DNA from: Thecamonas trahens ATCC 50062
Taxonomy: Eukaryota; Protista; Apusomonadida
Length of the DNA stretch: 64,000 nucleotides
Direction: 5' to 3'
Assembly: GCF_000142905.1 (NCBI RefSeq)
Contig: NW_013657643.1
Span: forward strand, 204,054 to 268,053
Shown: piece after piece, positions 1 to 64,000 of the stretch
Layout of the letters: every line of letters begins with the position of its first letter
How positions within the stretch are numbered: position 1 is the first letter of the stretch
Notes under the pieces: generated by a model
Seen by the model: only the letters and a program-made list of their open reading frames with translations
Databases searched by the model: none
What the model was told of the DNA's origin: nothing
Translations under genes and position numbers: made by a program

Positions 1-362
1 CGGGCGGCGATGGGCGACGACGGCGGAGTGGGCTCGGGCGAGGAGGCGCCGGCCGGGTCGGTCAAGGCCTCTGTGGCAAAGAAGGCGGCCTTGGGAGCGA
101 CGACAACCGCCGCCGTGAGCTCACCTAGCCCTGCGGCAAAGGCGTCCACGGCAGCAGCCAGGGCGGAGACGTGGCCGGCAGTGGCGTCGATGGTGGCGTC
201 GTGGGCGGCGACGTCGGCGAGCACCGCCGCCATGTCGCTGGAGACCGAGACCGACGAGCTCACCGCGCCTGTGCCCACGCCCTCGGCCGCGCTCCCTGCT
301 TGCCGCACAGCCGCGCCGCCCACCTCGCACAGCGTCTGCTTGGCCCGCACAAAGGGGTCCAT
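1..362 (-). CDS. 5' part of a hypothetical helical protein (MDPFVRAKQTLCEV...), runs off the window edge; possibly BAR-like
   Basis: Open frame from ATG at 362 to the window start with coding-like codon usage. Preceded by a GTGAGT...CACAG intron (458-364), apparently in the 5' UTR. Family call is weak. Confidence 0.55.
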   Translation of the reverse strand, partial: MDPFVRAKQTLCEVGGAAVRQAGSAAEGVGTGAVSSSVSVSSDMAAVLADVAAHDATIDATAGHVSALAAAVDAFAAGLGELTAAVVVAPKAAFFATEALTDPAGASSPEPTPPSSPIAA

Positions 363-477
363 GCTGTGGGTCAGACAGGTGGGGGTGGGTGGGTGGGTGG
401 GTGGGTGTGCTGCGGCGGGGACGGGAGGCTGTGGCCGGTTTAGTGGGCGCTCACTCACCGCGCGACTGCTGATCATG

Positions 478-690
478 CTCCGGCTCCGGCTCCGGCTCCT
501 GATCTTGATCTCGGCTCGGCTCGGCTCGACTTGGCTTGAGTCGGCTCGAATTGGCTTTGTCTCGGCTCGGCTCAGCTCGGCTTGACTCGGCTCGGCTCGA
601 GCTCGACTCGGCTTGGCTAGAGCTCGACTTGGCTTGGCTTGGCTCCAACTCGAGCTCGACTTGACTCCGCTCGGATCGGCTCGTCTTGGC
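478..690. repeat. Degenerate (CTCGG/CTTGG)n pentanucleotide microsatellite
   Basis: Direct reading: ctcggctcggctcggctcgacttggcttgagtcggctcg... Confidence 0.85.
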
Positions 691-788
691 TCTTCCGCAG
701 CTGTTCCACGCACGCTCTCTGTCCATGGCACTGGCCATGGGGCCATGGTCGTGGTCATGGGCCGACCGTCGTGCAGCGTTGCCGCAGT

Positions 789-1247
789 TTACGCGCTGCG
801 ATCGCGGACAGCGCGCATGGCCTTCTTGACCCGGTTCTCGGACACCTGGTAGTCGACCCGGAGTCTAGCAAGCATCTCCCGTTTGCTGGTCTCGGGCGCC
901 ATGGCCAGAGTCTCCTCCACCGCCGCCATCAGTTCGTCGTCGGCGATGACAGGCCGGGCATCGCCATGGCCCGTGCCCGCGCCGACCGCACCCGCACCCG
1001 CACCGACCGTGCCCGCGGGAGTAGGAGCCTCGCCACCAGCGCCCATCTGCGCAGCCACCAAGGCCGTCAGCTGCTGCAGATCGGCCTGCATCGTCTTGGC
1101 CGCCATGACAAAGTCGTCCTGCAGCGCCGCCATGTCCGAGCCGAGCTGGGCGGACTGGGCTCGCAGGCCGGCTAGACGGGCCAGCGCCTCGTCGCGGCTC
1201 AGCTGTATGCTGGTGGTGCTCTTGCTCATGTCCTCCTCCGCCATCAC
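789..1247 (-). CDS. Hypothetical protein, 152 aa: N-terminal coiled coil and a small C-terminal helical (HTH-like) domain
   Basis: Complete ORF with coding-like composition. Heptad-like LARLAGLRAQSAQL..., C-terminal KREMLARLRVDYQVSENRVKKAM. Confidence 0.65.
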   Translation of the reverse strand: MMAEEDMSKSTTSIQLSRDEALARLAGLRAQSAQLGSDMAALQDDFVMAAKTMQADLQQLTALVAAQMGAGGEAPTPAGTVGAGAGAVGAGTGHGDARPVIADDELMAAVEETLAMAPETSKREMLARLRVDYQVSENRVKKAMRAVRDRSA

Positions 1248-1854
1248 TCTGCCGTGTTTTCAGTCGAGTCTTGTGTGCTGCCCTGTCCTCCCTCCCGCCC
1301 TCCCGCTCTCCCGCTCTCCCGGCAGCTGCACCAGCAGCCACCGCCGGCGGTCCGAGTGACGAGTTGCCGCCGACCAGCCCGGCTGGTTGGGCGCCAGAAG
1401 TCACACGGCGCTGGTGATCGTGACAACATTTAAACTCGTATGAACGTCATATGGATAGATAGAGTGTGTCGAGAGGTACACGTAGGTGTGGATGACTGGG
1501 TCAGATGGTGCGCATTGCAGGAGATATGGCTCCGCAAGTGTGCCATCCGCCGCACAACAAATGATCAACAAAAAATGGTCACTCATGTGTGTTACTCCCA
1601 TGGGACGCCTCCATGACAGCCTGCCACTTGGCTCAGCAGCCATCCAGAGCCAAACCGACCATCCGATGCCACCACAAGCCATCGATATCCATCCATGGCT
1701 AGGATCGAAGTAGCAGTAGCTCTGCACTGCCCCAATCACCTCCCCCCCTCCCCACCACTTGTCGCACTGCCCTGCCACTGCCACGACGGAGCAGCAGTGG
1801 CGCTTCACCTTCTGCACCTCTCTCTCACCCTCCCCCCTCTCTCACACACATACC

Positions 1855-3003
1855 ATGGCCCTCATTACCACTATCGCCACGGCCGTAGCGGGTTGGGGTT
1901 GGCTGGCACCGGCTGCAGTGGTGGTCCTGGCTGTGGCGGTGGCGGTGGTCCGGGCTGTTCTGGCGCCCACCGTCGACGCCGCTACCGTCCCGCCCGACGC
2001 ACTGGCGGGCAAGACAGTGGTCATCACCGGCGGCGGCAGGGGAATCGGCCGTGCGGCTGTACTGGACTTTGCCCGTCTCGGCGCTGAGCGCATTGTTCTT
2101 GCTGTCCGCTCGCCTGCTGCGCCCTACGTCACCGCCACTCTCGATGCCGCCGCCGCCGCCGCCGTCGCCGCCGGCCATCATCCACCGCACATGGCTGCGC
2201 TCCGCCTCGATCTGGCGAGCCTCGACTCGGTCCGGGCCTTTCCGGCTGCGCTGGCTGCCGAGATGCGGACTCGCGAGCCGGCAATCCATGTCCTCGTCAA
2301 CAACGCCGGCGCTATGGGCCTCGGCCCAGACCTTGTCATGCCCCACGATCCGGCTGCCTGCGGCGAGCCGGGCTGCACCCTCACCGGCGTCGACCTCACG
2401 CTAGCCACTAATCACATGGGCCACTTTGCGTTGACGCATGCCCTGCTGCCGGCTCTCGAGCGCGCCGCTGCCGCCTCGCCGCCGTCGGATCCGGCACGCA
2501 TCGTTAACGTTACCTCGGTCACCCACAACATGGTCTCCGCTTGGCCGGCAGACTACATCGCCGGGCACAACGTCGCCGCCACCAACTCGATGTTCCGCTA
2601 TGCTGCCTCCAAGCTGGCCAACGTCGTCTACACCCACGCTCTTGCCACCCGGCTAGACTCGTCCTGCATCACCGTCAACGCCTGTCATCCCGGCAACGTT
2701 ATCACCGACGTCACCGCCAACTACTTTGGCCCCTTCATCCGGGTCGTCACCCCGATTGCCACCTCCCTTGCCTGGATTCTCTACGCGCTCGGGCTTAACT
2801 GGTCTATCCGCCCACTTGCCAAGGGTTCCGAGGCCCTCGTCTACCTCGTCGCCGCCCCGCACCTCCGTTTCGTCTCGGGCGCGTACTTTAACATCTCGCG
2901 CCTCACTGAGGCTTCGCGCCTCAGCTACGACGCAGCGGCCGCCGAAGATCTCTGGCGCGTCTCAGAGCACATCACGTGCGCAAAGTACCCAGTCCACATG
3001 TAG
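1855..3003 (+). CDS. Short-chain dehydrogenase/reductase (retinol dehydrogenase/WWOX-like), N-terminal membrane anchor
   Basis: TGGGRGIG Rossmann motif, LVNNAG, TNHMGHF, catalytic YAASK, HPG; hydrophobic N-terminus. ATG at 1855. Confidence 0.93.
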   Translation: MALITTIATAVAGWGWLAPAAVVVLAVAVAVVRAVLAPTVDAATVPPDALAGKTVVITGGGRGIGRAAVLDFARLGAERIVLAVRSPAAPYVTATLDAAAAAAVAAGHHPPHMAALRLDLASLDSVRAFPAALAAEMRTREPAIHVLVNNAGAMGLGPDLVMPHDPAACGEPGCTLTGVDLTLATNHMGHFALTHALLPALERAAAASPPSDPARIVNVTSVTHNMVSAWPADYIAGHNVAATNSMFRYAASKLANVVYTHALATRLDSSCITVNACHPGNVITDVTANYFGPFIRVVTPIATSLAWILYALGLNWSIRPLAKGSEALVYLVAAPHLRFVSGAYFNISRLTEASRLSYDAAAAEDLWRVSEHITCAKYPVHM

Positions 3004-3018
3004 AGCCGCACACTACCG

Positions 3019-4878
3019 CTACCGCGAGAGCGCCGCCACTTCCATCTCGGTTAGCGCCGCCCGCAGCTCGCGGACCGAGGCCTCGAGCTTGGTCTGCTTG
3101 CTTCGCGCCTTGCGCTCTGCCACGCCCGCCCGCTCTGCCGCAAACTCGGCTTCTGCGCACTGAATCTTGAGTGCAACCCAGTTGGCACGGACCTCGTTGG
3201 CCTCGGCCACCGCCGCCGCCTGCTCGTCGACCGACGCCTGCAGCAGCGTCTCGAGTGCATGCAGTCTCACTTCGGCCTCTGTCTCTCCGTCGACCATCTC
3301 GCGTGGCAAATCCACGCTCCCTACAGACGGCGTGTACATGGGGACAACCTTGCGTAGGGCCTCATTCTCTGCCCGCAGCCGCGCCAGCTCGTCAGTTTCG
3401 GGAATAGGCGCCACGGCGAGCGCTGCGGCGGGCGCGGGCGTTGGGACAGGCTCTGCTGCTCGGCTCTGCAGTGCAGCCTCGAGCTGCGCGATCCGCTCAT
3501 CGCGGACGCCCACCTCGGCCTCGAGTCGGGCAGTCTCAAGCATCCGCTCGCGGAGTTTGGCTCGGAGCCTACGGCTGGAGCGATCCTTGCCGCCCGGCCC
3601 GCTCGGCCCGCCTTCGCGCTTGCTTTCCAGCACTGCAATGCGGGCGCGTGCCGAGCTCAGCTCGGTCGTCAGCTTTGCCACCCGCGTGTTGGCACCGTCG
3701 AGCGCGCTCCGCATCGGTGCCAGAGCCTCGGCCTCGTGCTCGGCCTCTACAGCCTGAAGCGCCTTGGCGCTCCGCACCTGACGCTGTACCCGCATCAGCT
3801 GCGCCCGCAGCTGGGTAAGGGCAGCGTTCTTTTCGGTGAGCTCGGCCGTCAGCGCCTCGACCTCGCTCTCTAGCTCTCGTCGTGCCGTCCACGACTCGCC
3901 GAGCTGGACCTTGAGCACCGACTCGAGGACCGAGGCTTGTGACCGCGACGGCGTGGCCAGCTCTGCGGCCAGGCCAACTGCCAGTCCTGAGTTGCCCGTC
4001 TCGGGCGCCATGGACGCCAGCTCGACCTCGTCCAGCGCGTTGCGCGCGAGCGTCGGATATTTGGCGCGCCGGTCAGCCTGTACGTCAATCAGCGACACCG
4101 TCGACGGCACTGGTGGCGGGGAGGGAGCCAGACCCGAGCTTGAAGAGCTCTCGTACGACTCCTCATACGATGATGACGACGACGACGACGCCGATGAAGA
4201 CCCACAGCTGCCCGCATCGGCACTGCTCGTCTCGTCAGCGTCGGCCTGAGCAGCAAGTGCGGCATCAACAGCCGGCGTCGGCATTGGCGTTGGCAGCGAC
4301 GCCTGCGCCGCCACCACCTCCCTGTCCTCGACGTTGGTATCGGCCGACTCGGGCGGCGACGAGGCGCGTGCGGCGGCGACGGTAAACTCGAGAACGGCCG
4401 ACGCGATGTTGGCGGACTTGGGCTTGAGAGTCAGCGAGCGGCGGACGGGCTGCGGAGAGGTATGAGGCTCAGTGAGGACCACCGAGGCGTATTCTGCCAG
4501 ATCGAGTTCTGCGGTGGCAAGGACGACAGGCTTGGATGGAGCAGGCGGGTGAGCCGACTGGCGGCCCTTGCCCTTGCGGCGCGGGGTCGGCATCTCCACC
4601 AGCTCCATGCGGTAGACCTTGGCATCAAAGGCCGATCCGTCCGGCTTTGCGTAGAGCGAGGCGGCCATGGCAAGGGCGGCGTGCCACTCGACGGCACAGT
4701 CGATGAAGCAGTACTCTGCCGGAGGCGAGGCGGCGACTCGGCGCCCACGACTCCAGCGGACAGCCATGGGCGGCGCCAGCCATGAGTCGTCCACCAGCTC
4801 CACCTCGGCCTTCTCCACCACCACATGCAGAACCACCGTGGTCTTGGCCTTGCCCAGTCGCTTGGCGTACTTGAGCAT
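3019..4878 (-). CDS. NT-C2 (EEIG1/EHBP1-type) domain protein with Ser-rich linker and long coiled coil
   Basis: N-terminal VRWSRGRR...VEW...MAASLY...FDAKVY...LATAELDLAEYA fits NT-C2; heptad-rich C-terminal half. Start chosen at MLKYAKRLGK; the upstream ORF extension is repeat-derived. Confidence 0.8.
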   Translation of the reverse strand: MLKYAKRLGKAKTTVVLHVVVEKAEVELVDDSWLAPPMAVRWSRGRRVAASPPAEYCFIDCAVEWHAALAMAASLYAKPDGSAFDAKVYRMELVEMPTPRRKGKGRQSAHPPAPSKPVVLATAELDLAEYASVVLTEPHTSPQPVRRSLTLKPKSANIASAVLEFTVAAARASSPPESADTNVEDREVVAAQASLPTPMPTPAVDAALAAQADADETSSADAGSCGSSSASSSSSSSYEESYESSSSSGLAPSPPPVPSTVSLIDVQADRRAKYPTLARNALDEVELASMAPETGNSGLAVGLAAELATPSRSQASVLESVLKVQLGESWTARRELESEVEALTAELTEKNAALTQLRAQLMRVQRQVRSAKALQAVEAEHEAEALAPMRSALDGANTRVAKLTTELSSARARIAVLESKREGGPSGPGGKDRSSRRLRAKLRERMLETARLEAEVGVRDERIAQLEAALQSRAAEPVPTPAPAAALAVAPIPETDELARLRAENEALRKVVPMYTPSVGSVDLPREMVDGETEAEVRLHALETLLQASVDEQAAAVAEANEVRANWVALKIQCAEAEFAAERAGVAERKARSKQTKLEASVRELRAALTEMEVAALSR

Positions 4879-5024
4879 CGATCCCTCCAAGTCCTTGCAC
4901 CTCCTGTCCTCTCTTGTCCCTTGCTGCTCGCGACAGGTGTTGACCACGCTGTGCTGCTCCACACCCAGGCCACTAACACATACCGATCGTACATCAGACA
5001 CACCAGACACACCGAACAAGCCAG

Positions 5025-5520
5025 ACAAACCGATCACACACACCGATAACACACACTGATCACACACACTGATCACACACACCGATCACACACACTGATC
5101 ACACACTGATCACACACTGATCACACTGATCACACACACCGATCACACACTGATCACACACACTGATCACACACTGATCACACACTGATCACACACTGAT
5201 CACACACTGATCACACACACTGATCACACACTGATCACACACACTGATCACACACTGATCACACACACTGATCACACACACCGATCACACACACTGATCA
5301 CACACTGATCACACACTGATCACACACACCGATCACACACTGATCACACACTGACCACACACACCGATCACACACACCGATCACACACTGATCTCACACA
5401 CCGATCACACACCGATCACACACTGATCACACACTGATCACACACACTGATCACACACACCGATCACACACCGATCACACACCGATCACACACCGATCAC
5501 ACACTGATCACACACGATCA
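5025..5520. repeat. Tandem minisatellite of ~9-13 bp units (YGATCACAC[AC]n)
   Basis: About 40 consecutive units of ctgatcacaca / ccgatcacaca with variable CA spacer. Confidence 0.95.
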
Positions 5521-5650
5521 TACCCACTCCACCGACCACCAAATCCCCCAGGCACATTCGCCTCAGCCGCACCCGCTGCCCACACCGTGACGGACCACAG
5601 ATACACCCACTCCACGCCCCCTCCACCCTCCACCCTCCACCCACCCAGGC

Positions 5651-6667
5651 ATGGGGAAGACCAAGTCCGAGAGGCCATCCGCGCGGCGGTCGCCGTTCCA
5701 CCTGGCGACAGGCGCCATGACCTGGTCCAAGACCATGCAGCCGCACTCGGCGGGGGACGACCACTACTTTGTCTCCCGATCGGCTCGAGCCTACGGCGTC
5801 TTTGACGGCGTCTCGGGCTCAAACGGCAAGTACGGCACCGGGGCTGCCGAAGAGGCTGCAAACTTCATGTGCTTCAACGCATATGCCGCTGCGCACAAGG
5901 CCGCCGCAAGACGCCGTCCCGTTGATCCGGCCGCCATCATCATCAAGGCTCACAAGAGACTCGCACGCCTCGCCTCCGTTCGCGGCTCCACCACAGCCCT
6001 CGTCGCCGCTCTCCACTGGCGATCGACAAAGTCAGCGCTGCTCACCGTCGCAAACCTTGGCGATTGTGGCGTCCTCATCGTTCGCCCCTACGTCCACCCG
6101 CCACCTGCTCCCGCCTCGGGCATTGACCACGGCTCAACTGCCGCATCGAGCTCGGCCTCCGTCTCGGCCTCGGCCTTGTCCAGCGACCCCTACTCACCGG
6201 CGCCATCGTCATCTTCGTCGTCCTCTTCTTCGTCTTCTTCATCTTCGGCGTCCTCGTCCTCGTCCTCGTCACTGTCGTCCGCCGCATGCCGCGCTGAGCA
6301 GCTGCGCGCCCTGGCAGCCCATCGCTGGCCGCACCCCATGCGGCTGCCCAGAGTCAAGCTCGTCGGCTTCACCGAGCCTATGCGCCACGACTCGGGCATG
6401 GCCCATCCCCACACACTCTCCGCCACCACCCGCCACATCGACCGCAAGATCGACCGCACCGCCTTTGTCGTCCAGCCCGGCGACATCGTTGTCTTTGGCA
6501 CAGATGGCCTCTTTGACAACGTCGACAACAATACCATCGTCAGTGCCCTCACCCGCCATGCCACCGCCTCTCCACACTTTCTCGCCAAGCTCCTCGCCCG
6601 CCTCGCCCTCCACGGGCCCAAGCCCGACGACATCACCGTCCTCGTCGGCCGCGTCTACGAGCTGTAA
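5651..6667 (+). CDS. PP2C-family protein phosphatase, PTC7-like, with poly-Ser insertion
   Basis: GDD, YGVFDGVSG, GSTT, ANLGDCG, GTDGLFDNV and KPDDITV; all metal-binding aspartates are present. Confidence 0.9.
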   Translation: MGKTKSERPSARRSPFHLATGAMTWSKTMQPHSAGDDHYFVSRSARAYGVFDGVSGSNGKYGTGAAEEAANFMCFNAYAAAHKAAARRRPVDPAAIIIKAHKRLARLASVRGSTTALVAALHWRSTKSALLTVANLGDCGVLIVRPYVHPPPAPASGIDHGSTAASSSASVSASALSSDPYSPAPSSSSSSSSSSSSSSASSSSSSSLSSAACRAEQLRALAAHRWPHPMRLPRVKLVGFTEPMRHDSGMAHPHTLSATTRHIDRKIDRTAFVVQPGDIVVFGTDGLFDNVDNNTIVSALTRHATASPHFLAKLLARLALHGPKPDDITVLVGRVYEL

Positions 6668-6936
6668 CCTTGCGTCATCCCGAGCAATCCGCCTTCCGCC
6701 TTCCGCCTCCCTCCACGCACCCAAAGCACCGCGCACGTGTGAACGCCAAATCATCGCATACCGTGCCAGCCAAAGCCGCCACTGTGTGTGGGCATGTGGG
6801 AGTCCGTGGGTGGGCTTGCGGGGGCTCACGTCTGCTCCAGTCCAGTGCAGATACGTACTATCCACCCACAGCCCTCCCCCCCCTCCCCCCCCCCCCCCAC
6901 TCGCACACCGGCCACACCCCTCCGTCACGCCTGCCC

Positions 6937-9900
6937 ATGCGCCCTGTCTCCGTTGCGCCCTCCCTTCTCGTGCTCTTCGGCATCTGGCTCTGGCTCTGCT
7001 TCCGCTTGGTCTCCACCACAAGCCCCTGTGCAAAAGTGGCCTACGCCCCGTTGCAGACCTCGGTGGCTGGCTCGGGCATGGCCGCCTTGTTCGACCTCCC
7101 GCGTTTGCTGCCCTTTGCTCGCGTCTTTTTCGCTCTCCTCGCCGCGGACCACCATTTACGCTTACCCAAACGCATCGACCTCCGCTTTGGAGCTGGCGTC
7201 GGGCCTGCCGGCTGTCATCGATCTTACTGCAGGAGATATCGACAATGACGGCGTCGTCGATCTGGTCTATGCCCACGCTCCGGCCTCCGTCTCGTGGCTC
7301 CGCGGTCTTGCCACCGCAGGCTCCTTTGCGAGCTCACCGACTCTGGTAACTTCGAGTGCAACAGGCGTCAAGCTAATTGGAGTCGGCGACGTCACTGGCG
7401 ACGGCACGTCGGACATCATATACGTCTCGTCAATGTCCGGCCCGTTTGTGGCCGCTGGCCTCGGCGCTGCCGCCTTTGACAGCGCCTATGCTCTTCAGTT
7501 TTCATCGCGCTCCTTCGTTCAACTGCAAATTGCCGACGTTCGCGGCAACTCGAGCCTCGACATCATTACTACCGATGCGTCTGGATCCATTACTGTCTTT
7601 GCTCTCGACTTGCGCTCGTTTTCCGGCGGCGTCAAGCCGTTCATCGCTCTCGATACCAACCTTGTGAGCAGCGCAGTCGTGGCCACAGCATTTGCCGACA
7701 TGACAAACTCTGGCGAACTCGATGTTGTCGCCGCCTTTGATTCCGCCCCGGGCATTGTCTTGTGCCGCAACGTGTTTCTCAAGACATGCACCGTCCTCGC
7801 GGCCACAGGTATCGACAACTACGCCTTTGAGCCGCGACACATCGCCTTGGGCGACGTCAACGGCGATAGCCATGTTGACATTGTCGCCATCTCTGGCAGC
7901 CCGCCACAAGCTATGTGGCACCCCAACGGCGGCTCTGGCGCCATCAAGAACGCACTGCCACTCACGCCGCAGTCTCCCTCTCTGTCAAGCATTGTCATCG
8001 CTGCGCCGGCCGTCATCTACGCGCTCGATGGCTCCACTGTTCGCCTTTTCTCTTTCGACGCCACCAACTACAACCCGTTTGTCACTCCGCCACACACCGC
8101 AGCTCTGCCTAGCGCCGCACCGGTGCGGTCGCTCAAGCTGGGGCGGACGACCGGGTCCGGCGACCGCTTCATCTCGGCGGTGTCGTCGGCCGGATGGGCC
8201 TCCATCATTCGCTCGCCGGACGGAGCCTTGCAAACCCAGAGTGTGTCCAAGGAAAACTTGATGATCGCTTCCCGTGTCGTTACATCCGGGTCTCAGGGCA
8301 CCGAATTCCTACTCTGCGCCACAGGCTCGCTTGTGGCAAGCGGGTTTCTGGTCCCCAATTTGGGAGTTAGTCCCAACTCGCTCGTCAGAATCTCGCCGAG
8401 CATCAGAGCGTCGGCTGTTGCCGTCTTTGATCTCACTGGTGACACCTTGGACGACTTTGTGGCCATCGACGAGCTCTCCGGCGATCTTGTGCTCTACATC
8501 CACGTCAGTACCTACCTCTATGACCGCCATGTACTGGTCGCAAACACACTCTCACCGGCAGCGTTCCAACTCGGTGCAATTGGCTCTGCAAGTGACGCTG
8601 GCCTGGCGGTAGTCGTCACGGCGCCTTCCCCCACCTGGCTCTCCTCACCGCCGACAGGGCCCGACTGCAGCTGTTTGCAGATCCGGCTCTCGTTGGGCCG
8701 ACTCTACCGCTCGCCTCACGGTACATGGTCGCTGTTGTTGATGTCAACTCCGACGGACTCGGCGATGTTGTCGTTATGCCGGCCGACGTCGCAGGTCCGA
8801 TTTTGTTCTACGATGGCGGCGCCGGCGGAGTCCCGCTGGCGACCATTCCCGACCTTGCTGCCTCGGGCCTTGCCGTTTCTGACGTTGATGGCGATGGCGC
8901 TGTCGATGTCGTGGTGGCTGTCGCTGCCGCCAGCAAGCTGGTCTGGTTCCCAGGCCTCGCTGGAAGCGGCCCGCTGCCTGTGTTTGGCCTGCAGCGCAAC
9001 ATCTCGTTGGCAATCGCTCTTGCGCCTGCCACCAAGCTCATTGTCGACGACTTGACTGCTGACGGTTTTCTCGACATCGTGGTCTCGACCCCGACAGGGC
9101 TGTCTCTGTTTGAGGCCACGCCTGCGATCACGGCCGCGCCTGTTGTCAGTCGCACATCGTCGAAGCTATTGGCAAGCGTGGCTGAACTCGGCTTTGCGCT
9201 GCAGGGTTCACAGTGCTGGTCGTCAAGCGTGTTGCTGGAGCCGGGTGCCGTCATTCGCGGCTGTCCGCCGAGCCCGATTGTCGTACCTTCCGGCTCGGTG
9301 TGGGCGATCGAGGGCACGCCTACCGCGCCAGCGGTCATCAACTGCACTGGTAGTGTCACAGCGCTTTTTGATGTACAGGGCCACTTGATCCTCCGCAATG
9401 TGCGTATTACCGGCGGGCTCGCCAGTTCCTCGATACCGTCGCTCCTCGGCGTGTCGGGATCAGGCGTGCTCGAGCTTGACAATGTTCGCATCGATGGCTT
9501 TTCATCGGTCTCTGCCACGTTTCCGTTCGACCTCGGGACCGGCTCGGCCATCTCTGTGGGTGACGCTGGGCGCCTGGAAGCGACCAATTGTTCGTTCGTC
9601 AACAACGTGGCCTTACGCTCGGGCGGCGCAGTCGCTGTTGCCGGTGCCTCGGCAACAGCGATTTTTGCTGACTGCATCCTGGAGGGCAACACTGCGCTCG
9701 GACTTGGCAAACAGTTTGGTGGTGGTGCTGTGGCTGTCATCGGCAACGCCGCAAGCGTGCAGCTGACATCATGCGAGCTTGCCAACAACCACGCTCCCAA
9801 TGGTGTTGGCGGGGCGCTGTTCATGGCGTCATCGGCGTTGTCGGCGTTTATCACACTCACTTCTACCGAGGTCCGCGATGCGACTGCCGGTCTTGCGGGC

Positions 9901-12554
9901 GGATGCATCGGCGTTGCGGTCGAGGTCGGCGCAACATCGTTTGCGCAAGCGAGTGTAGCTGATGGATCATGGGTTCACTCGTGCTGGGCGCCCGTCGGCG
10001 GCTGCTTTGCGGTCTCAGACTTTGAAGGTATGCCAAGCGAGCCTGTCGGAGCCATCTCCGACTTTCCGACGCCTGTTCCGCGCGCAGTTGATTTCTACGG
10101 AGTCAGCATGTACATCAGCGGCTACTACGACGATGTGGCACGGATCGGCAACTGCACGGCAGACTACGGCGGCGCGGCGTACGTGTGTAACGCGCAACTG
10201 TTTACCCAGCTATCGCCGGCCTACACCCAGCCGCCGACCCTGGTCGCCGAGCCGCCGCTCTCGGCATCGATTGCCGGCTCGGGTGTGTTTATCTGCGGCA
10301 GCTCGACTGCATTTCCGGTCGACACCTGGTTCTCCAACCAGACACCGGACCGCATCTCGCCTGCCGTGGTTATTCCCCGGGACTCGTACGGCGGCACGTT
10401 TGCCTCGCGGGCGGCCTCGCTGCAGATCTCCGGCAACCTGCCTGGGACGGCAGCGTCGGGCGTGGTTCTCGGCGCGACAGCTCCGATCATCACCATCCGC
10501 GACGCGTACGGGACGATTGTGACTGACGCTTCGCTGCGGATAGAGGTGACGACGTCGCCAGAGTTGACTGTCCGCGGCGCCGAGAGTGGGCTGGCGCTCT
10601 TGCCTGCCAAGCGAGGCGCGCCATTGACGCCACTGGCAATGTTGTTGCCTGATTCAACGACATCTGCCGATGGCATGGACGTGACCGTGACCCTTTCACC
10701 CGCCGGTATTCCCGAACTTGCGATCGAGTTCACCATCCGGATCACAGGTTGCCCGCGCGGGAGTGGCGTTGTCTCGCGCGATGCCACAGGCATTGTGTGC
10801 GGAGCGTGCGATACACCACAGGCGACCGGGACTGCGCTATTTTCGCTCGAGCCGTGTGCAGTGCTGCCAGACTGCCCGAGTGGTACATTCCGCAAGACCC
10901 TGTCCAACACGACGGGCCTGGTGGCCTGCCGGTGCTTACCGGACTTTTACGTTTCGGGCAACACGAGCGACGTGTGCTCGGCGTGTCCGAGCGGCGCCGT
11001 GTGTTTCGGCGACGAGTCTGCGCCTTTGGCAGCGCCGGGCTTCTTTCCCATCGGTGATGGTGCAAGCTTTGCCTCGTGTCTTCGGCCCAAGGCCTGCAGC
11101 GGCGCGGGGCAGTGTGCCGACGGCTACGAAGGGTTTATGTGCAACGACTGCGCGGCCGGACACTACACTGCTGACGATCGATCGTGCCGCAAGTGTCCAT
11201 CCGACGCAGTAGGAAGCGCACTGCTGGCGGCAGTAGCTGCGGCTGCCGTTGGCGTTGTAGCTGCTGTTTTCTTCTCGCCCGCATGCCAGAGGCGCCCAAG
11301 CGCAGCGAACACGAGCCGAGTGCGTCCGCAAGCGAGGACGAGCAGAATCATGGCAGTACCGACGATGCGGCGGCGGCAAGCGACGAGGCGCCGGACGAGG
11401 CAGCGATGCGGGCTCGGCAAACGCCGCCGTCGCTGTCGATGATTATTGTGGCGTTCCAGGTCATCGGGATCCTCGCCGATGCCAATCTTGCATGGGGCTC
11501 AGCGTCGACGTCGGTCATGGGCACATTCAACATGTTCAACGTCAATCTCTCGATGATTGCCTCCGAGTGCACGGTCGGCTCGTACGCGTTGCAGTACGTC
11601 CTCGCAGTCTGCCTCCCGCTGCTTGTCATCGCCGTTGCGATTGCTGCGCTGGCAGTAGCGAAGATGACCGGATTGGTGGAAGCGTTGCGCGAGGTTTCGT
11701 TGCGCGGGGTGGCTGACACGGTCCTGTTTCCTGTTGCGCCGCTGCTTTACATTCCTGTGGCGCGGGCAACGCTGCTGCTGTTTGCGTGCACGCGGCTGCC
11801 AACAGGCGACTACGTGGTGATCGCCAACCCAGGGCTGAAATGCGGCGGCGAGACGTGGCTTATGGTTGCACCGGTTGGCGCGGCGGCGATCCTGATCTTT
11901 GTGCTGGGCATCCCAATCTACTTCCTCCTTACAGTTGCCGGCCAGTCGGCGAACCTGTTCGAGCGTGCTACATTTGCGCGGTACGGGGCGCTGTACAAGC
12001 TCTACCGCAAGCCGTACTTTTGGGGTGAGGTGGCGAGTCTGACCAAGCGGCTCTCGCTGGTTGTGGCAACGGTCTTTCTGGCCGACGTGCAGCTGGCGCA
12101 GATTGCGCTCCTTCTAGGCGTGCTCATCGTCTCTCTCTGCCTGGTCATCCGATTCCAGCCGTTCTACTTTCCGATTTACAACAGCCTGGAGCTTCGGCTT
12201 ACAGCGGTCCTCCTGTTCATCCTGGTCATGGGCGTGTTCTCGTACTCGGACCGGCGGGCTGATGGAAGTGCTGGCTCCGCCGACAGAGTCATCTTTGTCT
12301 GCGTCGTGCTCGGGCTTGTCGCGCTCGTTGTGGTTGCCGTCATCGGCTTTGCCACCGACATGATGCAGATCCGGGCCGAGCGTAGTGGAGCGTATTCGGC
12401 GACGACCGAGCGACTCGCGCACGTTGCCGAGTGGCTAGAGAAGGAGGCAGTAGACCTGGATCCTGCAGCCGCGGAAGCACTGACGACGGCTGCCGACGCT
12501 GCCGAGTCGGCCACGACTGGCGCTGTCACCGACGTCGCCATGCACGACCTCTAG
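6937..12554 (+). CDS. Large cell-surface protein: signal peptide, FG-GAP/VCBS repeats, GGA-motif beta-helix, Cys-rich (GCC2/GCC3-like) repeats, ~8-9 TM domain; broken by three apparent frameshifts (~7150, ~8600-8670, ~11268)
   Basis: Signal peptide MRPVSVAPSLLVLFGIWLWLCF. Repeated GDxDxDGxxD (GDIDNDGVVD, GDVTGDGTSD, GDVNGDSHVD, DVDGDGAVD). NNVALRSGGAV/GNTA...GGGAV. CSACPSGAVC...PGFF. C-terminal TM bundle with GALYKLYRKPYFWGEV and QPF. Pieces lie in ORFs 6670-7248, 6788-9055, 8725-11442 and 11184-12554. Confidence 0.8.
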
Positions 12555-12587
12555 CCGCGTCAAAAAGGCCGCGGGCTGTCCGAGGTT

Positions 12588-13129
12588 TCAATCCCAGCTT
12601 GCGGTGGGCGCCACGTTGTTGGACGGCAGCGGTGGCGTGGCGGAGCCGTCGTCGTCGTCGTCCGAGGCTGGGACGACTACATCTTCGACTTGGGTCGAAC
12701 CGGAACTCAGACCTCCGGCATTGTCATCGTCCGAGTCGGAGACCGAGACTGCGACGTCGTCGACCTGGGTTGAGCCGGAACTCAAGCCTCCGGTATTGTC
12801 ATCGTCCGAGTCGGAGACCGAGACTGCGACGTCGTCGACCTGGGTTGAGCCAGCACCCGAAACAGCGGCATCGTCAGCATCGCCGTCGTCGTCGTCCGAG
12901 ACAACAACGGTCGAGCCCGACGACGCGCCATCAAGATCTGCGCCATCGTCGCCGTGTACATTGTCGGTCTCCTCAGACTCGTACTCGTACTCGTACTCAT
13001 ACTCACCGCCCTGTTGGCGCTTGAGAAATCCAGCGAGCCACTCTTGGTACGCCTTGTCGTTGGCGTAGTCGGTGATAAAGGAAGTGTCGCCGTTGCCGCC
13101 AAGCTCGGCAGGCAGAGCGGCGGCGGCAT

Positions 13130-13163
<34 letters not shown>

Positions 13164-15839
13164 TGACTCGGCCGTGGCACTGGCAGCAGAACCTGCATCG
13201 GGCGGCGGGAGCGAGGTGGACGAGCATGATGACGACGAGGAGGAGGAGCTGGCGTCCGAGTCCGAGTCCGAAGCGGAAGTTGCAGCGGGTAGCGCGGTCG
13301 CGGCGGTAGTGGTGGTGTCAGCGACAGAGAGCGACGAGTCGACGGCGGAGCTCGGCAGGTTGGAGTCATCGTCGAGAGTGATCGAGATGGCCGGCAGCTC
13401 TGCACTCGGGAGGACGGGGCTCTGATCGAGGTGCTTGAGCTTGCCGGCGGCGGCGAGGACCTCTCGAGTGAGCATCTTGGAGTCTGTCTCAACAAAGGCG
13501 GCGCTCTTGAGGGCGGCAAGCCACTCGTCGCGGGCGGCGAGGTCGTCGGTGGCGAGCAGATACTTTTTCTGGTCGATGTGGGTGACGGAAAACTCGTAGC
13601 GCTCAGCCTCGAATGCGGCGTCAGTGACGGGAACAGAGGTGACATGGTAGCCCGGGAGGTAGCACGAGCCGAGCGGCTTGAGAGCATCATCCGAAGCAAA
13701 GTAGTAAAAGGTGCGCTCGTGGAGGAGCATGAACCGCGGCTTCCACACCTTTTTGAATTTGGACTTTTTGAAGACCCAGCCCTCAAAGGACGCCTCTTTG
13801 CGGAGGAGGTAGACCGAGAGGCCGGCCGAGCCCTTGCCGTCCTTGGCATGGTGCTTGGCCTTGAAGGCGGCGATTGAGTGGGCCGACGGCAGCTCGTAGA
13901 GAAGGACGGGAAGGCGCGACGAGGCCTGGGCGAGGGCTGTCATCCAGTTTGCGTACTGGAAGCCATCGCCGAGGGAGAAGAACCACGGATGGACCTTGGC
14001 CGCCGGGTTGTGCATCCGCGACTTGCGGCGGAGGGTGCCAAAGGCGTTCGACGAAATGGTGATGGGCTGGACGCCGATCGAGTACGCGCGCTGGACCTCC
14101 TGCGAGACTGGCCAGATGATGGCGTCGGCAACCGGAAAGAACGAGACCGGCGTCATGTCGTCGGCCGAGGTGAAGATGTAGAGAACGGCGTCGGCGAGGA
14201 CGACATAGCACTTTGTAAACTTGGCAAAGGCCTTGGTCGTCGCCTTCTCGCGCTTGACAAAGACCTCCGAGCTGAGGTCGGCCTCCATGTCGACGGCCTT
14301 GCGGGCGTTGGCGGCAAGGGTTGGGCCCATCGGTGCCGACGAGCGGCGGCCGCGTGCTTCGCGGATGACAAGCGCTGATCTACGAGCATCAGCGAGAGCG
14401 GCTGCTGTCGAGTTGTGGCGGGCACTCGTGGCAGCCTGCAGACGCGCCACGCCTGACGCGGCGGCGGCGGCCGGAGGTGGCGAGTCAGGCGAGCCGGCGA
14501 CTGACGACGAGTCGCGCGAGAAGACCGATGGGTCGTCGTCGTCGTCATCGTCTGTGGCGGCGGAGCGGTCGGCATTCGAGGTAGGAAGATAGAGCTCGAC
14601 AGAGCCGTCGTCCGAGGCGTACGGCGAGTCGAGGGCAGCGCCGAGGCGTACAAGCTGCGCGATGTCGTCGGGAGGGTTCGACATGTCGACCGGCTGGCCG
14701 CGGGCGACGTACGAGATGAGCTTGACCCAGAGCCGGGCCTGGAGGACCGAGTCGGCCATGAGATGGTAGGTCGAAAACTTGGTGGACGGATGCGGGACGA
14801 GCGAGAACTGCGACGACTTGGGCGAAGACTGGATCGAGTATCCGATGAGCGGGATCGAGTTGCGGGTCACGCCGCGGGTGTCCGAAGAGCCGAACCAGTA
14901 GAGGCAAGCATCAGCGAGGACAATGTAGCGGCGGTTCCATTTTTTGGTCCAGTACGCCAGCTTGCGCAACTCGCCGTGGTACATGGCGTGCGGGAGGAGC
15001 GAGCCGAGCGTGATGGCATTGCCGGTCCGCGCATCGGTGGTGCGCCGCTTCTTGCGGCCGCGCTTGCGGACCTTACCAGCGGCGGCGCCGCTTGTGGCAC
15101 CAGCCGCCGACGGTGCGGGTGGGCGGACGGCAGCGGCTGGCGCCGGCTTGGGCGGGCGGATGGGCCCGAGGGCGGCGGCGGTGGCCGCCGCAGAGACCAG
15201 TCCGGACGACGCCGTCATCGATCGACTTGGAGCCGACGGATGGAGCGACTTGCGGCGCCCGATGGTGCGGGTCGGCTTGCGCGGGCCAGAGAACTCAAAA
15301 GCAATCGACTCAAACTGCGCACGTGAGACTGTCGATGCTGGCGGCCCAGCTGCGCCGCCGCTCGCCTGTGCACGTGCCACTTGCAACGCTGTGTCAAACA
15401 CAGCGTCGTCGACTTGGGTCACCGACTCGACCGGCACCAGCTCAATGCTCGGCAGTGACGGCGGGAGAAAGACAATGACCTCAACAAGCGCAGGATCCAA
15501 AGTCGGTGCCACAATACAGAGTGCGCCCTCCGCCGTCCGCCCACGCCATGTCGTCCGCTCAGCTGCAGCCTTGGAGCCGCCACCAGCTGGAGGCACCTCG
15601 CCTACACAAGGCGGCGCCAACATGTGGACAGTCTTGCCCGGTGTGCCTGACGCAGTCTTGGTTGAACCCAGCGGCAGATTGCTGCTTACAGCAGTCTGAG
15701 GAGCCTGCACCTGTGGTGATGGCAGCTTTGCAGCCTCACACGCAGTGGCGGCAGGAGTGACTGGGGAGGCCGAGCTTGTGGAAGAGGAGGAAGTGGATCC
15801 CGAGTCCGAGAAAGATCCTGAAGATGAAGCTGAGACCAT
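12588..15839 (-). CDS. Protein with three PH domains and an acidic, Ser-rich C-terminal tail
   Basis: PH1 YHGELRKLAYWTKKWNRRYIVL...LWVKLI; PH2 VFVKREK...FTKCYVVL...NWMTAL; PH3 FEGWVFKKSKFKKVWKPRFMLL...EWLAAL. Start uncertain (a possible upstream exon lies next to the gap). Confidence 0.85.
12655..12852 (-). repeat. 75-bp (25-aa) internal tandem repeat, ~2.7 copies, in the PH protein tail
   Basis: GSTQVDDVAVSVSDSDDDN(T/A)GGLSS repeated; ccggaactc recurs at 12700 and 12775. Confidence 0.9.
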
Positions 15840-16017
15840 ATGTACGTGTATGTATGTGTGTGGTGCGTGTGGGTATGGTGTATGGGTGTGTATGGGTGTG
15901 AGGAGAGGACCACGCGTGCAGGTGGCAAAAGGTACCTTGTCGGTTTCGTGCGGCAGGCCGTGGGCCGTGTGCGGGAGGGGAAGAGGGAGGTGGAGGAGTG
16001 GAGGACGAGAAGGGGGG

Positions 16018-16105
16018 AGGGTAGGTAGGTGTAGGTGTAGGTGTAGGTGTAGGTGTAGGTGTAGGGTATGTGTGTGTGTATGTATGTGTGTGTGTGTGTG
16101 TGTGT
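16018..16105. repeat. (GTAGGT)n and (GT)n microsatellites
   Basis: Direct reading. Confidence 0.9.
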
Positions 16106-16213
16106 CAAGTGGGAAGAGTGGCTGAGGTGGTGGTGGGGAGGTGAAGAAGGGGTGGAGGGGTGAAGAAGTCTGGCAAGGTGCTGCAAAGGGTGGTGCAAAA
16201 ATTAGTGGGAGGG

Positions 16214-16419
16214 NNNNNNNNNNNNNNNNNNNNNNNNNNNNNNNNNNNNNNNNNNNNNNNNNNNNNNNNNNNNNNNNNNNNNNNNNNNNNNNNNNNNNNN
16301 NNNNNNNNNNNNNNNNNNNNNNNNNNNNNNNNNNNNNNNNNNNNNNNNNNNNNNNNNNNNNNNNNNNNNNNNNNNNNNNNNNNNNNNNNNNNNNNNNNNN
16401 NNNNNNNNNNNNNNNNNNN
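16214..16419. other. Assembly gap (N run)
   Basis: Run of n. Confidence 1.
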
Positions 16420-16494
16420 GTTACCTGCTGCTTTTGGAGGGGGGGAGGTAGGCAAGGAGGGCGGTGGAGTCTGATACCCACGACACACGTCTCT

Positions 16495-19400
16495 ATGCAA
16501 GTGCTTTGGGTGGTGTGTGTAGTATGGGTGGGACTAGGGCTCATGGGTGGTGTGGCGGGCATCCTTACAGGCTTTGGTACACCTGAGAACATCACCATTG
16601 CTGGCTTGTTCCCCCTCACTGGCGGCCTCGCCGCTGGTGGTGTCGAGCGGGAGGCCGCCTTCCGCATGGGCATCCAGCACATCAACGCAGACCGAAATCT
16701 CCTTCCGGACGTATGTAGCAGAGGAAGGGCGAGGATGGTGTGTGTTTGTGGGGTGTGGGTGTGTGGGGGTGTGTGGGTGTGTGGGGTGTGTGGGGGGTGT
16801 GGGGGTGTGGGTGTGGGGTGTGGGGGGAAGGCGGCGTCTGGTCCAGGGGTTTGTCGTGGTCAAACGTGCGTCAGTCCGAGGTTGTGAGTGGGATGACGCG
16901 CGATGGGATCAGATGAAGGTGGAGCTGGCTCACGATGAGATGGAGTGGATGGAATTGGTGATGGACAGACGAAGATTATCGGGGTGTCGTTTGATACACA
17001 GACGACGCCATCAGGAGGCATGGTGTCGGCACTCGAGGCGACCAAAGACCCAAGCCTGGTGGCCATTGTCGGGGCAGCGTCATCCTCGGTCTCGCGGGCT
17101 GTACAGCAAGTGGCCTCGATCTTCGAGATTCCGCAGATCTCGTACTCGTCGACAGCGTCGCCACTCTCGAACAAGATCCTCTATCCGTACTTTTTCCGTG
17201 TCGTGGCGCCTGACTCGCTCCAGGGCTCAGCGCTGGCGTCGATTGTGCACTCGATCGGGTGGAGAAAAGCGGCGACGATGTACTCGAATGACGACTACGG
17301 GCTGTCGGGCGTGACCGCGTTTGCGCAACGGGCGTCAGACGTGGGAGTCTCGATCGAGGCCAACATTCCGTTTGCGCCGGGCGCCATCGAGTACGGCGTG
17401 GCGCTGGACCAGCTGGTTAAGCACCACGGCGTCCATGTGGTTTTTCTCAACTGTCTGGTGAGCGACGCAGTGGAGTTGTTCAAGGAGGCCGACCGACGCG
17501 GGCTGCTCGATGGGCAGTACGTGTGGGTGGGGACCGACGGATGGCTGCAGGACGAGCTGCTCAACGTAGGCCTCCCGTCGTCGAAGCTCATCGGCGTGCT
17601 CGGTCTCCGACCGGCGCTGCCATCGGGAGTGCGGCTCGAAGCGTTTCTCGACTCATGGGAGCAGCTGAACGCGACCGAGTTTGCCGGTGCGGGCGACCGA
17701 ACCGTCAACGTTTTCGCGCCGTACGCATACGACGCGCTGTACCAGGTGGCGCGGACAATTGATGCCATGATCCGCGGAAAGGCGAATGCCCTTGATGGCT
17801 CTGAGCTCCGGGCGTGGCTCTCCAACTCGAGCTATGAGGGCACGACGGGCCTGATCTCGTTTGACGAGAACTTTGACTGCATCGCCGCGTACTCGCTCGT
17901 CAACTACCGCGGCGGCGCCGGGTTTGAGATTGTGGGCCGGTGGCTCGCGGAGCAGCGGCTCGAGCTCGACCGCCCGATACTCTACTACGGCAACACAACG
18001 AGCCCGCCATACCTGCCGAGCCCGATGGCGAGCCCGAGCACGTCGTCAATTTCTGCGGGCCTTATTGGCGTCATTGCCGGCATGAGCGCATGCGTGTGCC
18101 TTGGCTTTGGCATCCTTGTGGTCCACAATCTGCGGCGGCGCAAGCACGTGGCGGCGCTCCAGCGTGAGAATCAGCAGCTGGACCGCGAGGCGCGGGCGCT
18201 TAACTCGCGGCTCAACGAGCTCGCCAAGGAGACACACGCATCGGGCTCTTCCACCCCGCCGACAATGGACCTGCCCATCAACCAGGTCATGTCGCTGCTG
18301 ACCTCGATTCGGGCCTCGACGCAGGATTCAGACATGATGGCCAAGCTCGACAAAGCTATCGAATCAATCCAGTCAAACATGCTGTTCCAGCCGTCGACAG
18401 CGATGTTTCCGGACGGGGAGGGCAACGACGACGTCAAGAACTTTGTGCAGGGCACCATCCTGACTAACGTGCCGACGCCATCAAACTCGTTGCAGCGGTC
18501 GGGCGCGGGCCTCCAGACGTACGGCAACGGGTCGGCGGCGAGCCTCACCCCCACGCCCAATTTGGCGGTGACGGTGGCCATGCCGATTCCTGCGGAACTT
18601 GGCGACGTGCTGGGCAAGCTTCGGACACTGGCGTTTGACGCCGAGGCGCTAGTCGCCAAGGATACGACACCGCTGCAGACGGTGTTCATGGCTGTGTGCA
18701 CCCAGAACGCACTGCTCTCACAGCTCCGGCTGGATCCGGTCATTGTGCGCGACGTCATGCTCGCGCTCGACCGGTACACGCCGCGGCTCAACGCGTATCA
18801 CAATGCACAGCGGGCAGCCAACATGGTCCAGTTTGTGCACTACGTGCTCTCTGTCACAGACCTGTACTCGCTCCTCTCACCTCGCGACACGTTTGCGGTC
18901 CTCTTCGCCGCCGCCATCAAGAACGTCGACCACCCTGGCTTCAATGCCTCGTTCCTGGTCCGGACGCGGCACAAGCTCGCGCTGCTGTACTCGAACCAGG
19001 CGGTGCTGGAAATGCATCACCTGGCGGTCTCAATGCAGCTAGTCTTTGAGCGGTTCAAGCTCTTTGACCAGCTGCTCGAGGAGGACATTACCGCCCTCCA
19101 CCACACCATTGTCGACCTTGTCCTCGCATCCGACATGCAGAAACACGTCGAGGTGACCTCACGGTTCTCGCTCCTCATCGACCCGACCGAGCCGTCGAAG
19201 CGGACAGCATGGAAGGCTGCGGTGGCAACCGACAATGGCTTTCGCAACTTGGTCCTCAAGATGGTGCTTAAGCTGGCGGACTTGTCCGACGCGGCGCGGC
19301 CGACCAAGATTGCTCGCGGCCTGGCGCTGCGGTCGATGATCGAGTCGTCGCTGCAGGGCGTGCAGGAGGCGGCGGCAGGCATCGAGGTGTCCCCGTTTAT

Positions 19401-19800
19401 GGACGGTGCCATGTCGTCGGTGGCAAAGTCACAGGAAGGAATCATCCGCTTTGTCACCCTCCCCATGTTCTCGGCCTTTGCCGAAGTCTTTACCCTCACC
19501 GAAGTGCTGCAGAACCTCTCGGACAACATGCTCTTCTGGCAGCGCGTTGTTCCGTCGACGCTCCAGCCGTTCTATGACGCGCTCCTCGCCTCTCACGCCG
19601 CCACCGCAGAGTCGATCCAGCCAGGCTCGTCCGCCGCGCTTGTCTCGGCGCAGAAGTCGCCTCTATCATCACCAGGAACCGGGGCGGCCATCACGGCGCC
19701 GAGGCCCAGCCAGAGCGAGGCCTCGCCGTCGTTGCCTACCCCTGCCACTCCCGCGCCGGCCAGCGCATCGATTGCATCGGCCGGAGGCGCGGAGCCATAG
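16495..19800 (+). CDS. Single-pass receptor: signal peptide, Venus-flytrap (ANF_receptor/PBP1) domain, TM, coiled coil, PDE8-like class I phosphodiesterase with substituted metal ligands; exons 16495-16710 and 16969-19800 (~1015 aa)
   Basis: Exon 1 MQVLWVVCVVWVGLGLMGGVAG...ITIAGLFP...INADRNLLPD, then a GTATGT...ACAG phase-0 intron. VFT motifs AIVGAASSSVS, IPQISYSSTASPLS, YPYFFRVVAPDS, YAYDA, YEGTTGLISFD. TM GLIGVIAGMSACVCLGFGILVV followed by RRRK. PDE motifs YHN, VDHPG, VLEMHH, VLASDM, KLADLS, SPFMD, SQ. Confidence 0.92.
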
Positions 19801-19983
19801 GCCGGAGGCGGTGGTGTTCAATTTGCTCCTCTTCAGTAGCGTGTAAAGCCGTGGCCATGTTGATATCTCGATGTGGGCCGAGTGGCCGCTAGTTGAAAAG
19901 GCGGTTGCCCGTCACTGCAACCACAGCCGCAACCACAGCCGCAACCATTGCCACTCACTCGACCGCACACTCGACGCACAACC

Positions 19984-21075
19984 ATGCTCTCCCTCCGACT
20001 GTCGGCGGGTGCGACGGCCCGTGCTGTGGCCACTGCCATGGCAGTGCGGAGCATGACTCTTCCTGCCAACAAGAAGTATGTCAACGGCCATAAGGTTGAC
20101 CCTGCTGCACAGGTACGTCCCGTCCCCCCCCCCCCCCCCTCCCCCTCCATGGTTGCCTCTCCCCCTTCCCCTCCCCCTTCCCCTTCCCCTTCCCCTCCCT
20201 CCCAATTTTTGACCCGACCTTGTACCGCCTCCCCTGGCCCCCCACGCCCCTACCACCCCACCGTACCCATGCCCAAGGGTATGATATCGTGAGTGTAGGT
20301 CTCGTCTTCACTGTGGTCTACTTTTTATCTCCAAGGGTGGTCTGTACCCCGTGGAAGTGGCTCGCCCGTCTCGTGTAGCTCTGGGCGGGAGATGGCCTGT
20401 GGCCTGTGGCCTGCGGCCTGTGGGCATGGGCATGGGCATGGGCATGGGTATGGGTATGGGCATGGGTATGGGTAGATTGGGACTTGGACTTGGACTATGG
20501 ACTTACTCTGTGGGTTATTGGTTGATTGATGGTTGTGATTATGGCAATGGTGGTTGTGGTGGTCTTGCGCGACATGGCCGGGAACGTGGACTTGGTCGGG
20601 GACGTGGACGTGGTCGGGGACGTGGTCGTGGCCGGGGACGTGGACATGGTCGGGGACGTGGATGTGGTCGGGGATGTGAATGTGATGCGAATTTGGTGTG
20701 GCGTGGTCACGGCTGGCATCGCCGCTGTGGGGTTGCTGTGGGGCGTTGTGATCTTCTTGCTGGCGACCGCTGGCGATGACCGGCTTCTGCTCGCCACCCC
20801 TACCCTCTCCTGGTCACGCCGTCCTGCTACTCTCGACTTTTCCTGGCTACGTTCGGCTGGGCGCCTCTCCGTGAATACCGGCACAGCCGAAGCCGTCGAA
20901 TGCGGCCGAGCTGATCAGCAAGGTCCCGCCGGTGGAGATCGATGGCCCGGCTACCGTGTGCGACGGCGGACGCGGGCCGCTCGGCCACCCGCGGGTCTTC
21001 ATCAACCTCGAGCCGCACCGCCCGGTCGAGTGCGGCTACTGCGGCGTCCGCTACGTCCAGAGCCACTCGCACTAA
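19984..21075 (+). CDS. NDUFS6: NADH:ubiquinone oxidoreductase 13 kDa-A subunit (zf-CHCC); exons 19984-20112 and 20887-21075
   Basis: Mitochondrial presequence MLSLRLSAGATARAV. Spliced product ...VDPAAQ|PKPSNAAELI...CDGGRGPLGHPRVFINL...CGYCG. GTACGT donor and CACAG acceptor. Not present in the ORF track as a unit. Confidence 0.92.
20390..20680. repeat. Intronic low-complexity repeats: (GCCTGTG)n, (ATGGGC/ATGGGT)n and 18-bp GGACGTGGACGTGGTCGG-like units
   Basis: Direct reading inside the NDUFS6 intron. Confidence 0.85.
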
Positions 21076-21147
21076 GTGAAACCATCTCCCAAGATTGTGT
21101 TGTTCTGTGTTGTGTTACTCCTCCCCTCTCCCCTCCGATCTTCCGTC

Positions 21148-21468
21148 CTACAGAAGGTCCGAGGTGCTGGTCGCGTCCCAGACACAGGCGTCGGCGTCCG
21201 TAGCCTGGATCAGAGTGAGCACGGCCGGGTCCGGGTCGAGTCCGAGTGCCTCGGCCCGGTGCCAGCGCTCAGAGCGAGAGATGCCCTTTGCCGGGCCGTA
21301 CGCCTTGTTGAGATCAAAGAGACGGAGCGCATCAGCGACAGCCGAGGCGTCGAGGCCCTTGCGGGCACCACGGGTCTTGAGCACGGCTGACGCCGCGTCC
21401 TTGGCCTCATCGCGAGCGCGGCTCATCTGGCTCGTTGCCTTGACGGCTCCATACACAGGTGCCGACAT
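21148..21468 (-). CDS. POLD4: DNA polymerase delta subunit 4 (p12/Cdm1)
   Basis: LRLFDLNKAYGPAKGISRSERWHRAEALGLDPDPAV matches the family pattern LRxFDLxxxYGPCxGIxRxxRWxRAxxxGLxPP. Confidence 0.88.
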   Translation of the reverse strand: MSAPVYGAVKATSQMSRARDEAKDAASAVLKTRGARKGLDASAVADALRLFDLNKAYGPAKGISRSERWHRAEALGLDPDPAVLTLIQATDADACVWDATSTSDLL

Positions 21469-21746
21469 GATGCTATTTCTACCTTTCTACCACGGGACGT
21501 TGTCTTTCTCTCCAACAGTGAGATGTGTCCCCGTCGCCACCACTCCTGCTTCCGCATCGCCTTGCCGTCCCGTCCACCCTGTGTCCGTTGTGGAAGCAGA
21601 GCCAATTGAAAGTTTGGAATGTCCCATGGTCACGCCAACGATTAATGTCCCCAACAACACCAACGATTAACCCCCGCTACCCCCGCCCCCCCCACCCTCT
21701 CGCCTCAACGACCACCCCACTCCACCCCCCCTCCTCCGCACAGAAC

Positions 21747-22103
21747 ATGGAGTGGAAGCTGTCAGAGAGCACCCGCGCACGGGAGACACTTCTTGCTGAT
21801 GGCCTGCCCCGAGAGACGGATGAGGAGTCGCTTGCGGTGGCTCTGGCGGCTTACGGCGCTGTCGCCTCTTGTCGCATTGTGAGGCGAGACACAGGCGTGT
21901 CGACGGGCACGGCAGAGATCGTCTTTGCTGACGATGCCGCTGTGGACCTGGCGCTTGCTGCCTCTGCTTCCGGAAAGCTGGTACTCTCCTCGCTGCCTGT
22001 CGATTCCGTCTCTCCTGCTGCCTTTTCCCTCCGCCGCCTCGTCGACCCGTCCAAGCTGCTCATCGCGCCCGGGCTCTCTGCGGCTGTTGCAAGCACAAAG
22101 TGA
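21747..22103 (+). CDS. Small RRM-domain protein
   Basis: TLLADGLP (RNP2), YGAVASCRIVRRDTGVSTGTAEIVF (RNP1-like). An upstream exon is possible (CACAG just before the start). Confidence 0.7.
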   Translation: MEWKLSESTRARETLLADGLPRETDEESLAVALAAYGAVASCRIVRRDTGVSTGTAEIVFADDAAVDLALAASASGKLVLSSLPVDSVSPAAFSLRRLVDPSKLLIAPGLSAAVASTK

Positions 22104-22133
22104 ACGATGTTTACCATGGTGTGGGTGAGTGAC

Positions 22134-25100
22134 CTAAAGGATCCGGACGTAGTTGGACGGGAGCAGGCCCGTGACGCCGTTGAGCGTTCCGCGCAGCCAG
22201 CCCGGAGCAACCTCGTCGGTCGACTCGAGGTCGATGACGTCGCCGGCGGCGAGCGAGAGGTAGCCCGGGTCCGACTCGTCGACCGGGTAGAGGGCCTCGG
22301 CGCGCGGGCCCTGCGGGACGGGCGCGGCAGCGGGCGGCGCGGGCGTGGGTGGGGCGGCAGGCGCAGCCTCCACGAGCTCGGTGTAGGCGGCCGGGAACAT
22401 GCCGTGCATGCCATTGATAGTTCCGGTCCACCAGTCGCCTCCAGACGTGTCCACGTTGGTGATGATGTCTCCGGGGGCAAAGGAGATTTCGGTGTTGTCG
22501 CGCGCGTCAAACTGGTACGCGGCGCGGGCAGACTGGCCGGCCGACGTGGCGGGCGGCGCAGCGGCAGGCGCCGCCACTGCTGCCGTTGCAGCGGGTGCCG
22601 AGTACGCCGTACCAACCGGGTCGGCGGCGGGCGCGCGGTAGCGCTTCTGGGTGATGTCCGGCACCGGGATGCGGGCCGCGGTGTATGCGAGCGAGGCTGT
22701 GACCGGGGCGCGGTAGTAGCCCGACTCGGGCATGACGGCCGACTGGGCCCGCTTGCGCGATGCGACGTCGGCGACCTTGATCTTCTTGACGCCGGTGCGG
22801 ATGACCTCGTGGAACCACTTGAGGAAGTGCTCCGGCTCGGCCGACGGGGTGCGGCGGGCGTTGGTCCGGATAAACTGCTCGAGGTAGTTCTCAAAGTCGG
22901 ACGAGGGCGGGAACGACTGGAGGCAGATCTGCATCAGCTGCCACCCCCGCGTCGCCGAGTCCGGGTTCGGGTTCTGCGTCACCTGCTTGGCCACGTTGGC
23001 GTACATCTCGTCGCGGATGGCCTCGTTGGCGCACGCCTCGTTGACAATCTCCTGCGCGAGGAAGAGCGGCTCCGAGAGCTTCTTGTCACCCATAAAGCCC
23101 TGGATGTTCTTGGCCATCTTCTTGCACAGCTTGACCATCAGCGGGTCCTGCTCGATCTTGCGCATCATCGACCCAGGAATGCCTTCCTTGGCCCACTCAA
23201 ACATGCCGTCGCGCCGCTTCTTCTTGCCAAACATCTTGGCCTTGGAGAACTCCTCGCGCGACTTGAAGAGCGGGCACTGCGGGAGCGCAAACTTGCTGGC
23301 CCCGTTGGCCTGGAAGAACTCGTCCTTGATGGCGATAGCGACCCGCGTCATCCGCGACTCGTCGCGCAGCGCCTGCGCCGCCTCAAACTCCTTCTTGAGG
23401 AACGCCACCTTGTCCAGCGAGAGCAGCTGCCGCATCTGCTGCACCTCTGGCGAGTTGAGCCCGATGGCGTTGGCGCCTGCCGTCGCCTCCTCCAGCAGAT
23501 GCCGCTGGCACCGCTGGATGGCGTCGCGCGCGTACGCCTTGTAATGCACAATCTGGTCGTACAGCGCACGCGCGGCCTGAACCTCGGCGTTGTTGCACCC
23601 GTACGAGTCGGCAATGTCGATGCCTTGCTTGAGGTACGCGTCGTCGACCGCCGCCGTTCCCTGCTGCATCGCTGTCCGCGCCGCGTACACCTGGTCGTAC
23701 AGCGCCTGCGCCTGCGCCACCACGTCCGACCACTCGCCGGTCTGCATGTTGAGCCCGTACGCGTTCTGCAGCTCCATTTGCAGGCAAGCGTCGTCAAAGT
23801 CGCGGATGCCCTCAACAAGGTTCGCCAGCACGGTGTCGACCGCGGCCTGGTGGGCGAGCTCGGCCTTGGCCGCATCCATCTCTGGCGACGCCACCCCGCC
23901 CTTGAGCCCGGCCTTGATGGCCTTGTCCAGCGCCGACCAGTCCTCGCCGCGGAGCGCGTTCCGGATCGCCACCATGGTCTCGGCCTCAAACGCCGCCGCC
24001 TTGCCCGGCGCCGTCTGCATGCCAAACGCCGCCGCCTCGGCCAGCACTGCAGTCAGCCCCGACGGGTCCGCGCTACCCGTGTCGCGCCCCACCATCGCGC
24101 CCACCGCCAGCGCAGCCTTGAGCTTGGCCACCAGCGCCTGCTCCTGCTTGATCCGCTCGATCGCAGCGAGCGCCGCCTGGCACGACGGGTGCGCCTTGTT
24201 GAGCGTGCACGCCTGCGCCCGCCGGATGCCGGCCTGCAACTGGCTGAGGTCCATTGCCGCCACCGCCGCGTCGAGCATCTTCACCGTCTCCTTGCGCTCG
24301 TGGATGAGCTTGACCCGCTCGCGCATCTTCTGCACCACAGGGTCCGCAAAGCCAATCGCCTCTGCCCGGTCGAGCAGCGCCTGGATCTTGTCGTAGACCG
24401 GCTCCGGATCGACCGACACGTACTTTTGCAGCTCGTCGCGAATGCGATTCTCCTCCAGAATCGTCTCGCGGAGCGTCCGCGCCTGCACCAGCGAGAACAT
24501 TGGAAAGTGGATGCCCTCGGCGCTTGCAAGCGCCTCCTCCAGCACCGGCAGTGACCGCGTCGAGATGGCCCGCTCCAGCTTGGGGTGCGCCGCCTTCATC
24601 CGTCGATACTGCACCCGGCAGTAGTGTCCGCGCATGACCGACTGGCACACAATGACCACCTTCTCGAGCTCCACAGCGCGGAGGAGCTCCAGCTCGCGGT
24701 GCGGGCCCTGCCGGTACAGCACACGCGTGCTGCCGATCTGGATCTGCGAAAAGTCGCCCCGCAGCTGGCCCAGCAGCTGTCGGCACTGGTCCGGGAACGG
24801 CGCACTCCGCGGAATGTTCTCGCCGAGGAACCCGTACCGCTTCATAAACTCCTCATGCGTGTAGCGGAACGGGAAGCCCTTCTTCCGGATCTCGACCGCC
24901 TCAAACACGCCCGAGTACCGGAGCTGGAGCAGGCAGTTGGTGCCCTCAAAGATGCCTGCTGTCTTGAGCGAGTTCGACTTGATGCACCGCACGTAGTGCG
25001 GCGTCGTCTTGGCGAGCGTGTTCATCAGCGCCGACAACTGGTCCTTAAACTGCGAGCCGAGCGTAGTCTTGCGGCCCTTGGACGATGCCGCCGCAGCGTC

Positions 25101-26984
25101 CGACTCGAAAATCGTCCGCAGAAAGCCGGAGCCCGAGCCCGAAATGAGCGTCAGCAGATCCTCCTGCAGCGTGTCGCGGTTCTTCTCCAGAAAGCCGCGG
25201 ACGTCGTACACTACCTGCCCGGCGTAGTGGTCGATAACAAAGGCCGTCGGCGGCCGGAGCGGCTTGATGTACCGCGGCGACTTGCGATCGTGCCGCTGGT
25301 GAAGCTTGCGGAGGAACGACTCGTCCGAGCCCTTGGGCATGACCACCTCCTCATCGAGCATGGCAATGATGCCGTTCGGCTTGTTCTCCACAAGGTCGAG
25401 GCACGGCTGGTTGTCGATGAACTCGACATGGTCGTACACAATGCCCTCTGACTGGTACAGCGCCTCTTCGAGCTTGAACGTGTGCTGGTTAAAGTGCTGC
25501 TGCAGCTTCTCATTGGCGTAGTTGATGCACATCTGCTCAAACGAGTTGTTCTCGAAAATCTCAAAGCCGAAAATGTCCAGCACCCCGATGATGTTGAACG
25601 GGCCGCGGATCGTCGGCTTGAGGCTTGAGTTGATCCGCTCCACCACCCAGTCGAACATCTTGGAGTAAATCATCTTCGAGAGCGCATCGCGGTTGTCCGT
25701 CGCCTGCACAGAGTCGAGCGGAATGAGCGTCGGCTCCTGCCCAGGAATCCGCATCGTCCGCGAGGTCACCGCCTGCTGCAGCGCCGACGGCTCGACGCAG
25801 AACAGCTGCGCCGCCATCTCTAGCTCGGCAGGATCCGTGATCGTCGCCTGGTCCTGCTCGTTGTTGACAAAGTCGACGTTGCCCAGGTGCGCAATCGCAG
25901 CAACCATCGTGTACAGCGTCTCCTTGGCCTCGGTCCCAAACTCGAGCTCCTCAAACGCCTTCTCCACCTCGGCAAACTCCTCGGCGTCGTCCATGTACTC
26001 GACAGAGTGGCACCCACCCATCATGGCATACCGGTACGCGTCCGGCCCCTGCAACATCAGCTTGGCCCGCAGCGGCTCCGACGCCGCCTTGGTCAGGTGG
26101 TAGAAAATGTGGTAGTTGCGCTCGCCCTCGATCTGGAAGCACACCCGCGACTTTTCCAAAAGGTAGTTGTTGATCTTGCCACCGGCAATCTTACCCTCCA
26201 TCGGCGTAAAGAAGACCTCGATCCACTTGCCGAACCGCGACGAGTTGTTGTTTCGCAGCGTCTTGGCGTTACCGAACGCCTCCAGAATCGGGTTCGCCAT
26301 CAGAATCATCTGCTCCACACCAGACACAGAGCCGGCCGTCTCGGCCAGGTACGACAGCACCTGCTTGGTCGCCTCGGTCTTGCCGGCACCAGACTCACCT
26401 GAAATGAGCACAGACTGGTCCGTCTGCCCGCGGATGCCCTCCATCATCTTGCGGTATGCCTCGTCGGCAATCTGGAACACGTGCGGCGGGAGCGTCGAAA
26501 TGCCCTTGTGGTAGTACCGGTCGATCACAGTCGGCGTGTAGAGGCCGAGGCCCTTGAACGGGTTCACCGAAATGAGAATCGTGCCCACGTTGGTGTAGAT
26601 CTTGTCCTTGTAGAACCGCTCCCGGAGGTTGTGGATGATCATGCCCTCGTCGATCGAGTCCATCTGCACTAGGTCGTCCATCAGCCGCTGCAGCGACGAC
26701 TTCTTGAGCGGCACAAGATCCTTCTTGTTCTTCTTCGACTTGCGGTACTCCACCTTGGTTCCGTTCTCCAGCTGCAGCGACATTGATCCGTCCGAGTATG
26801 CCTGGAGCACCTTGGCCGGCACATACGCCGCATCCTCATCCGGATACCACACCCAGTCACCAGCATCCTCATAGTCGTCCGCCGTCCGCAGCTCAGCCGG
26901 CTTCTCCCAGGACGTCTCACCAGTGATTGAGTTGTGGTAGTAGTCCACGCCTTCAGGCGTCTTGTACGCCGCCCACCCCGACAT
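22134..26984 (-). CDS. Unconventional myosin, class IV-type: WW, motor, IQ, helical repeats, MyTH4, two SH3
   Basis: WW WAAYKTPEGVDYYHNSITGETSWEKP; GESGAGKT, NNNSSRFGK, DIFGFE. IQ-like CQSVMRGHYCR. MyTH4 IRDEMYANVAKQVTQNP...GWQLMQICLQSFPPS. SH3 AYQFDA...WWTG...GMFPAAY and ALYPVD...WLRG...GLLPSNY. Confidence 0.95.
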   Translation of the reverse strand: MSGWAAYKTPEGVDYYHNSITGETSWEKPAELRTADDYEDAGDWVWYPDEDAAYVPAKVLQAYSDGSMSLQLENGTKVEYRKSKKNKKDLVPLKKSSLQRLMDDLVQMDSIDEGMIIHNLRERFYKDKIYTNVGTILISVNPFKGLGLYTPTVIDRYYHKGISTLPPHVFQIADEAYRKMMEGIRGQTDQSVLISGESGAGKTEATKQVLSYLAETAGSVSGVEQMILMANPILEAFGNAKTLRNNNSSRFGKWIEVFFTPMEGKIAGGKINNYLLEKSRVCFQIEGERNYHIFYHLTKAASEPLRAKLMLQGPDAYRYAMMGGCHSVEYMDDAEEFAEVEKAFEELEFGTEAKETLYTMVAAIAHLGNVDFVNNEQDQATITDPAELEMAAQLFCVEPSALQQAVTSRTMRIPGQEPTLIPLDSVQATDNRDALSKMIYSKMFDWVVERINSSLKPTIRGPFNIIGVLDIFGFEIFENNSFEQMCINYANEKLQQHFNQHTFKLEEALYQSEGIVYDHVEFIDNQPCLDLVENKPNGIIAMLDEEVVMPKGSDESFLRKLHQRHDRKSPRYIKPLRPPTAFVIDHYAGQVVYDVRGFLEKNRDTLQEDLLTLISGSGSGFLRTIFESDAAAASSKGRKTTLGSQFKDQLSALMNTLAKTTPHYVRCIKSNSLKTAGIFEGTNCLLQLRYSGVFEAVEIRKKGFPFRYTHEEFMKRYGFLGENIPRSAPFPDQCRQLLGQLRGDFSQIQIGSTRVLYRQGPHRELELLRAVELEKVVIVCQSVMRGHYCRVQYRRMKAAHPKLERAISTRSLPVLEEALASAEGIHFPMFSLVQARTLRETILEENRIRDELQKYVSVDPEPVYDKIQALLDRAEAIGFADPVVQKMRERVKLIHERKETVKMLDAAVAAMDLSQLQAGIRRAQACTLNKAHPSCQAALAAIERIKQEQALVAKLKAALAVGAMVGRDTGSADPSGLTAVLAEAAAFGMQTAPGKAAAFEAETMVAIRNALRGEDWSALDKAIKAGLKGGVASPEMDAAKAELAHQAAVDTVLANLVEGIRDFDDACLQMELQNAYGLNMQTGEWSDVVAQAQALYDQVYAARTAMQQGTAAVDDAYLKQGIDIADSYGCNNAEVQAARALYDQIVHYKAYARDAIQRCQRHLLEEATAGANAIGLNSPEVQQMRQLLSLDKVAFLKKEFEAAQALRDESRMTRVAIAIKDEFFQANGASKFALPQCPLFKSREEFSKAKMFGKKKRRDGMFEWAKEGIPGSMMRKIEQDPLMVKLCKKMAKNIQGFMGDKKLSEPLFLAQEIVNEACANEAIRDEMYANVAKQVTQNPNPDSATRGWQLMQICLQSFPPSSDFENYLEQFIRTNARRTPSAEPEHFLKWFHEVIRTGVKKIKVADVASRKRAQSAVMPESGYYRAPVTASLAYTAARIPVPDITQKRYRAPAADPVGTAYSAPAATAAVAAPAAAPPATSAGQSARAAYQFDARDNTEISFAPGDIITNVDTSGGDWWTGTINGMHGMFPAAYTELVEAAPAAPPTPAPPAAAPVPQGPRAEALYPVDESDPGYLSLAAGDVIDLESTDEVAPGWLRGTLNGVTGLLPSNYVRIL

Positions 26985-27921
26985 GTGTGTCCTGCAGCAG
27001 TGAAGGGAGGGGGAGGGGAGGGGGATTGTGATTGTGAGTCTGTTTGGAGGGAGGGCGAGACGGGGGGGGGGGGGGGGGGCTTTGGTCCGCTCAAGAAAAA
27101 CGAGGCCACATGGACAGGACGAGTCCAAAATGGGCGGAAGACCTGAGGGGCGGCCAGGGAATGTGTGTGTGGGGGGATTGGCGAGCTATAGTAAACGCAG
27201 GCGGAAATGGTGGCAACTGAAGAGTGCTTGAGCTCTAGGAGATGGTTGTTGTGGTCCATTGTACCCCACTCTCATCACCTTCTTCAACCCCATCCCCCTC
27301 TGACTCGCCAGCCTTTGCCTGAGAAAAATCGGACGCCGCATTAGAGACCGTCGCGATCGAGGCGGCGGTGAGCCCTGGGGGCTCCGCAGGGCGGTCAGAC
27401 GAACCCGAGTGTGCAAGATAGAGGGAGAAGAAGAGGAGAAGGAAGGTCAGAGAGCAAGGTAAAGACCATAGATATGGTAGTATACCCCATGAATACACCA
27501 AACTCTACTATGTCATCCTTTCTCACCACACACATAACATGACGATACTCGCCAAACTCGCTTGGCAACGTACAAGACTATGGCCCGAGACAATTCTGGC
27601 GAATGAGCGAATGAGCGGTGCCACTCCCCCCTCCCCTCCCCTCCCTGCCCCGCCCCTCCTCCCGCCCGCCGCCGCTGACTCATCGAATCACCGCCGCACC
27701 GGCAATTCATCGCCACTCGCGGAAGGTTGGAATGAACAAGGGGATGGGGGTGGGGGGTGGGGGTGGGGGGGCATTATGTGGTGTGGTGAGGATTAAGGGT
27801 GTGCGTAGCACTGTGCGCTTGGATGTAGCCCATACCTGGTGATCGATCCCCCCTCCCTTCTCACCTCTCCGCTGCTCCGCCACCTGAACTCGTCATCGCG
27901 GCCTCACTCAACTCTGCTACC

Positions 27922-28734
27922 ATGACGACCAAGCTGTATCTCGACGACACGGATCTGGTGAAGTGCGAGGCGGTGGTGGTCGAGAGTAGGAGCGGGCAAG
28001 GTGACGGCGAGAGCGGGCAAGGTGACGGCGAGAGCGGGCAAGAGGCTACCGCTGAAGTCATTCTCGACGCTACAGTGGTGTATCCTCAGGGCGGAGGCCA
28101 GCCATCGGACAAGGCGACGATCAGCTCGGTCGATGGCTCTGTGGTCTTTCGCGTCGACAAGGCCGTGCTTGATCGCGATTCCGACGTCGTGGTTCACACC
28201 GGTGCGTACATGCCCGGGAGCGAGCCGCTGGTGCCTGGCATGCCGGTCGTTGTCGCTGTCGACGCCGAACTCCGCGCGCTTCACGCCCGGCTCCACTCGG
28301 CCGGCCATCTTCTCGACGCTGCCATGCGCAACCTTGGATACGCTGATCTGGAGCCGACTAGAGGCGCGCATGCGCCGCATCTGGCGTACGTCGAGTACGC
28401 CGGCGTCATCGCCGATCCGGGCGAGCGGGAGCGTCTTCCGCAACGCCTTGCCGCCGAGTGTGCAGCTCTCATTGCTGCTGGTGGCGACGTTCGTGTCCGC
28501 CATGTCGCTCGCGATGATGTTGCTGCCGAGTGTGGGCTCGACGAGATTCCGGCCTACCTCCCGGAGACCATGCCGACTGTCCGCATCGTCGGCATGGCCG
28601 ATGCGGCCTGCCCCTGCGGCGGAACACATGTGAAGAATGTCGTCACCATTGGCGGCATCACCATCCGCAAGATCAAGCACAAGGCCGGTAAGCGGACCGT
28701 GAACGTCCGCTACTCGGTCGATCCGTCGCCCTAA
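27922..28734 (+). CDS. Free-standing alanyl-tRNA editing protein (AlaX/AlaXp-M type)
   Basis: TTKLYLDD, VILDATVVYPQGGGQPSD, zinc-binding HSAGH (HxxxH) and CGGTH (CxxxH). Confidence 0.92.
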   Translation: MTTKLYLDDTDLVKCEAVVVESRSGQGDGESGQGDGESGQEATAEVILDATVVYPQGGGQPSDKATISSVDGSVVFRVDKAVLDRDSDVVVHTGAYMPGSEPLVPGMPVVVAVDAELRALHARLHSAGHLLDAAMRNLGYADLEPTRGAHAPHLAYVEYAGVIADPGERERLPQRLAAECAALIAAGGDVRVRHVARDDVAAECGLDEIPAYLPETMPTVRIVGMADAACPCGGTHVKNVVTIGGITIRKIKHKAGKRTVNVRYSVDPSP

Positions 28735-28840
28735 GCGAGCGAGCGCAACAAGCCCGACTGACCACTCGTCAAGGCCATAAGCGAGGCCACGACCAAGACC
28801 AAGGTCCACCACACTCTTCTCCTCCCAGCACCGTCTGCTC

Positions 28841-30785
28841 ATGTCTGCCTCTCCTCCCTCGTGGAACGCTATGTCCGAAGACGACCAGAAGGCTCTCCTC
28901 GACTGGTTCCAAACCTACATCCAGGGTACGCCACCCCCTTACCCTTGCTCTTCCCCCCGTGACCAATGGCGCCTCATCCACCATCCATCCTCCTCACCTG
29001 CCCTCCCTCCCTCCCCCGTTCCCCCCCCCCCACCCTCACCCCCCCCCCCTCGCCCCCCCCCCCTCCAACACAGACTGTCCGTTCTCCAACCGGGTCATGC
29101 TTGTGGCCACACAAATCCTTTGCGTCTTGCCGGGTACGGCTGTGGCCTCCTCGGACGCAGGTGCTTCGTCGTCGGCTTCGGCTTCTTCTGCTGCTGCTGG
29201 CGCGTCGTCGTCCACGGCGGCCGAGGCTGATCCGACTCTGCCTGAGGGTGCAAAGGCGGAGATCCGTGCAGAGTCTTTCCTTGCTCTGCAGGGAATTATC
29301 TCGGCTGAAGAGACTGATGCTCGGGATGCGCTCATTGATGCCCTTGCCGAGCGTGTCGAGGAGGTCGAGGATCGGCTGGATGTCGTCCTCGAGCCCGGCA
29401 CCGCCATCCCGGTCCAGGATGCCTCGGTGACCATCCTAACGTCGACGAGTGCGACTACCGGGACCGAGCTCCCGCTGCGTGAGGTCGCAGCTCGTGAGGG
29501 CCACGTCTCGCTCATCACGTTTGCCACGGCGCTCTCGCCCATCGCGCTCGGCACTGTCCACGGCCTGGTTCAGTTTGTGGCCAAGGCCGCAGCCGAGTGG
29601 GACGGCAAGGTCGACGTGGTTTGCGTTTGGCTCGACGACCAGTTCAAGCCGGCCGAACTTGCCGAGCAGATCGAGTCCAACGGGTGGGCCATCGACGGCC
29701 TCACTCATGTCTGGGCCGGCCCCGATGGCCCGCAGTCGGACCTCGCTGAGGCCTTTGCCGTCACCCGCATGCCGCTTTGCTTCCTCACCGACACCCAGGG
29801 CCGCCTTGCGTGGCAGGGTGTCTCGGGTGCACTCGACTTTGGTGTCGAGATTGCTGCCCTCCTCGACGGCTCCGAGGCGCTGCTCGAGACGTGGAAGACC
29901 CAGTTCCACGCCTTTTCGGTCGCCGCCATCGAGGACGCCGCCGACTGCGGATGCTGCGGCGATGAAGAGGCTGCGGCTCCCAAGACCGAGTCCGCGCCCG
30001 CCTGCGACGCGCCCAAGTGGATGGACGCCGCTCCGACCGAGGACGTTCGCGTCGCCAAGCTCTGCGACATGTTCAAGGCTGCGTCTGCCGCCGAGCTCGC
30101 CTTTGACTCGTTCATCTCGCAGGTCGCCACCCTGGTCTCGGCTGACGGCGTGACCCACGACGCACGCGTCTCGGTTGCCGGCGAGTTCCCGTCGTCGGCC
30201 AAGGCGGAGCTTGACTCGGCCATGGCGGCCATGACCGACATTGCCGGCTGCCGCATCGACACTGCGCAGATCACCATGTTCGCCACGGCCGCGCCGCTCG
30301 ACGTCGCCGCGGCCTGCTCGGCCTGCGCCAAGCCGTCGGCTGTCGAGGGCAGCGACGAGCCGGCCTTCACCTGCGTCCACTGCGCCGGCTCGTCTGAACC
30401 CATCACCCTCTGCGCCAAGTGCTACTGGACGACGGCGCCGCACGATCCGTCCCACACGTTTGTGGCCACCCTGCGTGGCCGGACCCAGCTCCACAGCATG
30501 CGCCACGGCAACGGGACGCTGCTGCCGGAGAACCCGGCCGATACCGACGACGTTGTCGAGGGCATGCACGTCACCGTCCAGTGCGACGGATGCGCCGTCA
30601 ACCCGCTGGCTCTTGTGCGCTACAAGTGCGCACACTGCGAGGACTACGACCTGTGCGCCGACTGCCACGCCTCTTGGGCCGCCTCGGCCGACGGCGTCAT
30701 CTCCACGGATGACGGCTTTACCTACGCTCACGCACCCGAGCACGCTTTCCTCGCCTACCGCGCCGACCAGCCGTCGTCGGCCTGA
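28841..30785 (+). CDS. Thioredoxin-fold (TlpA/AhpC-like, no CxxC) protein with two C-terminal ZZ-type zinc fingers; exons 28841-28925 and 29074-30785
   Basis: GTACGC...CACAG phase-1 intron. SLITFAT, VDVVCVWLDD, AFAVTRMPLCFLTDTQGRL. ZZ CDGCAVNPLALVRYKCAHCEDYDLCADC...H...H, plus a degenerate ZZ CSAC...CVHC...LCAKCY...HDPSH. Confidence 0.8.
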
Positions 30786-30798
30786 GCGGTCCAACCAG

Positions 30799-32565
30799 CT
30801 ACCGCCGCGATAACGGTGAAAGGCCCGGCGACATGCCGCGCCGCTGCTGCCGCCGCCGCCGACTGCCGCCAAGCGACCGTCGTCGTCCGAGACTCGACTC
30901 GCCGCTCCCGCTCACAAAAGCTACCGAGCCGCCGCCCCCAGCCGACGAGACCGAACCGTACACCGACACCCCACCGCCGCCGCCGCCGCCCGACGAGCCA
31001 CCGGCTGCTGATGAGCCACCGGCTCCGCCGCCGCCACCCCCGCCGCCCCCGCCCCCGGGCTCCGAGCCGTGGACGTCATCGCCACCCCCAAGCAGCGCCG
31101 CAGCATAGGCATCCATGCCTGGAAGATTGGAAAACCCTGCAGCCATGAGCGGAGCGTGCGCGGCCGACGGCGCGACTCGTGCGGTCGGCCGCGAAAAGTC
31201 CGGCGAGCCGTCAGGGAGCCTGTGCGGGAAAAAGGTCTCGGTGTAAAAGATGATGATCTTCTCGATGACGTCGAGCTTGTGCAGGTAGTGGCCGTGCGCC
31301 TTGCCCGAGGCCTCGACATGCTGCTTGATGCGGGCCGAGGCAGCGGCGTTGGCCTCGGCCTGGGTCCTGTTCACACCGAGCGGGATAATGCGCTTCTTGC
31401 GGTGCTGCCGCTCCATAACAAGCGTGTAGAGGTTGTCGATGGCCATGGTGATCTCGCCAAGCGTCCGATACCGCGCCTTGGACGCCTCGTCGACCGTCTG
31501 CTGCGCAGACTCGAGCGAGGTGCCGGATGACTGGAGCTTTTCCAGCTCAAAGTGGAGCGAGAGGAGCTGGGTGGTGAGGACTAGGACGGTCGAGTCCTTG
31601 TGCTCGCGCTCGGCCGCCAGAGCCGCCGCCTTTTTCTCAATCTCTGCCTCAGCCCGCTCGACTTCGGCCAGCAGCGTGGCCTGGGTCTGGACCAGCGTCT
31701 CGTACCGCTTGAGAATGGCCTGAGTCCCGTCCGAGTACGCGTCTGACGACGAGGCCAGCAAATACTGTGCGCCTTCCTGCCGGAGGAACGACTTGAGGTA
31801 CTCGTCGTAGCCTTTGAGCGCCTCCAATGCCTTGGTCTGATCGGCTTCACGCTCCTTGAGCGCTGCCAGTGTCGCCTGCAGCGTCACAATGGTGGCCTCG
31901 ATCTCCTCGCGCTCGGTCATGCGCTTGCGGGCGAGCTCGAGGTCCTGCTCGGTCTTGCGCTTCTTGTTCTCAATGAACGACTGGTGCGCATCAATCTCCT
32001 TCAGCAGCTTGAGCTTTGACTCGTTGAGTGCCGCAAGCTCTGCGTCAAACAGCTTCATCTGCATGTGGAACCAGTTCTTCTTGATGTCAAGCTCGTAGTC
32101 GACCCGGTCGTTCTCGGCCTGTGCCTCCTCGATCAGGGTCGACTGCAGCGCCAGCGACGAGTCTGGCAGCAACGTCCGCATCCTGCTCTGGGTCGTCTCT
32201 TCCTCTTCCTGCCGCTTCACCTCTGCCGCCGTCAGCCGGAAGATCGCCGCCTCGCGGCCCTGTAAGCCCTCGGCGCTCTCCTCCGGCATCTCTGGCCCGT
32301 GCTGCTCCGGCCCTGCCGGCGGGACCCGCAGCAGACCGCTCGCACCCTTATGGCCGCCCCTGCCCTTGCTTGCTCCCTTTCCGCTTCCACTATGCCCGCC
32401 CCGTCGCCGCCGCAGCCCCGCCGAGTCGGATGTCAGCGCCGTCCGTCCTGCCGCCCGTCTTGCCGCCGGCGAGCCCGGGTGCGGCTGGCCCGAAGCCAGG
32501 GCTTTCTCTACGTGCGCATTGGCCAGTGCCCGCACATTCTCCCGTCTCCGACGACTTCCCGTCAT
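30799..32565 (-). CDS. DUF4200 coiled-coil protein (CFAP73/CCDC42-like, cilia-associated) with Gly-rich tail
   Basis: Long coiled coil with KKNWFHMQM...HQSFIENKKRK, YDEYLKSFL, ILKRYETL and LGEITMAIDNLY, resembling conserved CCDC42/CFAP73 blocks. Confidence 0.65.
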   Translation of the reverse strand: MTGSRRRRENVRALANAHVEKALASGQPHPGSPAARRAAGRTALTSDSAGLRRRRGGHSGSGKGASKGRGGHKGASGLLRVPPAGPEQHGPEMPEESAEGLQGREAAIFRLTAAEVKRQEEEETTQSRMRTLLPDSSLALQSTLIEEAQAENDRVDYELDIKKNWFHMQMKLFDAELAALNESKLKLLKEIDAHQSFIENKKRKTEQDLELARKRMTEREEIEATIVTLQATLAALKEREADQTKALEALKGYDEYLKSFLRQEGAQYLLASSSDAYSDGTQAILKRYETLVQTQATLLAEVERAEAEIEKKAAALAAEREHKDSTVLVLTTQLLSLHFELEKLQSSGTSLESAQQTVDEASKARYRTLGEITMAIDNLYTLVMERQHRKKRIIPLGVNRTQAEANAAASARIKQHVEASGKAHGHYLHKLDVIEKIIIFYTETFFPHRLPDGSPDFSRPTARVAPSAAHAPLMAAGFSNLPGMDAYAAALLGGGDDVHGSEPGGGGGGGGGGGAGGSSAAGGSSGGGGGGGVSVYGSVSSAGGGGSVAFVSGSGESSLGRRRSLGGSRRRRQQRRGMSPGLSPLSRR

Positions 32566-32806
32566 GCTCGTGTCCACTCTTCCCTACACACCAAAGGTCT
32601 TGACCTGGAGTGGGGTAGTGCAGTGGCGGTGGTGGTGGTGGTGGGGCGCCGCGGAGGGCGGAGGTGATCGTTGGCGGTTTGGCGTTTTGAGAGCGAAATG
32701 GCACCGCATGGAGCGGACGGCGGCACGGTGATCGCGCGATGGCTTATCAAGTTGCCATGCCGCCATTCTGCTACGTCGTCATTCAGCTTTGCTGCAGTGA
32801 TCACGT

Positions 32807-34984
32807 TTACGTCGATAGAACGCGCCGGATCCAGGAGCGAAAGGTAGCGTCCGGTGGCGTCTTGCGGGCACGGGCAGCGGACCGACGAGCGGAAAGCTCG
32901 TTCTCGGGCAGATCGGCGAGGACAGGGTCGTCGTAGAGTTGGACGTTTGAGGCGTCGAGGTGGCACGGCTCAAGAAGCGGTGCAAGAATGTCGCGCGCTC
33001 CGGGGAGCCGTTGGTCGACCACAGCAACAGGGAGTGGGATGGTCCGGGCTCCAGCAAGCTGCTGCGCGTAGAGAAGGGCGTCGTCGGGTGAGCCACCTTG
33101 CGTTCCAATCCACACCACCATCATTAGGCCGGCGTCATAGACAAGAACGCTGTCGGAAGCGAGCGAGAGTGAGGAGAGTCGGGTCAGCGCCAGGGGGACT
33201 GCCGAGCCGTCTGCGCGCGGCAAGACTGTCGCCAGCTGCGGCTCGACCATCCGCGCTGCCAGCGGGTACGCGGCGTCGACAAGGCTGGTGGCCGCCAATG
33301 ACCATGCGTCGAGCGTGTCGAACGGCGAGCCTACGCCAAAGATTGGTCCGCGCCACGCTGCATACAGCAGGCGAGCCATGGTGCGGAGCTCAAACGGTAG
33401 CCGGTCCAGCGCCTGCTCGGCGGTGTTGGCTCGGCCGGCGTCGGCCGCGGCGCCGGCAAGCGCCCGCAGCCGCTGCTCGAGGGCCTCACGCCCAGCCGAC
33501 CGGCCGTCGGCCACTCCCAGCTTCAAATCGTCTTCTAGCTGTCGCAGCACGTCGGCGACAATCTGCTTGACCTCGACAACGGCCAGCGCGCGCGGATCGA
33601 CCGCCGCCAGCGCGGCGTCGGCGTCTGGCGCAGGCACCACCTGCAGCGGGCGGGTGACGACGGTCACCGCGTCAGGCTCAAAGACTCGGACCTGAAAGTA
33701 AACCCGCCCGGGCTTGACCTCGCCCTCGTGAGCGAGCACGACTGTGAGGCCGGCGTCGGCGCTTAGCGGCGCTGTGGTGATCCGGACCGAGCCGAGCTCG
33801 TCGAGTCCGGGCTCGAGCTCGACAACTGGGCCGAGGACGTGCGCCACCTCGAGACCGCGCGGCAGGGTGAGCTCGATGACCCGAGGCGCCGCCGCCAGTG
33901 CGCGGGCGGCAAGGCATGCACTCCGGTCGAGTACCATCTGCGGCAGGACGCCCAAATCACACGCGAGAGCCCCGCCAGTGGAACGGGCCAGCGCCACCAG
34001 TGCCGGCGTCACAACCCGGTTGCCGAGCGCCGAGGTGACGACAGCGTCGATGGCCACGTCGAGCTCGTAGGCTCGTGCCGCCAGGTCGTCGAGCACGCCG
34101 AGCGCCTCGGTGTTGAGCAGCGACTCGGCGGCCGAGCTCGGCGCAGGCACGGTAGCCCCCGGCCCGTAGTTGGGATGCGCAGCAGTCACAAGGAGCACGC
34201 TGCCTCCAGCGGTGGAGCCGTGGGCGGCGCAGAGCTCAAGGGCAGCATCGAGCGCAACCGCCAGCGCGAGCTGGCCACCTGGCGCGCTAGGGGCACCGGT
34301 CCAAGACGCCACCACGGCGTCAACAGCGACGGCCGTGGCAGGCAGCGCGGCATCGACGCAGCTCTGCGCCGCGTTGGCGGCAAGCCCGGCTCGGGTAGTC
34401 TCGCCCAGTGCGCGAGCGCCGGCAACGACCCTGCCGTGGACCACATCATCCAAATGCAAATCGTAGACCGTGACCGCGCCGCCAACGGCGATCATGGCCA
34501 CCCGGAGCGAGCCGAGACCGGCAGCAACCGTATCGGCCAACGCGGCACCAAGGGCAGCGCGGACTGCAGCAGCGGCATCAGACCCCGCGGCAGTGTGGTA
34601 GACAACCACCAGCAGCGGCGGGAGAGAGTGAGCAAGGCCAAGGCGGACATCAGCCGAGTCTCCTGGAGCACTCTCAGCCGGCGGAAGCGGATAGCGGACG
34701 CGCTTTGACGGAGCATCCAGCAGCGGAGGCGCACCGGGCGAAGAGTTTCCGCAGCAGACACAGTAAAAGTGACCCACCGGCTGGGCTTGCGCCGCTGAAG
34801 GAGGAGCCGCCGCTGCAGCCGAGCAATGGCTACACCACGACGGAGGGAGCTGAGCAGGAGCAGGCGGAGGAGAGACAGCAGCAGCCGGAGCCAGGAGAAG
34901 AGCTAGGGTTGGGGAGAGTGCATGGGCGTGTTCAGCAATGACATAAGAGGTAGGGTAGATGTTGGTGAGCGCAGTCGCCGCCAT
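32807..34984 (-). CDS. Divergent Sec23/Sec24-family protein (Zn finger, vWA trunk, beta-sandwich, helical, gelsolin-like)
   Basis: CSHC...FYCVCCG zinc finger; RVAMIAVGGAVTVYDL; HPNYGPG; LARSTGG; VYFQV; LSLASDSVLVYDAGLMMVVWIG. Confidence 0.75.
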   Translation of the reverse strand: MAATALTNIYPTSYVIAEHAHALSPTLALLLAPAAAVSPPPAPAQLPPSWCSHCSAAAAAPPSAAQAQPVGHFYCVCCGNSSPGAPPLLDAPSKRVRYPLPPAESAPGDSADVRLGLAHSLPPLLVVVYHTAAGSDAAAAVRAALGAALADTVAAGLGSLRVAMIAVGGAVTVYDLHLDDVVHGRVVAGARALGETTRAGLAANAAQSCVDAALPATAVAVDAVVASWTGAPSAPGGQLALAVALDAALELCAAHGSTAGGSVLLVTAAHPNYGPGATVPAPSSAAESLLNTEALGVLDDLAARAYELDVAIDAVVTSALGNRVVTPALVALARSTGGALACDLGVLPQMVLDRSACLAARALAAAPRVIELTLPRGLEVAHVLGPVVELEPGLDELGSVRITTAPLSADAGLTVVLAHEGEVKPGRVYFQVRVFEPDAVTVVTRPLQVVPAPDADAALAAVDPRALAVVEVKQIVADVLRQLEDDLKLGVADGRSAGREALEQRLRALAGAAADAGRANTAEQALDRLPFELRTMARLLYAAWRGPIFGVGSPFDTLDAWSLAATSLVDAAYPLAARMVEPQLATVLPRADGSAVPLALTRLSSLSLASDSVLVYDAGLMMVVWIGTQGGSPDDALLYAQQLAGARTIPLPVAVVDQRLPGARDILAPLLEPCHLDASNVQLYDDPVLADLPENELSARRSAARARKTPPDATFRSWIRRVLST

Positions 34985-35351
34985 GCCCGTCTGCGGGGGT
35001 GGGGAGGAGAGGGCTGTGGTTCATCGACGAGTCACCGATGACGAGCTGCACAGATAGTGGGAGAGCAGGGGAAGGGGGACGGTTTGTGCGGTACCGCTTG
35101 ATCCTGGGTGTCATGGGAAGTGTATGGGCATGCTCTGATCTGATCACATGTCATGTCATTGTATGTGTGTTGATTGTGGCTGATGCCCCCAAAGCCGTGA
35201 TCCGTGGTTGGCATGGGGACGACAAAGGGAGGTACTTCATGACGGGGAAGGGGGTTGATGGGGGATGGCATGGGATGATGGGATTGAAGAGGTGGTTGAT
35301 GAGGTAGTTACAGCGATGGAAAGGGGTGAACGCAGGCTTTCAGATGAAGAC

Positions 35352-35587
35352 TCGTACCACTCGTACTCGCATCACGCACATCACGCGCATCGGTCGTACC
35401 CGCGTCACGCGCATCGCTCGTACTCGCATCACGCGCATCGCTCGTACTCGCATCACGCACATCGGTCGTACTCGCATCACGCACATCGGTCGTACCCGCA
35501 TCACGCGCATCGGTCGTACCCGCATCACCCGCATCGGTCGTACTCGCATAACGCACATCACGTGCATCACTCGAACTCGTACTCGCA
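35352..35587. repeat. 24-bp minisatellite (CGTACTCGCATCACGCRCATCGGT), ~9 copies
   Basis: Direct reading; translates as (SYSHHAHR)n in one frame. Confidence 0.92.
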
Positions 35588-35635
35588 GTTGGTGGCGGTG
35601 TCTCAGTCCAGCCAGCTGGCAACACACGTGACGCC

Positions 35636-36455
35636 ATGAGTGAGTACAGGGCGTTCTTCGAGGAGCTCCTTACACGGTACGTGGGACTGGGGAGAAAGAA
35701 GGATGGGGGCATGGGCATAGGGGGTGGTGGGGGGTGGTGGGGGTGGTGGGGAGGGGGGGGAAGGGGGAGGGGTCATGCTGTGGCGGTGGGTCAGGATGGA
35801 CTGCCTGGGCCTGGGCCTGGGCCTGGTCCTGGTCCTGGTCCTGGGCCGGGGATGGGGAAGGGGGGTTTAGAGGGAGTGCGGGATGAAGGGGGAGGGGGAA
35901 GGGGGGAGGAAGGGGGAGGGAGGGGGGGGGGGGAGGGGGACCACTACCATGGGCTTCAGCCAGGGCTGGCTGCACCGCCATGGCTGAAGCTTCGGGCCAT
36001 GTCGGGCTCCAAGCCACCTACCACACTCATACGCATCACACACACATACTCTCTCTCTCCTCGGGCATAGGGTCCATGGCCTGGAGTCTATCCTTCTCAC
36101 CGACTCGCAGGGTGCTGTCCTGCTGCAGGTGACTCGGCCGGTTGCCGAGGACAAGGTCGAGGGAGCGGCTGACGGGGCAGAGGCTGATGCCGGCGAGGCC
36201 ACTGTGCTCGAGCCTGCCATGTCGGGTGTCTTTGTCATGGCCTGCGATCAGGCCGCCAAGCTCGGCATTGGCGCTACTTCGTCTATGATCTCGTACTACG
36301 AGAACAATGTCATTGTCCAGCTCAACGTCGCCCCGCTGGTCCTCTCCTTCATCGGCTCGCACCAGGTCAACGCAGGCGCCGTCCTCGCCATGGCACCCGA
36401 GCTCTACGCCGGCCTCGAGCCGCTCTGCCGCGTCGTTATGGACTTTGAAGAGTAA
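35636..36455 (+). CDS. LAMTOR3: Ragulator complex subunit LAMTOR3 (MP1); exons 35636-35676 and 36071-36455
   Basis: Spliced MSEYRAFFEELLTR|VHGLESILLTDSQG...FVMACDQAAKLGIG...ISYYENNVIVQLNVAPLVLSFIGS...NAG aligns by eye to LAMTOR3. GTACGT...CATAG phase-2 intron. Confidence 0.92.
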
Positions 36456-36609
36456 AACTTCCACCGTGCCCCAAGTCAGCAACCCGATCGGCCGCGCCCA
36501 TAGTGCGACTCGGCGTCGAGTCGGCTCGCTCCTTGCCCGTCGTCCGTCGCCCGACTCAACTCGTGCGCCGCCACGAGCACCACCTCACTTCCTCCCGCAC
36601 CATCCCGCC

Positions 36610-39600
36610 ATGCCTCGCCGCAAGGGTGTGCCTATCCAACGAGGAGGCCCACCCGAGGTGGCTCTTGCACCATCACCTCGCCCGTCCAAGCGGGCCAAGT
36701 CTTCGCGTCCGTCGCCGTCGCTGGCCTCGGCCCTCGGTCCGCCGCCGGCAGGTGATCCGCCGGTCGGCAGCCTGACCCTCGCCGACGACGCGGCCGTACC
36801 TGCTGGAGCCGACATCGGCCACATCGACGACTTGGACCAAGTGCTCCCGCCTGCGGTGCTAACGCCGCTGCGCGCCTTGCCACTCGCGGCCTCCTCGCCG
36901 CTTACCACACCCAAGACGGCAGGCGCGTCGACCTCGTCCTCGTCACCGCCGCCGAGGCCTCGTGGCCGGCGCGGCGCTCCGATCTCCGCAGGCTGCTGCA
37001 CCACTTTCTCGGTCCGCATACCACTTCGCAGCTCTCGCCACTCCCAAACTACACCGCGGTTGTCTACGAGGCCGGCCGCCCATCTGGCACCGAGCCGCAG
37101 CTCGATCGGGCCCGCACGCCACCGGCCCTCGTTCCCACGCTGCGGCCGTATCAGGCCCGCGGCGTCCAGTGGATGCTCGACCGCGAGAACGAGCCCGGCG
37201 AGGCAGCCTCGGTTGCTTCTGGCATCCATCCGCTCTGGCGTCCACTCCCCACACCGGCGTCAGCCGATCCGGACGCCCCACCGCAGTGGTACTGGTGCCT
37301 CTCGAATGGCGAAGTCTCGCGGAATCCACCGCCGCCGCCGCTCCTCCCGCGCGGCGGTCTGCTCGCTGACGAAATGGGCCTTGGCAAGACCGTCGAAGTG
37401 CTCTCGCTTCTCCTTGCCCATCCCGCGCCGCCCACATTCCCCACGTTGGAACCAGCGATCGGAGCCCGCGCGGACCGAGTGCAGCGGACCCGCGTCTGCG
37501 GCTGCCCGCTCCCGCTCCCACCCCGCCTCAAGCTCACTTGCCACGGATGTGGATTGCTGGCATGCAGTCGATGCGCGGATGAAGACTCAATCTCCGACGA
37601 CTGGTGGCTCTGTGTCGAGTGCGCGACCGAGTACGCGCTTGTCGATCAGGCCGGCTGGCGGATCAAGACGACGCTCATTGTCTCCCCGACGCTCATTGCT
37701 CACCAGTGGAAAGACGAGCTTGAGCGGCACGCGACCCCCGGCGCGCTGCGTATTCTTATGTACGACGGCATGGCCAAGTCTGGGTGGCTTCCACCTTCGG
37801 TCCTCGCCTCGTACGATGTGGTCATCACTACCTTTGCCGTCCTCTCCTCCGAGCTCAACCACGTGTCGGTCGGCAAGTTTGCCAACAGACTCCGCCGCAA
37901 CCAGCGATACGTCCCACTCTCTACCCCACTTACCCGGCTAGTCTTTTGGCGCGTTGTTTCCGACGAGGCGCAGATGATCGAGGGCGCGTCTCGCGCCGCC
38001 GCCCTTGTCGCAGCCGTCGCCGCCGATCGCCGCTGGTGCGTGACCGGCACGCCGGTTGCCGGCGGCCTTGCCGACATCGCGGGCATGCTCCGGATCCTCC
38101 ACGCCGAGCCGTACACCGTCCCGCGCGACTTTAAGCTTACCCTCGGCGCAGGGACCAGCGAGGCGCTCGACGAGCTGACCGGCCTCATGAGCGCGCTTGT
38201 GTGGCGGACGCCCAAGGCCGACGTTGAAGCCGAGCTCGGCCTCCCAGCTCTCACCTCGGTTGTTCACACCATCGAGTTCAACGCCGTGGAGAAGATCCAC
38301 TACCGCCGGCTATTCACCGATCTGGCAGCGTCAGTCGGCGACCTCCTGGCCTCGACCGGCGTCTCGGCCTCCGACGTCGTTCCTCCGGCGCTACAGTCGA
38401 TGCTCACCCGCCTGCGACAGGCGTGCTGCCACCCCAACGTAGGGCGGCCGACATCCCGTCCGGGTGCGTCCACTGGTGGAAGCAGCAATGGGCTCGTCCG
38501 CAACACACTCTCCATGGGTGAGCTCCTTGCCCAGCTCATTACCCGCGCAACCGTCGACGCCGAGGAGGCGCAGCGGCTGTACATCATGTCGCGAAACGGA
38601 CTCGCGGGTGCGGTCCTCCTCGCCACGCCGCCAGACTATGCCACAGCTGCTTCGCTGTATCGCGAGACCCTCACGCTAGTCACCAACTCGGCAGCCGAGA
38701 TCGCCACCGATACGCTGCAAGTTCTCCACGCGCGGCATCATCTCCACTGGGTGGTTACTCACGCGCCGCCCGGTGTCGTCCCGGCCAGTGCTGCATTGCC
38801 TGATGAGGCAGCGCTCGGCGAGGTTGTGGCGGGTATGCGCGACCGGTTCGTCGGCTCGGCCGTCCATGCGGTCGCCGCCGCCGCCGCTGAGCTGGCGGCG
38901 GCGACCAAGGCTGTGAGAGGCGTCATGAACGAGCTCGGCTTTGACACCCGTGCTGGAGTGTGGAAGACACCGTGGTGGGCGAACCCGATGCAGCGGCTGG
39001 CGTCGATCGACGCTGCCTTTGCCACCTTTGTCAACACCTTTGTCAACGAGAACGGCTCGCTGGCGGCCTCGGAGGCCCGTCCGCTTCTCATCCGCTATCT
39101 CTACGGCAAAGCCGCTGTACTGGCCTACGACGCCGATGCCGACGAAGAGGCCGGTATGGCCGGCGGAAAGCGACGGCGCAAGAAAAACGATGGCCCGCTC
39201 CGTGATGGCACACCGCTGCTTCATGTCATGGCCATGGCCTGCGACGAGCTTTTCAACGCTCGCGCCGCCGTTCTCCGCTCCGCCGCCTCCCGCAGGCGCG
39301 AACTGACCGAGGCCGACGTCGATGAGCTGCTGGCGTGCCCGCGGTGCAATCCGAACCTCAACGGCGAAATTGACGACGCTGTCAACATGTCGCTTGTCCC
39401 CACCGCACAGCGCAGCGGGGTGGCGTCGTGCACCTGGTGTGCTGCCGAGGACGTCATCAAGACCTACGAGCGGTTCCTGTTCCAGGGCGAGTCCGAGGCA
39501 ATGACCGCGGACGAGCTCGAGCTCCGCTCCCGCCGCGAGCAGCTCGAGCGGGAGCGGGCCGAAAACGCTCGCCGCGACCTGCTCGCCCGCGCCGATCGTG

Positions 39601-41435
39601 GCGCCCGCGAAGCCGCCGACGTCCAGCGTGCCCGTGCCAACACCTCGCTCGCCATCGTGTGTGACGCTCTGGCGCGGTTCGTCACACGCTACCCACAGTG
39701 GACGCTCGAGAACGATGACGACGCGCCGGCGCTCAATGTGCAGTTGCAGCAGGTGAGCATGGCGAGCAGCAAGACTCGGGGCCTGTTTGCTGAGCTCAAG
39801 AAGGAGCTTGTTGCGGCGCGCTCTTTCTGGCGTGGTCAAGTTGACGAGCTGCTGCGGCGCGACGAGCTGCGGATGACGCTCTCGCGCATCCGGCTCGCTG
39901 CGCCGGGCGAGGTTGTCCCACCCAGCCTGCAACACTTTGTCATTCATCCGGGAACTGTTGACGCAGTTGTGGCCAACTACCGCAGCGAGATCCGCGTCCA
40001 CCGCGGCGCGCTCAACTCGGCCAAGTCGCAGCTTCACTACCTCAAGCAGCTGCGGGCGGTGCGGTCGGCCAACTATGCCGCCGAGCCATGTCCGATCTGC
40101 CACGAGGCGCTCGGGACCGAGGTTGTGCTATTCACCTGCGGCCATCTCTTCTGCCGCTCATGCATCACCGCCATGGTGGCCGGCGCCCGCCACCGGAGCT
40201 CGCTTCCGTGCCCTACCTGCCGCAATCGGGTCGTCATCGCCGAAATCTCGTACCTCTCCAGCGACGAAGTGGCGGCCCCGAGCGAAGGGCTTGATGACGA
40301 CGGTGCCTTGGGCGGTGTGCGGACGGCGCGGCGGCTGACCTCGCTGGTCAACGGCGAGGATGTAGTGTCGAGCTCGGGCACCAGCGGTTGTCGGCCCAAG
40401 GTGTGGGATCTGAGCGTGCCGACACGGGCGCCGCTGGCGGCAGCGTGGTCGTCCAAACTTGACGTCGTTGTCCTGCAAATTGTCAAGCTTGTCGAAGCCC
40501 GGCCGGCGGTCAAGATCCTTGTCTTTTCGCTCTGGTCAGCGCTGCTCAAGATCCTCGAGTCCGCGCTGGCGGCGCAGGGGGTGTCGACAATGAGCATGGC
40601 CGGCGCATCGGGCGCGCGGGCCAAGTTTCATGCCACGGTTGAGGCCTTTCGGAGCGCAGAAACCAACGTCCTCCTCCTACCGCTCAACTTTTCTGCCAAC
40701 GGCATCAACCTCACCGAGGCGTCGATTGTCTTTCTCCTTGAGCCGCAGACCAACGCCGCTGTCGAGGCACAGGCAATCGGGCGAGTCCATCGCATCGGCC
40801 AGACACTGGCTACCTCAGTCTACCGGTTTGTCATCTCGGGCTCGATCGAGGAGGCCGTGGCGCGGGTCGGCGCGGCGCAGCTTGCCGCTGTTGCCGCCGG
40901 TGAGCGCAAGGCGAGCTCGCGGAGGGCAGCGGCGAGCGCCGCGCTCACGGTCGCCGACGTGTACTCGATGTTTGGCCGAAGCCTAGGTGCGATGCCCGGT
41001 GCGGTTGATGGCGGCACAATCGATGAGGACGACGGCGACTCGGAGCCGCTTACGCTCGGCGAACTGCAGGTGCAGGCCCGGTTCTGGCGCGAGTCCGTCA
41101 TAGTGCCACCGCCGGTCGGGCGAACCGGCGAGGCCGCCAAGGAGATGAGCCGTGCGAGCGCAGTGCGGACGCTCGAGCATCGCCACGCCTATCAGCGGCT
41201 ACAAGCATCGATATCCTCGACTCCAGGTGGGAATGGCAGAGTCAGTGTGCCGCGCATGGTTTACCTTGGCCGTGCCAACACGGCAGCGGCGGTGGTGGTC
41301 GAACTGGCGGGCCTGGCCGCGGTCGGCGAGCGCGAGGCGCTCCCGTCCCGGCTGCAGGCGCTAAGCGATGCGCAGGTACGCGAAGCGCGCGCGCTGCTTA
41401 CAGCGACAGCGCCAGTTCCGGGCGGGCCGCAATGA
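36610..41435 (+). CDS. SHPRH: SHPRH-like SNF2 helicase / RING E3 ubiquitin ligase (apparent frameshift ~36876)
   Basis: MPRRK start; LRPYQARGVQWMLDRE; GGLLADEMGLGKT; PHD-like Cys cluster; SDEAQ; RLRQACCHP; RING CPICH...CGHLFCRSC...CPTCR; QAIGRVHRIGQ. Confidence 0.9.
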
Positions 41436-42771
41436 TGGCGCGCAGCGCGCGCGAGCTCGTCCGGGTCGTCCCCAGCTGCAGTGTGGCGAGGCGCGGAAGC
41501 GCCGAGTTGCCGGTCAGCGCGTGGGCAAAGGCGTCGCCGACGCCGGCATTGCGCGAAATGTCGAGCGAGCAGAGATTCGGCGCCGAGTATGCGATCTCCA
41601 CGGCGCCGTCATCGGTTAGTTGCTTACACGAGCGGAGGGCGAGGTGGCGCAGGTCTGGCAGAGCATCAAACGACGGGCAGAGCTCGTCGGTCAGCCCGCC
41701 GCAGTGCGAAAGATCGAGGGTCTCTAGCCGGTACATGCAGCGGAAAACGTGGCGGAGAGCGGGTGTTGAGACTGGCACGAATCGGAGCGCAAGCTTGCGG
41801 AGCGCCTGCAGCCGGCGGGCGAGTGTCCGCACCGTCTCGTCGGAGATGTGGGTTTGCGAGAGATCGAGAGCCTCGAGCTGGACGTTGTGAGCAATGGCGG
41901 CGCCGACGGCGCCGTCGCCGATCCGTCGGCACCCGGCAAGGTGCAGCTCGCGGAGCGAGGAGCATCCCTGGAGAAAGCCGGCCAACGCTTTGTCCGAGAG
42001 TCGGACCGCGCCGGAAAAGTCAGCAATTTGCAGTGCGTCCGGCGAGCAGTGGGCCTCAAAGGCGGCGAGGCCTGTATCGGTCATACGCCCTACGTTGCGG
42101 AGGCGGAGGACCCGGAGTGCAGGCCCTGCGGCGCGCGCCACAGTCGCGAGGCCAGCGTCGGTGACCAGCCGGCAGTCAGTGAGATCGATGGTGTGGAAGG
42201 CGGCATTGAGGCCAGTAAATATCGCATTCAGATGCGCGTCGGTGATGTACGAGCACCCGTCGAGCGAGATGGTGCGCAGCGCGGGAGCTACCGCCACCAG
42301 CCGCGCCGTCACATGCGCGCACTGCAAGATCGAGAGTGGCGGCGACTGAGGAAAGGCGACCGTGGACAGCGCCGACCACATACCACCATCAGCACCATCG
42401 GCACCCTGGTCGCGCGACCAGAGCGGCTCCAGAAGCGCCATCTGGGGCGGCAGCGTCGGCAACCGCGGAAGAGTGGTGAGAAACGCGGCAGTGGTCCGCG
42501 CGAGCTGCTTCGGCTGCATGATCAACATGTCGGCCTCGGCGGCCTTCATCGACATCAGAGTCCTGCGGGCTGCGCGGCGCTGCGCCATCGATAGCGGGCC
42601 GAGCTCGGCCAACGAGCAGGCGGCATAGAGCGCAGGCGTCGAAGCCAGCGCACGCATCTTGCCTGAGACGGCGCGAAGGCGGAGGCGATCGGCAACCGGT
42701 AGAAGTGCCATGATGCGGAGGAGCACGGCATCCGGCAAGAGAATGAGATGGATAGCCTGGGTGGAGGTCAT
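41398..42771 (-). CDS. F-box/LRR-repeat protein
   Basis: F-box LPDAVLLRIMALLPVADRLRLRAVSGKMR; multiple LRR_CC repeats (LDGCSYITD, LTDCRLVTD, LAGCRRIGD, LSHCGGLTD). Start may be at 42870. Confidence 0.88.
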   Translation of the reverse strand: MTSTQAIHLILLPDAVLLRIMALLPVADRLRLRAVSGKMRALASTPALYAACSLAELGPLSMAQRRAARRTLMSMKAAEADMLIMQPKQLARTTAAFLTTLPRLPTLPPQMALLEPLWSRDQGADGADGGMWSALSTVAFPQSPPLSILQCAHVTARLVAVAPALRTISLDGCSYITDAHLNAIFTGLNAAFHTIDLTDCRLVTDAGLATVARAAGPALRVLRLRNVGRMTDTGLAAFEAHCSPDALQIADFSGAVRLSDKALAGFLQGCSSLRELHLAGCRRIGDGAVGAAIAHNVQLEALDLSQTHISDETVRTLARRLQALRKLALRFVPVSTPALRHVFRCMYRLETLDLSHCGGLTDELCPSFDALPDLRHLALRSCKQLTDDGAVEIAYSAPNLCSLDISRNAGVGDAFAHALTGNSALPRLATLQLGTTRTSSRALRAIIAARPELALSL

Positions 42772-43182
42772 TGCGGGTAGAAGCTGAGCCGCAATGCAGA
42801 GTAGGGAGAGTGGTATGGCTTTCTGCTGCCACATCTCCAGCCATGACCCCGCTACCATTGCTGTGGACAATCACTCCGCTCGCCGAGCGAAACCATCGAT
42901 TCGGTTCGATTGCGAGCCATCGAAGCAGATCGAACACGTTTCGACGAGGCTATGGCGGATCGACCAGCAGTCGGCGGCGTTGACGCCAATTACAATCGTG
43001 TGGGTATGCATGCAAGTCACGGCCATCAGCAGAGGCGGCGGGGAGGGGATAGTGCCGACAAATAAAAGAAAAGGCAAACATTGCCAAAGTGCCCAACAGT
43101 CGCTCTGAGGCCAGTGCCTCGCCCTCCATGGTGGCGGGCACCGTCTCGGCTGGCTTTCTCGGAGGCCACACGACTCGAGACC

Positions 43183-44168
43183 ATGCTGCGGGCGTGTGCG
43201 CAAGGCGACGCGGATGAGGTGGCACGGCTACTTGCGTTGCAGCCGCTTTCTGCGCTGGCGCGGAGCGAGGCAGGCGAGACGGCAGCGCACGTGGCGGCGC
43301 GGGAAGGACAGGCGGCGGTGCTGGAGATTCTGCTGGGCAATGGAACGGCAGCCGGTGGGGCGGATCCGTGCGCACGAACGCATCCTGATCTACGGACCCC
43401 GCTGCTGGTGGCGGTGTATGGTGGCCATCGTGCGGCGGTGGCGGTCCTGCTCGCCCGGACCGAGGCGCTGCATGCTCAGGACGCGTCGGGCGCGTCAGCG
43501 CTGCACGCCGCCATCGCCTGTGGCGAGGCCGACATTGCCGAGATGGTGTTGGCGGCGGCGGTGGCAGAGGGCGAGGAGGCGGTGCGAACGGCGGTGGCAA
43601 GTCGAACGTGGGCCGGCGCCATTCCGCTTCATGCTGCGGCACTGCAGGGCGCTGCAGAGGTGGTGACGACTCTGGTGGATGCTGCAGCTGGCGTCGACGG
43701 CGCCCTCGTCGAAGAGATGCTGGCTGGACGGACAAAGGGTGGCGCTACCGCGCTCATGCTTGCGGTGCTCGCTGGGAGCACTCATGCGGTGGATGTCCTG
43801 CTGACAGCAGGCTCTGACAAGATGGTGGCGATGCGAGCAAAGGAGTCTGGCGCCAACGCGCTGCACTTTGCTGCGGTCTGCGGCGACGCCACCATCTTTG
43901 CTGCACTCCTGCGGCGGGCGCCGGGGCTGGCTAGCAGCTACTCGCGGCATGGGCTGACGCCGGTTCATGTCGCAGCCGCCCATGGCCATCACCAGCTTGT
44001 GGCGGTTCTCGTGGACGAGCTTGATGGCGACGAGCTGGCTACGGTGCTGGCGCAGGTGACTGTTGCACGTAGCGGGGTGGGAATGTGGAGCCTGGCCTGA
44101 CGCCGGAAGACGTAGCGCGGCTGTTTGGCAAGGAGCAGGTCATCCGTGCGCTTGATGAGGCAGCGTGA
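43183..44168 (+). CDS. Ankyrin-repeat protein; the last repeat lies in the -1 frame after ~44075
   Basis: GETAAHVAA, RTPLLVA, GASALHAA, GAIPLHAA, GATALMLA, GANALHFAA, GLTPVHVAA. The shifted frame gives GLTPEDVARLFGKEQVIRALDEAA*. Confidence 0.85.
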
Positions 44169-44208
44169 CAGGTGCGGCAGCTGCAGCCGCAGCCGCAGCC
44201 TCCTACCT

Positions 44209-45285
44209 TTACTCGGGAGTTGACTCGAGGCCGAGATCGGCGAGCACGGTGCTAGCCTGGGCCTCGACCTGGTCGATGATGCGCTGAACCTCGGGAAGAA
44301 TAAGTGAGTCGCCGACCGTGTTGGAGCCTTCGCCCTGGTGGGGGAGGTCTGCGGCCGGCGGCTCCGCCTCGGGCGATGGGGCTCTGCGTGCCGGCAGTGG
44401 CAAGCCGCGAGCACGTAGATGGCGCAGAAGCTCGTCGTAGTCGTTGCGGAGGGAAGACTCACGAGCGAGGGCGCGCTTGAGGCGAGCGCCGGTGTCGTCG
44501 AGTACGCCGTAGAGGAGCTTGAGCTCGTTGGCCATGCGCCGGTTGTCGCGGACGATCTGGCGGGTCTCGCGCGAGATGACCTCGAGCGTCGCCTGCTTTG
44601 CCCTCTGCTCGAGGTGCTCGAGGCGATCCTGGTAGAGCTGGGCAGCTTGCTCGACCTGGGCATTAAGCGAGGCCTCCTGGTCGGCGAGCGACTCGATGTT
44701 GGCCATGCGCGAGGCGTGGAGCTCGGCCTGCAGCGAGTCCAGCTCCTCTAGAATAAAGTCTTTGGAGGCCTTGAACTCGCGAAGCTCGATGGTCTCGACC
44801 TCCAGGCGTTCGTACTCGTAGTGGGCCGAGTCGAGCTCGGACTCGAGCTCGAGAATGCGGGCCTCGTACTTGTGGGCCACCGCGGCAAGCTCGGCCTCAA
44901 ACGCCGACGCCGACGCCGACAGCTTTGACTGCGTCGCCGACAGCGTCGCCTCGCGATCGGCGAGCTCCTGGTTGAGAAAGGAGATCATGAGCTGCGGATC
45001 ACGGTCATCGTGAGCAAGCGCCGTCCGTAGAAGCGTGTTCTCTCGTGACAGCCGCTGGACCTGGCCCCTGTACTTGGTCACCTCCAGCCCTTCTTTCCGC
45101 AGCGCCTCCCTCAGTTTGCGCACCTCCTCGGTCTTCTCGGCCAGCTCCCTCTTGGCCTCGCGCCCGCCGGTAGCCTTCCCGCCTCTGCCACGCTTGCCGG
45201 TCTTCCTTCCCCGCCCCACCACTCCTGCTGCAAGCCCAGCTACTGTCCCCGGCCCCACCGTGGCCTCCGCCTCGCCCTCCTGCAT
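44209..45285 (-). CDS. Coiled-coil protein, BBOF1/CCDC166/CFAP157-like (basal body/cilia)
   Basis: Basic N-terminus GKRGRGGK; LMISFLNQEL; ELREFKASKDFILEEL; RETRQIVRDNRRMANEL. Pattern resembles DUF4515-type proteins. Confidence 0.55.
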   Translation of the reverse strand: MQEGEAEATVGPGTVAGLAAGVVGRGRKTGKRGRGGKATGGREAKRELAEKTEEVRKLREALRKEGLEVTKYRGQVQRLSRENTLLRTALAHDDRDPQLMISFLNQELADREATLSATQSKLSASASAFEAELAAVAHKYEARILELESELDSAHYEYERLEVETIELREFKASKDFILEELDSLQAELHASRMANIESLADQEASLNAQVEQAAQLYQDRLEHLEQRAKQATLEVISRETRQIVRDNRRMANELKLLYGVLDDTGARLKRALARESSLRNDYDELLRHLRARGLPLPARRAPSPEAEPPAADLPHQGEGSNTVGDSLILPEVQRIIDQVEAQASTVLADLGLESTPE

Positions 45286-45375
45286 CCACTCCTCGGCCTG
45301 AGGCGTGTCGTCAAGTGCTGCCGCCCATCTTGGCCGGGCTGCCTACAACTGGCAGAGTGAGGGGCAGCGGGGGTG

Positions 45376-46832
45376 TTACTCATCGTTCCCGCCATCGTCG
45401 GGGTCGTCGGCGTCGGCGCGCTCGATGTCGTCGGGAATGTCGATGGGGACCACGTCGCCGTCATCGTTGATGTGAGCCTCGCCCTCAAAGTAGCTGATGT
45501 CGGCAGCCATGAAGCGGAAGGTGTACGGGCCGTCGATGCCAGGTGCTTCTGGCTGCGGAAAGGCGACGGTCGGCGGCGTTGTGGTGCCGGCAAAGAACTG
45601 CGGCCACGACATGGCGAGATCGACGGCCGGGCGGGCCTGCCCGTTGGCGTCAAAGACCTCAGCTCGGACATCATTGAGCATACGGGCAAACATGGCCGGT
45701 GGGGCGTAGAGCGTGGCCTCGATCTTGCGGAACTGGTTGTGGGTGTAGTAGAGCTCCTGCGAGGACAAAAGTGCCGCTGCCCGCGCGACAGCTGGATCCG
45801 GGTTGTTGACCACGGCAAGCCCGCCCTGGGTGGGGTGGGCGAGGATGAACTCGTCGACGACAAAGTGTGCGGTCTCGGGCGTGATGAGCGTGCCATCGGC
45901 ATCGTGCCCGCGGCAGATAAACGTACGTCGCCAGCCTCGGACATGACGCCGACAAAGGTGTCCGGGTGCGGGGCCGGCTTGTCAAAGGCCGAGACAAGCG
46001 GGATGAGGAGCGACGCCATGCAGCGGCCGGAGAAGACTACGTCGAGCGCCTTGCCGTTCTTTCGCAGCCGCACATCAACCGTCACTCCGGTCGCCAGATG
46101 CCGAGTTGGCGAGTTGTTGCGGGCCGTGATGAACGCAGCCTCAAAGGCTTCGTTGTGGTGGACGGAGGCCCGGGCCGGCGAGGTGATGAAGACCGGCGAG
46201 TGGTAGAGCGCCACCAGATCAGCGTAGTCCTCGGCACGGAGCGCGCCGCACGCGCGGTACTCTGCAGGATGTAGCGGGAAAACGCCGACAAAGCCGTGCG
46301 GCATAAAGTCGGCGGTGTGGAGCGGAGGCTCAGAGGACCATCGCTCGCTGCGGCCGGGGCCTTGGCGGGTTCCAGTCAGGACAGGGTCAGCCACCAGCAG
46401 CGCGCCCTGATCGCCGTGATCATGTGGGTCCTGGTTGGTAAACGTCCATCCCATGGTCTGGGCCGTCTCACCAGGGTAGAACGTCGGCCCGTCGCTCTGC
46501 ATCTGCAAGAACAGTCCGTTGGTCTGTGCCACCGATTCCATCAGCTCCTGGTTGGTCTCGGAGCCAAGCGGCAGATGCCACACAGCCTCGGTTCCAGTCA
46601 CCCACGACCAGCCAAAAGTGACTACAAGCGTATGCGGCGGACATCCGAGCTTGCTTGCCTTCTCTTCGTCCAGCGCCACCGCCATCGTGCTCGAATCAGG
46701 CGAGAGGGTGTCCACCACCGCCGTGCTCTCTACGCCCAGTCGAGCGGCGATAGCCTTGCGGTACGCCTCGCGAGCAGATGCAAGCTCTTCCGCGCTGCCG
46801 CCTTCCCACACCTTACTAGTAGTCACACCCAT
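45376..46832 (-). CDS. Hypothetical protein with MGxxxS N-terminus; frame change at ~45925 (101-nt intron 45826-45926 or 1-nt deletion)
   Basis: Globular-looking sequence in ORF 45240-46853 up to ...EAGD, continuing in ORF 45376-45813. A GTACGT...CCCAG intron restores the frame. Confidence 0.65.
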
Positions 46833-47219
46833 GAACGCTCTTGACAGAAACAAATGTGGCGTGTCCGCACGCGTCGACCTTGTATGTGTCGGTGTCGGTG
46901 TGTCTTGAGGAGGGTCACTCGCCTTTCTATTCTTCGAAACTTGGGCTCATTGCTTTTTTTTCGATGGAAACCGAAGCCTTTTCTTCGCCATGGCCGACAG
47001 CATTGCCATCATCACCAAGCCACACATCAGCCGCACAACAGCCACATATCAGCATCAGCCAAAAGTAACATGGGCTCGCCGTGCTTGACAACCGATCAGC
47101 TCACCCGCGGGGCTTTGACGCATAAGCAATCAATGAGCATATGTTAATCGTGCCCACATGCGGCGCGTTGGGCAGGTGAGATTGCTGAGTGCTATCTGAC
47201 TCTGTCGCTAGCTCGTGTC

Positions 47220-50200
47220 ATGGGCAACGCTGAAAGCCAAGTCAGCGGACGCATGCGACGTGCGAGCGAGCCCTTTGCAAGGGCAACAGCTACCGCTGAA
47301 CCAACCCATGTGCAGACCAATGATGATGCAGAGTCTGCTGCTTCCCTCCCTGTCACCGCTATCCTCTCCTCCTTGGCTCGCCCAGATTCATGTACGTTCC
47401 CCCCCCCCCCCTCCTCCTCCTCCTCCCTGCCCTCCCCTGCCCTCCTCCTCCCCACACTGACGGAACATATGGCCTTCCCCCGACCACCACCTCCTCACCC
47501 CCCCCCCCCCCCCCCTCACCCCCATCCCCTTCTCCCGCTGTGCAGCTGGTGCTCGAGACCTACGGCATGAGATTGCTTCCGTTCTGGCTGCAGGTGGGGC
47601 GCTGACCTCGATCGACTCGAGGACTCGCGAGGTGGAGCACATGCTGGAGGAGATCATGGCGGTGGCGAGGCATACTGGGCATGATGAGAGTGGCAGAGAG
47701 GAGGATGCTGCTCTGCCGCCGCTCCCGCCGCCGATTAGACATGTCGAGTCGCCGCATCCGTACCGCAACTCCATGGACGAGACGTGGCAGGTGGAGATTC
47801 CCGGCGCACAGGGTCTGGCCCTCTCCTGGGCGCCCAACTGCAAGACCGAGACGCGGTACGACAAGGTGTATGTGTACCGATCAGCAGGCCACTCTGACGA
47901 GGTCGCCATGTTTACCGGTACCAACTTTCGTGGGCTCACTATCGACAACACCGATCGGGTCTACATCCGGCTCGTCACCGACTCCTCCAACACCGAGTGG
48001 GGCTTTGCGGTCGACATCGCCGCCACAGCCATGGCTGGTCCACTCACAGCACCGCCGCCTGCACCGCACCTGCCGGCTGACCTCGCCCATCTCGCTTCCG
48101 CGTCCGGCGCGCCTGGCGCTACCGCTGGCGCCGCCGATGCCGCTGCGATGCAGGCCGCCGCCACCAACACTATGCTCGCGTGCGTGGTGGAGCTGATGAA
48201 GGCGCAAGCCGCCACTTCGCCGCAGCTCAACACCTTTATCCTCTCGGCTTTTGCTGACCTCATGGCTGGCGCCGGGCCGGGCTCGCTCCTCGACGTCTCG
48301 CCGCTCATCGGCACCGCCCTCGACCACTTTCGCCGCTACGTCGCCGAGCTCATGGCTGCCGACGACACGGTCGCGCGGCAGGCCCTCCTCCCGCGCGAGC
48401 TCGAGCCCAAGGTCACCATGCTCATGGCTGCCATGCCCATTGCATCGGGTTCACTCGCGGCGCTGCTCCATCTTCTCCCACAACTCTTCTCAGGCGGCTC
48501 GTACAACACGCCAATTGCCCTCGCCCCGCAGCTAGCATCATGGGCGCGGTGGCAGGCAGAGCTGCCCTCGCCCGGCCCGGCTGCGCTGGCTATGCACATT
48601 CCGGAAGATCCGCCCATCGCCTCGTTCTTTGTGTGTCATGATGGCGACCGCGTCGTGCCTGGCAAGGTCACCTCGGACGGGACGACGCTCTTTGCGCTCC
48701 ACGCCTCTACGATCCTTGCCGTCGCTACCGGCTTTGGCGCAGCCCGCGCCGGCTCGGTCGTTCGCGCCGCAGTTGTCCAGGGCCTCTCGTCAGGCGCTTG
48801 TCGTGGCCTCTTCTTCTTTGCAGGCACCGGCCTCATTGCATTTACCGACTCGGGCCGAGTCGTTCGCATCTCGCCCACCACCCTTGCTGTGGAGGCCACT
48901 GACATGGTGCCCGAAGAGTTCTCCACCACTGCCCAGCTCTGCTCCGACGGCGTTTATCTCTATGCTGTTGCCTACTCGGCCGCGACGACTACCACAGTTG
49001 AGGTCTATCATCCTTCAGACCTCGCCCACCCTCTGCGAACTGTTGCCGTCGCCCACGTTGTGACTGCCAGCGAGCGGGTCTATTTGCCGTACACAAATGG
49101 CGAGGTCATGGTCTTCCCGTCCGCAAATCGACTCGTCGCAGTCTCGCTGCGGTCTGGCGACCTCGTCCGCTCCCGTCCAATCTCGCCTGCTGAGCCATCG
49201 GCGCTCACCGAGCCGCTGCCGGGCTTCCCCGCCCCGCTCCGCTCGGCATTGCTTCGTGCGTACGATCCCGCCACCAACGCGGTGTGGGTTGTCGCTCAGT
49301 GTGGTCTCGTTGCTGCGCTCCCCTGCCCAGGAATCGTCCACCCTGTCCCGTCCGACATCGTCCATGCGCAGGCCCGTGCCTCTATTCTTAGTCCCTTCGT
49401 TGAAGTGGGCCGTGCTGGTGCGTCTTTGAGTGGAAGCGTGCTCACCCAAGGCCGTGCCGGCTTTGCCATGCTCCATCTCATCGACTTTCACCTGGCGCCT
49501 CTGCTTCCGACCTGGCTCGCTGCCGGCGATGAGAGCGGATCGGCACTGCCGCTCCCGGTCTCGGCAGAGTCGCAATGGGTGAGCAAGCTGCCGTTTGCGC
49601 TCGAGTTTGCGCCGCACGCCGACGTGTTTGGCCCGATGGTGGACCTGCTCCGCGCTGCTGCTGTTGCCGCCACGCCCACCGGGTGGTGGTCAGACAAGGT
49701 GGCAGGCACAGCGCCGATCTCCAACGCTGACTGGCTCGGCCTCTCGGACGCGCCGCAGGCCGACCGCATCTACGCGCTTCTTGTCGTTCTTCGCATGCTC
49801 CTTACCCAGTGCGTTCACCTCTCGCGGTTTGGTCGCTCCGCCGCCGACTACGGCATGACCCGCAGCGTCTCGTCCGCGCTGGTCGAGATGCTGTACGGAC
49901 TCATCAATTTTCCGCTCGAGGCTACGTGGGCGGCGGCGCAGCTTGCTGCCGCCAAGCGCGTCCGAGCCCACGCGCTCGAGCTGGCATCCGGCGTTGGCTT
50001 TTCGCACGTCTTCCCCTCTACCGACCAACAGCTCGCAGTCTTTGCCGATCTCCTCGCAACGCCGGCTGCCGAGCTCGCGCCAGGCAAGGCACGTGTTCTC
50101 GGTGCGCTCATCTCATCCGAATCCGACTCGATCTTGGCGTCCTTGGGCGACGCTGGCGCCGTCGACGCGTCGCGGAACACCCTCTTTGCCATCCTCGCTC

Positions 50201-53200
50201 AGCTCGCCCGTGCTGTCGAGACTGTTGCCGCCCGTGCGCCGGTCAGCGAGCTTGTCGCGTCGCTTGCGAGTCCTGCCTTTGACGCCGTCGCCCGCGACAT
50301 GCACTGCTCTGAAATCGATCGCTGCCTCGGCGACCTGGCGGCTTCGCCGCTGGTCGAGCTTCTCGTCCGGGCGCAGACCGTCCTCCACGCTGCGCCTAAC
50401 CTCGACGGCCTCGCTAGTCTCAAGGCCGACTACGTGGTCCGCCTCTTGGAGCATGCCATGACCGAGCTCGACCGTGCCGATGAGCTGGCGGCGGCGCTGC
50501 TGGCGGAAGCACCTGTCGCGACAGGCGCGTGCGCCGAGCTCCGAGCCGCAGTGGTCATGCGTGCTTTTGACAGTACCTACGGCCAGCTCCTCCCGCATGC
50601 GCTTGCCGAGTCTCTTGCTGCGTTGAAATCCTATCCGCGGTTTGCTGGGCGAATGCACGGCCTCCTCGCCGCTGTCCTCGCCCGGGCCGAGGCCATTCAG
50701 GCTCACTTTGGTCTCGAGGGCGAGGCCGGCTCCGGCTCCTCGCTCCACATGCCACAAGTTGTCGAGTCGGCGCATCCGTATCCCAACAACGACGACCGCG
50801 AGTGGACGATTGCATTTGACGGCGTCGCCGCCATCGAAGCCGTCTTTGACGCCCGCTGCTCTTCCGAGTCGAACCGCGATACGCTCACGCTCACAGACTC
50901 GGCCAACAGGCTGTACGCGTTCTCCGGGCCCAACTGGCAGCAAGAGCCGCTGCAGCTCACAGGCCCAACCGTATTTGTCTCGTGGCAGTCCGACTACTCG
51001 AACAACGACTGGGGCTTCCGCATCACCTTCCGGCCGCAAGTCCGTCAGCCGTTGGTTCTCGACTCTGTGGCGTCAGCCGCATCGTGGTCGCTCGTCCACG
51101 CCCTCGCGTGTATGGTCGGCGAGTCCGATCCCGAGGCACCCGACGTCGCCTCGCTTTCGCCGCTCGAGCGCAAGTGGCTTGAATCGCCGCTCCTTCACAA
51201 CGGCTACCGCGAGCCACTGACGCCGGAGGCCAAGGCTGAACTGTTGCTGCTTGTCGGCTCGCTTGCCGATTATGCTGCTGATGCAGTCACCCCGCTGGTG
51301 CTAGCCTGGGACGATCCAGCTGACATTGCGCTGTACCACACTTTTGTCGCTGTTCACCTCCACCACGCGTCGGCTGTTGGCGCCGCCTCCAGCCTGGCGG
51401 CCGCGCTCGCGGCTGGCACTCGCCCGATCAAGCCGCCGGCGTGGCTTGCCGCCGCGTGGGAGGCCGCTGGGAAGACGCTCAAGTGGCTGGAGGGCTTGCT
51501 CTCAGCCGACAAGTCGGCGGCTAGCTCGACACAGCTCACCAGTTCGATCACCGCTGAGCGCCGGAGGAGCATGGTTGCCGAGCTCTTGACCAAGGCTGAC
51601 TTTCTGCTCTCGCTAGAGCCGGCGTGTTCGACCGAGCAGGTGTTTGTGGCCAAGGCTGAGGGTCCACCGGTGGCCGACAAAGCCGCGCCTGGCGACAACA
51701 GCGATGCAGGCACGCGGGCACGGGCGCGGTGGCACAAGGCCATGCGCGCCGCGCGCATTGTCTCGCGCTTCAAGTCGTGGCAGTCGGCCATGAAGACTGG
51801 CTCGGAGCGCCGGTCGCGGGTCCTGAGCATTGGCGCACTCTCGGCCGCCATCCACGGCTTTGTTGCCACCAAAGACGCGCTCAACGCGTTGAGCCTGACC
51901 GAGCTGCTGCAGGCGCAAAAGATCAAGGCCCAGTTGCGGCTCGCCGGCTTTCATGGTGTGCAAGCGCTACTGCATCCGGCAGAGCCCGGAAGCGCGGTGC
52001 TGGACGCCTCGCTCAAGGCGGTCCTCCTGCACGAGCTCGGCCTGGCGTTTGCGTCGATGTCGCTGCGCGACATGCTCGCTGCGCCACGGACGCTCTCTGA
52101 GCAGTGCCTCCGCGCCCAGTTTGAGCTGCTGGCGTCGATGGCAAATGGGCTGACGCTCGAGGCTGCGGTGTCAGGTTCAAGCTCGCCCATCGAGCGTCAG
52201 CTGCTCACGGTTGCCCTGTGCAACGTCCAGCTTCCGGACGCGCCGAGTGACAAGAGCCTCTTTCTGCAGTCGGGCGTGCTGGACAAGTTGCTGGACCTGC
52301 TGCGGGTGTGCCGCGGTTCGGACGCGCCATCACAGCACCTGTGGAAGACGACCATGCTCGTGGCCTCGTCGCTAGTCATCCAGATGGTGAGCACGCTTGA
52401 TCTGGGCTTGGACGGCGCCGCAGCCATCGGCTCGCGGCTGGTGGACGTGCTCATGACCGCTCTCGAGGCCGTGCGCCCTAGTATGCCGCAGCAAGCGGTT
52501 GTTGCGGTTCTGACTCTGCTGGCGCAAGTCGCGCGCCGGGCACCGCCTCAGCTGGTCCAGCGCGAGCTCTGCAACCCACCGCGGCTGGCGATGCTGCTAC
52601 AGACGGCGCGTTGCCACGAGAGTGTCGAAGTTTTGAGCGTTGTTCTCTCACTGCTCGGCGACATCCTGCCGGGCGCGTCCGAGCCGGGCGCGCTTGCTGC
52701 CCAGGTTGTGGTCGGCACGGCTAGCATTCCGCTTGTCCAGGCGCTTGTCCAGGAGCTTGCTCGTTGCCTCTCCGGCGAGTACGTCACGGTGGGATTGAGC
52801 GTCTTTGGCTGCGAAGTGCAGTCTTGGGACGATGCTCAAGGTCTTGCCTCTGATCTCGCCGCGCTTGTTCGTAAGCTCCTCGATGCGTCTGCCGCGTGGG
52901 GCGAGGTGACAAGCACGGTGCTGGATGACGCATTGATGGGAGCGTGTGTGCTCACCACGGGTGTTGCGGACGGGTCGATCAGAAGCATGGACGACTTTCT
53001 CGCTGCGCCCGAAGTGGTCCGTGGTGCATGGCAAAGTGCGGCTGCGCTCTACGTGCTTGGCTCGGACCTCCCGCTGCTCCGGGCTGGTGCGGCAGCAAAC
53101 GCGGTGGCCGACGGCGAGCGCATGCGCCACGGGCGGGTGCTCGCGCTGCGACCGGCGCATGCGCTCTTCCTCGCCGACGGGGCGCAGACGCTGTCTGCGG

Positions 53201-55011
53201 TGTGGCTCCCGCGCGAAGTGCTCAAGCCCCGGCCACTCGCGCCTGTCAAGCGGCCGCTGGTGGGCGTGGTGTCAGAGCGTGCGCGCGACGCCATCTCTGC
53301 ACTTGCGTTCTCGTCTACTGGAAACAGCTTTGCGAGCGACAAGTCACTGTCGGCGGTCTGGGCCGAGCTGCAGTGGCGGGCACTTGAAGTGGTTTCTGCC
53401 CTGGTTATCGAGGCGCCACAGGCGCTGGGCGATGACTACCTGCTCACGCTGCTCAATTCGCTTGGCTCTGCAGGCTCGTGGACGCTCGAAGCCGATGCAA
53501 GCGCGGCGCGGCGGCTCATTCCGACCATTGCGTCGCGGGCAGCCGGGCAGGGCGTGGTGCCTGGCGGCGGCGCCGGCGGCGTTTCGCACGCGTCTGAGAC
53601 AGTCTCGGGCGAGCTGTTTGAACCGCTACTGGCCAGGCTCTCGACCGGGAGCTTCAGCCTCAGTGCGTTTGGTGAGGTACCGGCGACGATCATCGAGCGG
53701 GTCTCGTTTGAGGAGCTGCCGCTGCCACCGGGATGGGAGGCGCGGGCGACAGACCTCGGCCGGCTGGTGTATGTCAATCACACGTCACGGACAACACAAT
53801 GGGAGGATCCTCGTGGCGAGGCCGCGCTCTCAATGTCGACAATGGTTGCTGGATCTGGGACTGCGCTTGCGGCGAGTGAGAGTGACGAGCTCGGGCTCAA
53901 GGTGTACTCAGCATTCCCTGTGCCGCACTTCGAGTCATCACGGGGGTACATCGCCGAGAACGCGAGCCTCGGGCCTCAAGTCGCCGGCAACGCCGTCATG
54001 GTAACGGCCAAGGCTGTCGACAACGGCGAAAAGCTGAATGCGATGTACGCGCGGGTGGTCGACGCCGGCGCGGCGCTCATGGTGGTGCCGGACACGCTCA
54101 GTTCGCACGTGCAGACGCTGGTGGCAACGTCGCTGGCGGCGCTGGTCCGGCCGGAGACCAAGGTGGCGGTGATGGTGAGCCGTGTTGGGAGTCCGATTCT
54201 GGGCGAGGTCAACGCGCGCGCTGCGGGGCGCGAGGTCTTTGTCACCTCCGAAGGCCTGTTTCGGCCGGACCGGATTCTGACTGCCGCGCGGGGCGCGAGC
54301 TCGGTAGAGTCCATTCGGCGGGAGCTGGCGGCTGGCTCGCAGTCTGCAGCGGCGGCGGCGGAGCGGGCGGGTGCGGCGGTCGACATTCCGAGCGCCGTGC
54401 CGGACCTCGCGTTTGCAACACGCGCACTCTCGTCGTGGCGCCCGTCGCCGGTGGTCAACCTCGGGACTCGGGCCAAGTACCTGAACCTGATGGACGAGCC
54501 CGATGGCGGCGCCGGTGCCGACGCCGACGCCGGTGAGGCCGCTGCCGCTTCGGCAGTGACCCTCGAGTCGGCGTCAAGCGATGCAGGCGGGCGACAGACC
54601 ATGCTCGAACTCCTGGTTGCAAACTCGAATACCCGCTCGAGGCGCTGCTGGTCAAGGCGTACACCACGCTTGCGAGTGTCATCCGGCAGCAATTGCTTTG
54701 CGATGTCTTCTCGCAGTGGTCGCCTGAGGCGTTTCTCGGTTTTGCCGAGCGCGCCGATCCGCAGGCGCTGGCTGCGTTTGTGCACGCGTACGTGCTGACT
54801 CAGAAACCATCGGCATATCTCAGGGCATCCAACGTGAACGTTGTTCCATGGCGGCCGCTGACGCAGTTCTTGGCATCGATCAACGCGCTGTATGCCAAGT
54901 CCGCGGCGCCGAGTAAGCGGCCGTTGCCGCAGCCCGAGCCGCAATCGCAGCCCGAGCCGCAGCCCGAGCCCGAGCCGCAACCCGGACCCGAGCCCGAGCC
55001 GCAACCCGAGC

Positions 55012-55042
<31 letters not shown>

Positions 55043-58000
55043 GCAGCCTGAGCTCGATCTGGAATGGTACCAGACAACGGTCGAGGTGGTGTCGGCGAGC
55101 GGACTGGCGTCTAAGGACCGCAACGGGTACTCTGATCCGTATGTCAAGCTCAACTTCCCGGGCTCGGCTGTGAGCTTCAAGACATTGGTGAAGAAGAAGA
55201 CGCTTAACCCTGTGTGGAAGCAGCGTTTCCTTCTGCACCCCGACGACATGCCCCTGCAGAAGATCAACGTCGAGTGCTGGGACAAGGACTACGGAACCAA
55301 GGACGATTTCGAGGGCCAGCTGACGGTCAACGTGGCAGCGTTCCCACTCAACGAGACTGTGACGCGCAACTACGTGCTGCAGGGCCGCGGAAAGCAGGAG
55401 GAGATCTCGGGCTCGGTGCGGCTTGCGATCACCAAGGCGGCACGGCTGAAGCAAGCGCCGCCGCCGTTGCCGACGTCTGCCCACGGAGGGACGCAGGAGG
55501 CCAGTGTGACGAGACGGCGCGAGAAAGGCAAGGCCGAAGTTGAGGGTGTGGTGGGTGAAGCAAGCTGCGATGCAAGGAGCGATGACGCGAGCGCGCACAG
55601 CCGGCTGGCCGATGTGTGGGTGCCTGCATCGCGGGAGGAGGCTGACGACTTTACATGGTTCGGCATGAGTCTCCTGACGCAGGCACTGGGTGCCCTGACG
55701 ACCAAGGCGACGACGCCGCTGGCGCGGCTGCGGGCTGCGGGCGCCGAGCTTGTGGTCCGGGAAGTGCTGTGTGTGCAAGTCCGGTGGTACGGCGAGCTGC
55801 TCCACATCCTGCACAAGGCGCTGCTGAAGCGGGTGTGGGACGCAGAGAGCACCAAGGAGCGCGCGTCGCTCTTTGACGTCCTCACCGGGCTGCTGGTGAC
55901 ACTGCGGTGCGCGGGGCGGACGATGGACGGCGAGTCTGCGGGCTGCTACCGGCTGCTCGCCGAGCATCTGCAGGCAAACGTGGCGGCCAATGCCAAGGTG
56001 CAGACGACATACGTGCAGACGCTGACAGGCTTGCTTGTGGTTGCTGCGGGCTCGTTTGCGCCGGCCGCACCGCTCAAGGTGGGCGCGTGGTGGGAGGAAG
56101 TGCGGATGATGGAGCGCGTGGTCGACGGCTTCCTTGCCGAGTCGATCTCGTCGTTTTCGCGCGAGGTTCTCGAGGCTGCGTACACCGCCAACTGGGCGAG
56201 CGGGCGGGTGTTTGCCACGCCGCACCCGTACCGCAACTCGATGGATGAGTGGTACGAGTATGAGGCGGATGGCGCAAGCAGTCTGCAGCTGAGCTTCTCG
56301 CCGCTGTGCAAGAGCGAGCGCAACTACGACTACCTTGAGGTGTACGAGGGGACGCGGCGGCGGCGCGGCGCGAGGCTCGGGCGGTATTCGGGAACCAACT
56401 TTCCGAGCTCTCTGACAGCCCGCGGCTCGGCGGTGGTGATGCAGTTTGTGTCAGACGCGTCGTCGACCGAGTGGGGCTTTGAGGTCCTTGTCACGCCGCA
56501 GTTCCCGCCGGGCTACCGGCCGGCGGGGATGGTGTCGGGCGTAGAGGCCATGATCCCGCAGTTTGCATCCGGATGGAACCTCGACTACGACGTGGCGCTG
56601 GCCAAGCTTGTTAACAAGATCACCGAGCAGCGGTCGCTCGAGTCGTGGCGCTCCGTCCGCGAAATTTCTGCGGTGCTGCCCGAGGTGCTCGACGGCTCGT
56701 CGGAGTTTGACTTTCTGGACGCGGAGCGAGCGACTGCACGGCTCCCGCTGCTCGGCTATCTCAACCGACTTGTGGAGCTCTCGCTGCCGTATGTGGACAT
56801 GACGCGGACGCGGTCGCCGCATTCGCTGGCAGCCAAGCTGCAGCGTGCGGCAGGCCTGCTGTTTGGCGATTATAAGGCACGGTACCTGAGCGACGTGCTG
56901 GGCGCAACCGGGTCCAGCTCGGACCGGCCGCGTATCACGGTCCACCGGGTGCGGGCGATGGAGGTGGTGGCTGCGGCGAGCGCGGCCGACCCGCCGGGCT
57001 CTGTCCTTGTCTCACTGCCGGACACGATTGTGGGGCAGGCAGCGGCAGAGCTTGCGCAGGTGCCTGTGGCGCGACTGCGGCAGTCGGAGCGCGCGTTCAA
57101 GGTCGAGTTCCGCGGCGAGGGCTCGATCGACGCCGGCGGGCCGTATCGCGAGACGATTTCGCAGATGGCGGAGGAGCTCCAGGCGCCGGGCAGCATGTTC
57201 ATGCCTGTGCCGAACGGGGCGCTCAATGTGGGGATGAACCGCGGCGCGTTTGTGCCTCGGCCGTCGCTGGATGGCGAGTACGCACGGTCACTGTTTGTGT
57301 TTGTGGGCCGGCTTCTCGGGGTGGCGCTGCGGACCAAGGGCTCGTTTGAAATGACCCTCGCGCCGCTTGTGTGGAAGGCACTGCTGGGGCAGGAGGTGGG
57401 GCAGGAGGACCTTGCGCAGATCGATATCACGACGGTGCGTGCGGTCGAGTCTGTGCGGTACATCGATCAGCAGGGCATCGACGCAGAGACCTTTGGTGAT
57501 CTGTTCTTTGAGGTCTTCTCGACGCACCTGTTTGACGGGACTGAGGTTGAGCTCCAGCCGGGCGGGTTGGAGCGCGAGCTCACGTTTGACAACCGCGACG
57601 AGTATTGCGACCTGGTCTTTGCTACCCATGTGCAGGCGTACACAAAGCACGTTCCCGCGATGCGGGCTGGGCTGGGGACGATGGTCCCACTCCCGCTGAT
57701 CTCGACGGTCTTTACTCCCGACGAGGTCGAGCTTCTGGTGTGCGGGCGGGCGTCGATCGACGTGGCGCTCCTCAAGTCGCAGACCGAGTTTGGCTACGGC
57801 CTCACGGCGCAGTCGCGCGAGGTCGAGTGGCTCTGGTCAGTCCTCGAGTCGTTTTCGCCCGAGGAGCAGGCGCAGTTCTTGCGGTTTGTGTGGGGCCGGT
57901 CACGGCTGCCGCTCAACGCCACCGGCTTTGACCAGCAGTTCAAGGTCAAGAGGATGGACGCGCGCGGGCCGGCCGACGGTGCACTGCCTGTGGCGCATAC

Positions 58001-58133
58001 CTGCTTTTTCCAGATCGATCTTCCGGCGTACACCTCGCGTGAGGCGCTCCGCGCCAAGCTGCTGTATGCCATCACCCAGTGTTGCTCCATCGATGCCGAC
58101 ACAAACACGGTGGACCGCTCGGCCTGGGGATGA
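47220..58133 (+). CDS. Giant (~3,590 aa) HECT E3 ubiquitin ligase: MGNAES N-terminus, three CUB-like domains, propeller-like region, WW, C2, HECT; exons 47220-47391 and 47546-58133, apparent frameshift ~54621
   Basis: GTACGT...TGCAG phase-1 intron. Three (E/T)xxHPYxN...D.S...WGF domains. WW [30 protein letters not shown]. C2 VVSASGLASKDRNGYSDPYVK...TLNPVW...WDKD. HECT GEGSIDAGGPYRE...FLRFVWGRSRLP...LPVAHTCFF. Confidence 0.9.
54925..55052 (+). repeat. Coding (PEPQ/PEPE)n linker repeat in the HECT ligase
   Basis: cccgagccgcag / cccgag tandem units. Confidence 0.9.
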
Positions 58134-58194
58134 TTGAAGTGTTGTCAAAAACGTGCGGTTCCACGACTGTGGCTCGAGCAGATGTGTAAAGGAT

Positions 58195-59093
58195 TTAGTA
58201 CGCGCCGGCGTTGAGGAGGACGAGAAGCGAAGGCGTTGAGAGGCCCTTGGAGACCCACTCCTCCTTGGTGATGGAGCCGTCCTGATCGTGGTCGAGCTTG
58301 GCAACAATGCCGTCGACAAACGAAGCCGCGGCCTCGGTCTCGCGACCGAGCGTCTGCGCCACCAGAAGCATCTGCTCGATGACAGCGCGAAGCTCCGAGT
58401 CGGAGAGGTGGCCGGACGAATCGGCGTCATAGATCTCGAACAGGTACTCGAGCTTGTCCTCGGCCGGCATGACCGAGAGCATGGACAGCGCCAGCAGCAG
58501 CTCGTTGAACGAGATCCCGCCCGACTCGTCATGATCAAACGACCGGAACATCAGCCCGAGTGTTTCATCCGACGTATCCTCGCCAAGCTGCTTCTTCATG
58601 AACGATCTGTCCCCATGCCCGACCATACCCAGCCACCCATGCCAATCACGATGCGACAAGGTGAGTCGGCTGACCGATCGTTCCGAACCGCCAAACAGCC
58701 AGCCGTAACCCCCCCCCTAACCCCTGCCCCCCCCCCCCCACCACACACACCACATCCCATGCCATCCCCTGTATCCCTCCCAACCCATGCATTGACCTTC
58801 CCCTGCCCTGGGTACCTCCCCCATGCCTCTGCGCGCCGTTGGCCAAGGCTATGTGCGAGGTGGTGGCGGCGGTTTGGCCTGACAAGGAGGGAGGGAAGGG
58901 GAGGCAAGGGGGGGGGGGGGGGGGGGTCGGCAATGACGTACGCAAACTCGGTCGAGTCCAGCTGAAGGTCACCATCGGTGTCCTGCTCCTTGAAGGCCTT
59001 GTGCATGGACTTGATTTCATCCTTGGTAAAGTGAGTCTTCTCCTCAAGAGTCGTGACCTCGTCCTTGGAGAGACCAGAGTTCTGGTTGCCCAT
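58195..59093 (-). CDS. Neuronal calcium sensor/frequenin/calcineurin-B-like EF-hand protein; exons 59093-58942 and 58606-58195
   Basis: MGNQNS myristoylation motif; THFTKDEI; EF loops DTDGDLQLDSTE, DHDESGGISFNE, DADSSGHLSDSE, DHDQDGSITKEE. GTACGT...ACAG phase-2 intron. Confidence 0.92.
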
Positions 59094-59144
59094 GTTGGTG
59101 GTGTCAGTCAGGTGTGGCACGGGGCGAGCGGCTGCGAGGAGGAG

Positions 59145-59244
59145 NNNNNNNNNNNNNNNNNNNNNNNNNNNNNNNNNNNNNNNNNNNNNNNNNNNNNNNN
59201 NNNNNNNNNNNNNNNNNNNNNNNNNNNNNNNNNNNNNNNNNNNN
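59145..59244. other. Assembly gap (100 N)
   Basis: Run of n. Confidence 1.
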
Positions 59245-59284
59245 TAGAGCCAAGAAACCTGGCCTACTCAGCCTCAACAGACAT

Positions 59285-59528
59285 TACGCAGGCCTTGACG
59301 ATGGCCATCATCAGTTCTTTTTTCCTTGTCTCCGCGGTTCAGGGTCCGCATGCCTGTGAGGAGCTCAACAAAGACGCAGCCGATGGCACACCTTCTACGA
59401 CCGGGCCAGAGCTGTCGCCGCCGATGGGAATCTCGCTTTGGCTGTACTGGAGTCTGATCACCTTGATTAGGTAGCCCGCTCGGTCGTCGCTCCCGCGGGT
59501 GAGTCCAAGATTGCCCTTTCTTCACCAT
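59285..59528 (-). pseudogene. Degenerate, frameshifted CMGC (CDK/MAPK-like) protein kinase fragment, subdomains VII-X
   Basis: Across frames: MVK../GNLGLTR (cf. KIxDFGLAR); VIRLQYSQSEIPIGGDSSGPVVE (cf. VxTxWYRAPEILLGxxxYGPxVD); AIGCVFVELLTG (cf. WAIGCVFAELLTG); RGDKE..LMMAIVKAC. Confidence 0.5.
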
Positions 59529-60800
59529 TCTCTTGCTGGATCATATGGGGGGGGGGGGGGAAGGGGGAGGACGAGGGGGGCAGCCTCTCCACCGCCAACA
59601 TCGTTTTCACGAGTGGCTGCTCTCGCGATAGGTCGAGGCCCCAGGCCCCAAGGATATGATCGAGCAAGAGAATGCTGTGCTAAGGGCGAGCTGGGACCAG
59701 GGCGGAACGGCGTGGGGCGAGGCCTCTGTTGCCTGCGCAGCCTTTCCTGCGCAGATCCAAGCGCATGCAACCGTTTTCGACGTCTTTGGGTCTCGCCTTT
59801 ACCGCTCGCCACTGGCACAGTGCCAAAGCTCTCTGTCGCGTGGCTCCTTTAACCATCACTGCATCGATGGCTGTAAGGGCTATCGATACGTGGTGAGCGA
59901 GGGTGGCCAGGCGAGAAACGAGACTCGTTTCGTCGCACGCGAAGGATCGGATCCGCGGCGGGCACAAAACCGAACAAAGTGCAGGCCGGCTCAAGATCGA
60001 GAAGGAGAAAGACATCATTAGCATCGCGTGGTTAAGCACCCCCCCGGCACATGTTGTGGGTGTGGGCCTAGGACCGCACGTAGAGCAATCTTTGTCAATT
60101 ACGTGTCGTGGATCACTACATGTTCTCCATATGAGACACCGACGTGACAACATCTTCTCCCTCATCCCCTTCCTCCCATCCACCATCCCCCTTTTTTTCC
60201 CTCTCATTACTGCCCCCCTCCCCCATCTCCCGGCCCTTCCCAAGCCTCCCTACTCCCGTCATCCACTTCCCCTATCCCCATGTTGATTCTCCCGCTTTCC
60301 GCCACGCCCCTCTCTCTGTGCCTTTTTCCGTAGCCCAGGCCGTCTCGGCCCCTTTGGTAGCCGCACTCCAAGCATGCCAACAAACAGACAAACAAACAAT
60401 CAATCAAACAATCAATCAAACAGACAAATAATCATAATTCCATCGGATCCCTCCCATTGTCACCACAAACAGATAATAGCACCCATACCTTGATGCAAGC
60501 CCACGCCAGCCATCCTTGCAGAAAATCACATCCATAGCCATAGCCATAGCCACATCCAACCACACGATCACGCCCATATCCACCACAACCACATCCACAT
60601 CCACCACATCGATGATATCAAAATCCCCCTTCCCCTCCACCCCCCCCCCCCCCCCCCCAACCATTCTTGGTATGATGACTGATGCACCACCGCGTGGATA
60701 AAACGTGATTGACGAGTTGGACAGGCAGGCAACGGCCACACGCACGCAGTCGCACACGCCACCACTTGACTCTGCCCACACCAGGCCCGCCGCACACATC

Positions 60801-63800
60801 ATGGCATATGCTATAGTGGCCATGCCCACGGTGGAACAGCTGGTGGCGCAGCTGGAGAGTGACGTCGACAATGGCCTGCATCCGTCGTCGGTGGCGGCGA
60901 GAGCAGCAACGCTAATGGACAACGGCGGCAGTGGCGGAGACCGGTTGAGGGATGCAGAGGCTCAGAACGGTGGCAACAGCAGTGGTAGGGGTAGGGGAGG
61001 GAATGATCCTGCTTTGATGTCCGCTTCTGCGATGGTCGATCTCATTCCCATTTCTATCATCCTGGCCCTCATCGCTGCCATTGTTTGGCGCTACTCGCCG
61101 CAGCCCGGTCACAGCTCGCCCGGTGCCATCGCTCTCATCGTCCTCCTCGCGCTTCAGCTCGCGTCAGCGATATTTGTCTCTGGTATACTGCTGTATTTGC
61201 GTGTGCGGGATCGGAATACAGATCGTGCGCTGGGTGAGATGTTGCCTCACCTGGTCGAGGTTGTTCGCGGCGGCGTTCTCGATCGCATCGAGCCAAGCGA
61301 ACTCGTACCCGGCGACGTTGTCCTCCTCCGCGCCGGCGATGCTGTGGCAGTCACCCTGCGGGTGGTGGCTTCGGATGGGTTGCAGGCTGACGCGTCGGGT
61401 GTGACTGGCGAGCAGGCGCTGTTGACCCTAGATCTAGAGCCCCGCCCGACCAACATGCTCCGTCCGGGCACCCTCATCGTGGCAGGCACAGGCAAGGGCA
61501 TTGTGCTTCGGTTTGGTGGCGCCTCTCCTGACGACGACAACATTGACCATATGGTCGATACAAGCCGCTCACAGGCTCCAGAGCCGACCGACGCCGACGT
61601 GCGCTACTCGCTCCAAGGGCGCATCACCACGACCTGGCGCGCCGTCGCTGGCCTCCTTGTCGCCATTGGTATCGTGGCTTGCATCCTGCGGTACCTTGAC
61701 ACACCTTCCGGCGAGCGCAAGGCCGCCGTCGTGCTTACTGGCACCATGCTGCTTGCGGCGATTGCAGGTCTCTCGTTCCGCGTCTCGTTTGCCGAGACGC
61801 TGGCGTCGCTCGCCAAGGGCATGGTCAATACCAACGTGCTCGTCAGCCAGCTGTCGGCTATCGGCCTGCTGGCGCGGATGACCCGGATAGTGGTTCCGCT
61901 GGAGCATCTGAACAACTCAGAGGTCGTGTTCTCGTCGTTTGCGGTCAATCCGCACTTTCGCACAGCGCTGCAGCGGAGCCCGGAAGCCGGCCGCGGCCGC
62001 CCACTGTCGCAGCGGGTCTCGGAGCTTGAGCTGGAGGCCGGCAAGATGCGCGAGGTCGAGCATGCTCGCCGCAGGCGGCCCAGCAGCTCAGACTCGAGCT
62101 ACTCGGACTCCTCGTCATCGACTTCGGTGAGCAACGGACGGTCGGCGTCGGCGACAGCCGACAGAGCCTCCAGTGGAAGTGGTCTCCCGTGGTCGCTGGT
62201 CAGCCAAATCGACGCGTCGGTTGTCCATTACCCGCCCGAAGTTGATGCGCTGTTCCGGCTGCTGATTGCGCTGGCGCCGGCGCCAAACACCGAGCCCGGA
62301 CCTGGTCTGGAGCGGTCTCTTGCCGCGGTTGCGCGTGGCGTCGACCATCACAGCTCGTTTTCAGTCCCGACAGCCCTGGCGTCGCTCAAGCCGGTTGCAC
62401 TGCAGGCTAGAAGCCAGCCTGACGGCCTGGTGGTGCGCGCATTTAGGGATCTAACCTTTTCGTCATGGGAGAGCTCGGGGGGAGTCTTTGCCGCCTCGTC
62501 GTCACACGTCCACTGTGTGGCGTTTGGCGAGGTTGAAGCCGTCGTCGCGCTGGTGGCCAAGACAAACCCCATGTTCGACACGGCCGTTTACTCGCGGTCT
62601 GTGGCGGCGGCCGCTGCACACGGGCGCGAGGCCTTTGCCGTGGCCTACGCCGCCGTTGCGGTCTCCAACCCCGGTGCGCTGCCGACGTACGATGACGTCG
62701 CGGGAGCATCGGGCTCCAAGGTCAAGGTGGCCAAGGCTGGTGTGCCGCTGGAGGATTTGAGCGTAGCCGCTGCTCTTGCTGAAGGCGAATTTGCCATGGT
62801 AGGCTTGGTTGCGCTGGAAGGCTCTTCGATCCACCCACAGTCTGCAGCTAGCATCGCGGCGCTGGGTGCAGCTGGTGTCCAGGTCGCAGTGCTTGCACCG
62901 TCGACCACACCGCGAGAGCTGGAACGCGTGGCGCGCGAGCTCGGGCTCGAGCCCGACAACGTCATGCCTGCGGCGGCTGTGGCGGCTACCGAGTTCCCAC
63001 CCATGTTTGCGCCGCTGGTGGCCGGCGGCGACCGGCGGACAAGCCGCCAGCTGGTGGCCGGGCTCCGGGCTGGCGGCATGTGTGTCGGCGCATTGGTCCG
63101 CTCCGCCGACGATGTGGCCGCACTCTCGCAGGCAAACGTCGTCATCGCGACTGGTATCTCGGGCTCCGAAGTGGCCAAGGCGGAAGCGCAGCTCATTGTG
63201 CTCGACGACTCGCTGTCGTCAGTGGCAGACGCTGTGACCCGGGCCAAGCTTCTGCATGTCTACGTCTCGCTTGTTGCAGCCGTGTGGATGACGTTGCTTC
63301 CGATCCTCGCCGTGCCGTTCATCGTCTACGGGGCGACCGGTTGGCAGACGCTCTTGCCGACGCCTGCGCTGCTCGCCGCGCTCCTCTCGTCGTCGATCAT
63401 TGCTGCCTTTGGTGGCTGGCTCGGCATGACCTCTCTCTCGCGCGTGAGTGGGGTCTCCGATGCCGCGCTTCTTCCTCGTCTCAGCTACGCCATCATGCCA
63501 GCCAAGCATCTGGTCACGTGCCTAGCGGGGGGGCTCGTGCTGGGCGGGCTCAGCACGACCCAGTTTCTGTTTTCCGTCAGTAGAAGATCGCACCTTGATC
63601 ATCTGCGGGTGAGCGCGTCGCACGATGCCATGTATGCGTCGGCAATCCAAGCAACGCAGGTGATTATGAGTGCTGCAGGGCTCGTCTCTGGCGTGGCGTA
63701 TTGCATGCGCAGGTTCTTTGGCGCCGAGCTGACCTCGCGACTGCTCACGACGATGGCCATTGCGCCGGCCCTCCTCGTCATCGCCATCTTTGCCTTTGAA

Positions 63801-63956
63801 TCCTCAATGGGTTTCGGCTACACTGCTCCGAACGAGTCGTTGCCGGTTCTTACCCTTGTCGTCCGCGCTGGTATGGCGTTTATTGCCGCTAGCGGCGTGG
63901 CTTTTACCTGCTCGCGGTCAATTCTCCTGTCGCTGCTGGAGCTTCGCGACGCGTAA
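60801..63956 (+). CDS. P-type ATPase-like membrane protein (type II architecture) lacking catalytic motifs
   Basis: Cation_ATPase_N-like QLESDVDNGL; VVRGG...ELVPGDVVLLRAGDAV; DASGVTGEQ; GTGKGIV; LAKGMVNTNVLVSQLSAIGLLA; ALSQANV...GISGSEVAKAEAQLIVLDDSLSSVADAV; about 10 TM helices. DKTGT is absent. Confidence 0.88.
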   Translation: MAYAIVAMPTVEQLVAQLESDVDNGLHPSSVAARAATLMDNGGSGGDRLRDAEAQNGGNSSGRGRGGNDPALMSASAMVDLIPISIILALIAAIVWRYSPQPGHSSPGAIALIVLLALQLASAIFVSGILLYLRVRDRNTDRALGEMLPHLVEVVRGGVLDRIEPSELVPGDVVLLRAGDAVAVTLRVVASDGLQADASGVTGEQALLTLDLEPRPTNMLRPGTLIVAGTGKGIVLRFGGASPDDDNIDHMVDTSRSQAPEPTDADVRYSLQGRITTTWRAVAGLLVAIGIVACILRYLDTPSGERKAAVVLTGTMLLAAIAGLSFRVSFAETLASLAKGMVNTNVLVSQLSAIGLLARMTRIVVPLEHLNNSEVVFSSFAVNPHFRTALQRSPEAGRGRPLSQRVSELELEAGKMREVEHARRRRPSSSDSSYSDSSSSTSVSNGRSASATADRASSGSGLPWSLVSQIDASVVHYPPEVDALFRLLIALAPAPNTEPGPGLERSLAAVARGVDHHSSFSVPTALASLKPVALQARSQPDGLVVRAFRDLTFSSWESSGGVFAASSSHVHCVAFGEVEAVVALVAKTNPMFDTAVYSRSVAAAAAHGREAFAVAYAAVAVSNPGALPTYDDVAGASGSKVKVAKAGVPLEDLSVAAALAEGEFAMVGLVALEGSSIHPQSAASIAALGAAGVQVAVLAPSTTPRELERVARELGLEPDNVMPAAAVAATEFPPMFAPLVAGGDRRTSRQLVAGLRAGGMCVGALVRSADDVAALSQANVVIATGISGSEVAKAEAQLIVLDDSLSSVADAVTRAKLLHVYVSLVAAVWMTLLPILAVPFIVYGATGWQTLLPTPALLAALLSSSIIAAFGGWLGMTSLSRVSGVSDAALLPRLSYAIMPAKHLVTCLAGGLVLGGLSTTQFLFSVSRRSHLDHLRVSASHDAMYASAIQATQVIMSAAGLVSGVAYCMRRFFGAELTSRLLTTMAIAPALLVIAIFAFESSMGFGYTAPNESLPVLTLVVRAGMAFIAASGVAFTCSRSILLSLLELRDA

Positions 63957-64000
63957 AAGCCATCAGTCTCCTACAGCGTTTCCAGGTCGAGCACAGCCTG

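What the first reader, a model, noticed from the sequence alone, without database searches (positions are those of the whole stretch)
16495..19800. Venus-flytrap receptor fused to a cyclic-nucleotide phosphodiesterase: candidate ligand-gated 'receptor PDE'
Seen in sequence: one two-exon gene encodes a signal peptide (exon 1, missed by the ORF track), a VFT domain with class C GPCR/ANF-receptor hallmarks, a single TM with an RRRK stop-transfer, a coiled coil (LQRENQQLDREARALNSRLNEL) and a class I PDE domain. Between coil and PDE, TMDLPINQVMSLL...KLDKAIESIQSNMLFQP resembles the regulatory helical segment preceding the PDE8 catalytic domain (EAPITKVINII...ALDRVLEILRTTELYSP). Established: VFT-TM-coiled-coil receptors with cyclase outputs are known (natriuretic peptide receptors, trypanosome receptor adenylyl cyclases), and choanoflagellate RhoPDE is a light-gated PDE. 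I do not know of a characterised VFT-gated PDE. Inference: this is the mirror image of a receptor cyclase, in which an extracellular amino-acid-like ligand controls cAMP/cGMP turnover or binding through a dimeric coiled coil without a G protein.
Basis: partly seen in the sequence, partly recalled or inferred. Interest (0 to 1): 0.9.

Follow-up and report, generated by a model that had tools for sequence, protein, structure and literature searches.

The report
Amino-acid receptor with dead phosphodiesterase
This marine protist gene really does encode a cell-surface amino-acid-type sensor fused to a cyclic-nucleotide phosphodiesterase domain, but that domain has lost three of its four metal-binding residues, so it probably signals by binding rather than by breaking down cAMP or cGMP.

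Summary
The gene has two exons (16495-16710 and 16969-19800). RNA contigs from three independent studies show the exact GT..AG splice. It encodes 1015 aa: signal peptide, mGluR-like Venus-flytrap (VFT; ANF_receptor 4e-56), one TM helix, RRRK, a four-heptad leucine zipper, a PDE8-like helical hairpin and a PDEase_I domain (3e-54).

It is Thecamonas trahens AMSG_07791, already in public databases as a "hypothetical protein". I found no paper on this architecture.

The "receptor PDE" reading is only partly supported. Zinc ligands H164, H200 and D201 (PDE4D numbering) are R, K and N here. They are invariant in 92-93 of 93 other PDE domains compared, including nine other PDEs of the same genome. 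The enzyme is very probably dead.

All three ANF-type VFTs in this genome sit in front of PDE domains. Every member of this apusomonad clade lacks H200, which is K or R in five of six.

VFT-TM-PDE proteins with a complete catalytic set do exist elsewhere: the fungus Sorochytrium and two unidentified eukaryotes. My best reading is a dimeric amino-acid receptor whose pseudo-PDE acts as a binding or scaffolding module.

The scan's first-stage readers had already noted the pseudo-enzyme here and similar VFT-PDE genes on two other pieces of this genome.

The parts
16495..16710 (+). Exon 1: start codon, signal peptide (aa 1-28, nt 16495-16578) and the first strand and helix of the VFT (aa 31-72).
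   Evidence: A homologous N-terminus is contiguous in P0002 and P0009.
16711..16968 (+). Intron of 258 nt, GT..AG, phase 0. It contains a G/T-rich simple repeat at about 16738-16827.
   Evidence: The joint 16710/16969 is seen in RNA contigs of three runs from three studies. The paralogue P0009 and the homologue P0002 have an intron at the same position.
16969..19800 (+). Exon 2: the rest of the coding sequence, with the stop at 19798-19800.
   Evidence: RNA contigs tile 16969-19748 and none lies beyond about 19822.
16585..17967 (+). Venus-flytrap (ANF_receptor / class-C-GPCR type) ectodomain, aa 31-405, interrupted by the intron. The amino-acid-motif residues are S111 (17083), T134 (17152), D154 (17212), Y182 (17296) and D262 (17536).
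   Evidence: Pfam 3.9e-56. Best solved relatives are mGluR6/8/4 at about 1e-32. Motif residues are conserved in alignments A1 and A2. Their roles are described in PMC2680970.
18049..18144 (+). Single transmembrane helix (aa 433-460) plus the RRRK stop-transfer (aa 461-464).
   Evidence: It is the only internal hydrophobic segment in a Kyte-Doolittle scan.
18145..18231 (+). Juxtamembrane leucine zipper, aa 465-493: L469, L476, L483 and L490, with N473, A480 and L487 at the +4 positions.
   Evidence: Sequence. AlphaFold predicts a continuous helix 453-494 at low confidence. The motif is conserved in the apusomonad-clade homologues P0009, P0002 and P0013 but largely missing in Sorochytrium P0050.
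18265..18393 (+). PDE8-like pre-catalytic helical hairpin, aa 505-547.
   Evidence: BLASTP with the Strigamia PDE8 orthologue starts at this segment. Predicted helices are 509-522 and 526-543. The segment is shared with Sorochytrium P0050 and Mastigamoeba P0085.
18394..18591 (+). Low-complexity, probably disordered linker, aa 548-613.
   Evidence: pLDDT is 20-33 for the 10-residue blocks spanning aa 541-610. Length is variable among homologues.
18592..19557 (+). Class I PDE-fold domain, aa 614-935, with a degenerate metal site. R687 (18811) stands for H164, K723 (18919) for H200 and N724 (18922) for D201. Retained are H683 (H160), H727 (H204), E753 (E230), D843 (D318) and Q894 (Q369). I897 stands for F372.
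   Evidence: Pfam 3e-54. PDE4D alignment at 8e-44. Site table against 93 other PDE domains. Coordinates.
19558..19797 (+). Ser/Pro/Ala-rich C-terminal tail, aa 936-1015.
   Evidence: pLDDT below 30 for most of it (aa 951-1015; 60 for aa 941-950).

Best explanation
AMSG_07791 of Thecamonas trahens is a transcribed, correctly spliced, single-pass type I membrane receptor.

Outside the cell it carries an mGluR-type Venus-flytrap domain. This domain keeps the five residues that hold the alpha-amino-acid group in mGlu1, so the ligand is probably an amino acid or a close derivative (inferred).

Inside the cell, the TM helix runs into a four-heptad leucine zipper with an Asn at a core position. This suggests a parallel dimer (inferred from sequence). 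A PDE8-like helical hairpin and a flexible linker then lead to a class I PDE-fold domain.

That domain has lost three of the four zinc/magnesium ligands (H164R, H200K, D201N). It therefore very probably cannot hydrolyse cAMP or cGMP. This rests on the sequence shown here plus established PDE enzymology.

The output is thus non-catalytic. Flytrap closure would re-orient the zipper and hairpin and change what the pseudo-PDE domain binds. One candidate is a cyclic nucleotide held without metals: the purine-recognising Gln is retained, and basic residues sit where the metal ligands H164 and H200 were. The other candidate is a protein partner, such as one of the two paralogues. Which of these applies is not shown.

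The protein belongs to a small apusomonad clade in which the H200 ligand is lost in every member. VFT-TM-PDE proteins from other eukaryotes with intact sites look like true ligand-gated PDEs.
For: - Splice and transcription.
- Domains.
- Topology.
- Identity with public protein P0162.
- Metal-site loss. H164, H200, D201 and D318 are invariant in 92-93 of 93 other PDE domains, including nine other Thecamonas PDE domains.
- Not simple decay, point 1: the homologue P0002 (44% identity, marine metagenome) keeps the full architecture and also has basic residues at the H164 and H200 positions (R, R). Paralogues C4 and C3 have K at H200.
- Not simple decay, point 2: the clade is supported in both domain trees, with SH-aLRT 99 for the PDE and 100 for the VFT.
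- All three ANF_receptor loci of the genome precede PDE domains.
- Amino-acid motif: S111, T134, D154, Y182 and D262 have the exact mGlu1 spacing 23/20/28. Their roles are given in PMC2680970.
- Intact-site relatives P0030, P0047 and P0050.
Against: - No activity or binding assay exists. Loss of activity is inferred from residue identity only.
- D318, E230, H160 and H204 are retained, so an unusual metal site or chemistry is not excluded.
- The hydrophobic clamp Phe is Ile, and the N321 position is Asp, which may also weaken nucleotide binding.
- The AlphaFold model is poor (mean pLDDT 57), and the dimer test could not be run.
- No single RNA piece spans the VFT to the PDE; contigs are at most 444 nt. 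Continuity rests on the uninterrupted reading frame.
- The ligand is unknown.
Confidence: 0.6

Rival explanations
1. This is an active ligand-gated receptor PDE. Ligand binding to the flytrap switches hydrolysis of cAMP or cGMP on or off through the dimeric coil.
For: The full PDE fold is retained at 3e-54. D318, E230, H160, H204 and Q369 are kept. The same architecture with a canonical site exists in P0030, P0047 and P0050. The PDE8-like regulatory hairpin is conserved.
Against: H164, H200 and D201 are replaced by R, K and N. These positions are invariant in 92-93 of 93 other PDE domains and bind both metals in solved PDE4 structures (alignment; established enzymology). The closest homologue, P0002, has lost H160 as well.
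Confidence: 0.12
2. This is a regulatory subunit of a heteromeric receptor. It pairs through the conserved zipper with the C4 paralogue (KNC52294.1), which keeps H164, D201 and D318. The arrangement would resemble GABA-B or T1R heterodimers, or pseudokinase-kinase pairs: one subunit senses and the other acts.
For: There are three paralogues with nearly identical zipper and hairpin motifs. Site loss is graded: C4 lacks only H200 among the metal ligands. Class-C VFT receptors commonly work as heterodimers (established knowledge).
Against: C4 also lacks H200 and the purine-binding Gln, which is His, so it too may be inactive. No co-expression or interaction data exist.
Confidence: 0.18
3. This is a decaying relic: a formerly active receptor PDE on its way to becoming a pseudogene, with no present function.
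For: The catalytic residues are lost. The third paralogue (C3) carries two apparent 1-nt frameshifts in the assembly.
Against: The 1015-codon frame is intact. The gene is transcribed and spliced in three independent metatranscriptome studies. The architecture is kept in a homologue at only 44% identity. In a 99%-identical environmental copy, none of the 5 amino-acid changes falls in the PDE domain (the numbers are too small for a test).
Confidence: 0.05

Closest known systems
Receptor guanylyl cyclases / natriuretic peptide receptors (ANF_receptor VFT, one TM, kinase-homology domain, coiled coil, cyclase)
   Same: Same Pfam family of ectodomain, single TM, and a dimerising helix between the membrane and a cyclic-nucleotide-metabolism fold. 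They also contain a pseudo-enzyme module, the kinase-homology domain.
   Different: The output fold here is a class I PDE rather than a class III cyclase. There is no kinase-homology domain. The VFT here is closer to mGluRs than to NPR-A.
Venus kinase receptors (VFT, one TM, tyrosine kinase; activated by amino acids; PMC2680970, PMC4026697)
   Same: A class-C-type VFT on a single-pass receptor with an enzyme-fold output. Both are dimeric and use the same five-residue amino-acid motif logic.
   Different: The output is a PDE fold rather than a kinase, and here it is catalytically degenerate. The host is a protist, not an invertebrate animal.
Rhodopsin phosphodiesterase (RhoPDE) of choanoflagellates (PMC8774190; bioRxiv 10.1101/2020.04.14.040642)
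   Same: A membrane sensor fused through a helical linker to a class I PDE domain. It is the only characterised sensor-gated PDE of this kind.
   Different: The sensor is a multi-pass rhodopsin gated by light, and its PDE is catalytically active. Here the sensor is a VFT with one TM, and the PDE site is degenerate.
Oomycete GPCR-PDE bigrams (PMC5784254)
   Same: A predicted receptor with a C-terminal PDE accessory domain, uncharacterised biochemically.
   Different: A seven-TM receptor part rather than a VFT with one TM.
PDE8 and PDE4 families
   Same: The catalytic fold is most similar to PDE4 among solved structures (8e-44). The pre-catalytic hairpin plus catalytic domain aligns with a PDE8 orthologue (27% over 440 aa, 5e-41).
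   Different: There are no REC/PAS (PDE8) or UCR (PDE4) modules. The metal ligands are missing. The protein is membrane-anchored with an ectodomain.
LapD-type degenerate EAL receptors of bacteria (PMC5231407)
   Same: A transmembrane protein whose degenerate phosphodiesterase domain binds, but does not cleave, a cyclic nucleotide messenger. This is a working analogy for a pseudo-PDE as a binding module.
   Different: An unrelated fold (EAL versus HD-type class I PDE), a different messenger (c-di-GMP) and inside-out signalling. Binding has not been shown here.

Membership tests
Class I cyclic-nucleotide phosphodiesterase (PF00233) | Sequence and fold homology to the PDEase_I catalytic domain | tested here: met
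   Pfam 3e-54 over 235 of 238 profile positions. PDE4D at 8e-44.
Class I cyclic-nucleotide phosphodiesterase (PF00233) | Metal-binding residues H164, H200, D201 and D318 (PDE4D numbering) | tested here: not met
   The residues here are R687, K723, N724 and D843. The first three are invariant H/H/D in 92-93 of 93 other PDE domains.
Class I cyclic-nucleotide phosphodiesterase (PF00233) | Purine-recognising glutamine and hydrophobic clamp (Q369, F372) | tested here: inconclusive
   Q894 is kept, but F372 is I897.
Class I cyclic-nucleotide phosphodiesterase (PF00233) | Hydrolysis of cAMP or cGMP | not testable with these tools
   This needs an enzyme assay.
ANF_receptor / class-C-type Venus flytrap (PF01094) | Bilobed periplasmic-binding-protein type I fold | tested here: met
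   Pfam 3.9e-56. mGluR6/8/4 at about 1e-32.
ANF_receptor / class-C-type Venus flytrap (PF01094) | [quoted passage not shown] | tested here: met
   S111, T134, D154, Y182 and D262 have identical spacing (23/20/28). All are invariant or nearly so in A1 and A2, except Y182, which is Phe in P0013. Mapping to mGlu1 numbers relies on my knowledge of the mGlu1 motifs plus PMC2680970.
Class C GPCR | 7tm_3 heptahelical domain after the VFT | tested here: not met
   There is only one TM. No PF00003 match was found anywhere in the genome, but the tool's controls cannot validate that negative.
Receptor guanylyl cyclase | Class III cyclase domain C-terminal to the TM | tested here: not met
   No Guanylate_cyc match in the protein. 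The genome's 50 cyclase-domain matches lie elsewhere.
PDE8 | N-terminal PDE8A_N/REC and PAS domains | tested here: not met
   These are absent but present in the Strigamia orthologue.
PDE8 | Pre-catalytic helical segment | tested here: met
   The BLASTP alignment begins at aa 504 and includes the segment.

The most novel reading that the evidence does not exclude
The pseudo-PDE domain is a metal-free cyclic-nucleotide receptor. Arg687 and Lys723 would take the place of the two metal ions and hold the cyclic phosphate, while the retained Gln894 reads the base. The protein would then integrate an extracellular amino-acid signal with the intracellular cAMP or cGMP level, or buffer that level. That would make a class I PDE fold serve as a cNMP sensor rather than an enzyme, a eukaryotic counterpart of LapD-type degenerate phosphodiesterase receptors.
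Probability: 0.2. Interest if true: 0.8.

Novelty: new variant of a known kind. Interest (0 to 1): 0.62.

Why it matters
Single-pass receptors that make cyclic nucleotides are textbook material. Receptors that destroy them are known only as light-gated RhoPDE and as uncharacterised oomycete GPCR-PDE fusions.

This work shows three things. First, a chemically gated counterpart (VFT, one TM, PDE) exists as a small, unpublished family in several microbial eukaryotes. Second, some members keep a complete active site. These are candidates for true ligand-gated PDEs and for chemogenetic tools that lower cAMP or cGMP. Third, the apusomonad branch, including this gene, has turned the PDE into a conserved pseudo-enzyme with basic residues in place of two of the zinc-binding histidines.

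Thecamonas belongs to the apusomonads, the sister group of Opisthokonta (PMC12557545). It has mGluR-type flytraps but no detectable class C seven-helix domain. The family therefore also bears on how flytrap modules were deployed before animal class C GPCRs arose.

Tried and rejected
- Complex prediction for a homodimer of aa 431-552 was unavailable, so there is no dimer test.
- The ESM Atlas gave no usable hit.
- The word-indexed homologue searches found almost nothing beyond P0001 and P0002. The full HMMER scan was needed.
- The AlphaFold full-length model from a 10-row alignment was weak: mean pLDDT 57, with the PDE part mostly 65-94. I used it only for secondary structure and ran no fold search on it.
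- The linker alone has no significant match among solved-structure sequences. The PDE8 resemblance was tested instead against a full-length PDE8 orthologue.
- An AU test of whether all VFT-PDE PDE domains form one clade did not finish in three runs. Single versus multiple origin of the fusion is therefore unresolved. Both domain trees place P0030 and P0050 (and, in the VFT tree, P0047, which was not in the PDE tree) away from the apusomonad clade, but with weak backbone support.
- Comparison with the 99%-identical environmental copy gave only 4 synonymous and 5 non-synonymous differences, too few for a selection test.
Exon 1 and exon 2 were searched separately by reference. The full-length protein used later (P0162) is the public record returned, and it was checked against each exon piecewise.
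Full report
**1. The observation**

The window is GC-rich (about 0.55-0.67 per 2-kb window) eukaryotic DNA with assembly gaps. On the + strand an ATG at 16495 opens a 72-codon exon. It encodes a hydrophobic signal peptide and the first strand and helix of a periplasmic-binding-protein fold. The exon ends at 16710 and is followed by GTATGT. After an AG at 16967-16968 the same phase continues in a 943-codon frame to a stop at 19798-19800.

RNA contigs from three metatranscriptome or RNA runs (X1, X3, X7; three studies) carry exactly the joint 16710/16969, skipping 258 nt with GT..AG ends. Contigs from the four runs laid tile most of 16585-19748 with gaps, and none lies beyond about 19822. No contig is longer than 444 nt. 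Continuity of the VFT with the PDE therefore rests on the uninterrupted frame, not on one spanning read.

Pfam scores the exon-2 frame with ANF_receptor 3.9e-56 and PDEase_I 3e-54. Exon 1 alone gives a weak hit to the first 35 positions of Peripla_BP_6. A hydropathy scan finds the signal peptide and exactly one internal TM segment (aa 433-460), followed by RRRK.

The juxtamembrane helix has Leu at 469, 476, 483 and 490, with Asn473, Ala480 and Leu487 at the intervening core positions. This is a classic four-heptad zipper. AlphaFold draws one helix from 453 to 494, two helices at 509-522 and 526-543, then disorder to about 613 and the helical PDE domain (overall confidence is low).

They were searched separately by reference. 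The full-length sequence used later (P0162) is the public database record, which matches exon 1 and exon 2 piece by piece.

**2. Identity**

Exact-sequence look-up shows the organism is Thecamonas trahens ATCC 50062. The gene is AMSG_07791 (KNC51722.1 / XP_013755851.1, UniRef A0A0L0DHD4), 1015 aa, named only "hypothetical protein / PDEase domain-containing protein". The public gene model already contains exon 1.

A 99%-identical copy occurs on an environmental metagenome contig.

**3. The ectodomain**

Among solved structures the best matches are metabotropic glutamate receptors 6, 8 and 4, at about 1e-32.

The five main residues that hold the alpha-amino-acid group in mGlu1 are S165, T188, D208, Y236 and D318. 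Their roles are summarised in PMC2680970. They correspond here to S111, T134, D154, Y182 and D262, with the same 23/20/28 spacing. They are invariant or nearly so across the family alignments; the exception is Tyr182, which is Phe in P0013. An amino acid or a close derivative is thus the most likely ligand. This is an inference.

**4. The PDE domain**

The alignment with PDE4D (8e-44) was combined with a site table built from 93 other PDE domains. That set includes nine canonical PDE domains of the same genome.

| PDE4D position | Residue here |
|---|---|
| H164 (zinc ligand) | R687 |
| H200 (zinc ligand) | K723 |
| D201 (zinc ligand) | N724 |
| D318 (zinc ligand) | D843, retained |
| H160 | H683, retained |
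| H204 | H727, retained |
| E230 | E753, retained |
| Q369 | Q894, retained |
| F372 (clamp) | I897 |

In the 93 other domains, H164, H200, D201 and D318 are present in 92-93. The single exception is an artefact, described in section 5. On established PDE enzymology, a site lacking three of the four residues that bind the two metals cannot support the metal-activated hydroxide mechanism. I therefore read the domain as a pseudo-enzyme. A first-stage note of this scan (s1-751750) reached the same reading, and I verified it independently.

**5. The family**

The genome has 14 PDEase_I loci but only three ANF_receptor loci, and all three lie just upstream of a PDE domain in the same orientation. 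The three are this gene, C4:570-573 kb (KNC52294.1, 1065 aa, with an intron at the same position) and C3:542-545 kb (AMSG_11618). No 7tm_3 domain was detected in the genome, although that negative cannot be validated by the tool's controls.

An all-against-all HMMER scan of 1.84 billion representatives, followed by Pfam scans, found few further proteins with both domains:

- P0002 and P0013, both from marine metagenomes
- the fragment P0048
- P0030 and P0047, from unidentified eukaryotes
- P0050, from the blastocladiomycete Sorochytrium milnesiophthora (KAL7750821.1)

A Mastigamoeba protein (P0085) joins a different binding-protein fold (NMT1/THI5) to the same hairpin-PDE module.

The Thecamonas proteins together with P0002, P0013 and P0048 form a well-supported clade in the PDE tree (SH-aLRT 99). 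The same grouping, without the PDE-only fragment P0048, appears in the VFT tree (SH-aLRT 100). Within this clade the H200 position is K, K, K, R or I and is never His. P0002 has also lost H160, H164 and D201, with R at both the H164 and H200 positions.

By contrast, P0030 and P0047 have a complete catalytic set. So does P0050, once a mis-called intron is corrected: the genomic DNA encodes the missing ...CADLSNP... stretch between a GT and an AG.

The receptor-PDE idea is therefore probably correct for those relatives. The apusomonad branch is a conserved pseudo-enzyme lineage. Whether the fusion arose once or several times is unresolved, because the backbone support is weak and the AU test did not finish.

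**6. The linker**

Several stand-alone PDEs of chytrids, Fabomonas and Rhodelphis align from the same point. The hairpin is thus an old pre-catalytic module and is not specific to the receptor.

**7. Mechanism**

What is shown:
- a spliced, transcribed, intact gene
- the domain order
- the loss of metal ligands
- conservation of the architecture at 44% identity

What is inferred:
- a dimer through the zipper and the flytraps, as in class C receptors, natriuretic peptide receptors and Venus kinase receptors
- an amino-acid ligand
- transmission through the zipper and hairpin
- a non-catalytic output

For the output I see two candidates. One is metal-free binding of cAMP or cGMP, supported by the retained Gln and by conserved basic residues at two former metal-ligand positions. 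The other is pairing with a paralogue or another protein. The genome's 50 cyclase-domain matches and 11 canonical PDE domains show a very large cyclic-nucleotide system in which such a sensor or buffer would make sense.

**8. Novelty**

Six literature searches found no description of a VFT-PDE receptor or of a class I PDE pseudo-enzyme of this type.

The nearest published systems are:
- RhoPDE (PMC8774190)
- oomycete GPCR-PDE bigrams (PMC5784254)
- Venus kinase receptors (PMC2680970)
- receptor guanylyl cyclases

The sequences themselves are in public databases with automatic names. I rate the finding as a new variant of a known kind: single-pass VFT receptors with an enzyme-fold output. The unexpected twist is that this member is catalytically dead.

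The scan's first-stage readers also noted VFT-PDE genes on two other pieces of this genome (s1-753697, s1-751760). These are presumably the paralogues I analysed.

Noticed in passing
window 16214-16419: An assembly gap (run of N) lies only 75 nt upstream of the start codon, so the promoter and 5' UTR of the gene are not in the assembly. Mechanical ORFs on both strands run through it and are artefacts.
   Followed up: no
window 16738-16827 and about 15800-16130: There are G/T-rich simple repeats (GGGTGTG-like) inside the intron and TG/CA-type microsatellites upstream. The reads tool skipped 16738-16827 as a repeat.
   Followed up: no
L016 (G000:C3:541000-547000), about 2165 and about 3565: The third VFT-PDE paralogue (AMSG_11618) needs two 1-nt frame corrections to read through, each with no room for an intron. 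One is next to a CCGG and the other next to a T5 run. It is either a pseudogene or an assembly error. The public model covers only the middle ORF (459 aa).
   Followed up: partly
L017 (Sorochytrium JAVQLU010000014.1), about 6093-6170: The public model KAL7750821.1 appears to use a wrong acceptor site and so drops seven residues, including the D318-equivalent Asp. The GT..AG intron that restores the canonical motif is visible in the DNA.
   Followed up: yes
G000:C6:302505-308078 (- strand): A PDEase_I match (147 bits) lies about 2.6 kb upstream, on the same strand, of two class III cyclase-domain matches. This may be a PDE-cyclase fusion or a gene pair. The genome has at least 50 cyclase-domain matches in all.
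   Followed up: no
whole genome G000: No 7tm_3 (class C GPCR) domain was detected, although three mGluR-like flytraps exist. In this organism the flytrap appears only on PDE-fold receptors. The negative result is not validated by the tool's controls.
   Followed up: partly
P0085 (Mastigamoeba balamuthi EP00727_P011150): An NMT1/THI5-like binding-protein domain is joined to the same hairpin-PDE module with a canonical active site. The 1250-aa model looks like two tandem copies merged.
   Followed up: no
P0004, P0022, P0038, P0003: The nearest VFT-only relatives (38-39% identity) are stand-alone proteins of about 450-520 aa. One is labelled as coming from a Candidatus Kariarchaeaceae archaeon MAG. 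Another is a double-VFT protein with one TM. The origin of the apusomonad flytrap is open: eukaryotic or prokaryotic-like.
   Followed up: partly
window 12588-16198 (- strand): The upstream neighbour on the opposite strand is a long gene for a PH-domain-like protein with acidic repeats, already noted by the scan as s1-752678. Its listed ORF is extended artificially through the N gap into exon 1 of the receptor gene.
   Followed up: no

What the first reader, a model, noticed from the sequence alone, without database searches (positions are those of the whole stretch)
18790..19460. The receptor's PDE domain looks like a pseudo-enzyme: three of four Zn ligands replaced, two by basic residues
Seen: canonical YHNxxHAxD reads YHNAQRAAN, and canonical HDxDHPG reads KNVDHPG. 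In PDE4D numbering these correspond to H164->R, H200->K and D201->N. The catalytic-acid His (YHN), E in VLEMHH, D in KLADLS and the invariant purine-binding Gln (SQEG) are kept, but the clamp Phe is replaced by Ile. The ORF is otherwise intact, so this looks like selective loss rather than decay. Inference: the domain may be a cNMP-binding/sequestering module or an allosteric partner that heterodimerises with an active paralog (as GABA-B2 and receptor pseudokinases do). More speculatively, Arg/Lys may substitute for the metal's charge.
Basis: partly seen in the sequence, partly recalled or inferred. Interest (0 to 1): 0.8.

Follow-up and report, generated by a model that had tools for sequence, protein, structure and literature searches.

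The report
Receptor with a dead phosphodiesterase domain
A cell-surface receptor of the marine flagellate Thecamonas trahens carries a well-folded, evolutionarily conserved copy of the enzyme domain that normally destroys cAMP/cGMP, but with its metal-binding catalytic centre replaced, so it most likely signals without doing chemistry.

Summary
The gene is Thecamonas trahens AMSG_07791 (1015 aa; exons 16495-16710 and 16969-19800). Its layout is signal peptide, Venus-flytrap (ANF_receptor) domain, one TM helix, conserved juxtamembrane helix, then a class I PDE domain.

Aligned to PDE4D2, the PDE domain has H164R, H200K and D201N, so three of four Zn ligands and the only direct Mg ligand are gone. 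D167N is also present. H160, H204, E230, D318 and Q369 are kept.

- **Not an error:** two independent metagenome assemblies (about 99.5% nt identity) carry the same codons.
- **Not recent decay:** the genome's three VFT-PDE genes all lack H200. Their PDE domains form one clade with marine metagenome and metatranscriptome relatives, and every member that covers the site lacks H200 (K/R/K/K/I).
- **Still constrained:** the domain diverges about as slowly as the VFT, and it folds confidently as PDE4 (TM 0.85).

Best reading: an old, selectively maintained pseudo-PDE that acts as a non-hydrolytic output or adaptor module. Canonical cNMP binding is doubtful. No VFT-PDE paralog with an intact site exists, so "pairs with an active paralog" is unsupported. 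The scan's first-stage readers had noted the two paralogs separately. Activity was not tested.

The parts
16495..16710 (+). Exon 1: start codon, signal peptide and first VFT residues (72 codons).
   Evidence: Read from the sequence. Its translation equals the N-terminus of the database protein P0169 = AMSG_07791.
16711..16968 (+). Intron, 258 nt, GT..AG, rich in GT/GGTGTG repeats.
   Evidence: Exon 1 and exon 2 translations together match the 1015-aa P0169; they were compared separately.
16969..19800 (+). Exon 2: rest of the VFT, TM helix, juxtamembrane helices, linker, PDE-like domain, low-complexity tail and stop codon.
16990..17910 (+). Venus-flytrap ligand-binding domain (ANF_receptor, also matching Peripla_BP_6).
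   Evidence: Pfam PF01094, E 5.1e-56, 190.7 bits.
18049..18123 (+). Single transmembrane helix (residues 433-457), followed by an RRRK stop-transfer motif.
   Evidence: Hydrophobic stretch read directly from the sequence. No TM predictor was run.
18145..18393 (+). Conserved juxtamembrane helical region. It holds the motif QLDREARALNSRL, nearly invariant in the family, and a second conserved helix (LPINQ...IQSNMLFQP).
   Evidence: Three-way and six-way alignments. The coiled-coil or dimer role is inference.
18670..19620 (+). PDE-like (pseudo-PDE) domain with a complete all-helical PDE4-type fold.
   Evidence: Pfam PF00233, E 2.9e-54. PDE4D match E 2e-43. AF2 pLDDT 94.3, pTM 0.93. Foldseek TM 0.84-0.86 to PDE4D/4B.
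18811..18813 (+). Arg687 at the Zn ligand His164 position (PDE4D2 numbering).
   Evidence: The same codon is present in L015 and L021.
18919..18924 (+). Lys723-Asn724 in place of the HD dyad (His200 and Asp201: Zn and Zn/Mg ligands).
   Evidence: The same is present in L015 and L021.
19279..19290 (+). Asp843 (the retained Zn ligand Asp318) and Asp846 (N321D). N321D is shared by the three members of the subclade.
19333..19347 (+). Ser861 and Ser865 at the Ile336 and Phe340 positions, one face of the purine clamp.
   Evidence: Ungapped phmmer alignment and MAFFT table. Clamp residues are defined in PMC13095499.
19432..19443 (+). Gln894 (the retained invariant Gln369) and Ile897 (F372I, the other face of the clamp).

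Best explanation
AMSG_07791 of Thecamonas trahens is a single-pass, probably dimeric, Venus-flytrap receptor. Its cytoplasmic class I PDE domain is an ancient pseudo-enzyme kept by selection. The Zn/Mg centre that every active class I PDE needs has been dismantled (H164R, H200K, D201N), so the domain should not hydrolyse cAMP or cGMP by the canonical mechanism. The first loss, at H200, happened before the three Thecamonas paralogs and their marine relatives diverged. The fold has since been kept under purifying selection. The likeliest mode of action is as follows, and these steps are inferred, not shown. Ligand binding to the ectodomain is passed through the conserved juxtamembrane helix. This changes the conformation or pairing of the PDE-like domains. 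Those domains act as a non-catalytic output or adaptor surface, much as the kinase-homology domain does in receptor guanylyl cyclases. The conserved basic residues at 164 and 200 probably pair with the retained acidic residues (D318 and the new D321) to hold the former metal pocket together. Canonical purine binding is unlikely because both clamp faces are gone.
For: The motif substitutions were verified against solved PDE4D. The Zn ligands, the need for metals, the clamp residues and the D201N substrate-trap mutant come from PMC13095499. Independent assemblies carry the same codons. All three ANF_receptor loci of the genome are fused to PDE domains with K at position 200. The six VFT-PDE domains form one clade (100/98), with a subclade of ours + P0002 + P0026 (100/99). 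The five clade members that cover position 200 all lack His there: K, R, K, K, I. Against P0002, dN is 0.55 in the PDE domain and 0.43 in the VFT, but 1.29 in the linker and 1.24 in the tail. Polymorphisms in the PDE domains of the two species number 4 synonymous and 1 conservative nonsynonymous, binomial p about 0.02. The P0002 cluster holds a MERC fragment, P0174, identical to its PDE-like domain over 117 residues. P0026 is also from MERC. That MERC is built from metatranscriptomes is my own knowledge. The fold is confident: pLDDT 94.3 and TM 0.85 to PDE4D. Ten other PDE domains in the genome have intact sites, so canonical hydrolysis is provided elsewhere.
Against: No biochemical test was possible, and inactivity is inferred from residues alone. 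H160, H204, E230, H233, D318 and Q369 are retained in this protein, which leaves room for residual or altered chemistry or for ligand binding. dS is saturated between species, so dN/dS values are not reliable. Polymorphism counts are tiny. No expression data exist for the Thecamonas gene itself. The terminal branches of P0002 and P0026 are long (1.1-1.2), which may mean relaxed constraint there. One paralog (C3) has two frame breaks and may be dying. No interaction partner is known. Side-chain geometry in the former metal pocket could not be inspected.
Confidence: 0.75

Rival explanations
1. Non-hydrolytic cyclic-nucleotide sensor or sequestering module. The dead pocket still binds cAMP/cGMP, or a related nucleotide. 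Occupancy is coupled to the receptor, as degenerate EAL domains bind c-di-GMP in bacterial LapD and FimX.
For: This protein keeps Y159, H160, N161, D318 and the purine-reading Gln369. PDE4D2 with D201N alone still binds cAMP without cleaving it (PDB 2PW3; PMC13095499). P0002 also keeps Q369 and D318.
Against: Both clamp faces are lost (I336S, F340S, F372I), together with W332L and Y329A. In PDE4 the phosphate is held largely through the metals, which are absent here. Q369 is N in the ortholog-like P0026 and H/L/H in the other clade members. H160 is R in P0002. The canonical binding residues are therefore not what selection conserves across the clade.
Confidence: 0.2
2. Still an enzyme, with altered chemistry. 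Lys, Arg and the retained His residues carry out metal-independent or single-metal phosphodiester cleavage, possibly on a different substrate.
For: The general-acid His160, His204, Glu230, His233 and Asp318 are retained. Positively charged residues sit exactly where the metal was. A basic residue at 200 is kept as K or R in five of six members.
Against: I know of no precedent in the PF00233 family, and the literature searches found none. The ortholog P0002 has also lost His160 (R) and has Gly at 201. Paralogs lose D318 (C3: P; P0099: L). No consistent alternative catalytic set is conserved.
Confidence: 0.07
3. Allosteric partner of an active enzyme. The pseudo-PDE domain pairs with and regulates a catalytically competent PDE, either a paralogous receptor or a soluble PDE.
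For: Pseudoenzyme-enzyme pairing is common. The search also turned up tandem proteins from other organisms with a degenerate N-terminal PDE domain and an intact C-terminal one: P0025, P0033, P0038 and P0040. The genome has ten intact PDE domains.
Against: No VFT-PDE paralog with an intact site exists in this genome. None was found elsewhere within the limits of the searches. There is no evidence for any specific partner, and no complex prediction was run.
Confidence: 0.12
4. Artefact or decaying gene. The substitutions are sequencing or assembly errors, or the domain is a relic drifting neutrally.
For: The assembly has gaps nearby (N run 16214-16419). One paralog (C3) has two frame breaks at short T runs.
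Against: The codons are identical in two independent metagenome assemblies. The open frame is intact over 943 codons. Orthologs at 45% identity have intact frames in several samples. The domain's dN is less than half that of the linker and tail. The AF2 fold is confident.
Confidence: 0.03

Closest known systems
PDE4 / PDE8-type class I cyclic-nucleotide phosphodiesterase catalytic domain (PF00233; e.g. human PDE4D2, PDB 1OYN, 1PTW, 2PW3)
   Same: Same fold and clear homology. E is 2e-43 with 30-33% identity, TM is 0.85, and all helices are predicted. H160, H204, E230, H233, D318 and Q369 are retained. It groups weakly (85/82) with PDE4 and PDE8 in the tree.
   Different: Three of four Zn ligands and the Mg ligand are replaced (H164R, H200K, D201N). 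Both clamp faces are lost. There are no UCR, PAS or GAF regulatory domains. Instead it is the cytoplasmic part of a VFT receptor.
Natriuretic-peptide receptor / receptor guanylyl cyclase (ANF_receptor, TM, kinase-homology pseudokinase, coiled coil, cyclase) and the enzyme-less NPR-C
   Same: ANF_receptor ectodomain, a single TM helix, a juxtamembrane helical segment, and a dead-enzyme domain inside a cyclic-nucleotide-related receptor (architecture known from the literature).
   Different: There is no cyclase and no kinase-like domain. The dead domain here is a PDE fold and is the only cytoplasmic globular domain.
Rhodopsin-phosphodiesterase (Rh-PDE) of choanoflagellates
   Same: A sensory membrane module fused directly to a class I PDE domain in a close relative of animals (PMC12004702, listed).
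   Different: Rh-PDE is a light-regulated active enzyme with an intact metal site. Here the sensor is a VFT and the PDE site is dismantled.
Bacterial degenerate EAL/GGDEF receptors (LapD, FimX)
   Same: A transmembrane or signalling protein whose phosphodiesterase-type domain has lost catalysis and serves in signalling. This is an analogy of logic only.
   Different: The fold (EAL TIM-barrel) and ligand (c-di-GMP) are unrelated. Nucleotide binding is demonstrated there and is doubtful here.
Trypanosomatid receptor-type adenylate cyclases (VFT-like ectodomain, TM, cyclase)
   Same: A protist single-pass receptor that joins a periplasmic-binding-protein-type ectodomain to a cAMP-pathway domain (PMC6027212, listed).
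   Different: Their output domain is an active cyclase, not a PDE-like pseudo-enzyme.

Membership tests
Class I cyclic-nucleotide phosphodiesterase (PF00233), as a homologous family | Significant match to the PDEase_I profile over its whole length. | tested here: met
   184.7 bits against a cut-off of 24.8, profile positions 1-235 of 238. 188.8 bits in the genome scan.
Class I cyclic-nucleotide phosphodiesterase (PF00233), as a homologous family | All-helical PDE catalytic-domain fold. | tested here: met
   AF2 pLDDT 94.3 and pTM 0.93. Foldseek TM 0.84-0.86 and rmsd 2-2.7 A to PDE4D/4B.
Class I cyclic-nucleotide phosphodiesterase, as an active enzyme | Four Zn ligands: H164, H200, D201, D318 (PDE4D2 numbering). 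| tested here: not met
   The residues are R, K, N, D, so only D318 is kept. Ligand identities are from PMC13095499.
Class I cyclic-nucleotide phosphodiesterase, as an active enzyme | Mg-binding Asp of the HD dyad (D201). | tested here: not met
   Asn724. D201N is the engineered substitution in the PDE4D2-cAMP substrate complex 2PW3.
Class I cyclic-nucleotide phosphodiesterase, as an active enzyme | General-acid His of the YHN motif (H160). | tested here: met
   His683 is kept. It is lost (R) in the ortholog P0002.
Class I cyclic-nucleotide phosphodiesterase, as an active enzyme | Invariant purine-reading Gln (Q369) and hydrophobic clamp (I336, F340, F372). | tested here: not met
   Gln894 is kept, but the clamp reads S, S, I. 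Gln is not conserved in the clade.
Class I cyclic-nucleotide phosphodiesterase, as an active enzyme | Measurable cAMP/cGMP hydrolysis. | not testable with these tools
   Needs a recombinant protein assay.
Pseudo-enzyme (operational definition) | Homolog of an enzyme family that lacks residues essential for catalysis. | tested here: met
Pseudo-enzyme (operational definition) | Retained by selection rather than decaying: intact frame, conserved in orthologs, constrained substitution pattern. | tested here: met
   Orthologs and paralogs have intact frames. The clade is monophyletic, and all five members that cover position 200 lack His there. dN is 0.55 in the domain against 1.2-1.3 in the linker and tail. 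Polymorphisms are 4 synonymous to 1 nonsynonymous. dS is saturated, so this is qualitative.
Pseudo-enzyme (operational definition) | Demonstrated lack of activity and a demonstrated non-catalytic role. | not testable with these tools
   Needs biochemistry and genetics.
ANF_receptor-type single-pass receptors (natriuretic-peptide receptor-like) | Extracellular ANF_receptor VFT domain behind a signal peptide, followed by one TM helix. | tested here: met
   PF01094 E 5.1e-56. The signal-peptide-like N-terminus and one hydrophobic helix were read from the sequence. No dedicated predictor was run.
ANF_receptor-type single-pass receptors (natriuretic-peptide receptor-like) | Cytoplasmic kinase-homology and guanylyl-cyclase domains. 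| tested here: not met
   Only ANF_receptor, Peripla_BP_6 and PDEase_I match at E <= 0.01.
LapD/FimX-type degenerate-PDE nucleotide receptors | EAL-fold domain that binds c-di-GMP without hydrolysis. | tested here: not met
   The domain is PF00233, an HD-type helical fold, not EAL. This is an analogy only. Nucleotide binding is not testable here.

The most novel reading that the evidence does not exclude
The VFT-PDE clade is a eukaryotic counterpart of bacterial LapD-type receptors: a surface receptor whose dead class I PDE domain has become a sensor. The sensor would read a cyclic or linear nucleotide, or another phospho-ligand that fits the widened, more polar pocket lined by Arg, Lys and Asp. 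Extracellular ligand binding would then be coupled to intracellular second-messenger state, in either direction, without turnover. This would be the first natural class I PDE fold working as a receptor rather than an enzyme.
Probability: 0.2. Interest if true: 0.8.

Novelty: new variant of a known kind. Interest (0 to 1): 0.55.

Why it matters
Class I PDEs are among the best-studied signalling enzymes and drug targets. I could find no described natural family in which the PF00233 fold is kept while the metal centre is dismantled. I also found no description of a Venus-flytrap-TM-PDE receptor architecture. The library is limited, so absence of a paper is not proof.

Here a whole small clade of such receptors exists in apusomonads, the sister group of animals and fungi. 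It has been kept across species divergence. It would add PDEs to the enzyme families known to give rise to pseudo-enzyme signalling modules. It offers a natural experiment on what holds the PDE fold together without Zn/Mg. It also gives a tractable entry into how early relatives of animals wired extracellular sensing to cyclic-nucleotide pathways.

There is an annotation point too. The paralog KNC52294.1 is named "cAMP-specific phosphodiesterase-4 B isoform". Its residues argue against that name.

Tried and rejected
**Sequencing error.** Rejected: two independent metagenome scaffolds carry the same codons.

**Recent decay.** Rejected by the clade-wide pattern and the constraint measures.

**Active VFT-PDE paralog.** I searched the whole genome with PF00233 and PF01094. 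There are only three VFT loci, and all have K at position 200.

**More VFT-PDE relatives.**
- Word searches with the PDE region, the VFT region and a family profile found only P0001 and P0002. They missed even P0022 and P0099, so their blanks mean little.
- The full HMMER scan added P0022, P0026 and P0099.
- The JGI metagenome scan found nothing.
- The ESM Atlas gave no usable hit.

**Other checks that led nowhere.**
- P0010, a strong VFT hit, is a tandem-VFT protein without a PDE domain.
- Synteny with the P0002 contig (FAM221 neighbour) is absent in the window.
- Between-species dN/dS was computed but dS is saturated, so I used only the contrast in dN between segments.
- Literature searches for class I pseudo-PDEs or for Thecamonas PDEs returned only bacterial EAL or c-di-AMP cases and unrelated papers.

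**Not done.**
- No complex prediction was run, because I make no specific binding claim.
- Side-chain geometry of Arg687 and Lys723 could not be inspected, because model coordinates are not exposed.
Exons were compared separately with the database protein P0169.
Full report
**What is there**

The window is GC-rich eukaryotic DNA with introns, microsatellites and scaffold gaps. An exact look-up identifies the gene as AMSG_07791 of Thecamonas trahens ATCC 50062. The protein (KNC51722.1 / XP_013755851.1, 1015 aa) is annotated only as an uncharacterised, PDEase-domain protein.

My gene model is:
- exon 1: 16495-16710
- intron: 16711-16968, GT..AG
- exon 2: 16969-19800

Exon by exon, this model reproduces that protein exactly. 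Pfam finds ANF_receptor (5.1e-56) and PDEase_I (2.9e-54). Between them lie one hydrophobic helix (18049-18123), an RRRK stop-transfer motif, a strongly conserved juxtamembrane helical region (18145-18393) and a poorly conserved linker.

**Checking the observation**

phmmer aligns the domain to solved PDE4D/4B catalytic domains at E about 2e-43, without gaps over the motifs. Chain index + 78 gives PDE4D2 numbering.

| PDE4D2 position | Role | This protein |
|---|---|---|
| H160 | general acid | H683, kept |
| H164 | Zn ligand | R687 |
| D167 | conserved Asp of the HAxD motif | N690 |
| H200 | Zn ligand | K723 |
| D201 | Zn and Mg ligand | N724 |
| H204, E230, H233 | conserved site residues | kept |
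| D318 | Zn ligand | D843, kept |
| N321 | conserved Asn of the ADLSN motif | D846 |
| I336, F340 | one clamp face | S861, S865 |
| Q369 | purine-reading Gln | Q894, kept |
| F372 | other clamp face | I897 |

W332L and Y329A are also present.

A recent review states that Zn is held by the residues equivalent to H164, H200, D201 and D318. It also states that Mg is held by the HD Asp, and that both metals are essential. It places F372 on one side of the purine and I336/F340 on the other. It reports that PDE4D2 carrying D201N was crystallised with unhydrolysed cAMP (PDB 2PW3) (PMC13095499).

**Is it an error?**

Two independent metagenome scaffolds carry the same gene. They are L015 (ENA ERZ23486198, 99.55% nt identity) and L021 (ERZ505273). 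The differences from the window are nine coding substitutions, none of them at the critical codons.

**Is it unusual?**

A full HMMER scan of 1.84 billion representative proteins gave 9064 PDE hits. Among 174 domain stretches from the best 150 proteins, 150 have all of H160, H164, H200, D201 and D318.

**Family context**

The Thecamonas genome has 14 PDEase_I hits and exactly three ANF_receptor loci. Each VFT lies upstream of a PDE domain: contig 37 (this gene), contig 4 (KNC52294.1) and contig 3.

All three have Lys at position 200.
- The contig 4 paralog keeps H164, D201 and D318 but has Q369H and altered clamp residues.
- The contig 3 paralog also loses D318 and Q369. It has two frame breaks at short T runs, so it is either a pseudogene or poorly sequenced.

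Hence no VFT-PDE with an intact site exists in this genome. Ten other PDE domains are intact.

Three relatives turned up outside the genome.

| Protein | Source | State |
|---|---|---|
| P0002 (1076 aa) | Tara Oceans metagenomes, four assemblies from different samples | 45-54% identical by domain. H160R, H164R, H200R, D201G. D318, N321D, Q369 and F372I as here |
| P0099 (1056 aa) | Same Tara sample as P0002; Pfam confirms VFT + PDE | H164 and D201 kept. H200I, D318L, Q369H |
| P0026 (261 aa) | Fragment from the MERC catalogue | D318 and N321D kept. Q369N |

A maximum-likelihood tree of 42 PDE domains puts the six VFT-linked domains in one clade (100/98). It has a subclade of this gene + P0002 + P0026 (100/99), and a second group of contig 4 + contig 3 (93/83) with P0099. 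PDE4 and PDE8 are the nearest active groups, with weak support.

The simplest history is that H200 was lost before the family diversified. Different lineages then shed further ligands. A basic residue is kept at 200 in five of six members. Position 164 is Arg in both members of our subclade that cover it.

**Is the dead domain under constraint?**

- **Divergence by segment.** Against P0002, identity is 53.6% in the VFT and 44.7% in the PDE-like domain, but 20% in the linker and 26.5% in the tail. dN is 0.43, 0.55, 1.29 and 1.24 respectively. dS is saturated, so I use only the contrast in dN.
- **Polymorphism.** Within-species differences in the PDE-like domains of the two species number four synonymous and one conservative nonsynonymous (L to M). 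All five nonsynonymous differences in the Thecamonas gene fall outside the domain. The binomial p is about 0.02 against a neutral expectation of roughly 72-75% nonsynonymous. These are small numbers and only suggestive.
- **Expression.** MERC fragments match the P0002 PDE-like domain (P0174, 117 of 117 residues) and P0099 (P0177). By my own knowledge MERC is assembled from Tara metatranscriptomes. If so, the orthologs are transcribed.
- **Fold.** AlphaFold2 predicts a complete PDE fold with pLDDT 94.3 and pTM 0.93. Foldseek aligns it to PDE4D/4B at TM 0.84-0.86.

**How it most likely works**

*Shown:* the fold is retained, the metal ligands and clamp are replaced, the pattern is old and conserved, and the architecture is that of a single-pass VFT receptor.

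*Inferred:* the domain cannot carry out canonical metal-dependent cNMP hydrolysis. It serves instead as a non-catalytic output or adaptor module. Its conformation or pairing would be set by the ectodomain through the near-invariant juxtamembrane helix. This is analogous to the kinase-homology domain of receptor guanylyl cyclases.

The conserved Arg164 and Lys/Arg200, together with retained Asp318 and the subclade-specific Asp321, suggest a salt-bridge network that replaces the metal cluster. I could not inspect the model's side chains.

A canonical cNMP-sensor role remains possible for this particular protein, since Q369, H160 and D318 are kept and D201N is a known substrate trap. It is weakened by the loss of both clamp faces and by the non-conservation of Q369 and H160 across the clade. 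Altered, metal-free catalysis has no consistent conserved residue set. Pairing with an active VFT-PDE paralog is excluded for this genome. Pairing with a soluble PDE is untested.

**Comparison with what is known**

By homology this is a class I PDE domain nearest PDE4/PDE8. By the defining active-site features it fails membership as an active PDE. The receptor layout resembles natriuretic-peptide receptors, trypanosome receptor cyclases and choanoflagellate Rh-PDE, but with a dead PDE as output. The logic resembles bacterial LapD and FimX, which use an unrelated fold. Four literature searches found no description of a natural class I pseudo-PDE, of a VFT-PDE receptor, or of Thecamonas PDEs. 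The library is incomplete, so this is not proof of novelty.

**Limits**

- No biochemistry was possible.
- There are only six clade members, from perhaps three organisms.
- The word-based protein searches are demonstrably insensitive here.
- Only the top 150 of 9064 HMMER hits could be inspected. An intact-site VFT-PDE with a distant PDE domain elsewhere in nature cannot be excluded.

**Earlier notes of this scan**

First-stage readers had separately flagged this gene as a VFT-PDE receptor, two further VFT-PDE loci in the genome, and a RegA-like dead PDE. I reached the paralogs and the RegA-like gene independently through the genome search. Those notes are unchecked and are not used as evidence.

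**Verdict**

The specific functional proposals are only partly supported. This is a new variant of a known kind, of moderate-to-good interest, and it awaits a simple activity, metal and binding assay.

Noticed in passing
G000 contig 6, about 307419-308078 (L013; open frame L013:1438-3399:-): A fourth degenerate PDE in the same genome. It has a response-regulator receiver domain plus a PDEase_I domain (RegA-like layout). The motifs read YHSFRRSVD (N161S, H164R) and AFQMGHTG (HD dyad replaced by FQ). D318 is kept. It groups with the intact paralog L010 (98/84). The H164R change recurs independently here.
   Followed up: partly
G000 contig 3, 542667-545235 (L018, local about 4665-4675 and 6075-6090): The third VFT-PDE paralog has two frame breaks, one in the VFT and one just before the AIKDIGHPG motif. 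Both are at short T runs. It is either a pseudogene or has homopolymer sequencing errors. It has also lost D318 and Q369.
   Followed up: partly
G000 contig 4, 570193-572784 (L017:4173-7133; P0022 = KNC52294.1): The second VFT-PDE paralog is named 'cAMP-specific phosphodiesterase-4 B isoform' in the public record. It has a VFT ectodomain, H200K, Q369H and altered clamp residues. The name looks like an automatic mis-annotation.
   Followed up: partly
Proteins P0025, P0033, P0038, P0040 (also P0076, P0127), from the representative search: Tandem-PDE proteins from unidentified organisms. The N-terminal PDEase_I domain is degenerate at the metal ligands (for example H200 replaced by I, L, Y or C) and the C-terminal one is intact. 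This is a pseudo-PDE plus PDE layout, reminiscent of pseudokinase-kinase tandems.
   Followed up: partly
window 16000-16110 and 16720-16830: GT-rich microsatellite-like arrays (GGTGTA and GTGTGG-type repeats) lie upstream of the gene and fill much of its first intron. A scaffold gap (N run 16214-16419) lies just upstream of the start codon.
   Followed up: no
window 18145-18231: The juxtamembrane motif QLDREARALNSRL is almost invariant across paralogs and orthologs that are otherwise 30-50% identical. It is the best-conserved cytoplasmic element of the family and a likely signal-transmission or dimerisation helix.
   Followed up: partly
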